DNA of 64,000 bases from Pseudomonadota bacterium. GTDB lineage: Archaea; Thermoplasmatota; SW-10-69-26; JACQPN01; JAJPHT01. Positions 1 through 64,000 of this stretch are shown in pieces. The DNA lies in the NCBI GenBank assembly GCA_021325135.1, contig JAJPHT010000029.1, forward strand, positions 32,001 to 96,000. The letters are read 5' to 3'. Below the pieces are notes generated by a model. The model was not told the DNA's origin. It made no database searches and saw only the letters and a program-made list of their open reading frames with translations. Made by a program: the position numbers and the translations under genes. Numbering within the stretch: position 1 is the stretch's first letter; each line of letters starts with the position of its first letter.

Positions 1-96
1 CGTGCCCTGGTGGCCCGTGATGCCCTGGACGATGACCTTGGTGCTCCGGCCGATGGGGAAGCCCTGGGCCTTCTGCACCTGCACGGCGGCCGCCAT
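1..96 (-). CDS. sucD: succinyl-CoA synthetase alpha subunit, N-terminal fragment (runs off window)
   Basis: Manual translation MAAAVQVQKAQGFPIGRSTKVIVQGITGHQGT contains the SucD CoA-binding motif TKVIVQGITGxQG; lies downstream of sucC on the same strand. Confidence 0.9.
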   Translation of the reverse strand, partial: MAAAVQVQKAQGFPIGRSTKVIVQGITGHQGT

Positions 97-97
97 C

Positions 98-526
98 TCA
101 GCGACCCCCGCGCTTGGCGGACTTCTTGGCCTTCTTCGCGGCCTTCTTGCCCTTCTTCGCGGGCGCCTTCCTGGCGGCCTTCTTCGCCTTCCGGGGCGCG
201 GCGCGCTTGGCCTTCTTGGCGGGGCCCTTCTTCGCGGCCTTCGCCTTCTTGGCCGTCTTCTTCTTGGGGGCGACCTTCTTGGCGACCTTGGTGGCGGCGC
301 GGGCGGCGGCCTCGCGCACCTTGGTCTCCGCCTTCTGCTCCGCCTCGCGCGCGGCCTCCGCCGTCTTCTCGGCGACGACGCGGGCCTCCTGCGCGGCGGC
401 CTCGGCGGCCTTCTTCATCTCGGCGCTGGCGGCCTCGGCGACCTTCACGGCCATCTCGGCGGCGGCGTCCTTGAGGGCCTTCGCGGCCTCGCTGATCGTG
501 TGGGGCTTGCTCTGCGGGGTCTCCAT
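98..526 (-). CDS. Lys/Ala-rich histone H1-like protein (142 aa; helical Ala/Glu/Lys N-half, basic tail)
   Basis: C-terminal part of ORF 98..2500: METPQSKPHT...KKAAKKAKKSAKRGGR. ATG at 526 lies 2 nt after the sucC stop and is preceded by GGAGG. Confidence 0.8.
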   Translation of the reverse strand: METPQSKPHTISEAAKALKDAAAEMAVKVAEAASAEMKKAAEAAAQEARVVAEKTAEAAREAEQKAETKVREAAARAATKVAKKVAPKKKTAKKAKAAKKGPAKKAKRAAPRKAKKAARKAPAKKGKKAAKKAKKSAKRGGR

Positions 527-528
527 GC

Positions 529-1812
529 TCAGCGGCCTCCCTTCTTGGCCTTCTTCGCGGGCTTCGCCTTCTTGGCGGTCTTCTTCCTGGGCGCGGCGCG
601 CTTCGCGGCCTTGGCCTTCTTCGCGCGCTTCGCGGGCATCGCCGCCTCGGGGACCTCCACCTTGTAGGTGAGGGGCGGGAGCGGCTGGTTGGCGAGGACG
701 CGGCGCTCGATCTCGACGGTGAGCTTCGCGGCCTCCTGCAGCGTGTTGGTGGTGTAGAGGCCGGCCTCCTTGAGGATGGCGCGCGCCTCCTCCTCGTTCA
801 CGCCCTTGATGCGCGTGACGATGGGGAAGGGGATCTTCTCCTGGTCGAGCACCATCTTGAGCCCCTTGGCGACGGTGTCGCTCTTGGTGATGCCGCCGAA
901 GAGGTTGAGCATCATGACGGTGGGCTCGGCCTTCTTCATGAGCAGCACGCACTCGCGGACCTTCTCCGCGTTGTCGGTGCCGCCCAAGTCCAGGAAGATG
1001 CCCGGCTCGCCGCCGTAGTGCTTGATGGCGTCGAGGGTCGCCATGGTGAGGCCGGCGCCGTTGGCGATGATGCCGATCTTCCCGTTGAGCTGGATGAAGG
1101 CGATGCCCTTCTGCTCGGCCTCCCACTCCAGGGGCGTCTTCTCCTCCTTGGGCTCCTCGAAGTCCGCGTGGCGCCACGCGGCATCGTCGTCGAGGATGAC
1201 CTTGGCGTCGGCCGCGAGGACCTTGCCCTGGGGCGTGACCGCGAGGGGGTTGATCTCCAGGAGCTCGGCGTCCATGCCGCGGAAGGCGGTGACGAGCTTC
1301 GCGAGGATGCTCTCCACCTGCTTGCGCGCCTCGGGCGCGAGCCTGCTGCCCTGGAAGAGGGCGCGGGCGTGGAAGGGCTGGAAGCCGGTGACGGGGTGGA
1401 CGTGGACGCGCTTGATCTTCTCGTCGGGGACGCTCTCGATCTCGACGCCGCCCTCCTCGCTGTAGAGGATGAGGAGCGTGCGCGTCGCGCGGTCCAGCGA
1501 GACGCTGGCGTAGAGCTCCTTGGCGAAGTCGAGCTTCTCCACGAGGAAGACCTTCTCGACCTTGAGCCCCTTGATGTCCATGCCCAGGACCTGGCGCGTC
1601 TTGGCGACGGCCTGCTCCCAGGTGTCCGCGAACTGGATGCCGCCGGCCTTGCCGCGGCCGCCGACGAGGACCTGCGCCTTGATGACGAGGGGGTACTTGA
1701 GCTGGCCCTTCACGCGCTCCAGCTCGTCCATGGAGGAGACGACGACGCCCGAGGGGGTCGGGATGCCGAACCGCTCGAACACCTGCCGCCCCTGGTATTC
1801 GTAGAGCTTCAC
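529..1812 (-). CDS. sucC: succinyl-CoA synthetase beta subunit with a Lys/Ala-rich C-terminal extension
   Basis: GTG start (M)KLYEYQG; motifs KAQVLVGGRGKAGGI, EINPL, NGAGLTMATLD, FLDLGG. Confidence 0.95.
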   Translation of the reverse strand: MKLYEYQGRQVFERFGIPTPSGVVVSSMDELERVKGQLKYPLVIKAQVLVGGRGKAGGIQFADTWEQAVAKTRQVLGMDIKGLKVEKVFLVEKLDFAKELYASVSLDRATRTLLILYSEEGGVEIESVPDEKIKRVHVHPVTGFQPFHARALFQGSRLAPEARKQVESILAKLVTAFRGMDAELLEINPLAVTPQGKVLAADAKVILDDDAAWRHADFEEPKEEKTPLEWEAEQKGIAFIQLNGKIGIIANGAGLTMATLDAIKHYGGEPGIFLDLGGTDNAEKVRECVLLMKKAEPTVMMLNLFGGITKSDTVAKGLKMVLDQEKIPFPIVTRIKGVNEEEARAILKEAGLYTTNTLQEAAKLTVEIERRVLANQPLPPLTYKVEVPEAAMPAKRAKKAKAAKRAAPRKKTAKKAKPAKKAKKGGR

Positions 1813-1848
1813 CGGGGATCCACCTGGGGCGCGGGAACCCACCCCGGC

Positions 1849-1855
1849 ATAAAAA
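1849..1855 (-). promoter_or_regulatory. probable archaeal TATA box for the sucC operon
   Basis: TTTTTAT on the minus strand, an AT island about 37 nt upstream of the sucC GTG in very GC-rich DNA. Confidence 0.5.
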
Positions 1856-2086
1856 GGGATTGGGCGGCGTGGCCTTGCGGCGCGCCGCCGCGGCGCCTAC
1901 GCGCCGGAGGTCCAGCGCCCGCGCTGGCCGGCCTCGCCGCAGATCGAAAATTGGACGCGAGTGTTCAGGGTCGAGACGCCAGGGCCCCGAGAGAATCGAC
2001 CACGCTGCAGGGAAAAGCCTGCGCCCCGTTATCTTCCCGGGGGGCGCTGGAGGGTCCGGCCCTTCGTGGCCGGGAGAACCAACACC

Positions 2087-2428
2087 ATGAGCACCCTCCG
2101 CATCGCCCTCGCCCTTTCGATCTGCCTCGCCCTGCCCTTCCTGCTGCCCGAGGCCGCGGCGTCCAGCTGCACGGCCACCTCGGGCCACTCGTGCACGTTC
2201 ACGTGCGCCCTGGGCGACTTCATCCACGTCTCGGGCTCGCGCACGGGCTTCGGCTCCATCGGCGTGAGCGCGGAGTGCGGCGGCGCCAGCGCGGACTGCC
2301 TCGCCACGAACTTCGACGCGACGTGCTCGGGCTCCAGCCTGACGCCCGCCACCAGCGCGGCCGTGGGCACGTGCAGCACGTACACCACCGACTCGACGGC
2401 GACCTGCTGGACCTCGCCCCTTCCGTAG
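2087..2428 (+). CDS. small secreted Cys-rich protein (113 aa, 8 Cys in mature part)
   Basis: Signal peptide MSTLRIALALSICLALPFLLPEAAA; GGGAGA SD-like site; host-like codon bias. Confidence 0.8.
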   Translation: MSTLRIALALSICLALPFLLPEAAASSCTATSGHSCTFTCALGDFIHVSGSRTGFGSIGVSAECGGASADCLATNFDATCSGSSLTPATSAAVGTCSTYTTDSTATCWTSPLP

Positions 2429-2551
2429 GGCGAAAGAGTCCTCATCACCGCCCACCCCGGGGCATCCACGCCGAAGAACGACGTTTGGGATGGGATGCAC
2501 GATGGGGCGCGGGGCCCCGGGGCGGGCGGTGGATGAGAGGGAAGGCCGGCC

Positions 2552-2785
2552 TCAGCCGGCGTAGGACTTCTCCTGCTCGGCGCGCAGGACGCTGATCTCC
2601 AGCATGGCCTGGTTCACGTCGCGCTCGAACTCGCGGCGCGCGAGGGCCAGGACGCTGTTGCGGAACGCCTCGGTCATGGCGTAGCGCGGGCAGAGGAACT
2701 CGCCCGGCTCGGGGGCCATGCCCAGCGCGCAGGTCGAGCCCTTGCGCTGGGCGCAGTTGTCGCAGCTTGCGATCAGGATTGCCAT
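2552..2785 (-). CDS. small hypothetical protein with four Cys, possible metal-binding (77 aa)
   Basis: MAILIASCDNCAQRKGSTCALG...FLCPRY followed by a helical C-terminus; GGGAGAG upstream. Confidence 0.7.
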   Translation of the reverse strand: MAILIASCDNCAQRKGSTCALGMAPEPGEFLCPRYAMTEAFRNSVLALARREFERDVNQAMLEISVLRAEQEKSYAG

Positions 2786-3050
2786 TGCCAGTCTCTCCCC
2801 GGATGGGAGGGCCCCGTGCAGGTCGCGGCGCGCACACGCCGGGTGTCCGACCCGCGGAGGTTCCCCTTCGGTCGCCGCCCCGTTCCACGGGACGGCAGCA
2901 CCGGATGGCGCGGGAACCTCGCTTAACGCTTCGCTTCTCGGCCTGCTCATGAACCCCCTCGTTGCCAGGCGGGCTCGTTGCGGCCGTTCCCTGGGGGAGC
3001 GCCGCACCGCTGCGGGAAGCCCTTATGCCGGGGCCGCGAATGGGCAAGAC

Positions 3051-4304
3051 GTGGACGGGCTCGACCTGCTGCGCCGCGTGTGGCGACCGGGCGAGCCCGC
3101 GGCCTTCCTCGACGGGCCCTCCCCCTTCGTGGGCGTCGCACCCTCGGCGGCGCTCTGCGTGCGCGAGGGCCGCGTATGGCGCCGCGAGGGCGCCGCGTGG
3201 CGCGACGCCGGCGAGACGCCCTGGGACGCGATGCGCGCCTTCCTGCGCGGCGGCCTGCGCACCGTGGCGCTCCTCTCCTACGACGCGGGCCGCCTCGTGG
3301 AGCGCCTTCCTTCCCTGGCGCGCGACGACACGGCGCTGCCCCAGGTCGTGCTGCTGCGCTTCGACGCGGGCTGGGTGGGCGGCGAGCTTCGCGGCGACGA
3401 GGGCGCGCTGGCCGAGCGCGCGAAGGGCGATCCCCTGCCCCTCCCCCGCGGCGCGGTGGGCCCCGTGGAGCCTTCGATGCCCCGCGAGGCGTTCGAGGCC
3501 ATGGTGCGCCGCGCCCAGGAGCGCGTCCGCGAGGGCGACGTCTTCCAGGTGAACCTCAGCCACCGCCTGGAGGCCGACTGCACGCTCCACCCGCTGGACC
3601 TCTTCGCGCGCCTCTCGCGGGCGAACCCGGCCCCCTTCCGCGCCTTCCTCCAGACGGGCCCGCTGCCGGGCGATCCCGAGGGGTTCCACGTGGTGAGCGC
3701 GAGCCCGGAGCGCCTCGTCCGCGTGGAGGCCGGCCGCGTGGAGGCGCGCCCCATCGCCGGCACGCGCCGCCGCGGCGCGACCCCGGAGGAGGACGCGGCC
3801 CTGGCGGCGGAGCTGGCCTCCGACGGCAAGGAGCGCGCGGAGCACGCCATGATGGTGGACCTGGCGCGGAACGACCTGGGCCGCGTCGCGCGCTTCGGCA
3901 GCGTCCGCGTGCCGCGCTTCTCCGCCGTGGAGACGTACCGCACCGTCCACCACCTGGTGAGCACCGTGGAGGGCGCCCTCGCGCCGGGCCGCGACGCGGT
4001 GGACGTGCTGCGGGCCCTCTTCCCGGGCGGCACCATCACCGGGGCGCCCAAGGTGCGCGCCATGGAGGTCATCGAGGAATTGGAGCCCGTGCGGCGCGGC
4101 GTCTACACGGGGAGCCTCGGCTGGATCGCGCCGGGGGGCGACATGGACCTCAACATCCTCATCCGGACCCTCCTGGTGAAGCGGGGCCGCGTGCACCTCC
4201 AGGTGGGGGCGGGGATCGTGGAGGAGAGCGATCCCGCCCGCGAGTGGGAGGAGACCCTCGCCAAGGCCCAGGGCGTGCTCCTGGCGCTGGGGGCCGCGCC
4301 GTGA
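3051..4304 (+). CDS. pabB: aminodeoxychorismate synthase component I (chorismate-binding MST family)
   Basis: Motifs LLSYDAG, GDVFQVNLS, SPERL, RPIAGT, KERAEHAMMVDLARNDL, FPGGTITGAPK; overlaps a pabC-like gene by GTGA. Confidence 0.85.
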   Translation: MDGLDLLRRVWRPGEPAAFLDGPSPFVGVAPSAALCVREGRVWRREGAAWRDAGETPWDAMRAFLRGGLRTVALLSYDAGRLVERLPSLARDDTALPQVVLLRFDAGWVGGELRGDEGALAERAKGDPLPLPRGAVGPVEPSMPREAFEAMVRRAQERVREGDVFQVNLSHRLEADCTLHPLDLFARLSRANPAPFRAFLQTGPLPGDPEGFHVVSASPERLVRVEAGRVEARPIAGTRRRGATPEEDAALAAELASDGKERAEHAMMVDLARNDLGRVARFGSVRVPRFSAVETYRTVHHLVSTVEGALAPGRDAVDVLRALFPGGTITGAPKVRAMEVIEELEPVRRGVYTGSLGWIAPGGDMDLNILIRTLLVKRGRVHLQVGAGIVEESDPAREWEETLAKAQGVLLALGAAP

Positions 4305-5122
4305 GCCTGGTCCACCTCAACGGCTCGCTGGTCCCGGCGGAGGAGGCGCGCGTCAGCGTGCACGACCGGGGCTTCCTCCTTGGCGATGGCCTCTTCGAGA
4401 CGCTGCGCGCCCACTCGGGAAGGCCCGCGTTCCTGGGGGAGCACCTGGCGCGGCTGCGGCACGGGTGCGAGGCGATGCGCTTGCCGTTCCCGGAGGATCT
4501 GCCCTCCCGGGTCGCGGCGACGCTGGAGGCCAACCGCGCGGGGGACTGCGCGGTGCGCGTCACCCTCACGCGGGGCCCCGGAGGGAGGGGCGCCTCGCCG
4601 CGCGGCGCGGGCCCGCCCACCGTGCTCGTCGCCCTCTCGCCCATCCCCTACGAGGAGGCCCTCTACGCGCGGGGCCTGGGGGCCATCGTCTCCCGGGTGC
4701 CGCGGGGCCCGGCGGCGGTGAAGACCACGAGCTACGCGGCCAGCGTGCTGGCGCGGATCGAGGCCGACGAGGCGGGCGCGGACGAGGCCCTCTTCCAGGA
4801 CGAGGCGGGGCGCCTGCTGGAGGCCACCCAGGCGACCCTCTTCGCGGTCCGCGACGGCGCGCTCCTCACCCCGCCGCTGGGGCCCATCCTGCCCGGCGTC
4901 ACGCGGGCGAAGCTGCTGGCCCTCGCCCCGCACGCGGGCCTTCGCCCCGTGGAGGCGCCCCTCACCCGGGACGACCTGCTCGCGGCCGACGAGGCGATGC
5001 TCTGCGCCAGCGTGCTGGAGGTGGCGCCCCTCGCCTCGCTGGACGGCAAGCCGCTGCGCCGCGGCCCCTTCGCGCAGACGCTCCGCGCGCTCTATCGGCT
5101 CCAGGCGACGAGCAGCGGGTGA
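4301..5122 (+). CDS. pabC: class IV PLP aminotransferase / 4-amino-4-deoxychorismate lyase
   Basis: DRGFLLGDGLFET, HLARL, KTTSY, ILPGVTR; translationally coupled to pabB. Confidence 0.8.
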   Translation: MSLVHLNGSLVPAEEARVSVHDRGFLLGDGLFETLRAHSGRPAFLGEHLARLRHGCEAMRLPFPEDLPSRVAATLEANRAGDCAVRVTLTRGPGGRGASPRGAGPPTVLVALSPIPYEEALYARGLGAIVSRVPRGPAAVKTTSYAASVLARIEADEAGADEALFQDEAGRLLEATQATLFAVRDGALLTPPLGPILPGVTRAKLLALAPHAGLRPVEAPLTRDDLLAADEAMLCASVLEVAPLASLDGKPLRRGPFAQTLRALYRLQATSSG

Positions 5123-5206
5123 AATGCACAAACCGTCACCCTCATCAAGGTGGCACGACGACTGGCCCGCGGGCGCAAGCCCATGGTGGGATCGCACACG
5201 CAACCG

Positions 5207-5356
5207 ATGCAGAGCCAGCTTTTCCTGGAGCGCCGCTTCCAGCTGCCTTCCGACGCGCCGCGCAAGCTCGTCGAGGACATCGAGTCCTACAGCGCCTTCG
5301 TCGAGATGCAATCGCGCATGACGGGACCTGCGTCCTGGTACCAGCGATTGGCCTGA
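5207..5356 (+). CDS. small hypothetical protein (49 aa)
   Basis: MQSQLFLERRFQLPSDAPRKLVEDIESYSAFVEMQSRMTGPASWYQRLA; protein-like composition and GC3 bias; no family recognised. Confidence 0.45.
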   Translation: MQSQLFLERRFQLPSDAPRKLVEDIESYSAFVEMQSRMTGPASWYQRLA

Positions 5357-5461
5357 CGCGGGGGTTCGGGGGGCCGCCGCCCCCTGAGACCCGCTCTCTC
5401 TCGATCCAACGGTCGCCGTACTACGAAGGACAAACCCTTCGGCGTGCGAAGAAGCGAGCGG

Positions 5462-6010
5462 ATGAAAGCAAGCTCCCTCCTCGCGGTCGGGTCCGTGGTC
5501 CTTCTGACGTTGGCGACTGGCGCGCAGGCCTCCGGCGGTCCGGCCCCGGACGCCCCGGCTCCAAGCGTGTGGGTGAGCGAGCAGGCGGATTCGGGTCCGA
5601 CGACCACGATCCAGGGCTGCTCCGTCTACGTGCACGCCGATCACGTTCCCGCGGCGTCGGGACAGGTCTCGGTCGTGTGGCGCTCCCAGGGGCCTGGAAA
5701 CCCGGAGTTCGCGAATGCGACGTGGACCGGGACGCCCGAGGCCGACGGCCACGGCTTCTCGGTGCTGTTTGGCCCGGTCGCGATCCCAAACGCCCAGGAG
5801 CAGCAGAAGGCTCCGATGATGGCCTTCGCCGTCCTGGAATGGAACGCGGGCCCGGGCAGCGACGTGCAGGTCGAGTTCAGCCCGGACTTCACCCCCTTGT
5901 GCCAGACCACGGCGAGCGTGCCGTTCTTCCCGTCGCCCCTGGCCCTGGGCTTCGCCGTGGCGGGGAGCGCGGGCGTGGCCGGCGTCGCGCTCTTCGCGCG
6001 CCGGAAGTAG
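5462..6010 (+). CDS. secreted protein with C-terminal VPFFP-TM-RRK sorting-like signal
   Basis: Signal peptide MKASSLLAVGSVVLLTLATGAQA; C-terminus VPFFPSPLALGFAVAGSAGVAGVALFARRK. Confidence 0.8.
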   Translation: MKASSLLAVGSVVLLTLATGAQASGGPAPDAPAPSVWVSEQADSGPTTTIQGCSVYVHADHVPAASGQVSVVWRSQGPGNPEFANATWTGTPEADGHGFSVLFGPVAIPNAQEQQKAPMMAFAVLEWNAGPGSDVQVEFSPDFTPLCQTTASVPFFPSPLALGFAVAGSAGVAGVALFARRK

Positions 6011-6026
6011 GTCGCGGGATGGGCGC

Positions 6027-9000
6027 CTAGGGGAGGATGCCCGGCGTGTACGTCGCGGTCGACGTGGCCGTCTCCGTGTCGCCGCCGTAGCTCCCCTCCA
6101 GCGTGGCCGTCGCGTGGATGACGTGCGTGCCGGGGAGGTTCATGACGACGGCGTCGACGGGGAGCGGGAACATGGCGGAGCCGTCGTCGCGCGTCGTGGC
6201 GGTGAGTTGGTGCAGCGGGACCTCGGGGCCTCCCGGCGAAGGCTGCCAGCCGATCTGGACGTCCACGTCGTGGTGCGCCAGCGCGCCGAAGGGGGGGTCG
6301 CGCAGCGTGACGAAGCCCAGCCCGCGCGTGGGGGTCTCCAGGTAGGCCCACGCGACGGCGGTGAGGCGATCGTCCACGACCAGCGTGGCGTTGCGCTCGG
6401 AGACGACGCCGTCCTGGTCCGTGACGCGCAGCGTGACGACGTGGGGGCCCACGGTGGCGAACGTCCACGAGACGTTGGCCCCCTTGGCCTGCGCCTGGAA
6501 GCCGTCCGAGGGGTCGAAGTCCCAGGCGTAGGAGAGCTTGCGCGAGTCGCCGTCGGGGTCCGCGGAGCCCCAGCCGGAGAACGGGGCCGCGACGGTGACG
6601 TTGGCGGAGGCTGGAAGTGTTAGCGAGACGACGGGGGGCGCGTTCACGGCCAGCGAGACGTTGAGCGTCTGCGAGGCGTTGAGCGTGCCGTCGCTGGCGA
6701 CCACCGTGAGCGTGTGGCTCCCCGCCTGCGCGGGGGTGGAGGCCCACACCAGCGTCGCGCCCGAGAAGGAGACGCCGGGGGGCGCGTCGGGGCTGCTGAA
6801 CGTGAGGGGGTCGGAGTCGGGGTCGTTGGCCGCGAGGGGCACGCGGAGCGTGGCGCCCGCGCGGCCCGCCTGGTCGGGCAGCGGCGCCAGCGTCGGCGCG
6901 CGGTCCGCGTCGTCGATGACCAGGGTGGCGTCGGCGCTGGCGGTGAGGTTGCCGTCGTTCGCGCGGAACGTGACCACGTAGGTCCCCGCCTGGAGGTAGG
7001 TGGGCGTCCAGCGCAGCACGCGCGCGTTGGGGTCGAACGAGGCGCCCGCCGGAAGGTGCGTCGCCGAGTAGGCGAGCGCGTCGCCGTCGGGGTCCGTCGC
7101 CGCCACCTGGAGCTGGAGGGGCTGCATCTCGCGGCCGCGCGCCGCGGGGATGGGCGAGAAGGCGGGCGCGCGGTCGAGGTCCGCGACGCGCAGCGCGACG
7201 ACGTTCTGCGTCAGGTTGTGGCCGTCCCACGCCTGGAGGGTGAGGTTGTAGGTCCCCGCCTGCGTGTAGTCGGGCGTCCACGAGAACTGCGCCGTGCCGT
7301 TGCCCAGGTCCGAGAAGCGCGCGCCCACGGGGTTCCCCGAGTCGAAGAGCGACACGCGGTCGCCGTCCACGTCGGAGCCGCGCGCCAGGAACGATAGCAC
7401 GGAGCCCTCGCTGGCGGCGAGAGGGCCCTCGATGGAGAGGAGCGGGGGCGCGTTGCGGTGCCCCACGGTGAGGTTGATCGCCTCCGCGTCGGAGAGGAAC
7501 CCGTCGCTGGCCGCGAAGGTCACGGGGCCGTACGCACCCTCCTGCGTGAAGTCGGGCGTCCACGAGAAGCTTCCCGACGCCGTGTCGAAGGTGGCGCCTT
7601 CGGGAAGCCCCGTCGCGGAGAAGGTGACGTTGTCCTGGTCGGGGTCCGCGGCGGAGAGGCGGAACGCGAGGCGCTCGCCCTCGCCCACGACGCGGTCGCC
7701 AATGGGGGAGAGCACCGGCGCGGCGTCGGACACGTCGAACGCCCGCGTCGTGGCGCCGGTCCATCCGTCGGAGTCGGTGACGGTGAGCGTCGCGCTGGCG
7801 GGGCCGGGCGCGGCGAAGGCGTGCGACGCCTGCGCGCCGGTGGCGGTGGCGCCGTCGCTGAACGTCCACGCCCACGAGACGATCGCGCGGCCGCCGCTCT
7901 GTGAGGCGTCCGCGAACGCCATGGGCTTGCCCCACGAGGCGCCCTGGAGGGTGAAGCCCGCCGTGGGCGGGCAGACGCGCGCGGTGGGAATGCTATCGAC
8001 GTAGCAGCTCACGTCCACGGCGTTGCCGCTGCCCTGGTCCGCGATCTTGCCCAGGATGGCGGCGCGCGAGTAGACGCCCCAGTCGTTCTCGCGCGCGTCC
8101 ACGCTGGCGCCGCGGACGCCGGGCCCCAGCGCGAGCGCGGTCGTCCCGCGCAGGAGGTTCGCGGAGAGGCGCGCCGCGGACGCGCCATCGAGGCTCACCG
8201 CGGTGGAGGCGCCGCTGACGACGTAGTTCTCCAGGAGGACGGGCGAGCCGCCGCGCAGCGCGATGGGGCGGTCGGTGGAGGAGAAGACGAGGCCCGTGAG
8301 CGCGCCGCCCGCGGAGAGGTCGGCGTCGACGCCGCGCTCGAAGCGCAGGAGGCTGTCGTGCTCCATGACGAGGTTGGCGCCGCGCGCGTACACGGCGAGG
8401 GGCGCCACGCCCGTGCTGGCGGAGGGCTGGAAGATGTTGCCCGAGACGTTCACGTCGTCGGCGTAGGCGCGCACGATGGCCGCGTCCAGGGGCGAGGCGC
8501 TGGAGTTGGCCGCGATCTTCGCGAAGCTGTCGCGCACCGTCGCGCCGTCGCCCTCCAGGAGGTACGCGCTGGAGGGGCTCGCGGCGCCCATGGTCACGGA
8601 GTTGCCGTCCGCCACGAGGCGATGCGCGGCGGGGGCGACGTGGACGCCCACGACGCCGCAGGGCGCGTGCGCGCAGGTGCCGTCGACGCCGCGGCTCGCG
8701 GGGAGCCCCGAGACGTCGTTTCCGTCGAGGAGCACGTCGTCGCCCCCCGCCACGTCGATGCCGTAGGTCATCCAGCGGCTTGCCAGGGGGCCGGGCTGCG
8801 CGCCGTTCGCGCGCAGGACGTTGTGGCGCGCGACGTCGCGGTCGCCGGTGATCAAGAGGAGCGCGGGTCCGACGCTGGCGCCCGCGCTCTGGTCGGTGGC
8901 GGTGAGGTTGGGGTTCTGGAGGACGAGGCCGCGGAGCGTCGCGTCGGGCGCGAGCATCCGCACCAGGGAGAGGCCGTCCGCGCGCCCGTCCACCACCGCG

Positions 9001-9848
9001 TCGCTTCGATCCTGGCACGCCGCGCCGCCGGGGCCCGTCGCGCAGACGGTGAGGCCCTTGGTGACGTCGAAGCCGGCGTAGACGCCGGGCGCGAGGAGGA
9101 CGGTGGCGCCCGCGGCGGCGCACCCGATGGCCTCCTGCGGGTCGGGGTGCGCGGGCTCGGCGCAGGTGTCTAGCACGGCGGGCACGACGCGGATGGCGGC
9201 GGCCTGCACGGCGAGGTCGTCCACGTAGAGGGGCGCGCCCTGGGGCCACGCGGCGCCGCCGGAGACGACGCTGGTGAGGGAGAGCGAGAGGAGCGTGGCG
9301 CCGGGGTTCGCGGCCGCGAAGGCGGCGAGGCTCTGCGAAGGGCCGCCCGCGCACGGGGCGAACGCGGCGGAGGCATCGAGGGCGCGCTGCGCGTAGGCGG
9401 GCGTGAATGGGAGCGCGCCGGCGCCGTCCACGAGGCAGGCATCCGCGGCGCCGTCGCCGTCGAGGTCCACGTGGAGGGTCTCCGCGAGGGCCATGCCGCG
9501 GGAGGGGTTGGGGGCCTCGTACCAGTAGGAGAGGCCCGTGATGGACGCGAGGTCCGCAGGCTGCGCGAGGTACGCGCGCGCCTCGCCCAGGGAGCCGGAG
9601 GGCTGCGGCGCGGCGCCGGCCTTCCCGAGGTCCACGGACTGCTGGCCGCCGTGCGCGACGGGCGAGGTCTGCGCCCCGTCGAGGAGAAGCTCGAAGCCGT
9701 TGGCGCGGGAGGGCGAGCCTTCGAGGCCCGGGTTCTGCAGCGTCTGCACGCTGGGCGCGGGGGGAGAGACGGCGCCCGCGGGGAGCGCGACGCCAGCGGC
9801 AAGGAGGGCCGCGACGACGAGCAGGGTGCGGAGAGCCGTCTGCGCCAT
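6027..9848 (-). CDS. large secreted protein with right-handed beta-helix region, PKD domains and about 4 cadherin/He_PIG-like Ig repeats (1273 aa)
   Basis: Signal peptide; 'PQEAI..AAAGATVLLAPGVY' beta-helix entry; ENDWG cap; repeats of DPDGD.L.YSA..LP.GA.FD...F.WTPDY.QAG.Y; PKD motif SYAWDFD. Confidence 0.85.
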   Translation of the reverse strand: MAQTALRTLLVVAALLAAGVALPAGAVSPPAPSVQTLQNPGLEGSPSRANGFELLLDGAQTSPVAHGGQQSVDLGKAGAAPQPSGSLGEARAYLAQPADLASITGLSYWYEAPNPSRGMALAETLHVDLDGDGAADACLVDGAGALPFTPAYAQRALDASAAFAPCAGGPSQSLAAFAAANPGATLLSLSLTSVVSGGAAWPQGAPLYVDDLAVQAAAIRVVPAVLDTCAEPAHPDPQEAIGCAAAGATVLLAPGVYAGFDVTKGLTVCATGPGGAACQDRSDAVVDGRADGLSLVRMLAPDATLRGLVLQNPNLTATDQSAGASVGPALLLITGDRDVARHNVLRANGAQPGPLASRWMTYGIDVAGGDDVLLDGNDVSGLPASRGVDGTCAHAPCGVVGVHVAPAAHRLVADGNSVTMGAASPSSAYLLEGDGATVRDSFAKIAANSSASPLDAAIVRAYADDVNVSGNIFQPSASTGVAPLAVYARGANLVMEHDSLLRFERGVDADLSAGGALTGLVFSSTDRPIALRGGSPVLLENYVVSGASTAVSLDGASAARLSANLLRGTTALALGPGVRGASVDARENDWGVYSRAAILGKIADQGSGNAVDVSCYVDSIPTARVCPPTAGFTLQGASWGKPMAFADASQSGGRAIVSWAWTFSDGATATGAQASHAFAAPGPASATLTVTDSDGWTGATTRAFDVSDAAPVLSPIGDRVVGEGERLAFRLSAADPDQDNVTFSATGLPEGATFDTASGSFSWTPDFTQEGAYGPVTFAASDGFLSDAEAINLTVGHRNAPPLLSIEGPLAASEGSVLSFLARGSDVDGDRVSLFDSGNPVGARFSDLGNGTAQFSWTPDYTQAGTYNLTLQAWDGHNLTQNVVALRVADLDRAPAFSPIPAARGREMQPLQLQVAATDPDGDALAYSATHLPAGASFDPNARVLRWTPTYLQAGTYVVTFRANDGNLTASADATLVIDDADRAPTLAPLPDQAGRAGATLRVPLAANDPDSDPLTFSSPDAPPGVSFSGATLVWASTPAQAGSHTLTVVASDGTLNASQTLNVSLAVNAPPVVSLTLPASANVTVAAPFSGWGSADPDGDSRKLSYAWDFDPSDGFQAQAKGANVSWTFATVGPHVVTLRVTDQDGVVSERNATLVVDDRLTAVAWAYLETPTRGLGFVTLRDPPFGALAHHDVDVQIGWQPSPGGPEVPLHQLTATTRDDGSAMFPLPVDAVVMNLPGTHVIHATATLEGSYGGDTETATSTATYTPGILP

Positions 9849-9910
9849 GGGCCAGCCTCGCGGGCGGAACGGGAGCGGGAGCGGGGGTCACCTTTCCGCC
9901 TCACCGGCGG

Positions 9911-9933
9911 GGGTGACCCCCAAGGGGTTACCC
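9911..9933. other. inverted repeat / hairpin between the two large surface-protein genes
   Basis: GGGTGACCCC-CAA-GGGGTTACCC (10-bp arms, one mismatch), immediately after the stop of the 9936..13352 gene. Confidence 0.45.
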
Positions 9934-9935
9934 GA

Positions 9936-12900
9936 TCAGGGCGGGGACGCCGGGGGGACGTCGGGCGTGGGCACGTCAGGCGAGGGGACGTCCGGCACCG
10001 AGGGCGCGCCGGGGCCGATCACGATGGTGACCGCGCTGGTGGCCGTGGAGAGGCCCGCCGCGTTGGTCGCCGTCGCCTGGAGCTGGTGCATGCCGGCCAT
10101 CATGCCGGTGGTGTCCAGCGTGCAGGAGAAGCCGTCCGCCACCGTCGAGTCCACGCAGACGACCTGGCCGTCCACGGCGAACGACACCGAGAGGACGGGC
10201 GCGCCGTCGTCGGTGGCCGCGACGTCCATGGGCACCTGCTCGCCGGCGACGTAGGCGCCGCCGATGGGGCCCGCGAACGTGGGGTCCTGGAAGCTGGCCG
10301 TGGGGGGCGTCGTGTCGACCTTGACGACGCGCGCGGGGGCGGCCGTCTCAACGTTGCCCGCGTTGTCCACGCTGAACGCCTGGATGGTGTGCGTGCCGTC
10401 GCCCAGGCTGCCGGTGATGCGGCTGCTGCCGGGGACGTTGGTGGACTTGCCGTCGACGACCAGCACGGTGCGCGCGAGGCCGCTGGGGCCCGCGTCGCTG
10501 CGGTCCACCGTGTAGCTCACGGGGGCGGACTGCCACGAGCCGGAGTCGGGGCTGAGGGTCAGCGTCGTGGTGGGCGCCTCGGCGTCCACGAGGGTCGTCG
10601 CGTTGGCGAAGGAGGTCGCGCCGTCGGCGTCCGTGACCATGACGCCCACGGTGACGGGGCCGTCGTCGGTCGCGGCGACCAGGAGGCGCGCGCCGTCGGG
10701 CGAGGCCGCGTAGGTCGCGCCGTCGGTGGTGAACAGGAACGACGCGCTGGAGAGCGCGCCGTCGGGGTCCACGCTGCCGGTGGCGTCGAAGGCGACGACG
10801 CCCGGGCCCGCGGCCGCGGGGGCGACGATCTTCGCGCTGGGCGCGACGTTGTCCACGTGGAAGCCCGCCGTGTGCGTGACGGTCGCGCCGCCGTTGTCCT
10901 GGATGGTCAGCGTCACCACGTAGTCGCCCAGCATCGTGGGCTTGTAGGACACCGAGGTCGCGTTGGCGCCCTGCTGGCCCATGCCGGTCACCGAGTGGTC
11001 GGGGAGCTCCACGGACCACGAGCGCGAGACGACGTAGCCGTCGGGGTCGTGGGACGCGTCGGCGAAGGCCAGCGTCGTGAGGCGCGTGACGCCGCTCGTG
11101 GGCGTCGCGGTGAAGGCCGCGGTGGGGAAGACGTTGTCCAGGCCGAAGCTGGGCGAGGACGCCGCCTCGACGAAGGTGCCCGCGTCGCTCACGGCCTTCA
11201 CGTTGTAGGAGCCGCTGTGCGCGAGGAGCGCCGAGAGGTCCGAGGGCGTGAGGCTGAAGGAGACGCTGCCGCCGGGCGTGGCCACGCTGCGCGAGCAGGA
11301 GCCGCACACGACGTAGGCGGGGTCGGTCGCGCTCACGAGGCGCACGTTCACCGTCTCCAGGACGCGGCTCGCGGTGGAGAGCGTCGCGGTGAGCACGGGG
11401 AAGCTGTTGCTGCTGGCCGCGCAGGTGCTCCCGGAGGAGGCCGCGGGGCACGAGAGCGTCAGCGTCGCGGGCGAGGCCAGCGAGGCGCCCAGCGTCGTCG
11501 CCAGGGGCAGGGGCGTGAACTGGTAGTCCATGGCGTCGGCGACGCTCCAGCCGGCCACGGCGTTGCGCGCGGGGCTGTAGTAGCCGCTGCTGGGCTCGCT
11601 GGAGGTGCCGTACACCGTGGTGTAGACGGAGTCGGGCGTCTGCTGGACGAAGGCCCACGGGACGGGGGCGGGGTCGCCGCCCGCGGCGTTGTGGAACTTC
11701 GCGGGGTCCGCCACCACGAGGACGTGGTCGGAGACGGAGCCGTCCGCCGCGAGGACGTGGTAGACGTTCGCGGGCTGCGACGTGAAGACGTCCGTGCCGT
11801 AGGGGGGCAGGCCGCTGGTGGGCGAGCCGCCGGGCGCGAAGGTGCCCTCCAGCGCGCGCTGGTCGAGAAGCTCGAAGAGCACGTTGGGCGAGGCGGCCAC
11901 GTCGACGGACTTGGGGGAGATGCCCGTGTAGTCCATGGAGGAGATGTCGTACACATACGCGCTCTTGCCGCCCGCGAGGGGCGTCAGGAGCTGGTGGACC
12001 TGCTGCGCGTCGCCGACGACCGAGTTGGCGGGCTGGATGAAGACCGAGTAGCCGTCGCTGAGGTCCGTGCGCGTGGAGACGCCCTGCTGGAGCGTCGCGC
12101 CGCTCAAGACCACGGAGTCCAGCTGAACGTGGGGCTGGGCCGAGGGGTGCGAGGGCTGGCTCTCGCCGTAGGACGTGCCGTAGTAGAGGTTGAAGAAGAA
12201 CTCGTTGAGGCTCTTGCCCTGGAGCTGGTTGCCGAAGTCCATGCAGTAGTGGTGCCAGGCCGCGTCGGCGGGCAGGTCGATGCCGCCGTAGCCGGGCTGC
12301 GTGGAGTGGGCGTCGCCCGCGCCCCAGACGTTCGTCTGGAGGTAGAAGTGGTCCATGACGCCGGCCGCGTCGTAGAAGCGCGCGTCGAAGCACGCCTTCA
12401 CCGAGGGGCCGCCGACCCACGCGCTCTGCGCGGTGGGGGCGCTGAGGTACTGGCCGAAGATGAGGTCCTTGCCGTCGTCCGCGGCGTTGTACTCGATGTC
12501 GACGTAGGCGCCGTTGGAGCCGTCCTCGTAGCCCACGTGGTGGAAGGAGGCGGGGAGCGTGGCGCCGGGCGCGGGGGTCGAGCCGCTCTGGTCGACGACG
12601 TCGGGCTTGTTGAGGATGAGGTGCCAGGGGGCGATGGCGGTCTTGAAGCCGCTCGCGCCGGGCTGGTCGACGCTCTCGTAGCCGCCGTCGCTGTGGCCAA
12701 GCTCGAAGCCGGCGTTGAGGAGGGGGTTCCCGGGCTGGACGAGGCCGGTGGGCTCGCCGTCCACGGTGAAGATGGGGGAGAAGCCCTCGTCGGCGAGGTC
12801 CGCGTCCTTCCAGTCGCCCTGGGCGGCGGCCGCGTTGGCCGCGAGGCTGAAGGAGCCCGAGGGGCAGATGCCGTCGGAGCCGCAGAGGTACTGGCCGTTG

Positions 12901-13352
12901 GCGTCGTCGACGGCGGAGAGGGTGAACGTCACGCCGTCGAAGGGGCCGGCGAAGGAGAGGAGGCTCGCCGGCACGCGCACGGTGCCCGTGCTGGCGGGCG
13001 CGTCCAGGTGGACGTGCGTGGTGTAGATCAGGTCGATGGCGGGGGCGGGCGCGTCGGGGTTGCTGCCGCCGTCGCCGTGGATGCTGTTGAGGTCCACGAC
13101 GTAGTCGGTGACGGGGAAGGGGGCGCCCGAGCCGTCGTGCAGCTCGAAGTCGAAGACGAAGAGGCCACCCACGGAGCTCATGACAACGCCGGCGTTGCCG
13201 GCGACCGCCTGGCGGGGGAAGGCCAGGACGACGAGGTTGTCGGCCCCGCCGGGGGAGTTGTCGGCGGAGACGGCGGCGAGGGGAGCGAGGGCGGCCAGAA
13301 GGGTCGCGGCCAGAAGGGCGGCGAACGCGCGCGTGCGGGACGAGCTTGACAA
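9936..13352 (-). CDS. large secreted acidic surface protein with PKD and Ig-like (Big) domains (1138 aa)
   Basis: TTG start with GGAGG 8 nt upstream; signal peptide; C-terminal PKD/Ig repeats (DPDG, DNAGNVE, LDTTG...G.H.L.ATATN); Pro-rich tail VPDVPSPDVPTPDVPP. Confidence 0.85.
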   Translation of the reverse strand: MSSSSRTRAFAALLAATLLAALAPLAAVSADNSPGGADNLVVLAFPRQAVAGNAGVVMSSVGGLFVFDFELHDGSGAPFPVTDYVVDLNSIHGDGGSNPDAPAPAIDLIYTTHVHLDAPASTGTVRVPASLLSFAGPFDGVTFTLSAVDDANGQYLCGSDGICPSGSFSLAANAAAAQGDWKDADLADEGFSPIFTVDGEPTGLVQPGNPLLNAGFELGHSDGGYESVDQPGASGFKTAIAPWHLILNKPDVVDQSGSTPAPGATLPASFHHVGYEDGSNGAYVDIEYNAADDGKDLIFGQYLSAPTAQSAWVGGPSVKACFDARFYDAAGVMDHFYLQTNVWGAGDAHSTQPGYGGIDLPADAAWHHYCMDFGNQLQGKSLNEFFFNLYYGTSYGESQPSHPSAQPHVQLDSVVLSGATLQQGVSTRTDLSDGYSVFIQPANSVVGDAQQVHQLLTPLAGGKSAYVYDISSMDYTGISPKSVDVAASPNVLFELLDQRALEGTFAPGGSPTSGLPPYGTDVFTSQPANVYHVLAADGSVSDHVLVVADPAKFHNAAGGDPAPVPWAFVQQTPDSVYTTVYGTSSEPSSGYYSPARNAVAGWSVADAMDYQFTPLPLATTLGASLASPATLTLSCPAASSGSTCAASSNSFPVLTATLSTASRVLETVNVRLVSATDPAYVVCGSCSRSVATPGGSVSFSLTPSDLSALLAHSGSYNVKAVSDAGTFVEAASSPSFGLDNVFPTAAFTATPTSGVTRLTTLAFADASHDPDGYVVSRSWSVELPDHSVTGMGQQGANATSVSYKPTMLGDYVVTLTIQDNGGATVTHTAGFHVDNVAPSAKIVAPAAAGPGVVAFDATGSVDPDGALSSASFLFTTDGATYAASPDGARLLVAATDDGPVTVGVMVTDADGATSFANATTLVDAEAPTTTLTLSPDSGSWQSAPVSYTVDRSDAGPSGLARTVLVVDGKSTNVPGSSRITGSLGDGTHTIQAFSVDNAGNVETAAPARVVKVDTTPPTASFQDPTFAGPIGGAYVAGEQVPMDVAATDDGAPVLSVSFAVDGQVVCVDSTVADGFSCTLDTTGMMAGMHQLQATATNAAGLSTATSAVTIVIGPGAPSVPDVPSPDVPTPDVPPASPP

Positions 13353-13523
13353 GGGGAAGCCTCCGGTGCTTGCTTCTGGCCGCCTGCAAGCCAGGGCCCT
13401 TCAAGGCCTTTCTCAGGAAACCCTAGGTGGTTACACCCTTTTGGCTGCGCAGGGGCAAGACCCAAGGGGGGTCGGCCCGGCGTTCCGGAAGCTTTTCCCA
13501 CCCGGGGGCCCGAGGGGCGGCGC

Positions 13524-13811
13524 ATGGCCCCCCGCGTCGACGCGCGCTACCTGCCGGGCCTCCTGGCGACCGCGGGGAGGGCCATCTCCCGCCACCCGGC
13601 CGCCTCGGGCGTCGTGGCCCGGGTCCGCACCGCCCGCACGCCGGAGGACCTGGCGCGCATCCTCTCGCCCCTGGACTTGAGCCTCGCTCCCCCGGCGCGC
13701 CAGCTCGTGGAGGATGCCCTCGCCGGCGGCCCGCGCTGGAAGGCCGCCCACGCGGCCCTCGTGCGCAGCGCGGAGCAGTCGCTGGCGGAGCGTTTCTGGC
13801 CGGGGTCTTGA
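13524..13811 (+). CDS. hypothetical protein (95 aa)
   Basis: ATG about 25 nt after the AT-rich CTTTT tract; helical composition; fills the gap before the convergent acyl-CoA dehydrogenase. Confidence 0.6.
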   Translation: MAPRVDARYLPGLLATAGRAISRHPAASGVVARVRTARTPEDLARILSPLDLSLAPPARQLVEDALAGGPRWKAAHAALVRSAEQSLAERFWPGS

Positions 13812-13817
13812 GGGGGC

Positions 13818-14978
13818 TCAGCGGCTCGCGGGCAGCCCGATGCTCTTCGCGATGACCATGCGCTGGACCTCGCTGGAGCCCTCGCCGATCTCGCAGAGCT
13901 TGATGTCGCGCCAGTGGCGCTCCACGGGGTAGTCCGTGGTGTAGCCGTTGCCGCCGAGGACCTGGATGCACTCGGTGGCGGCGCGCATGGCGGCCTCGCT
14001 GGCGTAGAGCTTGCCCATGCTGGCGGCGCTGCTGAAGTCGCGCCCCTGGTCCTTCAGCCACGCGGCGCGCAGCAGGAGAAGGCGCGCGGCGTCAAGCTCC
14101 GTCGCCATGGTGGCGAGCTTGAACTGGATGGCCTGGAAGCTGCCGATGGGCTTCCCGAACTGCTGGCGCTCCTTGGCGTAGGCCAGCGCGGTCTCGTAGG
14201 CGCCCTGCGCCATGCCCAGCGCCAGCGAGCCGATGGCGATGCGGCCCGCGTCCAGCGTCTTCATGGCGCCGGTGAACCCCTTGCCGAGGCCCGCGGGGCC
14301 GCCGAGAAGCTGCGAGTCGGGGACCCAGCAGTCGTCCAGGAAGACCTGCGACGTGGCGCTGCCGTGGAGGCCCAGCTTGTGCTCCAGCTTGCCCAGCGTG
14401 AGCCCCTTGGTGCCCTTCTCGACGACGAAGGCGCTGATGCCCTTGGCGCCGGCGGCGGGGTCCGTCTTCGCCATGATGGTGAACGTGCTCGCGAAGTGGC
14501 CGTTGGTGAGGAACACCTTCTGGCCGTTGAGCTTCCACCCGTCGCCCTCCCGCGTGGCGATGGTGCGCAGCGAGGCCGCGTCGCTGCCGCTGGTGGGCTC
14601 GGTCAGGCCCCAGCCGCCCCAGTGCTCGCCGCTGGCCAGCTTCGGAAGATAACGCTGCTTCTGCTCGTGCGTCCCCATGATGTTGATGTGGGACGAGCCG
14701 AGGCCGCAGTGCGCGGCGAACGTGATGCCCACGCTGCCGTTCACCCGCGAGAGCTCCTGGATGGCGAGGTTGTAGCTGATGGCGTCGAGCCCCGTGCCGC
14801 CGTACTCCGTGGGGATCGTCATGCCGGCGAGGCCAAGCTCGGCGGCCTTCTTGAGCACGGAGGAGGTCCAGACGCCCTTCTCCTCGATGAGGTCGATCTC
14901 GGGCGCGACCTCCTTCTCGGCGAACTCGCGGACCATCTTCTGGATGGCCTTCTGGTCCTCAGTGAGCTCGAACTCCAT
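13818..14978 (-). CDS. acyl-CoA dehydrogenase
   Basis: MEFELTEDQKAI start; LTEPTSGSDA, LNGQKVFLTNG, RQQFGKPIGSFQAIQ, QVLGGNGY, IGEGSSEVQR. Confidence 0.95.
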   Translation of the reverse strand: MEFELTEDQKAIQKMVREFAEKEVAPEIDLIEEKGVWTSSVLKKAAELGLAGMTIPTEYGGTGLDAISYNLAIQELSRVNGSVGITFAAHCGLGSSHINIMGTHEQKQRYLPKLASGEHWGGWGLTEPTSGSDAASLRTIATREGDGWKLNGQKVFLTNGHFASTFTIMAKTDPAAGAKGISAFVVEKGTKGLTLGKLEHKLGLHGSATSQVFLDDCWVPDSQLLGGPAGLGKGFTGAMKTLDAGRIAIGSLALGMAQGAYETALAYAKERQQFGKPIGSFQAIQFKLATMATELDAARLLLLRAAWLKDQGRDFSSAASMGKLYASEAAMRAATECIQVLGGNGYTTDYPVERHWRDIKLCEIGEGSSEVQRMVIAKSIGLPASR

Positions 14979-15276
14979 GGCTTCGCGAAGCTGGGCGGGG
15001 GTCAAAAAGGTTCTCGCGATCCGGGGCGCGGACCCGTCTCTTGGCCCACGCTGGCCCCTCGGGCTTGCCTTGGCACGGCCGGGTCCGGCCATGCGGTGCG
15101 CCACCCCTTTGGGTGTGGCTCCTCAGCCTAAGGGCGCTCGGCCCGAGCCCTCACCGGCTTCGATCCCCTCGCGATTGAGAAGCGACCTCCAAGAAACTCC
15201 GCTGCTGTTATCTTCTTGATCGGCGTTGGGGCCAGCGGGTTGTTTGTCGCTCCCTTTGGTGGACGGTGAAACCTTC

Positions 15277-16017
15277 ATGGCTTACAGTTTCCTTCCTCGC
15301 CTCATGGCCGCCTTCGCGATTCTCGCCACGCTGGGCGGCGTCGCGTTGCCCGCCCAGGCGGCCCTCGTCTACTCGCCTTGCCTCTCGTACCTGGACCAGG
15401 GCGTTGCGCCGCGCGCCGCGTCCCCCTCCCCCACCGCGCGCTGCCTGGGCGACACGCAACCCGGCAGCGCCGGCACGGCGCCCATTCCCGACGATGAGTA
15501 TCTCGACGCGGCAAGCGGCATCGTCTACCGCTCAACGCCCACGGGCCTGGAGCCCATCGGCGCCGGCGTCGAGCAGGAGGGCTACGTCGAGCTGCAGACC
15601 TCCTCCGACCTGGACTACTCATGCTCCAGCACCGTCCCCGTGGACGGCTCCCCCTGCGTCTCCTCCGACGTCTGCGGCCACGTCTGCGAGACCGTCCGCG
15701 TCGCGCTCGTGGGCTGCCACCGCGTGAGCCTCGAAGTGACCTTCGTTCCGGCCGTCACGAACTACAACAACGAGGAGACGGTCACGCACGACTATCCGCC
15801 CGGCTGCGCGGCGTCGCCCTTCCTCCCCGTCCCGGAGATCCATTGGGCGGGCCAAGGAAGCCAGGCCGTGACCTCCATCGACGACGCCTGGGACGCCGCG
15901 CCGCCCGGAAACTTGTGCCATCACGCGAACGACAGAGGGGTCCCGTTGACGGTCCAGACGGAAATCCTCGTGGACGGCGTTCGACACGGACTTACGGAAT
16001 TGACTCTGTGCCGGTGA
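15277..16017 (+). CDS. secreted Cys-rich hypothetical protein
   Basis: Signal peptide ending ALPAQA; about 10 Cys in the mature region. Confidence 0.7.
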   Translation: MAYSFLPRLMAAFAILATLGGVALPAQAALVYSPCLSYLDQGVAPRAASPSPTARCLGDTQPGSAGTAPIPDDEYLDAASGIVYRSTPTGLEPIGAGVEQEGYVELQTSSDLDYSCSSTVPVDGSPCVSSDVCGHVCETVRVALVGCHRVSLEVTFVPAVTNYNNEETVTHDYPPGCAASPFLPVPEIHWAGQGSQAVTSIDDAWDAAPPGNLCHHANDRGVPLTVQTEILVDGVRHGLTELTLCR

Positions 16018-16021
16018 CTCC

Positions 16022-16597
16022 ATGCGCTCTCTCGTCGTGCTCCTCGCGCTGCTCCTCCTCCTGCCCTTCGTCCAGGCGGGCACGCAGGCGGAGCCCGAGA
16101 TCATGGACAGCCCGCCCGTGCTGGATGCGGCGTATGGGGCGACCCGCGGGGACACGACCCTGGACGCCCCGGAAATCGACCTGGTTGCCGCCTGGTTCAG
16201 CGCGAACGACACGACCGTGGGCGTCACCTGGCAGGTCGTCAACGAGTCCCACCGGCTCCAAGAACGCGAAGTGCAAGGGTTCGGCATGACGTTCCTGTGC
16301 GGAGCAACGCACCTCTACGCCGAGGCCGACCTGGGGGGCCCGTATCGCTCGCCGATCGGCCTGATCACAGGATGGAATGACATCGCGCCCGTGACCGTTG
16401 AGGGCGACTTCATCCACGCGGAGTTCCCCCGCTCGGCGTTCGATGCGTACTCTTGCACGGTGTTGACGCACACGCTCGCGAGCAGCATCCTCGCCATCAG
16501 CACGACGAACCCCAACTTCTGGAGCGGCGGCGGGAACCTCTGGTGGCGCGACCGCGCGCCCGACGTCGGCTTCGGGCGCGACTTCGCGCTGACGTAG
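16022..16597 (+). CDS. secreted hypothetical protein
   Basis: Signal peptide MRSLVVLLALLLLLPFVQA; D.VAAWF and C-terminal DRAPD.G.GRDF motifs; 4 nt after the previous gene. Confidence 0.75.
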   Translation: MRSLVVLLALLLLLPFVQAGTQAEPEIMDSPPVLDAAYGATRGDTTLDAPEIDLVAAWFSANDTTVGVTWQVVNESHRLQEREVQGFGMTFLCGATHLYAEADLGGPYRSPIGLITGWNDIAPVTVEGDFIHAEFPRSAFDAYSCTVLTHTLASSILAISTTNPNFWSGGGNLWWRDRAPDVGFGRDFALT

Positions 16598-16639
16598 CCC
16601 ACCGAAACGCTCATCCCGGCCCGCAATGTCGGCGTCCCT

Positions 16640-17563
16640 GTGGAGCCGGCCATCGTCGCGCGGGGGCTCGTGAAGCACTACGGCGACGTGGAGGCGGTGC
16701 GCGGCATCGACTTCGAGGTGCCCACGGGGACCGTGTTCGGCTTCCTGGGGCCCAACGGCGCGGGGAAGTCGACGACCATCCGCATGATCCACGGTCTCGC
16801 GCCGCGCACGGCGGGGCGCCTTGACGTGCTGGGGATGGACATCGCGACGCATGGGCGCCAGATCAAGAGGCGCATCGGCGTGGTCCCCCAGGAGAACAAC
16901 CTGGACAACGACATGACCACCCGCGAGAACCTGCTGGTCTTCGGGCGCTTCTTCGACATCACCGGCGCGCGGCTTCGCGACCGCGTCGACGAGCTTCTGG
17001 CCTACGTGCATCTCACGGAGAAGGCGGACGCGCGGGCGGAGGACCTCTCGGGCGGCATGAAGCGACGGTTGCACATCGCGCGCGCCCTGGTCAACGATCC
17101 TGAGCTTCTCATCCTGGATGAGCCCACGACCGGGCTCGACCCGCAGAGCCGCGCCCTCCTCTGGGAGCGCATCCGCGCGCTGCGCCGCGAGGGGCGCACC
17201 ATCCTCCTGACCACGCACTACATGGACGAGGCCGAGAAGCTCAGCGACGACGTGGCCATCATCGACGGGGGGCGCATCATCGAGCGCGGCGCGCCCGCGG
17301 CGCTGGTGCGCAAGCACGTCGGGCGCGAGGTGCTGGAGGTGCGCATGCCCGCGCAGGGCGACGCGAGGGTGCTGGCGCGCGCGGGGAGCGCCGCGCTCCA
17401 CCACGAGCGCGTGGGGGACGAGCTTCGCCTTTTCGGCGAGAAGGGGGAGCCCCTGCTGGAGCACGTCCACGCCGCGGGCGTCGAGCCGGAGGGGCACGTC
17501 GTCCGGCGGGCGACGCTGGAGGACGTGTTCTTGAAGCTCACCGGCCGCGGGCTGAACGATTGA
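16640..17563 (+). CDS. ABC-2 exporter ATP-binding subunit (NodI/DrrA-like)
   Basis: Walker A GPNGAGKST, signature LSGGMKRR, LDEPTTGLDPQ, TTHYMDEA, TLEDVFLKLTGR. Confidence 0.93.
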   Translation: MEPAIVARGLVKHYGDVEAVRGIDFEVPTGTVFGFLGPNGAGKSTTIRMIHGLAPRTAGRLDVLGMDIATHGRQIKRRIGVVPQENNLDNDMTTRENLLVFGRFFDITGARLRDRVDELLAYVHLTEKADARAEDLSGGMKRRLHIARALVNDPELLILDEPTTGLDPQSRALLWERIRALRREGRTILLTTHYMDEAEKLSDDVAIIDGGRIIERGAPAALVRKHVGREVLEVRMPAQGDARVLARAGSAALHHERVGDELRLFGEKGEPLLEHVHAAGVEPEGHVVRRATLEDVFLKLTGRGLND

Positions 17564-17693
17564 GCGCGTCCGGCAAAGCCCCTCAAAGTTCCCGGCAAAG
17601 CGCCTCAGGAAAGGACATCTAACCTCGCACGACGTGGGGCACCATCCTCCAGGCCAGCGCGGCTGGACGGAGGTCACCGGAGGCTCCGCCCCC

Positions 17694-20600
17694 ATGTCCA
17701 GGAAGCTACTGATCCTGCTCCTCGTCTCGTTGACGCTCTCTGCTGTCGCGTATGCGGCCATCCCCTCGGGGCGGTCGCAGACGCTCCCGGCGGCCGGCCA
17801 CTTTGAAGGCATGCCGGCCAACCCCGGCTTCCTCCCCGCAGGCGCGGTGGAGAAGGTCGACGCGCGCACCCAGGACTCCAAGACCTACGACCTGCCCAAC
17901 GGGCAGCGCCTGACGATCGTCTCCCAGAGCCCGCTGCACTACAAGGCCGCGGACGGCTCGTGGGCCGACATCGACTCGACGCTCCTCCCCACCGCCAACG
18001 GGTTCGAGGACGCGAAGAACCTCATGCGCACCACGGTGGGCCTCGACGGCTCCGTGACCATCGTGGCCCCCCTGGGCTCCCTCGCCCAGGCGCCCCTCCA
18101 GATGGCCACGCGCACGTCCGCCGGCGTCGTCCTGGGCTCCATCCCCGCCGCGGCGCCCGTCGTCTCCGTCTCCGGCGCCGTCGCCACCGCCGCGGGCCTC
18201 TACCCCTCCGGCAACGGCCTGACCACCGTCGAGCGCGGCGTCGTCCGCCACGACCTCGTGCTCGCCGCGGCCCCCGCGCTCCAGCACCCCGCCGGCTCCG
18301 TCCTGGCGGTCGAGGAGACGCTCACCGTCCCCGCGGGCCTCCTCCCCTACGCCGAGGGCAAGCTCCAGGTGGCCGACTTCGTCACCTCCGGCGGCATCGT
18401 CTTCAAGACCGCCGACGGCAAGGAGGCGTTCACCATCCTGCCCGCGACCGCCCGCGACGCCAGCGTCGCCACCGGCCTCGTGGACCCGCAGAACCCCGGC
18501 TTCGTGACCGCCCAGCTGCGCCTTACGCACGCCCTGACCGGCTACGTCCTCTCCACGGAGATCCCCGCCGACTGGCTCTACGCCTCGGGCCGCGCGTTCC
18601 CCGTCACCATCGACCCCGACACCGCCCTCTACTCCGACGTCTACGAGGCCATCGGCCTCGTGCAGCACCACCAGCTGCTCGGCAACCTCGGCTGCCCCCA
18701 GGCGCAGTGCAACTACATCGAGGTGGGCGACGACCAGGACGACTCGGCGTATTCGTTCTCGTGCTTCTGCTATCCCGACACGCAGTACCGCACGATCCTG
18801 CGCGAGTCCCTCGCCCCGCCTTCGATCCCCAACACGGCCTACAAGATCAACTACGTGAAGAGCTGGTACAACCAGAACCTCCAGTCCGGCAACGTCGGCA
18901 CCATCAACCTCTACTTCGACTCCGTGGACAGCTGGGACCCCAACCTCGTGAACTGGGGCAACCAGCCCACCACGTCGACGCTGCTGGGCAGCTACACCCA
19001 CAACACCGGCAACCAGCAGAACTGGTGGGAGTTCGCCGACTGGTCCTCCACGGGCGTCACCACCCTGCAGGGCGAGGTCAACAGCCTCTACGACAGCTCG
19101 ACCTTCATGAAGGGCGACAACCAGATCTCCTACACGATGAAGGCCGCCCAGGAGGGCCGCGTCGACAGCAACGACTGGGTCAGCTACTGGCGCACCGGCA
19201 GCGGCGCGCCCCTCATCGAGATCGGCTACTCCTACGACAGCACGGCGCCCACGACGCAGTCCAGCATTGCCAGCGGCGCGAGCCAGATCAACGCTCCCTG
19301 GTACGTGAGCACCGCCCCCCAGGTCATCCTCTCGTGCAGCGACTCCGAGTCGGGCTGCTCCCAGACGCAGTACAGCCTCAACGGCGGCAGCTGGACCACC
19401 TACTCGGGCCAGTTCTCCGTCACGGCGCAGGGCACCAACACGATCCTCTACAAGTCCAAGGACCACATCGGCAACTGGGAGTCCCAGAAGTCGATGACCG
19501 TCCAGTGGGACAACGTCGCGCCCGTGACGACCCTCAGCCTCTCGGGCACGCTGGGCTCCAACTCGTGGTACACCTCCAGCGTGACCGCGACGCTGAGCGC
19601 CTCCGACGCGACCTCGGGCGTGAAGACGATCACGTACACGCTTGACGGCGGCGCCGCCACGACCTACACCACCCCCATCACCATCGGCTCGGACGGCACG
19701 CACACGCTCCAGTACTGGAGCAGCGACAACGCGGGCAACTTCGACTCGACGCGCACGGCCACCATCAAGGTGGACCGCACCGCGCCCACCGCGTCGCAGA
19801 CCAACTCGTGCGCCGTGGGCTACTTCGGGACGTGGTGCCGCGGCTCCGTGAGCCTCACCGGCTCCGCCTCCGACGCCACCTCGGGCGTCGCCAGCGGCTC
19901 CCCCGTGTGCAAGCTCGACAACGTCGCCGTCTCGTGCTCCACCAGCGCCAGCTCCGAAGGCTCGCACACGTGGACCGTGACCGCGACGGACAACGCGGGC
20001 CTCTCGTCGACCCCCGCCAGCGCGAGCTTCGGCGTCGACACCGTGGCCCCCTCCACCACCAACAGCGTGGGCTCGGGCGCGGTCCTGGGCAGCAACGGCT
20101 GGTACCGCTCCAGCGTGGTCATCACGCTGGCGGGCTCCGACGCCACCTCCGGCGTCATGAAGACGATGTACCAGCTCAACGGCGGCGCGTGGACGCAGTA
20201 CTCCTCCCCCATCACCATCTCGGGCCAGGGGACCAACACGCTGAACTACTACAGCCTCGACAACGCCAACAACCAGGAGTCGCAGAAGACCGCCTCGTTC
20301 AAGATCGACACCGGCAACCCCAGCACGACGGCCTCGCCCTCGGGCACCGTCGGCTCCGCCGGCTGGTACCACAGCGCGGTCACCGTGACGCTCGCCGCGT
20401 CTGACGCCACCTCCGGCGTCTCGGGCACGTTCTACCGCATCGCGGGCGGCTCGCAGCAGACCTACGCCACGCCCTTCTCGGTGAGCGCCGAGGGCACGAC
20501 CAACGTCGACTACTGGTCCACCGACCAGGCCGGCAACACCGAGTCGACCCACACGCTCCCCGTGAAGATCGACACCGTGCCCCCGACCACCGCCATCACG

Positions 20601-23600
20601 CTGGGCGGCACCATCGGCGGCAACAGCTACTTCACGACGCCCGTCCACGTGACGCTCTCGGGCAGCGACGCCACCTCCGGCGTCGCCTCCTCGTGGTACC
20701 GCCTCAACGGCGGCGCGTGGACGCAGTACTCCGCGCCCTTCGACGTCAACAACCAGGGCTCGACGACCATCGACTACTACTCCATCGACGTGTCGGGCAT
20801 CTCGGAGACGCCGCAGACGCGCACGTTCCTGGAGGACACCTCCAAGCCCGTCACCACCGCCTCGACGTCCTGCCCCGCGGGCATGGGCGGCTCGTGGTGC
20901 CGCGGCGCGGTCACCGTGACGCTCGCCGCCACGGACGCGACCTCGGGCCTGCAGTCCACCAGCTACCGCGTCAACGGCGGCGCCGTCCAGACCTACTCGG
21001 CGCCCATCTCCGTGAGCGCGGAGGGCTCGACGAGCATCGACTACTGGTCCACGGACAACGCCGGCAACGTGGAGCCGACCCACACGACCACCGTGCAGAT
21101 CGACACGCAGGCGCCCACCACGGTCGCCTCCAAGACCGGCACGCTGGGCAACAACGGCTGGTACACCGGCGACGTGACCGTGACCCTCTCGGCCACGGAC
21201 CCCGCGCCGGGCAGCGGCGTCGCGTCGACGCTCTACAAGGTCAACGGCGGTACGCAGCAGACGTACGCCTCGCCCTTCCCCGTCTCGGCGGAGGGCTCCA
21301 ACACCGTGACCTACTGGTCGACCGACGCGGCGGGCAACGTGGAGTCCCAGAAGACGCTCACGTTCTCCATCGACAAGTCGAACCCCGTCACGACCTCCGG
21401 CGCGGCCCCCGCCGCGAACGGCAAGAACGGCTGGTACACCGGCGTCACGGTGGTCTACAGCGTGAGCTGCGCGGACTCCGTGTCCGGCTGCCAGCGCAGC
21501 GAGTACTCCGTCGACGGCGGCGCGTGGCAGCCCTATGACGCCGCCAACAAGCCGCAGTCCACGCAGGACGGCACGCACACCTTCGACTCCCGCTCCTTCG
21601 ACAACGCGGGCCGGGAAGGGGACGCCGCGCGCCTCACCGTGAAGATCGACAGCACGCAGCCCACCACCACGCTCGCGTCGTCCTGCACCATGGGCAACGC
21701 GGGCTGGTGCGTCGGCCCCGCCACGCTCACCGCCACGGTCACCGACCCCGTGAGCGGCGCGGGCGCCATCAGCTACGGCACGTCCAGCACGGGCCCGTGG
21801 ACCCCCTACGACCCCGCCAACAAGCCCGTCGTCTCCGCCAACGGCCAGTACACCTACTGGGCGCGCGGCGAAGACCAGGCCGGCAACGCGGCGCTGGCGA
21901 GCAACGCGTTCAAGATCGACGTGACGGGCCCCAACGCCGTCGCGACGGTCGTGTCCGGCACGACGGGCACCAACGGCTGGTACGTCAGCAGCGTCGTCGT
22001 GGCGCTCAACGCCAACGACAACACCGCCACGACGGAGAGCGGCACGGCGTCGGTCCAGTACCGCACGAGCCCCACCGCCGCGTTCACCACCGTCGCCCCC
22101 GGCACGCAGATCACGCTGAGCGCGAACGGCGCGACCGCCCTCGAGCTGCGCGGCGTCGACGTCGCCGGCAACGTGGGCTCGTCCATCACGGTGACGTACA
22201 AGATCGACACCGACATGCCCACGGTAAGCGCCAGCTTCACCACCACGCCGCCCGCGAGCGGCTGGTGGAGCGCCTGCCCGAGCCCCGTGCTCACCGGCAC
22301 GGACCCCACGAGCGGCGTCGCGGCCATGTTCTACCGCCTCGACGGCGGCGTGTGGGTCCAGTACAGCGGCCCCATCGCGGCCATCTGCCAGACGGGCATC
22401 CACACCATGGACGCCTACGCCAAGGACAACGCGGGCAACGTCGGCTCCACCGTCACGACCACCATCAAGGTGGACCGCAACCCGCCCACGTGCAGCGAGA
22501 CGCTGGTCACCGGCACGCCCGGGCAGAACGGCTGGTACACGTCCGCGGCGACCGTCCGCGTCGACGCCTCCGACGGCGCCGGCGAGAGCGGCCTCCAGGG
22601 CACGTGGTACACCGTCACGACCGATGGCACCCAGACCGTCGTCTCCCAGGTCATCACGCCTGGCAACACGTTCAGCATGAGCAGCCAGGGCACCAACGTC
22701 GTGACGTGCCAGGCGAAGGACGTCGCCGGCAACACCGGCAACGGCCCCTCGCTCACGGTGCCCATCGACACCACCGTCCCGACGATCTCCATCAGCGTGG
22801 CGCCCCTGCCCATCCAGACGGGCTGGATCCACGGCTGCGCGAACGCCACCTTCAGCGCGTCCGACGCGGTGAGCGGCGTGGCGAACGTCTTCTGGAAGCT
22901 GGACGGCGGCGCGTTCACGACGGGCGCCTTCCCCATGGTCTGCGCCCCCGGCACGCACACGGTGAACGCCTACTCGCAGGACCGCGCGGGCCTCGTCTCC
23001 ACGACGGCGACCGCGACGTTCAAGCTGGACAACGACCCGCCCTCGTGCACCGTCGCCCTGACGACGCAGCCCAACGGCCTCAACGGCTGGTACGTGTCGG
23101 ACCCCCAGTTCGCGCTGGGCGCCTCCGACCCGGCGGGCGGCAGCGGCGTCTCGGACCTGCAGTACACCATCGCGACGGGCGGCCAGATCACGAAGCCGTG
23201 GACCTCGGTGGCCGTCACCGGCGCCACGGTGACGCTGACCGCCGAGGGCAGCAACGTGATCTCGTGCCAGTCGCACGACGCGGCCGGCTGGGACAGCCCC
23301 ATCCTCACGGCCTCCGCCAAGCTCGACACCGTTGCGCCCGCGTCCACCGCGACGCCCAGCGGCCAGATGGGCCAGAGCGGCTGGTACGTGACCTGCCCCA
23401 CCGTCACCCTCGCGGCGACGGATGCCACGAGCGGCGTCAACCGCATCGTCTACAACGTCGACGGCTCCGTGCAGGTGACCTACTCCGCGCCCTTCCAGGT
23501 GTGCGGCGACGGCACGCACACGGTCCAGTACTACGCGTTCGACAACGCGGGCAACCAGGAGACCACGCGCACGCTGAGCCTCAAGGTGGACACCCACGCG

Positions 23601-25373
23601 CCGACGACGACCGAGACGTCCATCGTGGGCGTCCAGGGCGACAACGGCTGGTGGCAGTCCAGCGTCTCCGTGACGCTGGCGTGCGCCGACGGCTCGGGCT
23701 CGGGCTGCGCGACGATCTTCTGGCAGATCGACAACGCCGGCTGGCAGAGCTCCAGCCCCGGCGCCTCCAGCGTCGTCGTCAGCATCGTGGGCGATGGCAC
23801 GCACACGCTGAGCTACTACAGCGTGGACGTCGCCGGCAACCGCGAGACGACGCACGTCGACCCGCCCTACCCCATCGACACCACGGTGCCGCACACGGCG
23901 AGCGCCTACGCGGGCAAGGTGGGCGGCTCCGGCTGGTACACGGGCCCCGTCACGGTCTACCTGAATGCGACGGACGCGACCAGCGGCCCGCGCGCGGTGG
24001 AGTACAAGCTCAACCGCGGCCCGATCGTCCAGGTCCAGGGCGACCACGCGGTCGTCCCGGTGAGCGCCGACGGATCGTACACCATCCAGTACCACGCCAT
24101 CGACTTCGCCGGCAACAGCGAGCCCTGGAGCGCCGAGGAGAGCTGGCGCATCGACCAGACGCCGCCCACGTCCACGCCGGAGATCTCCGGCAACGCGGGC
24201 GCCAACGGCTGGTGGCACACCGCGAGCGTGACGCTGATCTGCTTCGACGACGGCAGCGGGTGCAAGACCACCCACTACCGCGTCAACGGCGGCGTCTGGA
24301 AGACCTACGCCGCGCCCATCGCCCTCCCCGAGGGCCACGACACCGTGGAGTTCTACTCCGACGACGTCGCGGGCAACGTGGAGTCGACCCTGACGCTGCA
24401 CGTCGACGTGGACAACACGCCGCCGCGCACCGCCACGCCGCCGGTCTACCTCGGCCCCACCGCGACCGACTCGCAGAACCGCCTGGTCATCGGCCCCAAG
24501 ACGGCGATCCAGCTCTCGGCGAGCGACTCGCTCTCGCTGGTCGACGTGATCACGTACAAGATCAACGGCGTCCAGCAGCCCGCGCTCGCCAACGGCGGGT
24601 CGTTCTACCTGAGCGGCCCCAGCGGCGAGTACAACATCAGCATCTCCGCCCTCGACCGCGCGGGCAACGCCGAGGCCGAGTTCAGCATCAAGCAGCAGTT
24701 CGACTCGACGCCCCCCGCGACGAACATCACGAAGCCCATGGCCAACTCGGTCACGGTGGACGACGTCATCGCGTCGTTCAACGTGCCCCCCTACGTCGAG
24801 GCCGGCCCCGCCCACGACCCCTTCAACGGGGTCAAGGACGTGACCCCCGCGACGCTCATGGACTTCGCCATCGTCGCGCGCCACGTGAACGTGACCGTCA
24901 CCGCCACCGACAACATGGTGCACGTGGTCAAGGTGGAGTTCTACCTGGACACGGACCCGACCCTGGGCCCCGCGACCCCGCGCTGGACCCAGACCACGGG
25001 CAACGCCGGCACGTACTACTGGCCCTGGGACACGTCGTCGGAGACGCTGGGCAACCACGTCATCTACGTCAAGTCCTACGACGAGGTCGCCAACAACGTG
25101 ACCGTCACGCGCAACGTGAAGGTCGTCTCGGTGGCGCCCACGGCCGACAACACGCAGACGCCGCCCGTCTCGCAGAACCTCGCGACGTTCGTCACCAAGA
25201 TGAACGTCTGCACGCCCCAGAACTGGGAGAGCCAGGCCACCCTCCTGGGCCAGACCATCGCGGACTGCGTCGTGCGGGCCGCCAGCGACATCAACGCCTC
25301 GACCTCCGCCAGCGCGCCGCCCACCCAGGAGGGCGCGGCGCCCAGCGGCTCGGGCGGGAGGCCCGGCCAGTAG
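17694..25373 (+). CDS. giant secreted protein (2559 aa): WapA/DNRLRE-type N-terminal head, about 20 tandem Ig-like repeats, Big domain, Cys-closed C-terminal motif
   Basis: GGAGG SD; signal peptide; repeats DxxxPxT...GxxGWYxxxVxVTLxAxDATSGV...YxSxDxAGNxE. Confidence 0.9.
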   Translation: MSRKLLILLLVSLTLSAVAYAAIPSGRSQTLPAAGHFEGMPANPGFLPAGAVEKVDARTQDSKTYDLPNGQRLTIVSQSPLHYKAADGSWADIDSTLLPTANGFEDAKNLMRTTVGLDGSVTIVAPLGSLAQAPLQMATRTSAGVVLGSIPAAAPVVSVSGAVATAAGLYPSGNGLTTVERGVVRHDLVLAAAPALQHPAGSVLAVEETLTVPAGLLPYAEGKLQVADFVTSGGIVFKTADGKEAFTILPATARDASVATGLVDPQNPGFVTAQLRLTHALTGYVLSTEIPADWLYASGRAFPVTIDPDTALYSDVYEAIGLVQHHQLLGNLGCPQAQCNYIEVGDDQDDSAYSFSCFCYPDTQYRTILRESLAPPSIPNTAYKINYVKSWYNQNLQSGNVGTINLYFDSVDSWDPNLVNWGNQPTTSTLLGSYTHNTGNQQNWWEFADWSSTGVTTLQGEVNSLYDSSTFMKGDNQISYTMKAAQEGRVDSNDWVSYWRTGSGAPLIEIGYSYDSTAPTTQSSIASGASQINAPWYVSTAPQVILSCSDSESGCSQTQYSLNGGSWTTYSGQFSVTAQGTNTILYKSKDHIGNWESQKSMTVQWDNVAPVTTLSLSGTLGSNSWYTSSVTATLSASDATSGVKTITYTLDGGAATTYTTPITIGSDGTHTLQYWSSDNAGNFDSTRTATIKVDRTAPTASQTNSCAVGYFGTWCRGSVSLTGSASDATSGVASGSPVCKLDNVAVSCSTSASSEGSHTWTVTATDNAGLSSTPASASFGVDTVAPSTTNSVGSGAVLGSNGWYRSSVVITLAGSDATSGVMKTMYQLNGGAWTQYSSPITISGQGTNTLNYYSLDNANNQESQKTASFKIDTGNPSTTASPSGTVGSAGWYHSAVTVTLAASDATSGVSGTFYRIAGGSQQTYATPFSVSAEGTTNVDYWSTDQAGNTESTHTLPVKIDTVPPTTAITLGGTIGGNSYFTTPVHVTLSGSDATSGVASSWYRLNGGAWTQYSAPFDVNNQGSTTIDYYSIDVSGISETPQTRTFLEDTSKPVTTASTSCPAGMGGSWCRGAVTVTLAATDATSGLQSTSYRVNGGAVQTYSAPISVSAEGSTSIDYWSTDNAGNVEPTHTTTVQIDTQAPTTVASKTGTLGNNGWYTGDVTVTLSATDPAPGSGVASTLYKVNGGTQQTYASPFPVSAEGSNTVTYWSTDAAGNVESQKTLTFSIDKSNPVTTSGAAPAANGKNGWYTGVTVVYSVSCADSVSGCQRSEYSVDGGAWQPYDAANKPQSTQDGTHTFDSRSFDNAGREGDAARLTVKIDSTQPTTTLASSCTMGNAGWCVGPATLTATVTDPVSGAGAISYGTSSTGPWTPYDPANKPVVSANGQYTYWARGEDQAGNAALASNAFKIDVTGPNAVATVVSGTTGTNGWYVSSVVVALNANDNTATTESGTASVQYRTSPTAAFTTVAPGTQITLSANGATALELRGVDVAGNVGSSITVTYKIDTDMPTVSASFTTTPPASGWWSACPSPVLTGTDPTSGVAAMFYRLDGGVWVQYSGPIAAICQTGIHTMDAYAKDNAGNVGSTVTTTIKVDRNPPTCSETLVTGTPGQNGWYTSAATVRVDASDGAGESGLQGTWYTVTTDGTQTVVSQVITPGNTFSMSSQGTNVVTCQAKDVAGNTGNGPSLTVPIDTTVPTISISVAPLPIQTGWIHGCANATFSASDAVSGVANVFWKLDGGAFTTGAFPMVCAPGTHTVNAYSQDRAGLVSTTATATFKLDNDPPSCTVALTTQPNGLNGWYVSDPQFALGASDPAGGSGVSDLQYTIATGGQITKPWTSVAVTGATVTLTAEGSNVISCQSHDAAGWDSPILTASAKLDTVAPASTATPSGQMGQSGWYVTCPTVTLAATDATSGVNRIVYNVDGSVQVTYSAPFQVCGDGTHTVQYYAFDNAGNQETTRTLSLKVDTHAPTTTETSIVGVQGDNGWWQSSVSVTLACADGSGSGCATIFWQIDNAGWQSSSPGASSVVVSIVGDGTHTLSYYSVDVAGNRETTHVDPPYPIDTTVPHTASAYAGKVGGSGWYTGPVTVYLNATDATSGPRAVEYKLNRGPIVQVQGDHAVVPVSADGSYTIQYHAIDFAGNSEPWSAEESWRIDQTPPTSTPEISGNAGANGWWHTASVTLICFDDGSGCKTTHYRVNGGVWKTYAAPIALPEGHDTVEFYSDDVAGNVESTLTLHVDVDNTPPRTATPPVYLGPTATDSQNRLVIGPKTAIQLSASDSLSLVDVITYKINGVQQPALANGGSFYLSGPSGEYNISISALDRAGNAEAEFSIKQQFDSTPPATNITKPMANSVTVDDVIASFNVPPYVEAGPAHDPFNGVKDVTPATLMDFAIVARHVNVTVTATDNMVHVVKVEFYLDTDPTLGPATPRWTQTTGNAGTYYWPWDTSSETLGNHVIYVKSYDEVANNVTVTRNVKVVSVAPTADNTQTPPVSQNLATFVTKMNVCTPQNWESQATLLGQTIADCVVRAASDINASTSASAPPTQEGAAPSGSGGRPGQ
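19230..24710 (+). repeat. about 20 tandem ~90-100-codon Ig-like domain repeats inside the giant protein
   Basis: Counted by recurring DxxxP / GW[YWC] / D(AT)SG / D.AGN motifs; DNA-level recurrences such as gacgccacctccggcgtc and aacggcggcgcgtggacgcagtactcc. Confidence 0.85.
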
Positions 25374-25405
25374 GCGATCGATGAGAGACGTGACGAGGTG
25401 ATGTC

Positions 25406-28400
25406 ATGAAGGAGTCCCGCGCCCTCGCCTTGGCCTTCGCGAGCCTGCTCGTCCTCCCCGCCGTCCTCGTGGCGCACGCCGCCGCGGCGGACCCGGGGAA
25501 CGAGGCCATCCTCGCGTTCGACCACCAGGTCGGCTATCACCTCGGCGCGACGGGCGACCTCATGCGGCTGGAGGCCAGCGTCGTCGTGGCGCAGGCACCC
25601 GGCACGCAGTGGGAGATGCGCATCCTGGACCCCCAGGGCGCCATCCGGGCGCGGGACTCCTTCGTGGGCGCGAGCTTCAGCGCCAACCTCTCCCTCCAGC
25701 TCCACGAGGGCGACCTCGCCGGCGCGTGGCGCGGCGAGGTGCGCCGCTTCGACGCCAGCGCGTCGGCGTGGGTCGTCTCCGGCGCCGTCGTGACCGGCGT
25801 CGACTTCGTCCCCCTCCCGGGGACCCCCTCCCTCTTCGCCAGCGCGGCGGACAACCGCGTCGACCTCGCCTGGTCGAGCACGGTGAACCCGCCCGCCTCC
25901 TACGAGGTCGAGATGTCCGAGGACGCGGACTTCACCCTCGTCCCTCCCCAGTTCCACCTCTACGACTCGCCCAGCACGGCCACCGAGTTCGTCGCCTCCT
26001 TCGGGACGACGTACCACGTCCGCGTCCGCGTGCGCGACCTCTACAACGGCTATGGCCCCTGGAACGCGACCACCGTGCGCACCGACCCCGCCGTGGGCAC
26101 CGTCGGCTTCGACCGCGGCGCGTACATCGTGGGTCCCGCGGGCGGCGACCAGCTCGTCGCGCGCCTGCGCGCACTGGGGGACGCGGACACCATCTGGCGC
26201 CTCCAGGTCAAGGACTCCACCGGCGCCCTGCGCTACGAGGGCACCACCACGGGCTCGCTGGCGGCCAACCTCACCGGCGTCGTGACGCTCACCGCGGCCG
26301 ACCCGCGCGGCGCGTGGACCGCCGAGGTCTCCAGCCGCAAGGCCGCGACCTCGTGGAGCCTGTGGAACAGCAGCGCGACCACCGTCGCGGACACCGTGCC
26401 CCCCGCCCCGCCCTCGCTGGTCGTCTCCGCCCACGGCCAGCAGGTCAGCGCGACGTGGCTCCCCCAGGGGGGCACGGGCTCCCTGCGCTACGACGCGCAG
26501 CTCGCCGCCGACCCCTCCTTCACCTCGCCCCTGGTGAGCCTCCCCTCCACCACGCAGCAGACGCTCGCCTACGCGGGCGCGTGGGCCACGACGTACTACG
26601 TGCGCGTGCGCACCCTGGACGCCTACGGCGCCGTGGGCCCGTGGTCGACGCAGCAGGCCGCCACCGACGCCGAGCCGCTGCCAGACCTGGTCATCGGCCC
26701 GCACTCCGTGTGGCTCTACCCCGAGACGCCCTACGAGGGCTCGACGGGCAGCCTGCGCGTGCTCGTGGAGAACCGCGGCACGCTCGCGGCCAACGGCGCG
26801 CAGGTCGCGGCCACGCTCAACGGCGCGCCCGCGGGCTCCGCCACCGTCACCATCCCGGCGGGCGGCAGCCAGATCGTCGCGATCCCCCTCTCCTTCCCCG
26901 CCCGCGGCGCGGCGCAGATCGTCGCCACCGCGGACCCCGCCAACGCCATCCGCGAGCTGGCGGAGACCAACAACGCGGGCTCGCTCTCCCTCACCGTGGA
27001 GAAGCCGCCGGTGAACCTCGTCATCGCGCCGGCGGACGTCGTCGTGTCGCCCGCCGTGCCCACGGCGCTCCAGCCGGCGACCGTCACGGTCACGGTGCAC
27101 AACGTGGGCACCGAGCAGTCGGGCCCCGCGCAGGTGCAGCTCCTCGCGGGCGAGACGGTGCTCCTCGACGCCAGCGTGAACGTGGCGCCCGGCGGGAGCA
27201 GCACGCTCTCCGCCACGTGGACGCCCGCAGTCGCCGGTGCTATCACGCTCCTGGCGCGCGCCGACCCCACCAACGCCATCCGCGAGACCACCGAGAACGA
27301 CAACGTCGCCACGCGCTCCGTCACCGTGGGGTCGAGGCCCGACCTCGTCCTGGAGCAGTACGCCCTCGCGCCCACCGGCACCACGGTGGGCTCCCGCGTC
27401 GACGTCACGATGCGCGTGAGGAACGGCGGCGACTTCGCCACGCCCGCCACCACCGTGGACCTCACCAGCACGTCGCCCACCGGGCAGAAGACCCTGGTGC
27501 AGACGCTCCAGGTGCCCGCGCTCCAGCCCGGCGGCTTCGCGCCCCTCGCGGGCGCCTTCACGCCCACCGCGGCGGGCACGTGGTCGCTGGACGCGGCCGT
27601 CGACCCCGCCGACGCCATCGCGGAGACCTCCGAGGCCAACAACCGCGCCTGCGCCTCCGCCACCTTCACCACCGCGCCCCTGGCGGACGTCTCCGTCGCG
27701 CTGGGCTCCGTGGACGCGCTCCTGCACGGCAAGGGCGCCCGCGCGCAGGTCACCGTCACCAACGGCGGCACCGCGCCCGCGCAGAACGTCCACCTGGCGC
27801 TGCGCCTGAAGGACCCCGCGCGCCCGGACCTGGCCGGCATCGACCTGGGCAGCCAGGACATCGGCCTCCTGGCGCCTGGCGAGGGGCAGCAGGTCTCCTT
27901 CGCCTTCACGCCGCAGCGCGTGCTGGGCTTCCCCGAGGCGGCCGACCTCGTCGTCGAGGCCTCCACCACGAGCCCCGAGGCGAGCCTCGCGGACGACAGC
28001 GCCAGCACGCACGTCGTCGTGCGCGCGCCCGACCTCGTCGTGACGATGCCCTCGCAGATCAGCATCCTGGGCATCGAGAGCCCCGCGCAGGGCATCCACC
28101 GCCCGCCCACCTACGCCACCATCGAGAACATCGGCAACGCGCGGGCGGAGGCCATCACGCTCTCCTTCTCGCAGTCCACCGGCACGAAGACGTGGACGCT
28201 GGGCACCGACGGCCTCACGCCCTCGGGCCTCGCGCCGGGCGAGAGCGTCACCCTCGCGCTCCCCCACGTGGACGCCGACTCGCCGGGCTTCTGGCCCGCC
28301 GTCTTCCAGGCGGACGTCACGCGCGCCAGTGCCGCGGCCTCCGGCCCCGTGGCCGACGCCGAGCCCGCCCTGGGCGTCGAGCCCGACCTGCTGCGCGGCG

Positions 28401-31400
28401 ACAACTCGCTCCAGCCCATCTTCGTCCTGCCCGGCCTCCACGTCAGCGTCGAGCCCGAGGCCGAGCGCTACGATCAGCCCGCGTTCCCCTTGGGCTCCGA
28501 AGCTTACCTGGTGGTCGACGCCTTCGGCGCCAACGCCGCGAGCTACCTCGCCAACGCGCCCAGCGTGACCTCGGCCCACGGCCAGTCGTGGAGCGCCTCG
28601 CCCCTGCAAGCTGGCGTCAACGACGTGCGCGGCGTGCTGGGCGACGACCTCGACCCCGCGCTGGCGGGCCTCACGGCCCACCGCGTCTTCCGTCTGGGCA
28701 TCCCCACCTCCAGCGACTTCTACCGCGCCAACTGCATCGGCACCACGAGCCAGGGCTGCTGGGACGAGCCCCTCGCCGGGTGGACGCGCAAGGTGCAGGG
28801 CGACGTGCCCGGCGTGGGCACCGGCTTCGCGTATGATATCACGGTGAAGGCCACGAACGCCGCGACCGGCGACGCCATGACGGACCACACGCAGCCCGTC
28901 GTCATCTGGGAGGGCGTCATGTTCCGCCTCCACACCGACACCGTCGTCGTCCAGCAGGACGGCCGCTCCGGCGAGCTTCCCGCCGACGTGATCGCAGTCA
29001 AGGACGGCGCCCTGTGCGAGCCCAACGACCTGTGGGCCGTCTTCAGCTGGCTCTACCGCTGCAAGGGCACCTTCGACACCGTGCGCCTCACCGACGCGCA
29101 CACGGGCGTCGACCTGGGCTTCACTGTGAACTGGCCCGAGACGGGCAAGCTCGACCTCAAGGCGCCCTCCAACTTCGACCAGTTCCCCCTGGACGTGCGC
29201 TTGAGCTACGGCGACCGCGCGGTCTCGCCCGAGTTCACGCTCATCCGCAGCGGCCCCGCGCTCCAGACGAACCCCGACGGCAGCGCGCAGGACCTCCTGG
29301 GCGGCCCCGCCTCCCTCCAGCCCGGCGGCCTCCACGTGCTCTCGCTCAACGTCGTCGCGCTGGGCTACTCCCCCGAGGAGATCCACAACGCCATCGTGCG
29401 GCTCTGCTATCCTTCGACGCTGGAGGTGTGGGACGAGCGCGGCCACGGCGACTGGTGGGGCGGCGGCGCGCCCGACGCGGCGGCCCTCGTCAACGGCGCG
29501 GGCCAGACGCCCTGCCCCACGGGCTTCTCGGCGGCCTACCGCACCATGCCGCTCACCAGGAACGCGGTCACGCCCTTCTCCTTCGTCGCGCGCACCAGCG
29601 CCGCCACCGGCAGCACCGTGCGCGTCGTCGCCGACCTCTTCGACGAGAACGGCGTGGCGCCCTCGGGCCGCACCACGGCGCAGGTGCACGTCGACCAGAC
29701 GCTCAACGTCGGCCCCGCCGCCACGAGCCTCGCCACCGACCAGTACCTCCGCGCGCTGAAGGCCCGCGTGGCCCTCGCGCAGGCCGGAGCCCGCGCCGCG
29801 CTCTACGACAACGACAAGCGCTTCGTCAACATGACGTGGGACATCGGCACGGGCGCCGTGGACCTGGCGCTGGGCGCGCTGTTCCACAAGTACGGCGACT
29901 ACTTCTTCGACGAGGTCACCAAGGTCAACAAGGGCCTCCTCAACCGCGCCGTGGGCACGCTCTTCCCCATGGGCCAGGAGCTTCTCGTGGACAAGACCGT
30001 GGAGGTCTTCATCGAGACGCTCACCGCCGACGACGGGGGCAGCAAGGTCGCCAGCGGCTCGGGCGCCGCGGCCGCCGGCACGCCCGCGCAGAAGGCCGTC
30101 GACAAGATCGCCAGCGACTACCTCGACCACGTCGCGCGCGGCGACTTCGCGCCTGGCAAGACGTTCACGCCCGCCAGCGCGCGCGACCTCGTCTACAAGC
30201 TCGACGTCGCGCAGAACGTCTACGAGGCCTCGCTGGTGAAGGATGCGCGCTGGGCCATGCCCACCTTCGGCTGCTTCATGCCCGAGGTCTCGCCCCCCCA
30301 GCCCGGCCAGCTTCGCGACGAGGCGCTGCTGGGCGACCAGACCATCTGCCACAACGTGGAGATGCACCCCCTGGCCAGCGAGCCGCTGCGCTACCCCAAC
30401 CTCCTGGGCTACTACCACGCCAACCAGATGGTGATCATGAACTCGGACTGGATCAAGAAGACCCAGGACGCGTTGAGCTACCTCAGCCTGGGCCTCTCGC
30501 TGATCTCCATCGTGGCGCCGCCCGTCGCGGCCGCCGCGGGCGTCGCGGACGTGACGAGCCTCGCCGCGGACGCCGCCGTGCTGGGTGCCAAGACCAGCTT
30601 CTACCGCAACGGCGTGCTGGCCTACCCCGTGAGCCAGGCGAGCGTCGGGAGCATCTTCGAGGACGCCACGTTCAACCCGCACTGCTGCACGGCGCACCTC
30701 TCCGGCGCCGTGAGCGCGGGCGCTGAGCAGAGCTTCACGCTGGCCAACGAGAACGGCACGACGCAGATGAACGCGAGCCTTCTCGTGGCGCCGGGCGATC
30801 CGCTGCCCACGCTGGAGGCCGTCACCGCCTCGGGCGTCGTGCTCAACGCCTCCGTCAACGTCACGGACAACGGCACGCTGCTCTCCATCCAGATCCCCAC
30901 GGACGTGGCGGGCAACACGACGCTGCGCATCCGCGGCAACTCCTCCGCCGACCCGCAGCCCTACACCATCGCGGTGGGCAGCGCGCTGCGCGACGAGGTG
31001 CGCTTCGCGCGCCTCAACTTCACCGCGGGCGGGGTCCCCGTCACCGTGACCGACGTGACGGCGCAGGTCAACGGCGTCACCGCCGACGTGAGCCAGGTCC
31101 CCGGCGGCATGCTGGAGGTGCGCGCGACGCAGGGCGCCACGCTCCACGTCACCGCCAGCGCGCCCGGCTACGCGCCCCTGGACGCCACGCGCGTCGTGCA
31201 GCTCCCCGACCGCTTCGGCAACGTCGACCTGGCCCTGACGCCCCTCGTGAGCGCGCCCGCCGTCCTCACAGCCGCGCTCACCCCCGGCGCCACGGGGCAC
31301 GTTGCCGTCGCCCTCACCAACCCCACGAGCGGCGCGCAGACGTACTCGCTGAGCGTCACGGGCCTGCCCCACGCCATCGCCATCTCGGCCGCGCCCAAGA

Positions 31401-34400
31401 CGCTCGCCGCGGGCGCCTCGGGCTCCATCGACCTCGCGCTGACGCCCGGCGCGCGCATCCTGCCGGGCCAGCTTCGCGGCGACGTGGCGTTCCTCGACGC
31501 CGCGGGCCACGAGATCCGGCGCATCCCGCTCCTGGCCACCGTCACGGGCCCCTTCCCCACGCTGCGCGGGGTCCCCCGCGAGGTGGACGCCATCGCGGGC
31601 AGCGTCGTGAGCACGAGCGTCACGCTGCGCAACGCCGGCAACGCCCAGATCACCGGCATCCAGGCCGCCTGGAAGGGCCCCTCTTGGATCACCGTCGTGG
31701 GCGCGCCCCTCACGCTGGCCGCCGGCGCCGAGGCCACGCTCACGCTGGTCGCGACGCCGCCCGCCAACGCCGCGGCGGGCGTCCTCAACACGAACCTCTC
31801 CATCACGTCCATGAACGCCTTCGAGGCCAACGCCACCTTCGACGTGCACGTCTTCGCTTCGGCGAGCTCGCTGCCGCAGATCCGCGCGACGGGCGGCGAC
31901 GTGGACGGCGACGGCGTGCCCGACGCCGTGCTCGCCGAGGGGCGCGGCTCCAGCGCCTACGTCGGGCTGAGGGACGCCTCGGGCGACGAGGTCGGCGTCG
32001 AGCTGGCGAGCCACCAGCTCATGCAGGGCTCGACGACGCTCCTGGACACGCGCCTGCGCACGCCCTCCTACGGCTCCGCTCCCGGAGAGACCATCGCCAC
32101 GTGGTCCACGACGCAGGCCAGCCTCACCCGCGTCCTGCGCGTCGTGAACGGCAGCATCGAGGTGACGTTCACCGCCACCGCGCCCGCCGGCCCCGCGCCC
32201 ACCGTGCAGACGGTGTACCTGCGCCACGGCAGCCTCGTGGGCGACACGGTCATCGGCAACTGGACCGGCGGCGCGGCCGCGCCCGCGCTGCGTCTCGACC
32301 TGGGCGCCGCCGCGACCACCGTCGCGACGTTCACCACCTCGCCCCTGGCCGGCGCGCGCTGGAGGATCGCCCCCGCGCACCCCGTGGACGCCCGCATGGC
32401 GCCCTCCCTGTCTGGTGATATCATCCTCTCGGGCAAGGTCGTCGCCGTCTACCCGGCGAGCTTCGTCCTCCAGGACCGCTCCGGCGCCGCCACGGTCAGC
32501 CTGGGCGGCCAGTCCGGCGTCCGCGTGGGCGACATCGCCTACGCGCGCGTCGAGGGCGACGGCAACGGCACGCTCGCGCTCACGGACTACCACGTCACCG
32601 GCCACGCCTCCGTCGTCTCCACGCCCGTGGACGCCGCCGGCGCGGCGGCCCTGTTCGCCGCCAACGGCACCATGCTGGTCGACGTCTCGGGCACCGTCGT
32701 CTCGCAGAGCGCCAACGCCGTCGTGATCGCCACCGCCACCGGCAACCTCGCGGTCTCCTACGGGAGCGCCGCCCCCGCGGTGGCGCCCGGCGAGCCCTAC
32801 GTGGCGCGCGGCGCGCTGACCTCCGCCACGACGCTCCTCTCCGTCCCGCCCACCGTCCGCATCGCCCTCTCGGGCAGCACGTTCGGCCCCTGGTACACCA
32901 GCGCCGTGGGCGTCTCCCTGGTGGCGACGGGCGCCGCGTCCACGCAGCTCTCGCTGGACGGCGTCGCGGCGCAGGGCACCAGCGCCACCGCCACGCAGGA
33001 GGGGCTCCACTCGGCCACCGGCAGCGCCACCGACGCGCTGGGCAACGTCGCGCCCATCTCCCGCGCCTTCAGCGTCGACACCGCCGCGCCCACGACGCAG
33101 CTGGCCCTGGTGGGCCCCTCCTACTCGGGCTCCGTCGTGTTCGTGGCGCCCTCCACCACGTTCCGCCTCGTGGCCACCGACGCCGTGAGCGGCGTCTCGG
33201 GCAGCACGCTCTGCGTGCGCGGCTCGTGCGCGCCCTACGCCTCGCCCGTCCCCGCGGGCTCCACCGAGGGCCCGGTCGCCCTCTCGTGGTGGAGCGTCGA
33301 CAACGCGGGCCACACCGAGACGAGCCACGCCAGCAGCGTCACCGTGGACGCCACCGGGCCCGCCGTCGACGCGAGCTTCGCGGGGACCGTGGGCCTCGCC
33401 GGGTGGTGGGTCAGCAACGTGACGGCCACCTTCTCGTGCGACGACGGGGCGGGCTCCGGCTGCGCCTACGTGCAGTATTCGCTGGACAACGGCTCGTGGA
33501 CCACCGCGGGCGCCTCCCTCCTCGTGAAGGGCGAGGCGCGCCACCCGCTGCTGATCCGCGGCGTCGACCGCGTCGGCAACGTGGGCCCCGCGCGCTCCTG
33601 GACGCTCCCCATCGACCTCTACGGCCCCAACATGGGCTGGTCGCTGGCCGGCCCCTTCGCCACGGACGCGCGCGGCTACACCGTCGTGAGCGCCAACACC
33701 ACGCTCCTCCTCGTGGGCCAGGACCGCTTCTCGGGCGTCGCGGGCCTCTGGTACGGCGTCAACGCCGCCGCCTCGCTCCCCTACCCGTCCTCGGGCATCG
33801 GCTTCCCCAACCAGACGGTGAACGAGACGATCTACGCCAACGGGACGGACAACGCCGGCAACGTCGGCCCCACGCTGCGCCTCGACCTCGTCGTGGACAA
33901 CGAGGCGCCCATCGCGAACCTCACCCAGCCGCCGCGCAACTCCGTCACCGTGGACGGCGCGGTCGTCACCCTCGACCCGCCGGGCATCATCGTGGGCGAC
34001 GTGCGCCGCTCGCTGACCGCCGTGCCCAGCGTGGACGCGCGCGGCAGCGCGGTCGTCGCCCGCAGCGTCACGGTGAACCTCACCGCCAACGACCGGCTCG
34101 TGAGGATCGCCCGCGTCGAGTTCTACGTGGACAACGAGACCTCGCCGCGCTACTTCTACGCCCACAGCGTGCCCACGGGCTGGTACACGTGGCTCTGGGA
34201 CGTCTCCACCGAGACGGCCGGCGACCACAACCTCACCGCCAAGGCCTACGACGAGCTAGGCAACGTCGCCGTGATCCGGCGCCTCGTGACCATCGTTGCC
34301 ATCCCGGCCACGTCCGGAGCGCCCGGAAGCGCCAACATGGGCGGCAACATGGTGACCCTCCTCAACGGCATGAACGTCTGCGTGCCGCAGGGCTGGCGCA

Positions 34401-34591
34401 ACAACCAGGCGCTCCTCCAGGGGAACATCGCCGACTGCATCCAGAACCTCATCAGCAAGATGACGCCCGTCGCGATGGGCGCCCCCAGCGCGGAGCGCGC
34501 GCCGCCCCGGGAGCCCGCGCCGTCGTCCCCCGACGCGGTGACACCAGATATTTGGCGAAGCAGGCGCGCTCAGGCCGAGGAGTCCCCGTGA
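25406..34591 (+). CDS. giant secreted protein (3061 aa): 2x(MG-like + FN3), CARDB repeats, central helical hydrophobic domain, NEW3/Ig domains, OB-like folds, Ig repeats, Cys-closed C-terminal motif
   Basis: GAGGTGA SD; signal peptide; CARDB signatures PDL...V.N.G...ADP.NAI.E..E.NN; FN3-like TTY.VRVR..D.Y...GPW. Confidence 0.88.
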   Translation: MKESRALALAFASLLVLPAVLVAHAAAADPGNEAILAFDHQVGYHLGATGDLMRLEASVVVAQAPGTQWEMRILDPQGAIRARDSFVGASFSANLSLQLHEGDLAGAWRGEVRRFDASASAWVVSGAVVTGVDFVPLPGTPSLFASAADNRVDLAWSSTVNPPASYEVEMSEDADFTLVPPQFHLYDSPSTATEFVASFGTTYHVRVRVRDLYNGYGPWNATTVRTDPAVGTVGFDRGAYIVGPAGGDQLVARLRALGDADTIWRLQVKDSTGALRYEGTTTGSLAANLTGVVTLTAADPRGAWTAEVSSRKAATSWSLWNSSATTVADTVPPAPPSLVVSAHGQQVSATWLPQGGTGSLRYDAQLAADPSFTSPLVSLPSTTQQTLAYAGAWATTYYVRVRTLDAYGAVGPWSTQQAATDAEPLPDLVIGPHSVWLYPETPYEGSTGSLRVLVENRGTLAANGAQVAATLNGAPAGSATVTIPAGGSQIVAIPLSFPARGAAQIVATADPANAIRELAETNNAGSLSLTVEKPPVNLVIAPADVVVSPAVPTALQPATVTVTVHNVGTEQSGPAQVQLLAGETVLLDASVNVAPGGSSTLSATWTPAVAGAITLLARADPTNAIRETTENDNVATRSVTVGSRPDLVLEQYALAPTGTTVGSRVDVTMRVRNGGDFATPATTVDLTSTSPTGQKTLVQTLQVPALQPGGFAPLAGAFTPTAAGTWSLDAAVDPADAIAETSEANNRACASATFTTAPLADVSVALGSVDALLHGKGARAQVTVTNGGTAPAQNVHLALRLKDPARPDLAGIDLGSQDIGLLAPGEGQQVSFAFTPQRVLGFPEAADLVVEASTTSPEASLADDSASTHVVVRAPDLVVTMPSQISILGIESPAQGIHRPPTYATIENIGNARAEAITLSFSQSTGTKTWTLGTDGLTPSGLAPGESVTLALPHVDADSPGFWPAVFQADVTRASAAASGPVADAEPALGVEPDLLRGDNSLQPIFVLPGLHVSVEPEAERYDQPAFPLGSEAYLVVDAFGANAASYLANAPSVTSAHGQSWSASPLQAGVNDVRGVLGDDLDPALAGLTAHRVFRLGIPTSSDFYRANCIGTTSQGCWDEPLAGWTRKVQGDVPGVGTGFAYDITVKATNAATGDAMTDHTQPVVIWEGVMFRLHTDTVVVQQDGRSGELPADVIAVKDGALCEPNDLWAVFSWLYRCKGTFDTVRLTDAHTGVDLGFTVNWPETGKLDLKAPSNFDQFPLDVRLSYGDRAVSPEFTLIRSGPALQTNPDGSAQDLLGGPASLQPGGLHVLSLNVVALGYSPEEIHNAIVRLCYPSTLEVWDERGHGDWWGGGAPDAAALVNGAGQTPCPTGFSAAYRTMPLTRNAVTPFSFVARTSAATGSTVRVVADLFDENGVAPSGRTTAQVHVDQTLNVGPAATSLATDQYLRALKARVALAQAGARAALYDNDKRFVNMTWDIGTGAVDLALGALFHKYGDYFFDEVTKVNKGLLNRAVGTLFPMGQELLVDKTVEVFIETLTADDGGSKVASGSGAAAAGTPAQKAVDKIASDYLDHVARGDFAPGKTFTPASARDLVYKLDVAQNVYEASLVKDARWAMPTFGCFMPEVSPPQPGQLRDEALLGDQTICHNVEMHPLASEPLRYPNLLGYYHANQMVIMNSDWIKKTQDALSYLSLGLSLISIVAPPVAAAAGVADVTSLAADAAVLGAKTSFYRNGVLAYPVSQASVGSIFEDATFNPHCCTAHLSGAVSAGAEQSFTLANENGTTQMNASLLVAPGDPLPTLEAVTASGVVLNASVNVTDNGTLLSIQIPTDVAGNTTLRIRGNSSADPQPYTIAVGSALRDEVRFARLNFTAGGVPVTVTDVTAQVNGVTADVSQVPGGMLEVRATQGATLHVTASAPGYAPLDATRVVQLPDRFGNVDLALTPLVSAPAVLTAALTPGATGHVAVALTNPTSGAQTYSLSVTGLPHAIAISAAPKTLAAGASGSIDLALTPGARILPGQLRGDVAFLDAAGHEIRRIPLLATVTGPFPTLRGVPREVDAIAGSVVSTSVTLRNAGNAQITGIQAAWKGPSWITVVGAPLTLAAGAEATLTLVATPPANAAAGVLNTNLSITSMNAFEANATFDVHVFASASSLPQIRATGGDVDGDGVPDAVLAEGRGSSAYVGLRDASGDEVGVELASHQLMQGSTTLLDTRLRTPSYGSAPGETIATWSTTQASLTRVLRVVNGSIEVTFTATAPAGPAPTVQTVYLRHGSLVGDTVIGNWTGGAAAPALRLDLGAAATTVATFTTSPLAGARWRIAPAHPVDARMAPSLSGDIILSGKVVAVYPASFVLQDRSGAATVSLGGQSGVRVGDIAYARVEGDGNGTLALTDYHVTGHASVVSTPVDAAGAAALFAANGTMLVDVSGTVVSQSANAVVIATATGNLAVSYGSAAPAVAPGEPYVARGALTSATTLLSVPPTVRIALSGSTFGPWYTSAVGVSLVATGAASTQLSLDGVAAQGTSATATQEGLHSATGSATDALGNVAPISRAFSVDTAAPTTQLALVGPSYSGSVVFVAPSTTFRLVATDAVSGVSGSTLCVRGSCAPYASPVPAGSTEGPVALSWWSVDNAGHTETSHASSVTVDATGPAVDASFAGTVGLAGWWVSNVTATFSCDDGAGSGCAYVQYSLDNGSWTTAGASLLVKGEARHPLLIRGVDRVGNVGPARSWTLPIDLYGPNMGWSLAGPFATDARGYTVVSANTTLLLVGQDRFSGVAGLWYGVNAAASLPYPSSGIGFPNQTVNETIYANGTDNAGNVGPTLRLDLVVDNEAPIANLTQPPRNSVTVDGAVVTLDPPGIIVGDVRRSLTAVPSVDARGSAVVARSVTVNLTANDRLVRIARVEFYVDNETSPRYFYAHSVPTGWYTWLWDVSTETAGDHNLTAKAYDELGNVAVIRRLVTIVAIPATSGAPGSANMGGNMVTLLNGMNVCVPQGWRNNQALLQGNIADCIQNLISKMTPVAMGAPSAERAPPREPAPSSPDAVTPDIWRSRRAQAEESP

Positions 34592-36429
34592 TGCCCCGAG
34601 CCTCCAGGATCGCCCCCCTCCTGGCCCTCCTCCTCGTCGCCACCTCCCTCGCCGCCCTGCCTGCGCAGGCCACCGCCGACGACTGCGGGCTCGGGACCGA
34701 CGCGTCCTCCGACGCCTTTGCTCCCTCCGCGGTGACGACGCCCCTGGGCCCGTGCACCGGGAACCTCGGCAGCTCCGACGCGCGGGACGCCTACGGCTTC
34801 CACCTCGACGCGGGGCAGGCCGTGAACGTCACCGTGGGCGCCCCTGCGGGCACCCAGCTGAGCGCGTGCGTCCTAGCGCCCGACGGCTCCTCCCAGGCGT
34901 GCGAGCACCGCGGCGCCGGCGCGACGACGCACCTCACCGAGGTCACCGCCACCGTGGGCGGCACCTACGTCCTCGTCGTCAGCCTCGACAGCGGAGGCGG
35001 GGACTACACCCTGGAGGTCGACGGGCCCTCCGGCGTCCCCGCGCAGGACGACTGCGACCTGGGCACCGACGCGCCCGCCGGCGCCAGCGCGCCCTACCTG
35101 CACCCCGGCCTCTCCTGCGACGGCGCCTTCCCCGAGGGCGACGAGATGGACTCCTACTCGCTGGACCTCCACCGGGGCGACACCGTCACCGCGACCATGA
35201 CGCGCGACGCCAACTACCCCACGATCTGCCTGCAGTCCCCCACGGGCGGCCTCACGTGCGACATGCCCGCGCTCAACCACACGGGCCTCGTGGGCGCCAC
35301 CGTCCAGGTCAGCGGCCAGTGGTCCCTCTACCTCTACGTGGACCCCGGCATCGTCTCCTCCTACCACCTCAACGTCACCCTCGCGCGCCCCGCCGCCGAC
35401 GACTGCCGCACCGGCGGCGACGCGGGCGACGACGCCGCGCACGCCAGCCGCGTCTTCACCCCCATGAACCGCTGCGAGGCCGAGCTGGCCTCCTCCGAGA
35501 CGCAGGACTGGTACGCCTTCAACGCCACGAAGGGCGACCCGCTCTCGGCCTCCGTGCAGGACGGCCCCTTCGTGGGCGCGACCCTCTGCCTCTTCGCCCC
35601 CGCCGCCTCCACGCCCGCCGCGTGCGCGAGCGCCGGGACCGGCGCGCAGGCCTCCCTCGCCCTCAACGCCACCGCCACCGGCGCGTGGCGGGCGCGCGTG
35701 CAGCGCGACTCGGGCGCGGGCTTCTACTCCCTCTCCCTGGTGGACCACCGCGCGGGGATGTTCAACGACCCGCCCGTGCTCCGCCTTCTCACCTGCGATC
35801 CCGGGCCGCACCTCGTGAACCAGGCGTTCACGTGCACGCTCATCGGGCACGACGACGGGCCCCAGGTCTTCTACACGTGGACCTACGGCGACGGCCGCTC
35901 GGGCCTGACCGCCGCCAAGGCGCCTGGCGATCCCGCCCTCGTGACGGTGCGTTACTCCGCCGCGGGCTCCTACGTCTTCCGCGCGCGCATCTCCGACAAC
36001 GACCTGCGCGGCCCGCCCACCTCGGAGTCGGGCAATGAGCTGACCATCACCCTCGTCGTGGGTCCCGGCAGCAGCGCGGCCACCTCGTGGAACGCGACCC
36101 TCGCCACGCCCTCCGTGGCGGCGCATCTCCAGGACCAGGCCTCGCGCCTCGCGGGCTACCGCGGCCCCACGCTCTCCGTCTACGCCGGGCAGGCCAGCTT
36201 CCCGCTGGATCGCCCCGCCGCGGGCGGCGAGGCCGTCAGCCTCTCGTGGACGCAGCCCGCGGACCTCGACGTCCTCTTCCAGGACTCGCAGGGCCGCGCG
36301 CTGCCCGGCGGCTGCGCGACCTCGGGCCTGGGCAGCGCGGAGTCGTGCGTGGCCCCCGCGGGCGCGCGCTTCCTCGTGGTGCGGCTCGCCACGGGCGCGG
36401 TCGCCGACTTCGGCCTCAAGCTGGGCTGA
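34591..36429 (+). CDS. secreted protein with three DDCxxGxDA-initiated PPC-like repeats and a PKD-like domain (612 aa)
   Basis: TGATG overlap with the previous gene; signal peptide; repeats DDCGLGTDA, DDCDLGTDA, DDCRTGGDA each followed by D.Y.F/L; YTWTYGDG PKD motif. Confidence 0.82.
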   Translation: MPRASRIAPLLALLLVATSLAALPAQATADDCGLGTDASSDAFAPSAVTTPLGPCTGNLGSSDARDAYGFHLDAGQAVNVTVGAPAGTQLSACVLAPDGSSQACEHRGAGATTHLTEVTATVGGTYVLVVSLDSGGGDYTLEVDGPSGVPAQDDCDLGTDAPAGASAPYLHPGLSCDGAFPEGDEMDSYSLDLHRGDTVTATMTRDANYPTICLQSPTGGLTCDMPALNHTGLVGATVQVSGQWSLYLYVDPGIVSSYHLNVTLARPAADDCRTGGDAGDDAAHASRVFTPMNRCEAELASSETQDWYAFNATKGDPLSASVQDGPFVGATLCLFAPAASTPAACASAGTGAQASLALNATATGAWRARVQRDSGAGFYSLSLVDHRAGMFNDPPVLRLLTCDPGPHLVNQAFTCTLIGHDDGPQVFYTWTYGDGRSGLTAAKAPGDPALVTVRYSAAGSYVFRARISDNDLRGPPTSESGNELTITLVVGPGSSAATSWNATLATPSVAAHLQDQASRLAGYRGPTLSVYAGQASFPLDRPAAGGEAVSLSWTQPADLDVLFQDSQGRALPGGCATSGLGSAESCVAPAGARFLVVRLATGAVADFGLKLG

Positions 36430-36486
36430 GGCGCGCGGCAACCCGCCTCAAACATCCTTTTCTCCCTGGGAAGTTTGCTGGCGGCC

Positions 36487-38487
36487 ATGACCCGCACGTC
36501 ATCCGCGCGCAAGCTGGGTCTTGCCGCCCTCGCCCTCATCCTCCTTCTCGTCCCCGCCGCGCCCTTCGGCCACGCGCAGACGCAGAACCTCAACAACACG
36601 GCGGGCTCGCCCAACGAGCTTTCGTCGCCCTACGGCGGCGGTGGCGGCGCGGGCTACACGACCTCCGGCACGTTCACCACCAACGCGGGCGGCTCGCCCC
36701 ACACCGAGTACTTCCGCGTGCTGGACCGCTTCCGCGCCTCGCCCGTGCAGGACCTGGACGGCGACGGCTTCGTCTCCCTCAACGCGGCCTTGACGCCCTC
36801 CGCCGCGCGCAAGATCGACGACCTCCCCAACCTCACCGACACGGACATCCTCACGCGCATCGTCGCGCTTGGCGTCACCAAGGACAAGATGGAGGCCGAC
36901 GTCGACGCGGGCCTCTCGTGGAACCCCGCCTTCGACGCCACGCGCGCCTCCGTGAAGCTCGACATCGACAACCAGCACTACAAGGACGCGGTCCTCCTTC
37001 TGCGCAGCACGCCCCTGGCCATGACGTACTGGTGCGGCATCCAGGGCGACACGCCCACGGGCTACCTGTGGACTGCCGCCATCCCCTACCCCATGGTGTG
37101 CAACGCGGCGAAGACCTCCCGCGTCACGGCCTACACCGCCCTCAACTGCCAGGCGACCTCCCTCACGTCCCCCACGCAGCAGCGCCCCTGGAAGGGGTGC
37201 TTCGAGCCCGCGGTGGACCCCAGCGGCTGGGCCTCGCACCCCGAGTCCACGGCGCGCGACATCAACCTCGTGAACATGACGACGACGTTCCGCGGCGAGG
37301 ACTCGGCCACGAGCTACCTCACCGTGCAGATGGGCGTGGGCTGGCGCGACCACCAGTTCGGCGCCATCGCCGCGACGCGCGACCTCTGGTCGATCCAGTT
37401 CCAGCTGACGCCCCTCACCTCGTCCAACCCCGTCGCGAACGTCGTCTGGGGCCGCACGACGCCCACCGCCTACTTCGACACCGCGCACCCCGTGACGTAC
37501 ACGTGGGGCTACAACTACAGCCTCGACCGCTCCCTCACGCTGGCCAACGTGGGGACCTCCAGCGCGTTCTCCGCCATCTTCCAGCTGAGCGACCGCGACA
37601 CCGGCGGCGAGTACGTCTGGAACGACCCCGACTGGGAGATCCGCTACCTCCGCGCCGTCACCAAGGACAACAACCCCATCCACGCCTACTTCGACCTGAA
37701 GGCGGGCAACGCGCTCCAGGCGAACTTCTGGAACCTCACCGACGACCAGGGCAACGTCGTCGTGCCGACGTTCCTCTCCGGGCTCCCCCCGGTGGGCGCC
37801 GCGGGCACCAAGCACGTCTTCCAGCTCTACCTCAACTCCTCCACCGACGTGGGCGCGAGGCCCATCTTCGCGTGGGCCGGCGAGTCCAGCTATACGTACT
37901 CGCTCTCGTCGGGCACCTTCGGGTCGGGCAAGATCGTGGGCCTGCCCAGCGGGACGATGATCGTGGGCGACGACGGCAGCGACGGCGACCTCATCCCCTC
38001 CGTCGACGTCGTCAAGCAGCTCTCCAGCGGGCCGGGCTACTTCCGCGGCCTCCTCTTCTCGGGGAAGACGGCGGGGCGCGTGTTCGACACGACCAACGAC
38101 AACGTCACGCGCTTCTTCGCCGCCGTGGGCACGCGCAACCCCTTCGACACGACCAGCTCGCCCTTCGTCTACCACGGCTCCAGGCCCGGCCAGTCGTCCA
38201 TCTCCCAGGACAACCTCACCATCGCGTCGAGCGCGATGAACTGGACGTGGGACGTCTCGGGCGGCGTGAACTTCACCGACAACGTGAGCATGATCGACGC
38301 GCACACGTCGCAGTACCTCATCACGCCCCACATCTCCTCGTGCGATCCCCAGTGCACGGGCACCCTGGGCGACGACGACAAGCTCTCCTTCACCGTGGAC
38401 GGCGCGGTGAAGGCGTGGGAGTGGACGCCGCTGGTGCCCAACACCGCGTCGTGCGCATACAAGTACCTCGACGGCACCTGCCTGTGA
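36487..38487 (+). CDS. secreted hypothetical protein (666 aa)
   Basis: Signal peptide ending PFGHA; DLDGDG Ca-binding-like loop; strong codon bias; no family recognised. Confidence 0.85.
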   Translation: MTRTSSARKLGLAALALILLLVPAAPFGHAQTQNLNNTAGSPNELSSPYGGGGGAGYTTSGTFTTNAGGSPHTEYFRVLDRFRASPVQDLDGDGFVSLNAALTPSAARKIDDLPNLTDTDILTRIVALGVTKDKMEADVDAGLSWNPAFDATRASVKLDIDNQHYKDAVLLLRSTPLAMTYWCGIQGDTPTGYLWTAAIPYPMVCNAAKTSRVTAYTALNCQATSLTSPTQQRPWKGCFEPAVDPSGWASHPESTARDINLVNMTTTFRGEDSATSYLTVQMGVGWRDHQFGAIAATRDLWSIQFQLTPLTSSNPVANVVWGRTTPTAYFDTAHPVTYTWGYNYSLDRSLTLANVGTSSAFSAIFQLSDRDTGGEYVWNDPDWEIRYLRAVTKDNNPIHAYFDLKAGNALQANFWNLTDDQGNVVVPTFLSGLPPVGAAGTKHVFQLYLNSSTDVGARPIFAWAGESSYTYSLSSGTFGSGKIVGLPSGTMIVGDDGSDGDLIPSVDVVKQLSSGPGYFRGLLFSGKTAGRVFDTTNDNVTRFFAAVGTRNPFDTTSSPFVYHGSRPGQSSISQDNLTIASSAMNWTWDVSGGVNFTDNVSMIDAHTSQYLITPHISSCDPQCTGTLGDDDKLSFTVDGAVKAWEWTPLVPNTASCAYKYLDGTCL

Positions 38488-38492
38488 GGACC

Positions 38493-40379
38493 ATGCGCCC
38501 CACCCTGCGCGCCCTGCTCGCCGCCGCGCTGCTGCTCCCGCTCCTGCCCGCCGCGCAGGCGCAGGGATCGCCTCCGGAGCCCGTCTCCGGCGCGGCGGCC
38601 GCCGCCGTGGGCGAGGCCGTCTACCTCTTCGGAGGGACCGGCGCGTCGGGCGCCAGCGATGGGATCGCGCGCGTGACGCCCGACGGCCGGGCCGCCAGCG
38701 TCGCCGCGCGCCTCCCCGCGCCCATGACGGGCGTCGCGGCGGCGTGGACGGGGGACGTGGTGCTCCTGGTGGGCGGCGCCCAGGACGGGCGCCCCACGGA
38801 CCGCGTCCTCGCCTACTCGCCCCAGGAGGACCGCGTGACGGAGCTGGCGGCGCGCCTCCCCGAGCCCGTCTCGCGCGCCGCCGTCGCCTGGACCGGGAAG
38901 ACGCTCCTGGTCTTCGGAGGGACTGAGTCCGGGCGCGTCATCGAGGTCGACCCCGCGGCGCCTTCGGCCCGCGCGCTGGACGCGCGCCTGCCCAGCCCGC
39001 GCGTGGGCATGGTGGCCGCGTGGGCGCCCTCCGCGTGCCCGGGAGGGTGCGCCTTCGCCTTCGGCGGGACCGACTGCGCGCTGGGCTGCTCGCAGCCCTC
39101 CGCGGGCGCGTTCCGCTACAGCCCCGCCAACGGCTCGCTGGACGCCGTGGCGGACCTCCCCGCCGCGGGCTGCTGCGAGGTCGCCGCGCGCGTGGAGGGG
39201 CGCATCGCGCTCCTCTCCACCGACCTCTACTCCTACGACCCCGCCACGGACAAGTATGATATCATCCCCCATCCGCTCGCGGCGCCGAGGCCCGGCGTGC
39301 GCGGCGCGGCCGTGGGCGACCGCCTCCTCCTCTTCGGCGGGATGGAGTGCGGCGCCACGCGGTGCGAGCCCTCCGCGCGCGTCCTCTCCCTCGACCCCGC
39401 CACCGGGGAATCCACCTCCTTCGGGCGGCTTCCTGCTCCGCTCGCGGACGCGGCCGCCGCGCCGAAGCAGGGCGACCTCTTCCTCCTGGGCGGCCGCGGC
39501 CCCCAAGGCCCCGTGGACACGGTCCTGCGCCTCGACCCCGCCACGCGCGAGACGACGCTCCTCCCCGCGCGCCTCCCCGAGCCCCGGGAGAAGGCCAGCG
39601 CCGCGTGGACCGCCTCGGGGCTCCTCCTCGCGGGCGGCGCCACGCCCGCCGGCCTCAGCGATTCCATCCTCCGCTGGGACGGCCGCGGCGCCTTCGCCCA
39701 GGCGGGCCGCCTTCCCCACCCGGTCGCCGGCGCGGCCTCCGCCACCGACGGCGCGCGCGTCTGGCTCGCCGGCGGCTCGGGCCCCTCGGGAGCGCGGGAC
39801 GAGGTGCTGCTCCTCGCCGCCGGCGGGGGCAGCGCCACGGTGGTCGGCCACCTCCCCGAGCCGCGCCGGGACGCCGCAGGCGCCTGGGACGGCTCGCGGC
39901 TCCTGATCCTGGGCGGGAGCGTGTGCCCCGCCGGGGGCGCCTGCCGCGCCACCGACGACGCGCTGGCCTTCGACCCCGCCACCGGCGACGTCCAGCGCCT
40001 CGCGCCGCTTCCCTTCGCGGTCTCCTCCGCCGCGGTCGCCGCGCGGGGCGGAAGCGTCTGGCTCGCGGGCGGCTGCGGCGAGCCGTGCACCGCCTCCACC
40101 GCGACCCCCGCCGCGCAGGCGCTTCCTGCGGGGGGATCGCCCCAGGCCCTCGCCGACAAGCTGCCCAGCGCGCGCTCGGGCGCCGCCGCCGTCGCGCTCC
40201 AGGGGAAGCTCGTCGTCGCGGGCGGCCGCGCGGCGGAGGGCGCCCTGGACGAGGTGGCCGTGCTGGACGCGACGCGCGTCGAGGCGCCGCAGAAGGCGGC
40301 GCGCCCCGCGCCGGCCCCCGCGCCCTTCCTGGCGCTGGCGGCCGCAGCGCTCCTGGCGCGCCGGGCTCAAAGGCGGTAG
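38493..40379 (+). CDS. secreted Kelch-repeat (double beta-propeller) protein with a C-terminal hydrophobic/basic anchor-like tail
   Basis: About 12 repeats of the form LP.P...AAAA..G..hhhhGG.....D.V..YDP; tail APAPAPFLALAAAALLARRAQRR. Confidence 0.85.
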   Translation: MRPTLRALLAAALLLPLLPAAQAQGSPPEPVSGAAAAAVGEAVYLFGGTGASGASDGIARVTPDGRAASVAARLPAPMTGVAAAWTGDVVLLVGGAQDGRPTDRVLAYSPQEDRVTELAARLPEPVSRAAVAWTGKTLLVFGGTESGRVIEVDPAAPSARALDARLPSPRVGMVAAWAPSACPGGCAFAFGGTDCALGCSQPSAGAFRYSPANGSLDAVADLPAAGCCEVAARVEGRIALLSTDLYSYDPATDKYDIIPHPLAAPRPGVRGAAVGDRLLLFGGMECGATRCEPSARVLSLDPATGESTSFGRLPAPLADAAAAPKQGDLFLLGGRGPQGPVDTVLRLDPATRETTLLPARLPEPREKASAAWTASGLLLAGGATPAGLSDSILRWDGRGAFAQAGRLPHPVAGAASATDGARVWLAGGSGPSGARDEVLLLAAGGGSATVVGHLPEPRRDAAGAWDGSRLLILGGSVCPAGGACRATDDALAFDPATGDVQRLAPLPFAVSSAAVAARGGSVWLAGGCGEPCTASTATPAAQALPAGGSPQALADKLPSARSGAAAVALQGKLVVAGGRAAEGALDEVAVLDATRVEAPQKAARPAPAPAPFLALAAAALLARRAQRR

Positions 40380-40729
40380 CGGGCGCAGAGCGGACACCGC
40401 ACGGCGTGGAGCTCCTGCTCGATCTCCTCGGCGCTCTTGCCGTCGGGGTGGTGGAAGAGGATCTCGCGCCCGCGCACGGCAAGCTGGACGCCGCCTGTGA
40501 CGGCCAGGTCGGCCAGCTCCGCGGAGTCGCGCACCTCGGTGATCCACGCCAGGACCACGTCGGCCTCCTCCAGGGAGACCTCCCCCTCGGGGTCCAGCCG
40601 CGCGAGGTTGAGCAGGACGTCGGAGAGCTGGCCCGCGTCGAGGCGGCCCGCGTAGGGTCCGCGCAGCCTCGCCACGGCCTCGGCCACGGGGACCCGACCC
40701 CTTTGAGGCTCCGCTTCGCCGGCTCGCAT
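40367..40729 (-). CDS. hypothetical protein with C-terminal CPLC motif
   Basis: Acidic globular composition; ATG 40729 lies about 25 nt downstream of ATTTATA (leaderless spacing). An alternative GTG start exists at 40687. Confidence 0.65.
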   Translation of the reverse strand: MRAGEAEPQRGRVPVAEAVARLRGPYAGRLDAGQLSDVLLNLARLDPEGEVSLEEADVVLAWITEVRDSAELADLAVTGGVQLAVRGREILFHHPDGKSAEEIEQELHAVRCPLCARYRL

Positions 40730-40751
40730 CGCGCCTTGACGCCGCCGGGCC

Positions 40752-40758
40752 TATAAAT
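40752..40758 (-). promoter_or_regulatory. probable TATA box
   Basis: TATAAAT (+) / ATTTATA (-) AT island in a divergent intergenic region, at canonical distance from ATG 40729. Confidence 0.5.
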
Positions 40759-40885
40759 CGAGATTTGCCTGGGGCTGCCGGGAACGCCCCCCTTGAACGG
40801 GTCCAGACGCAGAGCCCGGATCGGCAATCGGCATCAAACAACCCTAAGTAGGGGCGATCCCGTCGAGCGGCTGGAGGATAACAAC

Positions 40886-41098
40886 ATGAGTCGAACCGCG
40901 ATTCTCCTCGCCCTTCTTGCCCTCGCCTCGTTGACCCCCCTCGCCACGGCGGAGATCACCCCCCAGTCCGACCTGCTGAACCCCACCTTTGTCCTGGGCA
41001 AGGGTCCCTGCAGCAGCGCCGACGACTGCTGCCCGCTGGACCCCACCTACTACGTGACCCACCCCTACGGCGTGACGAACAACTGCCAACAGGCCTGA
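40886..41098 (+). CDS. small secreted peptide (70 aa, 4 Cys in mature part)
   Basis: GGAGG SD; signal peptide MSRTAILLALLALASLTPLATA; mature EITPQSDLLNPTFVLGKGPCSSADDCCPLDPTYYVTHPYGVTNNCQQA. Confidence 0.8.
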   Translation: MSRTAILLALLALASLTPLATAEITPQSDLLNPTFVLGKGPCSSADDCCPLDPTYYVTHPYGVTNNCQQA

Positions 41099-41114
41099 TC
41101 CGGGAAGCCTCGAC

Positions 41115-42596
41115 ATGACGCCCGCGCCGGTCCGCCTCCTGGTCCCGCTCGCCCTGGCTGCCCTCCTCAGCCTCGGCGCCGCGTCGGCCAGCAGCGCGAT
41201 TGACGCGGGCGTCGCCTACGTCCAGGTCCAGGACTCGCGGGGGTCGGAGTGCGGCTCCCCCGTCCCGGACGTCTGCGCGGCCTCCACGCACGTCGACCCC
41301 GCCTCTCCGGGCGAGTCCACGGTGGACGCCTACCAGCGCATCGACTACGTCGGCGTCGCCACCAACCCCGACGGCGCCGGCATCCCCGTTTCCTCTCTTG
41401 GGCTCCCGGTCCCCGACGAGTCCTACACCGTCCACGGCAGCGACCTCTACGTCCGCGAGCCCTTCGTCCGCTTCGCGACGGAGCGCTGGCAGGACGTCTC
41501 CTCCCACCTCCCCGGCACGCCCGCCTACCTCCACATGGGGAGCGACGGCGTGGGCCTCCACTACGACGGCCCCAGCCCGTGGGACCCCAGCACCAGCGGG
41601 CCCCAGGCCGTGGGCTTCGACTATTCCCACGGCCAGGGCGTCGGCTACGAGCAGGTGGGCCCCGTGAACGCGCCCACCGGCACCAGCACCGACGAGGACG
41701 CCACCGGCTGGGAGACCGAGGTCTGCGACCCCGCCGACGCCACCTGCCACGGCGTCGCCCAGGGCTTCCGCGAGGCCTCGCCGAACGCCACCTGGGGCCT
41801 TGAGATCTACGACCTCCAGGCCGCCTCCAACCGCAGCGCGCTCACGGGCCCCGTCGCGCCCCATCTCGCCGCCGCCCCCGCCGCCCCGGCGGCGCCCGCG
41901 CCCGCCCCCCTTGTGGCGGCCGTTCCCCCCAGCCCCGGCGCCATCCCGCCGGCCGTCCACGCCCGCGCCGACGCCCCCGCGCCCTTCGCCGCCCGCGCGC
42001 CCCCCGCCCCGCGCGACGAGGGCGCGAAGGTCCTCGCCCGCGCCTCGGCCGGGGTGGCTCCCCCCTCGGCGCTGCGCGACCTCGCCGTCGCCGTGGCCGG
42101 CGGCGCCGTCCTGGCCGCGATCTTCAGCTCCCTCTACAACCGCTTCACCACCCGCGCCGAGGTCCTGGAGTCGGACGTCCGCGCGAAGCTCCTCCAGCTC
42201 ATCGGCGAGCGGCCGGGCATCTGCATCTCCGACGCCGTCCCCAGCCTGGGCATGACGCGCAACGCCGTGCTCCACCACGTCCGCATGCTGGCCCGCGCCC
42301 GCGTCATCGTCGTCGTCACCGAGGAGGGGCGCAAGCTGCTCTACCTCCCCGGCACGCAGCCGCAGCAGAGCCCCCTTCCCCCTGCCCTCCTGCGCCACCC
42401 CGTGCGCGGCGCCCTCCTCGCCGCCCTGCGCGAGTCCCCCGGCGGCATGACGCGCGACCAGGTGCACCAGCTGCTCTCCCACGTCCCGGAGCGCACCCGC
42501 AACTACACCATCGCCAGGCTCGCCGAGCGCAACATCATCCAGCAGCGCGCCGGGCCTGCAGGCGAGGCGATGCTGGTGCTCAACGAGGCCCCCTGA
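41115..42596 (+). CDS. membrane-anchored tandem winged-helix regulator with an extracellular domain
   Basis: Signal peptide, acidic ectodomain with Cys pairs, Pro/Ala linker, TM LAVAVAGGAVLAAIFSSLY, then VLESDVRAKLLQLI..RPG...LHHVRML and a second wHTH LRHPVRGALL..L..SPG. Confidence 0.8.
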   Translation: MTPAPVRLLVPLALAALLSLGAASASSAIDAGVAYVQVQDSRGSECGSPVPDVCAASTHVDPASPGESTVDAYQRIDYVGVATNPDGAGIPVSSLGLPVPDESYTVHGSDLYVREPFVRFATERWQDVSSHLPGTPAYLHMGSDGVGLHYDGPSPWDPSTSGPQAVGFDYSHGQGVGYEQVGPVNAPTGTSTDEDATGWETEVCDPADATCHGVAQGFREASPNATWGLEIYDLQAASNRSALTGPVAPHLAAAPAAPAAPAPAPLVAAVPPSPGAIPPAVHARADAPAPFAARAPPAPRDEGAKVLARASAGVAPPSALRDLAVAVAGGAVLAAIFSSLYNRFTTRAEVLESDVRAKLLQLIGERPGICISDAVPSLGMTRNAVLHHVRMLARARVIVVVTEEGRKLLYLPGTQPQQSPLPPALLRHPVRGALLAALRESPGGMTRDQVHQLLSHVPERTRNYTIARLAERNIIQQRAGPAGEAMLVLNEAP

Positions 42597-42642
42597 GGCC
42601 GCAGGGACAAGCGCCATACGCGGGGACCCCGCTGCCCGCGCC

Positions 42643-43428
42643 GTGGCCGGATACCTGCGCGGCTACCGCCTCTCGCCGCGCCTCGTGCTTCGCGTCTGGC
42701 AGCGCGAGCTGACCCTCTACCGCCGCATCTGGCCCTCCACCATCCTCAGCACGCTCTTCGACCCCATCCTCTACCTCCTCGCCATGGGGTTCGGCCTGGG
42801 CACCTACGTCGCCTCCATCCACGGCGTGCCCTACATCCAGTTCATCGGGCCGGGCCTCGTCGCCTCCAGCATCATGACCGCGGCCGCCTACGAAGCCGCG
42901 TGGAACTCCTACGTGCGCATCTTCGTGGAGCGCAGCTACGACGGCATGATGACGACGCCCGCGGAATTGGAGGACGTCGTCGCGGGCGAGGTCATGTGGG
43001 CCGCCACGCGCTCCCTCATCAGCAGCAGCGTCATGCTCGTGGTGCTCGCGATCTTCGGCCTGCTGCGCTCGCCCCTCTTCCTCCTCGTGCCCTTCGTCGC
43101 CGCGCTGGCGGGCGTCATGTTCACCGTGCTGGGGCTCTCCTACACGGTGCGCCTGCGCCACATGGACCAGCTCACGTTCATGTTCACGCTGGGCATCACG
43201 CCCATGTACCTCTTCAGCGGGATCTTCTTCCCCCTGGACAACATGCCCGCGTGGCTCCAGACCGCCGCGTGGGCCAGCCCGCTCTACCACGTCGTGGAGG
43301 TCGTGCGCGCGCTCATCCTGGGAACGCCGTCGTGGCTCTCCCTCGTGCACGTGGCGTGGATAGCAGGGCTCATCGCCCTCTTCTGGGGCATGCCCAGCAA
43401 GGTGCTGCGCAAGAGGCTCACGAGCTGA
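42643..43428 (+). CDS. ABC-2 exporter permease (NodJ-like)
   Basis: DPILYLLAMGFGLG, YIQFIGPGL, ITPMYLFSGIFFP, SPLYH; about six TM segments. Confidence 0.9.
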   Translation: MAGYLRGYRLSPRLVLRVWQRELTLYRRIWPSTILSTLFDPILYLLAMGFGLGTYVASIHGVPYIQFIGPGLVASSIMTAAAYEAAWNSYVRIFVERSYDGMMTTPAELEDVVAGEVMWAATRSLISSSVMLVVLAIFGLLRSPLFLLVPFVAALAGVMFTVLGLSYTVRLRHMDQLTFMFTLGITPMYLFSGIFFPLDNMPAWLQTAAWASPLYHVVEVVRALILGTPSWLSLVHVAWIAGLIALFWGMPSKVLRKRLTS

Positions 43429-43504
43429 GCCGCGCGACGTGGATCGGTCCTTGCCACGACGTGGGATGTGTTCTGGAGGGAGGGCGCTTCCTGGAGCGAT
43501 CGTC

Positions 43505-44170
43505 ATGCGCATCCGGATCTTCACCCTCCTGGCCCTCCTCTCGGCGTCCCTGGTTCCTGCGCCCGCCGCGGCCACCGCCGGGTCGTGCACGTTCGAGGAC
43601 ACCTCGTTCGCCAACACGTCGTACACGTCGGGACCCGGCGTGCTCAGCTCGTCGGGGAGTTCCGGCGGGGCGATCTCAGGCTCCGCGCACGTCCGGTCCA
43701 GCGACGCCTCCACGGACTGGGGCAAGGCCACGGGGCGCGTGAACGGCGCGCGTCACCACCTGGACGCCGGGTTTTGGGACGTCGTCTTCTCCTACGGCGC
43801 GGCCAGCGGCTCGCTTTCCTATTCCGACGCCGCCGTGGAGGGCGTCGTGCGCACCGGCGTCCAGGTGGAGTTCTTCAGCGAAAGCGCGATCACCGAGTCG
43901 GTCAGCGCGTCGGGCGACCTCATCACGGCCCCCGAGCAGGGCAGCGCCTCCGAGCCCGCCGGCGCGATCATCGTCCACGTCGACGTCGCAGACCCTGGCG
44001 TGGACGTCGACGGCCTGTTCTTCGGCGACGCGCACGTCCGGCACGACAGCAACGCCGACATCCAGGCGACCATCAGCTGGAGCGGCACGTCCATCTGCTG
44101 GCAGAAGACGGCGAACGCAAGCGCCAGCCAGACACTTCTGACCGCCCGCCGGCTCCTTGGCAGGACTTGA
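43505..44170 (+). CDS. secreted hypothetical protein
   Basis: Signal peptide MRIRIFTLLALLSASLVPAPAAA; Ser/Gly/Asp-rich beta-type body with two Cys. Confidence 0.7.
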   Translation: MRIRIFTLLALLSASLVPAPAAATAGSCTFEDTSFANTSYTSGPGVLSSSGSSGGAISGSAHVRSSDASTDWGKATGRVNGARHHLDAGFWDVVFSYGAASGSLSYSDAAVEGVVRTGVQVEFFSESAITESVSASGDLITAPEQGSASEPAGAIIVHVDVADPGVDVDGLFFGDAHVRHDSNADIQATISWSGTSICWQKTANASASQTLLTARRLLGRT

Positions 44171-44175
44171 GGGCG

Positions 44176-44478
44176 TCACCCCTCGCGCGCCGCGCCGGTC
44201 CGGTCGGCCCAGCTGGCGTTGGAGAGAAGCTGCACGCCGGTGACGACGCCCCACACCCAGCCCACGATGATGATCGCCAGGAAGAACTGCGCGATGGCGC
44301 GGCCGATGAGCGGGCGCCCGCTGGTGATGCCGGCGATGAGCGTGCCCAGCCCGGGGATGATGATGTTCGCGATGAGGCACCCCACCGCGAGGGGCGTGCC
44401 CAGCACGGGCGCCTTGGGGTACGGGGGCGTGGGGGAGGCCGGCGTCGGGGCCGGGGACATGGGCATGGCGGAAGCCAT
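44176..44478 (-). CDS. small membrane protein resembling the SPEC3/Stum family
   Basis: PVL..PLAVGCLIANIIIPGLGTLIAG...AIAQFFLAIIIVGWVWGVVTG. Confidence 0.7.
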   Translation of the reverse strand: MASAMPMSPAPTPASPTPPYPKAPVLGTPLAVGCLIANIIIPGLGTLIAGITSGRPLIGRAIAQFFLAIIIVGWVWGVVTGVQLLSNASWADRTGAAREG

Positions 44479-44620
44479 GCGAGCGAAAAGGGGCTCCTGA
44501 AGTATGAAGGCCCGCCCAGTCGCGCGCGACCATCGCGGACACCGCGTTTCGGCCGAAGCCTCTCCTCGCGGCGCGAGCGCCGCTCGTCGGGATCGGCCTC
44601 ACGCGGCCATCACGATGGTC

Positions 44621-45811
44621 TCACTCACGTTCGACCATCGCGCTGACCGCGTTCCCGCCGCCCAGGCAGAGCGTGGCGACGCCGCGGTGCTTGCCGGTGC
44701 GCTTCAGGTTGTGGAGGAGCGTGGTCAGCACGCGAGCGCCGGATGCGCCCAGCGGGTGGCCCAGCGCGACCGCGCCGCCGCTGACGTTGAACCGCTCGGC
44801 GGGGACGTGGAGCGCGCTCATGACGGCGCAGGAGGCCGTGGCGAAGGCCTCGTTGTGCTCGACGAGGTCCACCTGCTCCATCTTGACGCCGGTCTTCTGG
44901 AGGAGCTTCTCGACGCTGGGGATGGGCGCGGCCATGACGCGCATGGGGGCGACGCCCGCGGTGGTGAAGCCCACGAGGCGCGCCTGCACCTCCAGGCCGT
45001 GCTCGCGCGCCGCCTTGCGGCTGGCGACCACCAGGGCCGAGGCGCCGTCGCTCATCTGGCTCGCGTTGCCGGCGGTGACCATGCCGTCCTTCCGGAAGGC
45101 GCCCTTGAGCCGCGCGAGCCCCTCGGGCGTGGTGTCGGCGCGGATGCCCTCGTCCTGCGTGACCAGCGAGGTCTGCCCCTTGCCGGCGGCGACGGGGACG
45201 GGCACGATCTCGTCCTTGAACCAGCCCGACGCGGTGGCGTGCGCGGCCTTGCGGTGGCTCTGCGCGGCGAACTCGTCGGCCTGCTGGCGCGTGACGTGGA
45301 ACTCCTCGGCGACGACCTCGCCCGTCTCGCCCATGGCGACCTCACTGTACGCGTCCATGAGGCCGTCGTGGTAGAGCGCGTCGACGAACGTCGCGTCGCC
45401 GTACTTGTAGCCGAAGCGCGCGCGGGGCACCAGGTAGGGGGCGCCGCTCATGCTCTCCATGCCGCCCGCGAGCACGATGCTGGATTCGCCGGCGCGGATG
45501 GCGTTGGCCGCCAGGGAGACGGCCTTCAGCGACGAGCCGCAGACCTTGTTGACGGTGAGCGCCGCGACGGAGTCGGGGAGGCCCGCCTTGAGGGCGGCCT
45601 GGCGCGCGGGGTTCTGGCCGGCCCCCGCCTGCACGACCTGGCCCATGACGACCTCCTCCACGAGGCGCGCGTCGAGCCCCGAGCGCGCAAGGGACTCCTT
45701 CAGCGCGAGGGCGCCCAGCGCGACCGCGGAGAGGTCCTTGAACGCGCCGCCGAACTTCCCGATGGGCGTGCGGACGCTGGAGGCGAGGACGACGTCCTCA
45801 GACGAGGCCAT
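44621..45811 (-). CDS. acetyl-CoA C-acyltransferase (thiolase)
   Basis: VRTPIGKFGG, GQNPARQA, TVNKVCGSSL, TAGNASQMSDGA, NEAFA, GHPLGASG, CLGGGN. Confidence 0.95.
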   Translation of the reverse strand: MASSEDVVLASSVRTPIGKFGGAFKDLSAVALGALALKESLARSGLDARLVEEVVMGQVVQAGAGQNPARQAALKAGLPDSVAALTVNKVCGSSLKAVSLAANAIRAGESSIVLAGGMESMSGAPYLVPRARFGYKYGDATFVDALYHDGLMDAYSEVAMGETGEVVAEEFHVTRQQADEFAAQSHRKAAHATASGWFKDEIVPVPVAAGKGQTSLVTQDEGIRADTTPEGLARLKGAFRKDGMVTAGNASQMSDGASALVVASRKAAREHGLEVQARLVGFTTAGVAPMRVMAAPIPSVEKLLQKTGVKMEQVDLVEHNEAFATASCAVMSALHVPAERFNVSGGAVALGHPLGASGARVLTTLLHNLKRTGKHRGVATLCLGGGNAVSAMVERE

Positions 45812-45889
45812 GATGGCGGATGGCAGGGTCCCCCCGAAAAAGGTTCCCCCCACCGCAAGCGTGAAGGCCCACGCCTCGCGTCCAGCGGC

Positions 45890-46630
45890 GTGCCCCCGCG
45901 AGGCTTCGTCTCCTTCTTCGGCTGGTTCAAGACGACGCCCGGCTGGGCGTGGCTCATCGCCGCCATCAACCTCGTGGGCATCGCCTACGGCTTCTACTAT
46001 TACCGCGTCCAGTTCGCGGGCACGCCCCTCTGGCTCTGGCCCTTCGTGCCCGACAGCCCGCTTGCGGTCCTCTGGGCCGAGCTGGCGCTCCTGGCGTACT
46101 GGCTGAAGCGCCGCCCCGGCTGGCTCGACGCGCTGGCCTTCGTGGGCAACGTGCAGGTGGGCCTCTGGACGTGCTACGTGCTCCTCGCCTACGCGCCCTA
46201 CATGGGCACGTTCGACACCGAGACGTGGCCCGGCGGCTTCCAGGGACCCTCCCTCAACGCGGTCCTCCTCGTGGGCCACTTCGGCATGGCGGTGCTGGGG
46301 CTGATCTTCCTGGCGGGCCTGCGCGCCGAGGCGCTGCGCAGCCGCGCCCGCGTCGCGTGGGCCCTGGGGATCGCGGCGGCGTACTACCTGGTGAACGACG
46401 CGCTGGACTACTTCGGCCCGGACTACGGCCTCACCAACGTCGGAAGCGGCTGCGGCCTGCGCCCCTACACCGTGCCCTGCCTTCCGGGCGCCCCCGAGAC
46501 GGCCCTCACGCTGGTGACCTTCGGGTTGACGCTTGCCGGACTCGTCGCGCTCTGGCTGGTCGTCTGGCCGCGGGGAGCGCGCGCCGCCGACCGCGCCGCG
46601 GAGCCCGTCGCCTCGACGCGGCAGCCTTAG
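45890..46630 (+). CDS. DUF1405-like membrane protein
   Basis: INLVGIAYGFYYY..Q...TP..LWPFVPDSPLA, H..M, ND.LDY motifs; multiple TM segments. Confidence 0.75.
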   Translation: MPPRGFVSFFGWFKTTPGWAWLIAAINLVGIAYGFYYYRVQFAGTPLWLWPFVPDSPLAVLWAELALLAYWLKRRPGWLDALAFVGNVQVGLWTCYVLLAYAPYMGTFDTETWPGGFQGPSLNAVLLVGHFGMAVLGLIFLAGLRAEALRSRARVAWALGIAAAYYLVNDALDYFGPDYGLTNVGSGCGLRPYTVPCLPGAPETALTLVTFGLTLAGLVALWLVVWPRGARAADRAAEPVASTRQP

Positions 46631-46822
46631 AATCGGGATTCAGCGTTGGACGAACAAGGGTATCTCGCCACGGGGAGTCCTTCCCTTGCCGAGACGGCGC
46701 GACGGTCGACCTCGCCTCAGAAGCCTCCTCGCTCCAAATCGTGGGGCCGACTGACGCTCGCCTCGACAGGCCTCCTGCGCCTGAAGCCAGTTCCGGGACC
46801 CGACAAGCGGGTCGTGGGAACC

Positions 46823-46892
46823 CGCCATCCGCAAGCCCCGCGATGCCTCCTGGGGGATTATGGGAGGCATCGCGGTGGGTGGCGTCCTTTTT
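46823..46892. terminator. long stem-loop followed by a T tract
   Basis: CCGCGATGCCTCC (46838-46850) pairs perfectly with GGAGGCATCGCGG (46863-46875); outer CGCCATCC/GGGTGGCG pairing; then CCTTTTT. Confidence 0.45.
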
Positions 46893-46966
46893 GTGACCTT
46901 GGTGACAAGCGCGCGCTTTCACGCCGCGGGGCGGCTCTTTCGCCCATGGCCGGGAGACGCGCGCGG

Positions 46967-47665
46967 ATGCCCTGGTCGCGCGAGCCCGCGGAGCCCGAGC
47001 AGGTCGCGCCGCCCGCGCCGCCCCTTCCCCGCCCCCCGGCGGCTCCCCACCACTGGCTCACCGTCCTCGTCGCGCGCCCTGGCCCCGAGGGTCCCCTGCC
47101 CGTGGCGGACGCGCGCGTCGTCATCCGCCCCTTCCCCCTGGGCGCGCCGAAGCCCGGAGAGCCCATGGCGCGCGCCGCCACCGGCCCCGAAGGCACCGTG
47201 GCGCTGCTCCTCCCCGCGGGTCGCTACGCCGTGAGCGCGCGCCATGCGGGCGAAGGCCGCGCCGTCACCGTCACGCTGGAGCACGCGGGCCGCGCGCTCC
47301 TGGTCCTGGAGGCCTTGGGCAAGCGCGTCGTCCTCACCGTGGAGGTCAGCGGCCCCGACGGAGGTGCCTTGCCCGGCGCGCCCGTGGAGGTGCGCAGCGC
47401 GCCGGCCGGCACGCTCGCCGCGCGCGGCGCGACCGACGAGCGCGGCGTCGCCACGCTGCACCTCCCCCCGGGCGCCTACGAGGTGCGCGTCGGCGCGGCC
47501 CGGGCGCGCACGTTCGTGGAGACGGATACGCTGCTGCGCCTCGCGGCCGAGGCCGCGCCCGCGCCGCAGCCGGTGGCCAGCCGCTACGCGCAGAAGGCGC
47601 GCGCCGCCACCAGCTACGTCGCCCCCTTCAGCGCCGAGCACGTGCGCGACGACGTGTGGAACTGA
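46967..47665 (+). CDS. protein with two carboxypeptidase-regulatory-like (transthyretin-fold) repeats
   Basis: Two repeats LTV.V....G.P...A.V.......T...G...L.LP.G.Y.V; no signal peptide; the start could also be 46946. Confidence 0.7.
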   Translation: MPWSREPAEPEQVAPPAPPLPRPPAAPHHWLTVLVARPGPEGPLPVADARVVIRPFPLGAPKPGEPMARAATGPEGTVALLLPAGRYAVSARHAGEGRAVTVTLEHAGRALLVLEALGKRVVLTVEVSGPDGGALPGAPVEVRSAPAGTLAARGATDERGVATLHLPPGAYEVRVGAARARTFVETDTLLRLAAEAAPAPQPVASRYAQKARAATSYVAPFSAEHVRDDVWN

Positions 47666-47671
47666 GGAATG

Positions 47672-49135
47672 CTATCGCCGCTCCGTCGCGCGCCTCGCGT
47701 CGCGGACCGCCTGCTGGACGCGGGGCTTGGCGCGCAGCTCGCGGTACTCGTCCTCCTCCTCGATCTCGAAGACCATCTCGGGGCTCTTGCGCAGCGCGGC
47801 CACGATGGCGCCTTGCGCCTCGTCTGAGGAGGAGTCGAAGCGCAGCAGGAGGCGCGCGAGGAGGATCTCGCCTTCGCCGTCGTCGCCCGCCTCGGCGGCG
47901 CGGCGGTAGGCGTCCAGCGCCTCGTCCACGCGGCCGGAGGACTCCAGGATGGTGCCGCGGTCCGCCAGGAGGCGCGGGTGGCGCGGCACCATGGCGAGGG
48001 CCTGCGTGTTCCAGTCCAGGGCGAGGCCCCACGCGCCCTGCTCGATGGCGCGCTCGGAGAGGTCCATGCACTGCTCCACGGTGAGGCCCGGCCTGCGCGC
48101 GAAGCGGCGGACGCCCCACGCGGCCGCGCCCGCCGCCAGCACCGTGCCCCCCACCAGGAGGGCGGCGGTCGCGGGGAAGGGCGACCCTTCGGGAGAGGCG
48201 GGGGCGTAGCGCACGCCCGCGACGGCGGCGTCCCCCTCGATGCGCAGCACGGCGTCGGTCTGCCCCGCGTCGTCCTTCGTGGCGGTGAGGCTCCCTGCGA
48301 GGCGCCCCACGAGGCGCGTGGGCCCGTCGGTGACGCCCTGCTGGTCGCCCACCTGGAGCTGGCCCCCGGTGGCGTCCGCGCCCACGGCGCCGCACTGCGC
48401 GAGGAGGACCTGCGTCGAGGCGGCGGCGAGGGGCACGCGCGTGTCCAGGGTGAGCGACGCGTTGCGCATGGTGAGGGTGGCCCAGGAGTCGTGGTACTGG
48501 CCCAGGGGCCCCGCGTCGCCGGTGCGCCCCGTGTCCACGAAGGAGAGGTTCTCCCGCGCCTGGAGGGAGAGGTTGAGCCCCTGGAGCTTCACGACGAGGT
48601 CGCCGTCGAGGCGCACGCGCCCCCCCACCTCGTAGGCCAGCGTCGGGCCCAGCACGCGCAGGGCGAAGTAGTTCGCATCGGGCTGGGGCGCCGCCTCGGG
48701 CGTCACGCTGTCCATGCCGACGATGGTCTGCGCGAGGGGGCTCCACGAGACGTTCCCCGCCTCCAGGGGATGCAGGCTGGTCCCGGGCGCGTCGTACACG
48801 CCCATCCAGCCGTCGGGCCAGGGCGCGAGGTCGCGCAGCGAGCCGCGCACGTCGTGGACCTCGTAGCTGCGCTCCTGCATGGGCTGGTTGGGCGGCGTCA
48901 CGATGAGGCTGCCCACGCGCTGGTTGGCCTTGTCGAACCAGTCGACGTCCACCGTGGAGGCGGTGAAGGTCCAGGAGCGCAGCCCCTGGAACCCGCCCAC
49001 GTAGGCCGCCTGGGGGTGGGCCGTGAAGAGGGCCTCGTCCGCGTCGGCGTGCCGGACCGTGAGGGTGCCCGCGACGCTCGCCGCTGATCCCGTGGGGACC
49101 AGCAGGACGAGGAGCAGCACCGCCCAGGCCTTCAC
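47672..49135 (-). CDS. single-pass membrane protein with extracellular beta domain and cytoplasmic TPR repeats
   Basis: GTG start, signal peptide (M)KAWAVLLLVLLVPTGSAA; TM ALLVGGTVLAAGAAAWGV followed by RRFARR; TPR pattern AL...P.HP.LLA.RG.IL...GR.DEAL..Y.RA. Confidence 0.8.
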   Translation of the reverse strand: MKAWAVLLLVLLVPTGSAASVAGTLTVRHADADEALFTAHPQAAYVGGFQGLRSWTFTASTVDVDWFDKANQRVGSLIVTPPNQPMQERSYEVHDVRGSLRDLAPWPDGWMGVYDAPGTSLHPLEAGNVSWSPLAQTIVGMDSVTPEAAPQPDANYFALRVLGPTLAYEVGGRVRLDGDLVVKLQGLNLSLQARENLSFVDTGRTGDAGPLGQYHDSWATLTMRNASLTLDTRVPLAAASTQVLLAQCGAVGADATGGQLQVGDQQGVTDGPTRLVGRLAGSLTATKDDAGQTDAVLRIEGDAAVAGVRYAPASPEGSPFPATAALLVGGTVLAAGAAAWGVRRFARRPGLTVEQCMDLSERAIEQGAWGLALDWNTQALAMVPRHPRLLADRGTILESSGRVDEALDAYRRAAEAGDDGEGEILLARLLLRFDSSSDEAQGAIVAALRKSPEMVFEIEEEDEYRELRAKPRVQQAVRDARRATERR

Positions 49136-49219
49136 GGGCCGCGCATCCCCGGATTCACGCTTGGCGTTTCCCGTCGCCGGGCCACCCAATCCGGCCCGGC
49201 TCCCGGGGCGCTTGCGGTT

Positions 49220-49274
49220 TAGTCTGGAGATTGCCTCGCGATATCCAGACTATCGCGGCGGCCCTATCGCGGCG
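49220..49274. promoter_or_regulatory. operator-like dyad plus direct repeat in the divergent promoter region
   Basis: TAGTCTGGAGAT-N9-ATATCCAGACTA (11/12 inverted match); CTATCGCGGCG at 49250 and again at 49264. Confidence 0.6.
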
Positions 49275-49303
49275 CGAGGAGCGGAGGGCGCGAGGTTCCC
49301 ACC

Positions 49304-49483
49304 TTGCGACCTTCGACCCTTGTGATGCTGGCCCTGTCCCTCTGCCTCGTCGGCCTCGGCGCGGAGCCCGTGGCCCTCGCCGACCCCTCGGACCTGCCTC
49401 CCCAGGACACGCCCTGCGTCTCCGTCAACGCGAGCGTCTTCCCCCCGGAGATCCACGAGGCCCCCTGCCCCGTCCTCGGCTGA
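49304..49483 (+). CDS. small secreted peptide (59 aa, one Cys pair in mature part); not in the supplied ORF track
   Basis: TTG start 7 nt after GAGGT; (M)RPSTLVMLALSLCLVGLGAEPVALA-DPSDLPPQDTPCVSVNASVFPPEIHEAPCPVLG; nearly all codons end in C/G. Confidence 0.7.
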   Translation: MRPSTLVMLALSLCLVGLGAEPVALADPSDLPPQDTPCVSVNASVFPPEIHEAPCPVLG

Positions 49484-49527
49484 AGGCAAGGACAGCCTTC
49501 ATGCGAGGGGCGGCCCTTCGGCCCGGC

Positions 49528-50106
49528 ATGGCCTGGTTCGACGGCGGCGCCGTGGAGACGCTGGCCCGCGCGGGGGGCGCGCTCGCCTCCTCCGCCCTTC
49601 TCCTGGGCCGCCGCCCCCTGGGGCCCGAGCGCGTCCTGGAGAGCCCGGTCCGCCAGCAGATCCTCGCCCGCGCGCGGGCGACGCCGGGCCTCTCGCTCAT
49701 GGAGCTGCGCCGCGTCATGGGGCTGGGGTGGGGCAACCTGTACCACCACCTCAAGCGCCTGGAGAAGGCGGGGCTCGTGGAGACGCGCGCCGCCGGGCGG
49801 CAATGCCTGGTGTTCCCCACGGGGAGCCGCGGCACGGAGTCGCACCAGCGCGCCTCCATGCTGCGCGGCGCGACCGCGCGCTGGGTCGCGGGCTACGTCC
49901 TCGCGCACCCAGGCTGCGACTTCGCGGACCTGCTCAAGGACGCGCCCGTGGAGCAGCGCACCGTCTACTACCACGTCCAGCGCCTCCAGCGCGCGAAGCT
50001 CATCCGCGCCGGCAGCCGCAGCCGCTACTTCGACCTGCGCCCCGCCGACGACCTGGCGGACTGCCTCGCCCGGGTCACCCCGGGTGACCAGGGCCCAAAG
50101 GCTTGA
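49528..50106 (+). CDS. tandem winged-helix transcriptional regulator
   Basis: VLESPVRQQIL....TPGL...ELRR..GLGWGNLYHHLKRLEKAGLV and a second wHTH HPG....L......RTVYYHVQRL; the start may be 49501. Confidence 0.8.
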   Translation: MAWFDGGAVETLARAGGALASSALLLGRRPLGPERVLESPVRQQILARARATPGLSLMELRRVMGLGWGNLYHHLKRLEKAGLVETRAAGRQCLVFPTGSRGTESHQRASMLRGATARWVAGYVLAHPGCDFADLLKDAPVEQRTVYYHVQRLQRAKLIRAGSRSRYFDLRPADDLADCLARVTPGDQGPKA

Positions 50107-50131
50107 ACGCGGGCCCCCCGTTCGCGCCCCC

Positions 50132-51184
50132 ATGGGCAAGGACGAGCCCCTGACCTACGCCGGCTCGGGCGTCGACATCAAGGCCAAGGACGAGGCCGCC
50201 AAGGCCATGGTGGGCCTCCTCTCCTACGCGCGCACCGGCATGGGGCGCCCCCTGGGCGGCGCGGGCCACTTCGCCGGCATGGTGGAGTTCGGCGAGCACG
50301 CCCTCGTCCTGGCCACCGACGGCGTGGGCACCAAGCTGGAGATCGCCAACGCGCTCCGCAAGTGGGACACCGTGGGGATCGACTGCGTGGCCATGAACGT
50401 CAACGACGCCGTGTGCGTGGGCGCCGAGCCCATCGCGTTCGTGGACTACCTCGCCATCGACAAGCCCGACCCGCACCTCGTCGCGGAGCTGGCCAAGGGC
50501 CTCAACGAGGGCGCGCGCCAGAGCAACATGACCGTCGTGGGGGGCGAGACGGCCGTCCTCCCCTCGCTCGTGAAGGGCTTCGACCTCGCCGGCACCGTGC
50601 TGGGCGTCGTGCGCAAGGACCGCATCGTCAGCGGCGAGCGCATCGCCCCTGGTGATATCATGGTGGGCGTCGCCTCCAGCGGCGTCCACAGCAACGGGTA
50701 CACGCTGGTGCGCCGCGCCATGGAGCGCGCGGGCGTCAAGCTCTCCGACAAGCTCCCCTCCGGGGGCACCGTGGGCGAGGCGCTCCTCACGCCCACGCGC
50801 ATCTACGTCAAGGCCGTGCTGGAATTGCTGGAGGCGCTCCCCCACGGCGCGGTCCACGGCATCAGCCACGTCACCGGCTCGGGGCTCCTCAACGTCCCGC
50901 GCCTCAAGAAGGACGTGCGCTACGTCCTCGACGCGCCGCTGCCCGTCCCCGCGATCCTCCGCGAGGTGCAGCGCTGGGGCGGCGTCGCCGAGGACGAGAT
51001 GTGGCGCACCTTCAACATGGGCATGGGCCTCTGCGTCCTCGTCGCGCCCGAGCACGCCGAGCGCGCCGTCGCCCTCCTCGCGAAGCACTTCCCCGCGCAG
51101 CGCGTGGGGCGCGTCGAGGCCGGGAGCGGGATCAGCGTGCCCTCCTTCGGCGTGGAATTGACCGGGGCGAAGGCGCAGTTCTGA
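50132..51184 (+). CDS. purM: phosphoribosylformylglycinamidine cyclo-ligase (AIR synthetase)
   Basis: TYAGSGVDI, TDGVGTK, GIDCVAMNVND, GGETA, SSGVHSNGY, HVTG, TFNMGMG. Confidence 0.96.
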   Translation: MGKDEPLTYAGSGVDIKAKDEAAKAMVGLLSYARTGMGRPLGGAGHFAGMVEFGEHALVLATDGVGTKLEIANALRKWDTVGIDCVAMNVNDAVCVGAEPIAFVDYLAIDKPDPHLVAELAKGLNEGARQSNMTVVGGETAVLPSLVKGFDLAGTVLGVVRKDRIVSGERIAPGDIMVGVASSGVHSNGYTLVRRAMERAGVKLSDKLPSGGTVGEALLTPTRIYVKAVLELLEALPHGAVHGISHVTGSGLLNVPRLKKDVRYVLDAPLPVPAILREVQRWGGVAEDEMWRTFNMGMGLCVLVAPEHAERAVALLAKHFPAQRVGRVEAGSGISVPSFGVELTGAKAQF

Positions 51185-51324
51185 GGCCCCTCGCGGCGCC
51201 GCAAAACGTTCATGTAGCCCCCTCGTGTAGACAGGCCCGCCGCCAGGGCACGGCGAAGCCGCTCCGGAATCCCCCGAAGCCGACCGAGCCGCAGGGGCCC
51301 TGGCCGCGAAGGAGACTGGTTGCA

Positions 51325-52212
51325 TTGGCCACGCAGGAGCGCCTGCTCGAGCTGGAAGAGATCGCGCTGGACCTTCGGCGCACCATCATCGACATGATCT
51401 ACGAGGCGGGCTCGGGGCACCCGGGCGGCTCGCTGGGCATCATCGACGTGATGACGTGCCTCTATTATGAGCAGATGCGGCACGACCCGCAGAACCCCAA
51501 GTGGGAGAAGCGCGACCGGCTCATCATGAGCAAGGGCCACTGCTGCCCCGCGCTCTACGCGCTGCTCGCGAAGCAGGGCTACTTCCCCGAGGAGTGGCTG
51601 AAGACGCTGCGCAAGATCAACAGCCGGCTCCAGGGGCACCCCGACATCAACAAGACGCCCGGCGTGGAGTTCAACGGCGGCAGCGAGGGGCAGGGCCTCT
51701 CGGGTGCCGTGGGCATGGCCCTCGCGGGGAAGATCGACGGCTCGCGCCACCGCATCTACTGCATCATCGGCGATGGCGAGAACCAGTGCGGGCAGATCTG
51801 GGAGGCCGCCATGGCCGCCTCGCACTACCGCCTGGACAACCTCGTGGGCATCCTGGACCGCAACGGCCTCCAGATCGACGGCCCCACCGAAGAGATCATG
51901 AGCGTCGAGCCCGCGGCCGAGCGCTGGCGCGCCTTCGGCTGGCACGTCCTGGAGATCGACGGCCACAACTACGAGGAGATCCTCAGCGCGCTGGAGAAGG
52001 CCAGCCGCGTCACCGGGAAGCCCACCATGATCATCGCGCACACCGTGAAGGGCAAGGGCGTCTCCTACATGGAGGGCACGCTCTCCTTCCACGGCAAGGC
52101 GCCCAGCAAGGACGAACTGGTGAAGGCGCACACGGAGTTCGACATCAGCAAGCGCCGCCTGGAGGCCCGCAAGCAGCAGGCCATGGCCGCCGCGCCCTCG
52201 GGGGGTGCGTGA
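51325..52212 (+). CDS. transketolase N-terminal (TPP-binding) subunit
   Basis: GSGHPGGSL, RDRLIMSKGH, LQGHP, GDGE...GQIWEA, TVKGKG; TTG start after AAGGAG. Confidence 0.93.
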   Translation: MATQERLLELEEIALDLRRTIIDMIYEAGSGHPGGSLGIIDVMTCLYYEQMRHDPQNPKWEKRDRLIMSKGHCCPALYALLAKQGYFPEEWLKTLRKINSRLQGHPDINKTPGVEFNGGSEGQGLSGAVGMALAGKIDGSRHRIYCIIGDGENQCGQIWEAAMAASHYRLDNLVGILDRNGLQIDGPTEEIMSVEPAAERWRAFGWHVLEIDGHNYEEILSALEKASRVTGKPTMIIAHTVKGKGVSYMEGTLSFHGKAPSKDELVKAHTEFDISKRRLEARKQQAMAAAPSGGA

Positions 52213-53167
52213 TATCACCACCCTCGCCAAGCCCGACCAGCCCAAGATGGCGCTCAAGGACGCCTACTCGCAGGCCCTCGTGGAGCTGGGCCGGACGAAC
52301 CCCAGCGTCGTCGTGCTGGACGCGGACCTTGCGCTCTCCACCAAGACGAAGCGCTTCGGCACCATGTACCCGGACCGCTTCTTCGACATGGGCATCGCGG
52401 AATTGAACCTCATGGGCGTCGCCGCGGGCCTCGCCGCCGCGGGCAAGACCGTCTTCGCCAGCACCTTCGCGGCCTTCGCGACGGGGCAGCCCTACAACGT
52501 CATCCGGCAGAGCATCGCCTACGCGAACCTCAACGTGAAGATCGTCGCGACGCACAGCGGCATCTCGGTGGGCGGCGACGGCGCCACGCACCAGATGCTG
52601 GAGGACGTCTCGCTCATGCGCGGCCTGCCCAACATGCGGGTGTTCGTCCCCGCCGACGGCCCGCAGACGGCGGACATCATCCGCCTCATCGCCGAGAGCC
52701 CCGGCCCGTGCTACGTGCGCCTGCCCCGCGGCGACACGGCGATCCTGCCCGGCGTGTACCCCACGGAGCTTGGGAAGGCCATCACCATCCGCGACGGCCG
52801 TGATATCACCCTCATCGGCTGCGGCACCATGGTGTACGAGACGCTGCGCGCGGCGGACGCCCTCATCGCGGAGGGCGTGGACCCGCGCGTGCTGCTCATC
52901 CACACCATGAAGCCCATCGACCGCGACGCGATCCTCAAGGCGGCGCGCGAGACGAAGGGCATCGTCACCGCGGAGGAGCACTCCTTCTACGGCGGGCTGG
53001 GCAGCGCGGTGTGCGAGGTCGTCTCCGAGAGCCACCCGACGCACGTGCGCCGGATCGGCGTGCGCGACACGTTCGGCGAGTCGGGCGAGGAGCGCGACCT
53101 CATGGAGAAGTACGGCCTCACGTGGCGGCACATCGCGGAGGCGGCGCGAGAGGTGCTGAAGGCCTAA
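52205..53167 (+). CDS. transketolase C-terminal subunit
   Basis: DADL..ST, DMGIAE.N, GGDGATHQ, KPID, EEH...GGLG; overlaps the N-subunit gene; true start uncertain (possibly ATG 52247). Confidence 0.93.
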   Translation: MRDITTLAKPDQPKMALKDAYSQALVELGRTNPSVVVLDADLALSTKTKRFGTMYPDRFFDMGIAELNLMGVAAGLAAAGKTVFASTFAAFATGQPYNVIRQSIAYANLNVKIVATHSGISVGGDGATHQMLEDVSLMRGLPNMRVFVPADGPQTADIIRLIAESPGPCYVRLPRGDTAILPGVYPTELGKAITIRDGRDITLIGCGTMVYETLRAADALIAEGVDPRVLLIHTMKPIDRDAILKAARETKGIVTAEEHSFYGGLGSAVCEVVSESHPTHVRRIGVRDTFGESGEERDLMEKYGLTWRHIAEAAREVLKA

Positions 53168-53239
53168 GAAAAATCGTCGGGAGGCCGCGCCGCAGCGCGG
53201 CCAAAATGGGGGGTTTCAGGGGGGCTCGCCCCCCTGACG

Positions 53240-53623
53240 TCATCGTCTCGTCACCAGCAGGTCCACCCGTCCCGCCGCGTCGGGCGTGCCGGAGACCACG
53301 ATCTTCCAGGCGCCCAGGTCCAGCGGCAGGGAGGCGCTGGTGGTCTGGGTGGTGTGGACGACCTCGTCGCCGTGGGCGTTGTAGACCTGCACGGTGGCGC
53401 TGCCGGCGGTGGCGTTGACCCAGACGTAGATGATGACGCCGGCCATGCTGCCGTCTTCGACGAAGAACTGCTGGGATTGGGGCGCGGCGCGGGCGTCCTC
53501 CAGGGGGAAGCCGCTGGCGAAGAGGGGCTTCTTCATGTAGCCGAAGAGGTCGTCGCGGCTCGCCTTGGCGCCGCAGCCGGCCAGGACGACGGCGACGACG
53601 ACGAGGGCGGTCGCCCATCTCAT
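53240..53623 (-). CDS. small lipoprotein
   Basis: Lipobox MRWATALVVVAVVLAGC; beta-sandwich-like body. Confidence 0.75.
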   Translation of the reverse strand: MRWATALVVVAVVLAGCGAKASRDDLFGYMKKPLFASGFPLEDARAAPQSQQFFVEDGSMAGVIIYVWVNATAGSATVQVYNAHGDEVVHTTQTTSASLPLDLGAWKIVVSGTPDAAGRVDLLVTRR

Positions 53624-53662
53624 GGGGCGGCGGCTCGCCGGAGGCGGCACGGCTTTTTCGGA

Positions 53663-54196
53663 TCAAGGCTCGAACATCGCCGTGTCGTTGCCGCGGGGGA
53701 GGGGGTCGCAGGGCGTGCATCCGGCGATCCAGTTCACGGTGAACGAGAGCGGGCCCGCGGGGAGGCCGTGGGGGGCGGTGAAGCGGACGGCGACGGCGTA
53801 GGTGCGCAGCTTGCCGTCCACCTGGACCGGCGTGACGAGGTCGACGCGCGTGCAGGCGGCGTAGCTGCCGTTGGGGAGGCGCGCGACGTCCACCTGGTTG
53901 ACGCGGCTCACGCGGTCCTGGCGGTCGGTGTCCTGGTACGTCGCGTAGACCCAGAGGAGCGTGGTGGCGTTGATCTTGTGGACGCCGGGGGCGAGGCCGC
54001 CCGCGTCGTTGGCGGCGTCGGCGCGGAAGTCCACCGCGACGGGGACGCTGTCCTGGGGCGGGCACGGGTCGACCCACGAGCCGCCGGGCAAGGGGGGCGG
54101 CACGTAGTGGGCGGCGGGGGTCGTGCCCGTGGGGGGCGCGGGCGCCTGCGTGCAGCCCGCGGCCAGGAGGACGAGAAGCAGGGCCGCCGCGCGCAT
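53663..54196 (-). CDS. lipoprotein
   Basis: Lipobox MRAAALLLVLLAAGC; Pro-rich linker; C-terminal CxxC. Confidence 0.75.
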   Translation of the reverse strand: MRAAALLLVLLAAGCTQAPAPPTGTTPAAHYVPPPLPGGSWVDPCPPQDSVPVAVDFRADAANDAGGLAPGVHKINATTLLWVYATYQDTDRQDRVSRVNQVDVARLPNGSYAACTRVDLVTPVQVDGKLRTYAVAVRFTAPHGLPAGPLSFTVNWIAGCTPCDPLPRGNDTAMFEP

Positions 54197-54212
54197 GCGG
54201 CGGGCAGCCCGC

Positions 54213-54749
54213 TCACGCGCCAAAAAAGGCTCGGATGCCCCACGGGATGAGCGCGAGGAGCGCGGCCACCAGGTGGTTGCGCGCGGCGCTCGCCTTGCGC
54301 GCGCGGCTTCCGCGCCCGCGGCTCCACGCCCACGCGGAGAGGCCGAGCCCCACGAAGAAGAACGACACGAGGCTGGCCAGCCCGTAGAGCGCCCAGTCGG
54401 GGGCGAGGACGCCGAAGACCAGCGCGTCGCGCGAGACGAGCCCCGCGTCCGCCGCCAGGAGGCCGAGCCCAAGCACCAGCGCGCTGGCGCCCGCGACGAG
54501 GATGGCGGGGAGGTCGGTCCCCAGGAGGAGGCCGCCCAGCATCGCGTCGCCGTCGTCGTCCCGCCCCGCGGCGAGGAGGCCCACGAGAAGCCCCGCGGCG
54601 GCCAGCGCCCCGCCCAGGGCGGGGAGCGCCCACCAGAGGGGCTTCCCTGCGATCGTCGGTCCCGAGGGGCGCAGCATCGCCCCTGCTCCAGCCAGCCCAG
54701 CGCCGCACGCGACCAGCGTCGCGGCGCAGGCGCCGATTCGGCGCGCCAT
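54213..54749 (-). CDS. polytopic membrane protein
   Basis: About five hydrophobic segments; co-oriented with the two lipoproteins. Confidence 0.6.
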   Translation of the reverse strand: MARRIGACAATLVACGAGLAGAGAMLRPSGPTIAGKPLWWALPALGGALAAAGLLVGLLAAGRDDDGDAMLGGLLLGTDLPAILVAGASALVLGLGLLAADAGLVSRDALVFGVLAPDWALYGLASLVSFFFVGLGLSAWAWSRGRGSRARKASAARNHLVAALLALIPWGIRAFFGA

Positions 54750-54825
54750 GGGCCCCACCCTTTGTCGGGGGAGGGATTTGGAGCTTCCCCACGGGGTTCA
54801 AGGGGGGAGGGCGCGCTCGCCGCGC

Positions 54826-55449
54826 GTGGCGGCCATCCTGGTCTTCCCCCGGGCGAGCCCCGCCCTGGTCCGCGCGCACCTCAGGCCCGGCGCGCGGGTG
54901 GTCGCCATCGACGCCGGCGCCGACGTCCTGCGCGCGGTGGGCGCCGTGCCCGACCTCATCGTGGGGGACCTGGACTCCGTGAGCCCCGAGACGCTGGGCC
55001 ACTATCAGTCCCTGGGCGTCCCCGTGGAGCGCCACCCCTCGGCGAAGCGCGACACCGACGCGGCCCTCGCGCTGCGCCGCGTCGCGGACGAGGAGGAGAT
55101 CGCCTTCCTGGGCCCCGGCGGCGGCCGCCCCGACCACGCGCTGGCGAACCTGCACCTCCTCGCTGCCGCGAGCCTGCGCGCGCGCGTCCGCGCCGTGGAC
55201 GACGACGGCATCACCGAGGTCGTCACCCCCGAGCGCGAGCTCCAGCTGGGCCTCCCCGAGGGCACGCTCCTCTCGGCCATCCCCTTCGACGCCCGCGTGG
55301 AGGGCATCACCTACGACGGCATGCAGTACCCGCTGGTGGAGGCCACCATGGTCGCGGGCGACCCCTACGGCGTCAGCAACCTCACGGGCCCGCCGCCGCA
55401 GCGCATCCGCGTCCGGAAGGGGCGGCTGCTGGTGATGCTCCCCGCTTGA
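54826..55449 (+). CDS. thiN: thiamine pyrophosphokinase (bacterial-type)
   Basis: AIDAGA, PDLIVGDLDS, KRDTD, GGRPDHALANL, G..YPL, GVSN. Confidence 0.9.
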   Translation: MAAILVFPRASPALVRAHLRPGARVVAIDAGADVLRAVGAVPDLIVGDLDSVSPETLGHYQSLGVPVERHPSAKRDTDAALALRRVADEEEIAFLGPGGGRPDHALANLHLLAAASLRARVRAVDDDGITEVVTPERELQLGLPEGTLLSAIPFDARVEGITYDGMQYPLVEATMVAGDPYGVSNLTGPPPQRIRVRKGRLLVMLPA

Positions 55450-55623
55450 GCCCCCCGTCTCCGTCCAAAAGATAGCAAATCATCGAGGGCCGCGCGCAGA
55501 GGCCGATCGCGGGCGGGCCGGCATCTCTCCGGCGGCGCGCGGGGCGTGCGCGGGCGGCTCGACGTCAACCCCCCGTGGCTCGCGCTGGACCATAACCTTG
55601 CCGAGTCGGCGCCCGGAGCGGGC

Positions 55624-55923
55624 TCAGCCCTTCTTGACCCACCACGCGTCGGCGTGCTCGGCCTCGGCGCGGCTGTCCACGCGCTTGGGCTTCTGCCGGG
55701 TGGGCATGAGCGGCTTGCCGGGGCCCCGCAGGCCCGGCTCCTTGGGCGCCTTGCGCTCCGCCGCGGGCTCGTCTCCCTCCGCGGGCGCGGCGCGGGGCTT
55801 GCGCGGCGGGGGCGCCTCGATGACGGGGCGAAGCTCCGGCGCAGGCGGCGGCACGGCGCTCGCCTTGCAGAGGGGGCAGGAGGTCCGCAGCTTCTTGTGC
55901 TCGCAGAAGACCGTCGCCGCCAT
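55624..55923 (-). CDS. small basic protein with N-terminal CxH...CxxC putative zinc finger
   Basis: FCEHKKLRTSCPLCK, Pro/Lys-rich linker, terminal DAWWVKKG. Confidence 0.7.
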   Translation of the reverse strand: MAATVFCEHKKLRTSCPLCKASAVPPPAPELRPVIEAPPPRKPRAAPAEGDEPAAERKAPKEPGLRGPGKPLMPTRQKPKRVDSRAEAEHADAWWVKKG

Positions 55924-56026
55924 GGGAGCCGGGGAGGCGACGCCCCTTCTTGAGGACTTTGGCTGGGCCGTTCCTCCGCCGCGGATCGCGCAGGGGGATT
56001 TTTTCGTCACCCCTCCCGAGGCGGGC

Positions 56027-57556
56027 TCAGGCTTTCGCCTTGGCGGCGGGCGGCGGCAGGATGGGCGCGAGCGCGGTGGCGTTGCCGCGCAGGGCGGGGC
56101 CCTCCTGGAGCGTGCCGGCGAAGCCCACGTCCACGTCGTAGGGCACCGTGGGGTCGGTGACGCACTTCTGCGTGCACACGTCCACGAACGCGGCCCACGG
56201 GCGGCCGTCGCCGTCGATGGCGATGTCGATGAAGTCGGTCATGCCGTGGCAGCGGTCGCCGCACGCGCCGCGGGAGAGCGGGTCCATGGGGTCGTTGGCG
56301 GTGACCGTCTGGATGGTCGCGTTGGGGTTGAGCGCGTCGGTCATGACGCCGATGTAGGCGTTCCACGTGGCGTTCTTCCAGGCGTCGGGCTCGTCGCAGG
56401 GGAGGGCGGGGAGCGCGCCGCAGGTGGGGGCCGGGTTCTTGTAGCCGCCCGGCTGCGTGGTGCCCACGTAGGCGAAGGCCACCTTGCCGGGCGCGCCGGC
56501 CGCGATGGCGTTGAACTTGGTGGCGGTGACGTCGGGCGCGGCGACGCCCACGGCCGTGCTCCACGTCGCGCCGTGGTCCTTGCTGTACGCGTAGAAGGGG
56601 AGCCCCTTGCTCTCCCAGATGGCGTACACGTTGTCGGCCTCGTCCACGGCCACGTCCACGTGGAGGCCCGTGTTGGGCGCGTCCTTGGAGATGCTGACGA
56701 CCTTCCACGACTGCGCGTCGTCCTCGGTGATGGCCACCGAGGCGAGGCCGCCGCAGTCCAGGGGGAGGAAGACGCGGCCCGTGGAGTCGCTCTCCAGGTG
56801 GCCCGTGATGGCGCCGCACGCGTTCATGGCCTCCTTCACGGGGACCTGGGGGAGGAACGAGAGGCCGCCGTCCACGGAGATGGCGCAGCCGGTGAAGGCG
56901 AGGTTGTTCACGCAGCGGTAGACGAGGTTGGGGTAGCCCACGGTGGGCAGCGTGTGGGGCTTCGCGGTGCCCACGGTCTGGTGGTCGTTGACGTTGGGGT
57001 TGCCGCAGGACGCGGGGTCGTGGGTCCACGACGCGCCCTTGTCGTCGGTGTAGGAGAGGAAGCCGCACCCGAGGGGGTAGATGTCGTCCATGAACACGCG
57101 GTCCGTGTCGTGGTCGACGTGCATCATGGGGTCCCAGGAGCGCAGCTTGTAGCTGTCGCCCGTGGGGAGCTTGGGGAACGCGTCCTGCCAGGTCTGCCCC
57201 TTGTCCTTGGAGCGCATGAGCGTGGGGCCCGCCTGGAAGTTGGCGTAGGGCAGGGGCGGGCACCCGGCGGTGGCGCAGGTGGGGTTGGGCACCTCGGCCG
57301 TCATGAAGATGGTCCCGTCCTTGGTCACGCCGATGGTGGGCTCCGCCGAGGCCACGCCCAGGGAGTACTGCCCGCCCACCGCGCGCACGGTGTCCGCGGC
57401 CGCGGGGACGAGGTGGCCCATGGTGTCGTGGAGCACGCCCCCCGTGGGGAGCGCCGCGGAGCCCACGGGCGCCGAGGCGGGGGAGAGGTTGGCGGAGGGC
57501 GCCGCGCAGCCCGAGAGGAGGGCGGCGAGGGCGAGGAGCAGCGGGAGGGCGCGCAT
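56027..57556 (-). CDS. lipoprotein with BNR/Asp-box (sialidase-like) beta-propeller
   Basis: Lipobox LSGC; Asp-boxes SKDKGQTW, TDDKGASW, SVDGGLSF, TEDDAQSW, SKDHGATW. Confidence 0.88.
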   Translation of the reverse strand: MRALPLLLALAALLSGCAAPSANLSPASAPVGSAALPTGGVLHDTMGHLVPAAADTVRAVGGQYSLGVASAEPTIGVTKDGTIFMTAEVPNPTCATAGCPPLPYANFQAGPTLMRSKDKGQTWQDAFPKLPTGDSYKLRSWDPMMHVDHDTDRVFMDDIYPLGCGFLSYTDDKGASWTHDPASCGNPNVNDHQTVGTAKPHTLPTVGYPNLVYRCVNNLAFTGCAISVDGGLSFLPQVPVKEAMNACGAITGHLESDSTGRVFLPLDCGGLASVAITEDDAQSWKVVSISKDAPNTGLHVDVAVDEADNVYAIWESKGLPFYAYSKDHGATWSTAVGVAAPDVTATKFNAIAAGAPGKVAFAYVGTTQPGGYKNPAPTCGALPALPCDEPDAWKNATWNAYIGVMTDALNPNATIQTVTANDPMDPLSRGACGDRCHGMTDFIDIAIDGDGRPWAAFVDVCTQKCVTDPTVPYDVDVGFAGTLQEGPALRGNATALAPILPPPAAKAKA

Positions 57557-57653
57557 GGGCGCGCCAGGCCCCAGGGCGGCTTAGTCGTTTGCGGTCGCGC
57601 CGTTGCCCATCCCGTCGGGAACCTTCAAAGGCGGAGGGCCGGATGCGCGCGCG

Positions 57654-58913
57654 ATGGTCGACGTCATCGTCGTCGGCGCGGGCCCGGGAGGCTCCGCCTG
57701 CGCGAGCTTCCTCGCCCGCGAGGGCCTGCGCGTCCTGCTCGTGGACAAGGCCACCTTCCCCCGCGACAAGCCGTGCGGCGACGCCATCAGCGGCAAGAGC
57801 GCCGCGGTCCTGCGCGAGCTGGGCATCGCGGACGCCGTCGAGGAGCGCCCCCACGCCATCGCCGAGGGCGTCCTCTTCTCGGGCCCCAAGGGGGACCGCG
57901 TGCAGATCCCCTTCCCCAAGGACGTCGACCCCACCGGCATCAGGAACAGCAAGCGGTACAACTACGTCACCGCGGGCTGGGTCGCGCGCCGCCTCGTGTA
58001 CGACGAGATGCTCTTCCGCCACGCGCAGTCGTACAAGACCGTCGAGACCCTGGAGGGCTTCGAGGTCAAGGACCTCCTCTGGGAGGGCGATCGCGTCGTG
58101 GGCGTCAAGGGCGCGGACGGCCGCGAGATCCGCGCGAAGCTCGTCGTGGGGGCCGACGGCGCCATGAGCGTCGTCGCCCAGAAGGTGGGCGCCTTCGAGC
58201 GCGACCACGACCACTGGATCGGCGCCTACCGCGTCTACTACGAGGGCGTCACGGGGATGACCAACGACATCGAGATCCACTTCGTGGAAGGGCTCATCCC
58301 CGGCTACTTCTGGATCTTCCCCCTGGACAACGGCCTGGCGAACGTGGGCAGCGGCATGGTGGAGACCGACCTCCAGGCCGTCGACCGCTCCGGCAAGAAG
58401 AAGGTCCACCTCATCGAGGACACCGAGCGCATCATGCGCGAGCACCCGGCCTTCCGGGAGCGCTTCGCCAAGGCCAAGGAGGTGCCCGGCTCCAAGCGGG
58501 GCTGGCTCCTCCCGGTGGGCAGCAAGCGCCGCCCGCTGGCCGGCGAAGGCTGGATGCTCGTGGGCGACGCCGGCGCGCTCATCGACCCCTTCTCGGGCGA
58601 AGGCATCGGCAACGCCATGGTCAGCGGCCGTCTCGCCGCCGCCACCGCCGCCAAGGCGCTCGCCGCCGGCGACGTCTCCAAGGCGCGCCTCCTGGAGTAC
58701 GAGGCCGCCGTGCGTGCCGAGCTGGACGAGGAGCTCCAGATGAGCTACAAGCTCCAGCGCCTCGGCCGCAGCCGCATGCTCCTCAACTTCGTCCTGCGCC
58801 GCGCCGCGAAGCGCCCCAAGGTCCGCGAGACCATCAGCAGCATGCTGGCCGACCGGGAGAAGAAGGAAGAATTCGGCTCCGTCCTCTTCTACGTGAAGCT
58901 GCTGTTCATGTGA
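57654..58913 (+). CDS. geranylgeranyl reductase family FAD-dependent oxidoreductase
   Basis: GAGPGG, FPRDKPCG, GADGA, GYFWIFP, LVGDAG..IDPFSGEGI. Confidence 0.92.
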   Translation: MVDVIVVGAGPGGSACASFLAREGLRVLLVDKATFPRDKPCGDAISGKSAAVLRELGIADAVEERPHAIAEGVLFSGPKGDRVQIPFPKDVDPTGIRNSKRYNYVTAGWVARRLVYDEMLFRHAQSYKTVETLEGFEVKDLLWEGDRVVGVKGADGREIRAKLVVGADGAMSVVAQKVGAFERDHDHWIGAYRVYYEGVTGMTNDIEIHFVEGLIPGYFWIFPLDNGLANVGSGMVETDLQAVDRSGKKKVHLIEDTERIMREHPAFRERFAKAKEVPGSKRGWLLPVGSKRRPLAGEGWMLVGDAGALIDPFSGEGIGNAMVSGRLAAATAAKALAAGDVSKARLLEYEAAVRAELDEELQMSYKLQRLGRSRMLLNFVLRRAAKRPKVRETISSMLADREKKEEFGSVLFYVKLLFM

Positions 58914-59025
58914 TCCTTCTTCGGGCGGCCGGCGGCCCGCGCCTCTTCACAATCAATCTCGCATAGCCTCATGTCCGGGAGGGAGATGGATCCGTGCGAG
59001 GCTCTGGAGGCTTCGCAGTGAGACC

Positions 59026-59418
59026 ATGATCCCCTACGCCAAGCCCCTCTTCTCCCCCGTGCACGACGAGCGCGAGTCCGCCGGCTGCTGCTTCTTCTTC
59101 AACAACGCCGGGCAGGGCGTCTACTATTATCCCGGCTCGGGAGGCAGCGGAAACGGCGGGGCCTCGGTGGGGAACAACTCCGCCTCCGTCACCCCGCTGT
59201 GCGGCACGGGGCTGCCCGCGACGCAGCCCCAGACCTTCGGCATCCCCCTGGGCACGACCGGCCTCGTCGCCAACGTGGGGGCTGACGGGAGCGTGACGTT
59301 CGCCCTCGATCCCAACACCTTCGGCGCGAGCGTGGCCGGCACGTCCGTGGGCCCGGGCGGGAACCCGGCGGGCCTGCCGCGCGTCGAGCAGTGCATCAGC
59401 CCCAGCGGCAACTGCTGA
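59026..59418 (+). CDS. Gly-rich hypothetical protein with a YxxP leader-like N-terminus
   Basis: MIPYAKPLFSPVHDERESAGCCFFFNN...; no hydrophobic signal peptide; GGAGG upstream; strong codon bias. Confidence 0.7.
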   Translation: MIPYAKPLFSPVHDERESAGCCFFFNNAGQGVYYYPGSGGSGNGGASVGNNSASVTPLCGTGLPATQPQTFGIPLGTTGLVANVGADGSVTFALDPNTFGASVAGTSVGPGGNPAGLPRVEQCISPSGNC

Positions 59419-59605
59419 TCGCCCCTAACGGATCGAGCGCCATCGCGCATCGGCAGCCGCAAGGCACGACCTTGTTTTTCTCGTGGGGTTCCGGCACAGG
59501 AGAAGCGTGCGCCTGCCGATCGTTTCTCACGGTTTTTCTCCGGAAGCGATTAGCCGGCGCAGCGCGCTTGGGGCGCGCCGGCCTGGGCCGGCAGAAGGCT
59601 TCAGC

Positions 59606-60187
59606 ATGAGCAAGACCTCGATCCTCTTCGCGCTCGGTCTCCTCCTCGCGACGGCGCACGCGCCGCCGGTCCACGCCAACACCAGGTGCCCCGGCGCCAA
59701 CCAGCCGACCCACATCTTCCTGGCCCAGGGCGGCACGCAGTTCAGCGACACGGTGACCATCGTGGACACCAACACCACGGATTGCAACGGCGACAGCAAC
59801 CCGCGCGACTTCGACGGCGACTACGACCTGGGCATCGGCGGCGGCTTCTTCGGCTCGTCCACCCAGTGGGACGTCACGGCCGGCTGCGGCTACGACCTCA
59901 ACGTCCACGCCACGACCGGGCTGGCGGTCTCCACCACGGGCCTCGTCGCGGCCGGCAGCGTCGGCGTCGACGACACCACGGGCCCGACGGTCGTCACCGA
60001 CCCCTCGGGAGCGACCCTCAGCTGCCAGGTGGACGGCACCGTCACGCCCGAGACGGACTCGGACGACTGCCTCGCCCCGTTCGTCGGTGCGTGGGCCGCG
60101 CCCTGCGGCGGCGTGGGCGGCGACGACGGCTACTGGATCTTCGTCCACGCGGAGTCCTCGGCCGGAACGCTGACGGCCGACTTCTGA
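59606..60187 (+). CDS. secreted acidic Cys-containing protein
   Basis: Signal peptide ending PVHA; DCNGD...DFDGDYD Ca-binding-like loops; 6 Cys. Confidence 0.78.
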   Translation: MSKTSILFALGLLLATAHAPPVHANTRCPGANQPTHIFLAQGGTQFSDTVTIVDTNTTDCNGDSNPRDFDGDYDLGIGGGFFGSSTQWDVTAGCGYDLNVHATTGLAVSTTGLVAAGSVGVDDTTGPTVVTDPSGATLSCQVDGTVTPETDSDDCLAPFVGAWAAPCGGVGGDDGYWIFVHAESSAGTLTADF

Positions 60188-60296
60188 CCCGCAAGCTTGC
60201 GCTCAGGCGTGCTGCCTTGATACGTCGCGGACGAGTCCGCTCGCCTGCGAGCCTTGTTCCAGAATCGCCAATGCGGGTCCCGCCGAGCCTCGGAGC

Positions 60297-60497
60297 GTGC
60301 TGCGCGCGCTCGCTGCCCTGGTGGGGCTCCTCGTCGTCGTGGGCGTCTATGGCGTCGTGACGGGCGGAGCCCAGGCGCACGCGGCGTCGCACGCGGGACC
60401 GGGCAGCGCGGACTTCGGCTTCGCGCTGGCCGCCGGCGCCGTGGCGCTGGGCGCGACGATCCTCATGAGCCGGCCGCGCTTCCGCTTCAGGCGCTGA
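60297..60497 (+). CDS. small two-TM membrane protein
   Basis: Two hydrophobic segments and a basic tail RPRFRFRR. Confidence 0.5.
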   Translation: MLRALAALVGLLVVVGVYGVVTGGAQAHAASHAGPGSADFGFALAAGAVALGATILMSRPRFRFRR

Positions 60498-61419
60498 GCC
60501 TCTTCGCGCGCGCGAGGTCCCACGCCACTCTGCACGGCGAGCCCGGCGCGGGGAAGCTCCCCACGGGGCCGCGCGCGTCGATCTCCTGGCCGCTCGCGAG
60601 CCTCACGCGCGCCTCCTCGTGGAACCCCGCGAAGCGCCGCGCGACCACGCGGGCGTCCCCCTGGGGATCGGCCTCGACGCGCACGGCGTCGGGCGGCACG
60701 AGCCACCCGTCGACGACGTTGGCGGCGCCCAGGAAGCGCGCGGTGAAGGCCGTGCGCGGCCCGCGGAACAGGGCGCGCGGCTCGCCCTCCTCCACGACCG
60801 CGCCCTCGCGCATGAGGACCAGCCGGTCCGCCAGGGCGAGGGCCTCGTCGCGGTCGTGGGTGACGAGCACGCTGGTGAGCCCCGCCTCGTCGTGGATGCG
60901 CCGCAGCGCCTCGCGCAGGTCCTCGCGCAGCGCGCGGTCCAGGCTCGCGAGGGGCTCGTCGTAGAGAACCACCGCCGGGCGCGGCGCCAGCGCGCGGGCC
61001 AGCGCGACGCGCTGCCGCTCGCCGCCGGAGAGGCGCGCGACGCGGCGCTTGCCGAACCCTTCGAGCCCCACGAGGCGCAGGAGCTCCTCGACGCGCTCGC
61101 GCGCAGGCTCGCCGCGCACACGCAGGCCGAAGGCGACGTTGGCCGCGACGTCCAGGTGCGGGAAGAGGGCGCCCTCCTGGAAGACGAGCCCCACGCCGCG
61201 CGCCTCGGCGGGGGCCTCCGTGACGTCGCGCCCGTTGAGCAGGATGCGCCCGGCGTCGGGGCGCTCCAGGCCGGCGACGAGGCGCAGGAGCGTGGACTTG
61301 CCCGATCCGCTGGGGCCCAGGAGCACCGTGAAGCTGCGATCGGGGAGGGAGAGCGTCGTGGGCTGGAGCGCGAAGTCGTCGTAGGTCCGCGCGACGCCTT
61401 GCAGGTCGATGCGCGCCAT
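60487..61419 (-). CDS. thiQ: ABC transporter ATP-binding subunit, probably thiamine import
   Basis: GPSGSGKST, VFQEGALFPHL, LSGGERQRVALARAL; in an operon with thiP/thiB-like genes. Confidence 0.8.
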   Translation of the reverse strand: MARIDLQGVARTYDDFALQPTTLSLPDRSFTVLLGPSGSGKSTLLRLVAGLERPDAGRILLNGRDVTEAPAEARGVGLVFQEGALFPHLDVAANVAFGLRVRGEPARERVEELLRLVGLEGFGKRRVARLSGGERQRVALARALAPRPAVVLYDEPLASLDRALREDLREALRRIHDEAGLTSVLVTHDRDEALALADRLVLMREGAVVEEGEPRALFRGPRTAFTARFLGAANVVDGWLVPPDAVRVEADPQGDARVVARRFAGFHEEARVRLASGQEIDARGPVGSFPAPGSPCRVAWDLARAKRLSA

Positions 61420-63021
61420 TCAGAACCCTCCCGCGCGCCCGGGGCGCAGGCGCTCCAGCGCGGCGAAGACGGCGACGTCCAGGAGCATGAGCAGCGTGGC
61501 GAGGGCCATGGCCTCGGGGAAGAGCCACGGGTCGGGCTTCGTCTCGCCGAGGTAGCGGAACATCTCGGCGGGGACGGTGGCGTTCTCGGGGCGCAGGAGG
61601 ATGAGGGCGCCGGCGAACTCGCCCAGGCTCACGCTGGCGGCGAGCACGGCGCCCACCAGCAGCGCAGGTGATAGCAAAGGCAGGTCGATCCAGAGGAGGC
61701 GCTGCCAGCGCGCGGCGCCCAGCGTGCGCGCGGCCTCGCCGAGCGCGGGGTCGCGGGCGCGCAGCGGGCCGGTCACGGCGCGGGCGACGAAGGGGAACGC
61801 CACCAGGGCGTGGACGAGGACGAGGAGCGCGGCGCTGGCGCGCAGGTCCAGCGACCAGGGGCCCACGCGCCAGGGGAAGACGACGAGGAGGCCGAGGCTC
61901 AGCGTGACGGCGCTGGCGCCCAGGGGGAGCATCCACGCGGCGTCGACCAGGGGCCCGCTGCGCGCGGCGGCTCGGGCGGCGAGGGCGCCCAGGGGCACGG
62001 CGAGGACGACGGTCCACGCGGCGAAGACCAGCGAGTTGCGCAGGGCGCGCAGCGGCGGCACGTAGAGGAGCGCGCCCTGGTCGTGGAAGACGCGCAGGAA
62101 GGCGTCGAGGCCCCAGCCGGCGGGCGTGTCGAGGGCGCGCACCGCGGCGGCCAGGAGCGGGAGGAGGAGCAGCGCGGCGACGAGGAAGCCCAGCGCGGCG
62201 AGGGGGCGCGAGGCGGCGGAGAGGGGCGCGAGCGCGGTGGCCTCGTCCACGGGGCGCTCCTGCGCGGCGGCGCGGCGCTCCAGCCAGGCGTAGGCGAGGG
62301 CGGCGAGGAAGGTGAAGACCAGCTGGAGGAGCGCCAGCGTCGCGGCGACGGGGAGGTCGAAGACGCCGATGCCTTCGGTGTAGACGGCGACCTCCAGCGT
62401 GGCGTGCTTGACGGGGTCCGCGAGGAGGAGCACGGTGCCGAAGGCGGTGAAGCCGAAGAGGAACGCCAGCGTGGCGGCGGCCGCGAGGGCGGGCGCCAGG
62501 CGCGGGAGCGTCACGCGGCGCAAGCGCGTCCACGGGCCCGCGCCCAGCGTGGCGGCGGCGTCCTCCAGGCGCGGGTCGAGGTGCGCCCACGCGTCGCCCA
62601 CGAGGCGCACCACCAGCGGGACGTTGTAGACGGCGTGCGCGACGAGGAGCGCGGCGTAGGTGCCGGCGAAGGGGAAGCCGTGGCCCAGGAGGCGCAGCGC
62701 GTAGCCGCGCGGGCCAAGAAGCGCGAGGAGGCCGCCAGCGACGACGACCACGGGCATGACGAAGGGCACCGTGACCAACGCGCGCAGCAGCTTGCGGCCG
62801 CGGAAGCGGTGCCGCCCCAGGAGCCACGCGAGGGGCATGCCGAAGAGGAGGGCGAGGAGCGCGGTGAGCGCGCCAAGCTGGAGGCTCGCCGCGAGGCGCC
62901 CCCGCGCCCACGGGCCCAGGGCGGCGGGGGGGCCCGCGAGGCGCAGGAACGATAGCAGAGGCCACGCGAGGAAGACGAGGAGGAACGCGGCGGGGAGGAG
63001 CCACGTCCAGCTTCGCCGCAT
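61420..63021 (-). CDS. thiP: ABC transporter permease, two-domain ThiP/FbpB type
   Basis: AHAVYNVPLVVR, two EAA..LGA loops, SLGEF. Confidence 0.82.
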   Translation of the reverse strand: MRRSWTWLLPAAFLLVFLAWPLLSFLRLAGPPAALGPWARGRLAASLQLGALTALLALLFGMPLAWLLGRHRFRGRKLLRALVTVPFVMPVVVVAGGLLALLGPRGYALRLLGHGFPFAGTYAALLVAHAVYNVPLVVRLVGDAWAHLDPRLEDAAATLGAGPWTRLRRVTLPRLAPALAAAATLAFLFGFTAFGTVLLLADPVKHATLEVAVYTEGIGVFDLPVAATLALLQLVFTFLAALAYAWLERRAAAQERPVDEATALAPLSAASRPLAALGFLVAALLLLPLLAAAVRALDTPAGWGLDAFLRVFHDQGALLYVPPLRALRNSLVFAAWTVVLAVPLGALAARAAARSGPLVDAAWMLPLGASAVTLSLGLLVVFPWRVGPWSLDLRASAALLVLVHALVAFPFVARAVTGPLRARDPALGEAARTLGAARWQRLLWIDLPLLSPALLVGAVLAASVSLGEFAGALILLRPENATVPAEMFRYLGETKPDPWLFPEAMALATLLMLLDVAVFAALERLRPGRAGGF

Positions 63022-63024
63022 GGC

Positions 63025-64000
63025 TCACGCCTGGCCGGTGGCGTCGCGCCAGCCGGCGAGCCACTCCTCGCGGTGCGCGTCGACCTGGTCGCCGGGGAGG
63101 TACGCGGGCTCCAGGGGCTCGGGCGCGTAGGTGAGGTAGGCGTCGGGCGCGTTGGCGCCGGCCACGACCGGGTATTCCACCTGCTGGAAGGCGCCCTTCT
63201 CCTGGACGTCCGTGGCCATGAGGTAGTCGATGAGCGCCTCGGCGCCCTTGGGGTTCTTGGCGTGGGCGAGGACGCCGATGGCCTCCACCTGGAACCAGGA
63301 GCCCTGGCGCACGTCGAGGTCCGCGCTGGTGGCGTTGCCGTAGCCGTTCATGGGGTTGTACGCGGGGCTCGTGCTGTAGGAGAGGACGATGGGGCGGTCG
63401 TGGCTGCCCGTCGTGTCGTAGCCCTGCGTGAAGACGTCGCCGTAGGCCTGGTCCCAACTCGTCGCGACCTTCCCGCCGTTCTTGGCGTAGTCGCTCCAGA
63501 AGTCCTTGTACGAGTAGCCGGGCGTGCCGTTGAAGCGCGCGACGGTCGCCAGGAGGAACGCGAAGCCGGGGCTGGAGGTCTGCGGGCTCTCGACGACGGT
63601 GAGGGGCGCGTAGGTGGCGCCCGCGATCTGCCGGAGGTCCGTGGGCAGCGACAGGTTGTGGTCGTGGAACCACTGCGTGTCGTAGTTCAGCTCCACGTAG
63701 CCGTAGTCGAAGGGCGTCGCGAGGAGCGTGTCGTTGTCGCCGCGGAAGGGCGCCTTGTAGCGCTCCGCGACGTAGGCCGAGGCGCGCCCCTCGTAGGGCT
63801 GGAAGATGCCGGCCTCCCTGGCGCGGTGGATGAGCGCGTTGTCCACGCCGAAGAGGGCGTCCGCGACCGGCGCGTCCTTGCTGGCGATGGCGCGGCTCAC
63901 GACCTCGCCCGCGTCTCCCTGCGCGAGGACCGTCACCTTGTAGCCGGTGAGGTTGGTGAAGTCGTCGAAGATCGACTTGTTGAGGCCGAAGGCGCTGTAC
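63025..64000 (-). CDS. thiB: thiamine ABC transporter substrate-binding protein (N-terminus outside window)
   Basis: GDAGE, ADALFGVDN, PFDYGY..NYD, P.TSSPG.AFL, W.QAY..F, VLSYSTSPAY, FQVE. Confidence 0.88.
   Translation of the reverse strand, partial: YSAFGLNKSIFDDFTNLTGYKVTVLAQGDAGEVVSRAIASKDAPVADALFGVDNALIHRAREAGIFQPYEGRASAYVAERYKAPFRGDNDTLLATPFDYGYVELNYDTQWFHDHNLSLPTDLRQIAGATYAPLTVVESPQTSSPGFAFLLATVARFNGTPGYSYKDFWSDYAKNGGKVATSWDQAYGDVFTQGYDTTGSHDRPIVLSYSTSPAYNPMNGYGNATSADLDVRQGSWFQVEAIGVLAHAKNPKGAEALIDYLMATDVQEKGAFQQVEYPVVAGANAPDAYLTYAPEPLEPAYLPGDQVDAHREEWLAGWRDATGQA

Follow-up and report, generated by a model that had tools for sequence, protein, structure and literature searches.

We describe a locus in the genome of an uncultured archaeon, contained in a stretch of 64,000 nucleotides, hereafter the window, where the gene for a putative membrane receptor is divergent from two further genes, encoding a small exported protein and a tandem winged helix-turn-helix (wHTH) regulator. 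The features are the following, in order of position:

47672..49189, minus strand: receptor gene, 505 aa, TTG start at 49189 (ORF and AF2 model).
47675..48088, minus strand: TPR domain, residues 368-505, made of three repeats and capping helices (AF2, pLDDT >90).
48104..48172, minus strand: TM helix, residues 340-362; a basic stop-transfer stretch comes next (AF2 model).
48200..49090, minus strand: ectodomain, residues 34-330, long antiparallel beta-strands (domain-only AF2 model).
49220..49252, no strand: imperfect palindrome, TAGTCTGGAGAT-N9-ATATCCAGACTA, placed centrally in the promoter region shared by the divergent genes; candidate wHTH operator.
49250..49274, no strand: direct repeat, two exact CTATCGCGGCG copies with a spacing of 14 nt, which overlap the palindrome's right arm.
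49304..49483, plus strand: gene for the short form of the hairpin protein, 59 aa; a GAGGT lies 7 nt upstream of its TTG start (coding signature and family alignment).
49304-49381, plus strand: Sec-type signal peptide of the 59-aa protein, predicted cut after ALA.
49382-49480, plus strand: mature part of the 59-aa protein, 33 aa, two Cys.
49467..49514, plus strand: RNA stem-loop, pairing the stop region of the small ORF with the start codon of the wHTH gene (folding against shuffles).
49501..50106, plus strand: tandem wHTH regulator gene, 201 aa, alternative start at 49528 (Pfam, GC3 of about 1.0, alignment A2).

A first-pass annotation of the same DNA had described a receptor with signal peptide, ectodomain, TM segment and TPR domain, divergent from a 59-aa secreted ORF with one Cys-Cys loop and with a double winged-helix regulator downstream: all these elements are present, the ORF having two Cys and the Pfam models matching the regulator in two stretches.

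From the N- to the C-terminus, the receptor consists of a signal peptide, an all-beta ectodomain of about 290 aa, one TM helix and a putatively cytoplasmic TPR domain. In the AF2 model of the full-length protein (mean pLDDT 85), a hydrophobic N-terminal helix (residues 20-30) precedes an all-beta region (37-324), and the TM helix (340-362) is followed by the sequence RRFARR and by a helical repeat (371-504). The same architecture is found throughout about 17-18 aligned receptor paralogues and homologues (alignment A1). Gene callers place the start at residue 19, a GTG at 49135, which gives a protein of 487 aa (record P0001). By the well-established positive-inside rule, the basic stop-transfer stretch that follows the TM helix places the TPR domain in the cytoplasm, and the receptor would thus be oriented with its TPR side inwards.

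When modelled alone by AF2, the ectodomain reaches a pLDDT of 96.1 and a pTM of 0.91. In the comparison with the PDB by VIA-align the best Z was only 4.5, over 99 residues; neither Foldseek (TM ≤0.12) nor the ESM Atlas (TM ≤0.27) gave a convincing structural match, and a feature search of the Atlas with the ectodomain gave no usable one. A new fold is predicted from the models, a missing structural match being in itself no proof of novelty. Pfam recognized no domain other than TPR in the receptor, and NCBIfam gave no match at all. All Pfam TPR models score below their curated cut-offs (best 23.7 bits versus 32.7). Structurally, the TPR domain aligns by VIA to HOP TPR1 (1elw) with Z 15.6, at an rmsd of 2.1 Å over 114 of its 115 residues, to Sti1 TPR2B with Z 15.0, and to CHIP, Sgt2 and SycD-class chaperones with Z 13-14; against consensus TPR proteins Foldseek gives a probability of 1.0. 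The receptor tail features the tandem 34-residue helix-turn-helix repeats, arranged in a right-handed superhelix, by which the TPR superfamily is defined. Despite the sub-threshold Pfam scores, the modelled fold is clearly of the 3-TPR peptide-binding type.

The small ORF has a GC content of 0.75/0.51/0.93 at the three codon positions, and its sliding GC3 is 0.90-0.97 in its own frame only. Since the genome (3.77 Mb) has a GC content of 72%, where a high GC3 is a coding signature, the ORF was judged to be coding; together with a hairpin pattern conserved across the family, described below, this bears out the earlier view of it as a real gene. A minus-strand shadow ORF (49264-50139) was ruled out as the source of the GC3 signal, as GC1 exceeds GC2 for the plus-strand reading only. 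Likewise, the small ORF and the wHTH gene are not a single frameshifted gene: they lie in different frames, have their own starts, and the GC3 frame switches at 49480-49500. Homologous loci also keep hairpin and wHTH as two genes, 3-146 nt apart, the distance being 17 nt in the window. The first-pass annotation reported the ORF as absent from the ORF track, and at one external locus (L059) the gene calls likewise lack the hairpin ORF.

In the 59-aa protein the signal peptide would be removed at the predicted site, and Cys38 and Cys55, which bound a 16-residue loop with PP at its centre, would be joined by a disulfide. Alignment of 22 family members (A3) shows nearly invariant C12, P22 and C29, within a C-terminal hairpin pattern made of a C, an alternating hydrophobic beta-strand, a PP turn, a second beta-strand and a C. 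Short forms have precursors of 56-77 aa, with a mature part of about 30-40 aa containing one putative disulfide. About half of the family is larger, 120-190 aa, and features an Fn3-like domain ahead of the hairpin, as well as an additional conserved strand at the C-terminus, with GLP at its end. Pfam fn3 is sub-threshold on the long forms (E 0.0048 in one out of seven), and the ESM Atlas neighbours of the modelled C19 long form are fn3 clusters, with TM 0.52-0.66. The form found in the window has no Fn3-like domain. Because about half of these proteins carry the extra domain, "peptide" is too narrow a name: the secreted peptide of the first-pass annotation is one short form of the family.

The regulator is composed of a 45-aa N-terminal extension followed by two ArsR/HVO_0163-type wHTH domains. 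Both HTH_20 (49.2 bits, cut-off 27) and HTH_HVO_0163_N (PF24266; 49.0 bits, cut-off 31) match it in two stretches, which makes it a member of the latter family. The extension bears a short hydrophobic-then-basic motif, conserved only loosely (alignment A2), whose hydrophobic stretch spans about 10 residues and forms no convincing TM helix. The stem-loop at the boundary with the hairpin gene has an MFE of -27.1 kcal/mol (z -3.09), equalled in stability by 1 of 200 shuffles, and might serve the translational coupling of the two genes.

The shared promoter does contain a strong dyad, as had been noted earlier: its arms (49220-49234 and 49238-49252), 15 nt each, are complementary at 13 of 15 positions, and an equal dyad occurred in only 13 of 1000 Markov-1 random versions of the 168-nt spacer. 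The palindrome is a candidate operator for the wHTH regulator. A search for GTCTGGA-N(8-22)-TCCAGAC found no second site in the 3.77-Mb genome, and no common dyad, such as a shared operator would provide, was found across the paralogous cassettes. A GAGAATTCTC-like palindrome is present in several paralogous cassettes and absent from the window. Scanning of 49100-49540 for sigma-70 promoters and intrinsic terminators gave nothing, as expected for an archaeon.

About ten strong receptor paralogues are found in the genome, on other contigs too, and a hairpin-pattern ORF lies within 800 nt of 9 out of 10 of them, versus 68 of 713 (9.5%) control long ORFs, both figures being obtained by the same automatic rule and range. 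Elsewhere, a hairpin ORF adjoins 22 of 29 receptors, 18 recognized by rule and 4 by eye (L021, L025, L026 and L038). Among these external loci are some from other families of the same phylum (G142, G201, G270 and G012) and some on unrelated metagenome contigs (L029, L032, L056, L057 and L059). The records of L029, L032 and L056-L059 come from forest soil. Gene order varies: the receptor may be divergent from hairpin-then-wHTH, hairpin, receptor and wHTH may follow each other on a single strand (L044), or the hairpin gene may simply precede the receptor (L039, L054 and L055). The association of the three genes persists across these arrangements; their co-occurrence, on which the earlier reading depended, is observed in about ten loci of the genome as well as in other genera and families of the phylum and on metagenome contigs. 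No kinase belongs to the set, which agrees with the kinase-free circuit proposed at first. The three-gene set, of which this uncultured archaeon has about ten copies, had not been described before. Among the observations that the first-pass annotation had listed as telling against its circuit, such as a small ORF that is not conserved or three genes that do not co-occur elsewhere, none of the three accessible in sequence was found, and the survey of homologues did find a small ORF with a Cys pair next to most receptors.

The receptor family is large, at least 448 clusters (50% identity) at E 1e-30 or better, the best 150 of which are all full-length matches. It is visible only by profile search: a word-index search gave one non-self relative (51% identity), and a single-receptor pattern search of genome contigs gave 87 pattern matches and no confirmed relative, the receptor alignment itself having too short conserved stretches to serve as a pattern. 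The paralogues are highly divergent, with 20-30% identity. The position of the cassette is variable, and in congeners it is not found beside purM. For 18 cognate pairs, the distance matrices of receptors and wHTH proteins are correlated with a Mantel r of 0.64, a figure inflated by kinship, which was reached by 1 of 5000 permutations.

These data bear on what the hairpin protein does outside the cell. Since the "peptide" is the short form of a protein family, a diffusible autoinducer is only one option, a co-receptor or subunit being equally possible. If it were a quorum-type signal, which is a special case of the explanation we favour below, the hairpin protein would be released, diffuse between cells and be sensed by its cognate ectodomain. 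Short precursors with a single putative disulfide would suit this role, as would a hairpin gene co-transcribed with the regulator near a palindrome, as in autoinduction loops, and the many divergent paralogous cassettes of the genome recall Rap-Phr arrays, where many such cassettes likewise coexist in one genome. On the other hand, about half of the family are Fn3-plus-hairpin proteins of 120-190 aa, and the set includes no conserved processing protease or exporter. We regard released autoinducers as distinctly unlikely, and the same applies to their corollary, that each of the ten or so cassettes is a private communication channel, with its own strain- or channel-specific diffusible signal.

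Given the size of the long forms and their Fn3-like domain, a stable subunit fits better than a diffusible signal. The hairpin protein might thus be an obligate co-receptor of the ToxS/TcpH kind, a permanent extracellular subunit that stabilizes or completes the ectodomain, perhaps adding a beta-strand to it, and an environmental cue or the state of the envelope would be the real input. The hairpin gene adjoins the receptor very tightly in every gene order, including the hairpin-then-receptor operon, a placement suggesting stoichiometric co-expression, and the extra GLP-ending strand and Fn3-like domain of the long forms point in the same direction. Yet the hairpin gene mostly lies in the operon of the regulator, not in that of the receptor, and short forms pare the protein down to the hairpin alone; an obligate subunit seems to us rather unlikely.

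An adjacent regulator gene is less constant. A wHTH gene is adjacent to 5 of 10 receptors in the genome and to 17 of 29 external ones, and 40-50% of receptors have none within 1.8 kb, so that the TPR tail may have other clients. A hairpin gene is retained beside receptors with no adjacent wHTH (C42, C45, C7:4875, C19:24948, L032, L057, L040, L054 and L055), which ties the hairpin protein to the receptor rather than to the regulator. Furthermore, wHTH genes are extremely numerous in the genome (48-60 matches), and some adjacency arises easily for this reason. Both figures would be in line with a set that is no signalling unit at all: receptor and hairpin protein would form a surface or envelope structure, the TPR tail would scaffold cytoplasmic partners, and the wHTH protein would be merely a local regulator. 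However, the adjacent wHTH proteins come from one soluble subfamily; the six nearest paralogues of the one in the window are all soluble, and four of the six lie within such cassettes. A purely structural role, which we consider very unlikely, also makes it hard to explain, in the absence of a functional link, the fusions and gene pairs described next.

In three loci of this genome (C1:7549-9453, C49:79862-81820 and C40:225258-226796), and in L046, an ectodomain of the receptor type and a TM segment are fused to a tandem wHTH. Small Cys-loop peptide genes adjoin only the C49 fusion among the four, which indicates that the ectodomain is not always accompanied by a hairpin partner. In L053, a protein made of TM and TPR, with no ectodomain, is divergent from a wHTH gene, and no hairpin gene is present. 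Through these re-assortments, ectodomain and TPR tail are each linked to the regulator. As far as sequences can tell, the proposed TPR-regulator link thus finds backing in the L053 pair, and the link between ectodomain and regulator in the fusions. A direct TPR-wHTH fusion was sought with the TPR-domain profile among longer proteins: none of the 77 matches contains an HTH, the search being crowded by generic TPRs, and the matches are generic long TPR proteins along with known receptors.

On this basis we interpret the locus, tentatively and with somewhat less than even confidence, as one of several copies of a three-component module, specific to this lineage, that would signal across the membrane by sequestration and with no kinase. 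The small gene would encode a Sec-exported protein, whose functional core would be the C-terminal, disulfide-stapled beta-hairpin, acting as the cognate extracellular partner, ligand or co-sensor, of the beta-rich ectodomain. On the inner side, the TPR domain would tether the tandem-wHTH regulator to the membrane, probably by way of the hydrophobic/basic N-terminal extension of the latter. Occupancy of the ectodomain would alter this hold, and the freed regulator would bind the palindrome, resulting in autoregulation of both the receptor gene and the hairpin-regulator operon. Every binding step, the direction in which regulation works and what the primary signal consists of are what we infer here; the anatomy of the locus, the coding status of the small ORF, the fact that the three families recur and occur together, and the re-assortment of their domains were observed directly. 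Complex prediction for ectodomain residues 34-332 (A1) and the mature hairpin (A3), a single run, gave scores of 0.41, 0.00 and 0.00, which weigh neither for nor against binding.

In our best reading, the module is closest in logic to the SdpC-SdpI-SdpR system and to transmembrane transcription regulators (TTRs). In the former, found in Bacillus subtilis, a protein outside the cell binds to a membrane protein, by which an autorepressor of the ArsR type is sequestered, with no kinase involved (PMC2910880). Shared features are a secreted protein, a membrane protein with an outer face for the ligand and an inner one for the regulator, as we propose, an adjacent ArsR-like wHTH gene and the lack of phosphorylation. 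The regulator scores sub-threshold on the SdpR model NF033789 (E 7.6e-4, 19.3 bits versus a cut-off of 100), hence outside the subfamily, and has two wHTH domains, unlike SdpR. SdpI is multipass, with 3-12 TM segments and neither TPR nor ectodomain, in contrast with the single-pass receptor, its 290-aa ectodomain and its TPR, and Pfam shows no SdpI-family match for the receptor at E 0.1 or better. Moreover, the hairpin protein is unrelated to SdpC, the host is an archaeon, and sequestration is here a proposal only.

The same logic would accommodate toxin sensing and immunity, or kin discrimination: the hairpin protein would be an antimicrobial or self-recognition factor, and the receptor, on detecting it, would release or sequester the regulator, switching protection on. 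Besides the Bacillus precedent (PMC2910880), the divergence of the paralogues and the variable position of the cassette would fit such a function. We give it a very slim chance, as the set contains no immunity-like multipass protein and no dedicated exporter, and neither Pfam nor NCBIfam relates the hairpin proteins to known archaeocins or bacteriocins.

TTRs such as ToxR/ToxS, TcpP/TcpH and CadC combine a DNA-binding domain with a TM region in a single polypeptide (PMC10269533). Like them, the sequestration module would have a membrane-controlled wHTH output with no kinase, and ToxS and TcpH are small outer partners encoded next door. The C1, C40 and C49 fusions and L046 have the single-chain architecture that defines TTRs; the cassette described here does not, its DNA-binding part being separate and soluble and its membrane protein ending in a TPR. 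Compared to ToxR, the fused relatives are reversed, with the ectodomain N-terminal and the DNA-binding part C-terminal, and both ectodomain and hairpin partner are unrelated to ToxR/ToxS.

RRNPP systems (Rap/Phr, NprR, PlcR/PapR, PrgX, Rgg), to which the first-pass annotation had likened the locus, share with it a TPR gene beside a small secreted-peptide gene and many paralogous cassettes. The 59-aa ORF corresponds to their adjacent small exported pro-peptide gene, about half of its homologues being 120-190 aa long, and the TPR fold aligns to PlcR with Z 13.0, a value generic for TPRs. The analogy fails on architecture: RRNPP receptors are soluble, bind a re-imported peptide by their TPR and have an HTH or phosphatase domain of their own, whereas the receptor described here, with signal peptide, TM and large ectodomain, is neither soluble nor fused to an HTH or phosphatase effector, and its TPR lies behind the membrane-spanning ectodomain. 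Its partner can reach 190 aa, and no Opp-type importer is linked.

In anti-sigma/ECF sigma pairs, such as RsgI-SigI and FecR-FecI, a single-pass sensor protein holds a transcription factor by its cytoplasmic domain, and the genes are adjacent and autoregulated. The receptor resembles these sensors in crossing the membrane once, in having a domain outside the cell, and in that its cytoplasmic domain is proposed to hold the transcription factor encoded by the adjacent gene. It differs in having a TPR instead of an anti-sigma domain and a tandem wHTH as client, and no site-1/site-2 protease is linked; to our knowledge, archaea have no sigma factors.

Archaeal transmembrane signal transduction is poorly mapped, and the module provides a concrete, testable candidate, with a receptor family of considerable size, a confidently predicted ectodomain with no structural match, a conserved and mostly unannotated partner gene and a plausible output in a TPR-held regulator. 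If the sequestration model were true, it would bring the SdpI/anti-sigma logic into Archaea, built from components of a wholly different kind, and would link single-chain transmembrane regulators to a split, TPR-tethered version. We know of no peptide-based signalling genetically defined in Archaea, nor was any found in the literature searched. Were the hairpin protein a diffusible signal, there would be about ten parallel peptide or mini-protein channels, each with its own single-pass TPR receptor and wHTH regulator, and Archaea would have in them their first peptide-type cell-cell signalling system defined genetically, in which both the ectodomain fold and the ligand family are new. More generally, an exported mini-protein family can escape gene callers in high-GC archaeal MAGs.

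A further locus of the window, at 40886-42596, had been reported to contain the same parts in fused form. A protein with signal peptide, ectodomain, TM and tandem wHTH is indeed encoded there (41115-42596), but its ectodomain is a different one, which the receptor profile fails to match up to E 10, so that this is not a fusion of the same parts. The protein is preceded by a 70-aa peptide with four Cys.

The genes of the cassette are listed below, each with the evidence by which it was recognized.

47672-49189, minus strand: receptor, 505 aa (ORF reading)
49304-49483, plus strand: hairpin protein, 59 aa, with a Cys-Cys loop (GC by codon position)
49501-50106, plus strand: tandem winged-helix (wHTH) regulator, 201 aa, starting 17 nt past the stop codon of the hairpin gene (Pfam)

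ORFs, structural models, GC3, Pfam and palindrome statistics confirm the elements reported in the first-pass annotation, namely the receptor, the small Cys-loop gene, the tandem wHTH protein and a dyad in the shared promoter. The three-gene module is real and conserved, and apparently undescribed: a full-text literature search returned no description of such a module, an absence which is no proof of novelty. The window has a GC content of 72%, and gene content shows an archaeal source, because the host genome encodes a TATA-binding protein, present only in the archaeal members of the control genomes.

The AlphaFold2 model of the receptor, built on 18 homologues (mean pLDDT 85), divides the protein into four: a hydrophobic helix at the N-terminus, an all-beta region (residues 37-324), a helix (340-362) with a basic stretch behind it, and a tail of nine short helices (371-504). 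The helical tail matches HOP TPR1 (Z 15.6, rmsd 2.1 A, 114 residues), with values near these for Sti1, CHIP, Sgt2 and SycD-type chaperones, and consensus TPRs with a Foldseek probability of 1.0. By predicted structure the tail is a TPR domain; on the receptor sequence, all Pfam TPR models stay under their cut-offs. The ectodomain modelled alone (pLDDT 96, pTM 0.91) has no convincing match in PDB or ESM Atlas, and Pfam and NCBIfam contain no family that matches either the receptor or the hairpin protein. About 10 strong receptor paralogues are found in the same genome (G000), and the receptor is present in 17 of 301 genomes of the phylum, including 7 of the 8 in its own family. TPR domains of this type also occur free-standing or with a TM helix only (locus L025:1090-1644, minus strand; G000 contigs C23:6662-7258 and C40:151725-152258), one such copy lying immediately downstream of the wHTH gene of a cassette.

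GC by codon position in the hairpin gene is 0.75/0.51/0.93, and sliding GC3 rises to 0.97 in this frame only, a pattern which is the coding signature of this genome; a minus-strand shadow ORF does not explain the signal. The signal peptide, basic and hydrophobic, ends in ALA, and the mature part, 33 residues long, has two cysteines 16 residues apart with Pro-Pro at the centre. At all of the paralogous loci the product of the small gene has a signal peptide and, at its C-terminus, a loop of one design: Cys, an alternating-hydrophobic strand, one to four prolines, a return strand and another Cys. Across 22 aligned family members the two cysteines and one proline are nearly invariant, and little else is kept. 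Short forms, among them the window copy, measure 56-77 aa, while long forms (120-190 aa) carry an extra domain, with a W...YxVYG pattern, N-terminal to the hairpin. The nearest neighbours of the ESM Atlas model of the C19 long form are fn3 clusters (TM 0.52-0.66); Pfam fn3 is sub-threshold on the long forms. Some members contain two tandem hairpins (L021; C7:6661-6999). The small gene was originally annotated at locus L029 and missed at L059.

Of the secreted-peptide signal initially proposed, the conserved gene with signal peptide and Cys loop stands; because long forms with an Fn3-like domain exist, a pure pheromone is less likely than the first-pass annotation assumed. The hairpin protein may be a diffusible signal, a permanent co-receptor or a recognition or toxin-like factor, and it seems rather improbable that the module mediates true archaeal peptide-type cell-cell signalling.

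In the regulator, HTH_20 and HTH_HVO_0163_N each score 49 bits, over cut-off, on two stretches. The tandem-wHTH profile finds 48-60 matches in G000, many within open frames of 500-800 aa, which are probably membrane-tethered forms; a published survey puts the mean number of transmembrane regulators in an archaeal genome at about 4 (PMC10269533). The six best matches of the window regulator are all soluble forms, four of them in cassettes, and regulators adjoining TPR receptors make up the closest soluble subfamily. Cassette regulators have in common an N-terminal extension in which basic residues follow a short hydrophobic stretch; it is located where fused relatives have their TM helix. In an RNA stem-loop at 49467-49514 (-27.1 kcal/mol, z -3.09), the stop region of the hairpin gene pairs with the wHTH AUG, and translation of the two products may therefore be coupled.

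The gap between the divergent genes measures 114 nt from the upstream receptor start candidate, 49189, or 168 nt if the receptor begins at 49135, as set by gene callers. It contains a palindrome with 15-nt arms, complementary at 13 of 15 positions and equalled by only 13 of 1000 random sequences, which overlaps AT-richer patches of both promoters and whose half-site pair occurs once in the 3.77-Mb genome. In several paralogous or orthologous cassettes a GAGAATTCTC-like palindrome, or GTGAATTC, lies 50-250 nt upstream of the hairpin gene (receptor/hairpin intergenic regions of L015, L020, L021 and L027; also L009 and L013). It may be a promoter or operator element common to these cassettes; none of this type is found in the window's spacer.

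The same three genes, in the same layout, recur at paralogous loci on contigs C11, C7, C19 and C46. Hairpin genes were searched by an automatic rule (ORF of 40-330 aa, hydrophobic N-terminus, Pro-containing Cys loop within the last 80 residues). Of 10 receptors in G000, 9 have a positive ORF within 800 nt, as against 68 of 713 (9.5%) other long genes; elsewhere such an ORF adjoins 18 of 29 receptors, kin and paralogues being non-independent samples in these counts. Some external loci belong to congeners, others to different genera, to different families of the same class or to two more families of the phylum; the rest lie on unrelated metagenome contigs, among them forest-soil assemblies and an NCBI MAG. 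Four more external hairpin genes, missed by the rule on start-codon or proline criteria, were found by eye; most receptors devoid of a hairpin ORF sit at the end of a contig or come from the most distant genomes. A tandem wHTH gene is found within 1.8 kb of 5 of 10 receptors in G000 and 17 of 29 external ones.

The association of the genes survives changes in gene order. Most commonly the receptor is divergent from hairpin and regulator genes, in that order; all three lie on one strand at L044, and the orders hairpin-receptor (L039, L054, L055) and receptor-regulator (L041, L045) also occur. Over 18 cognate pairs, receptor distances correlate with those of the regulators (Mantel r 0.64, a figure inflated by shared ancestry), consistent with duplication as a unit. 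Upstream of purM, the congeners G002 (purM 93% identical) and G001 have other genes and no cassette (L065 and L068 compared with window 46646-51184), so that cassettes are positionally fluid; in G001 a gene for a 195-aa low-complexity secreted protein takes the cassette's place. The gene at 46646-47665 (plus strand), convergent with the receptor, has a Pro-rich product containing CarboxypepD_reg-type beta-sandwich repeats (E 6e-11); it is probably outside the module, because its homologue stays adjacent to purM in G001.

The hairpin gene adjoins the receptor even where no regulator is near (C42, C45, C7:4875, C19:24948, L032, L040, L054, L055, L057), which suggests that its primary tie is to the receptor and opposes its being a mere target of the regulator. 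In three G000 proteins, and one in another family, an ectodomain and TM helix of the receptor type (profile positions 5-363) are joined directly to a tandem wHTH, a Rosetta-stone link between ectodomain and regulator. At L053, where there is no hairpin gene, a wHTH gene is divergent from one for a protein made only of TM helix and TPR, an arrangement that connects the TPR tail with the regulator.

The module is read most economically as a split transmembrane regulator, in which we infer all binding steps. The partner of the ectodomain would be the hairpin protein that the cell exports; the TPR tail would stand in for the covalent link, keeping the soluble regulator at the membrane; outside changes would alter its hold; and the regulator, freed or captured, would act on the palindrome. 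The module would control a transcription factor from the membrane without a kinase, a signalling function well motivated but unproven.

Closest in logic are Bacillus SdpC-SdpI-SdpR, where a membrane protein, once bound by an extracellular protein, sequesters an ArsR-type autorepressor (PMC2910880), the transmembrane transcription regulators (PMC10269533) and anti-sigma factors. By defining features the module belongs to none of the three: the receptor, which crosses the membrane once and ends in a TPR tail, is not of the SdpI family and, unlike transmembrane transcription regulators, has no DNA-binding domain, and the regulator scores far under the SdpR model. The suggested likeness to RRNPP sensors fails, because those are soluble receptors with an effector domain of their own.

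Small Cys-rich secreted proteins, unrelated to the hairpin family, form two tandem arrays of three and four paralogues (G000 C8:62194-63110, C42:19242-20973), adjoining neither receptors nor wHTH genes. On G000 C49:79862-82798, a 652-aa ectodomain-TM-tandem wHTH fusion is followed by two 60-aa signal-peptide ORFs (GC3 1.00) with several Cys each, including a hairpin-like loop. The supposed fused version of the cassette at 41115-42596 is a true tandem wHTH protein tethered to the membrane and preceded by a gene for a 4-Cys peptide; by profile search its ectodomain is unrelated to the receptor. Window 40886-42596, where this signal peptide-ectodomain-Pro/Ala linker-TM-tandem wHTH protein follows a 70-aa, four-Cys signal-peptide ORF at a distance of 16 nt, is a second, different membrane-regulator module.
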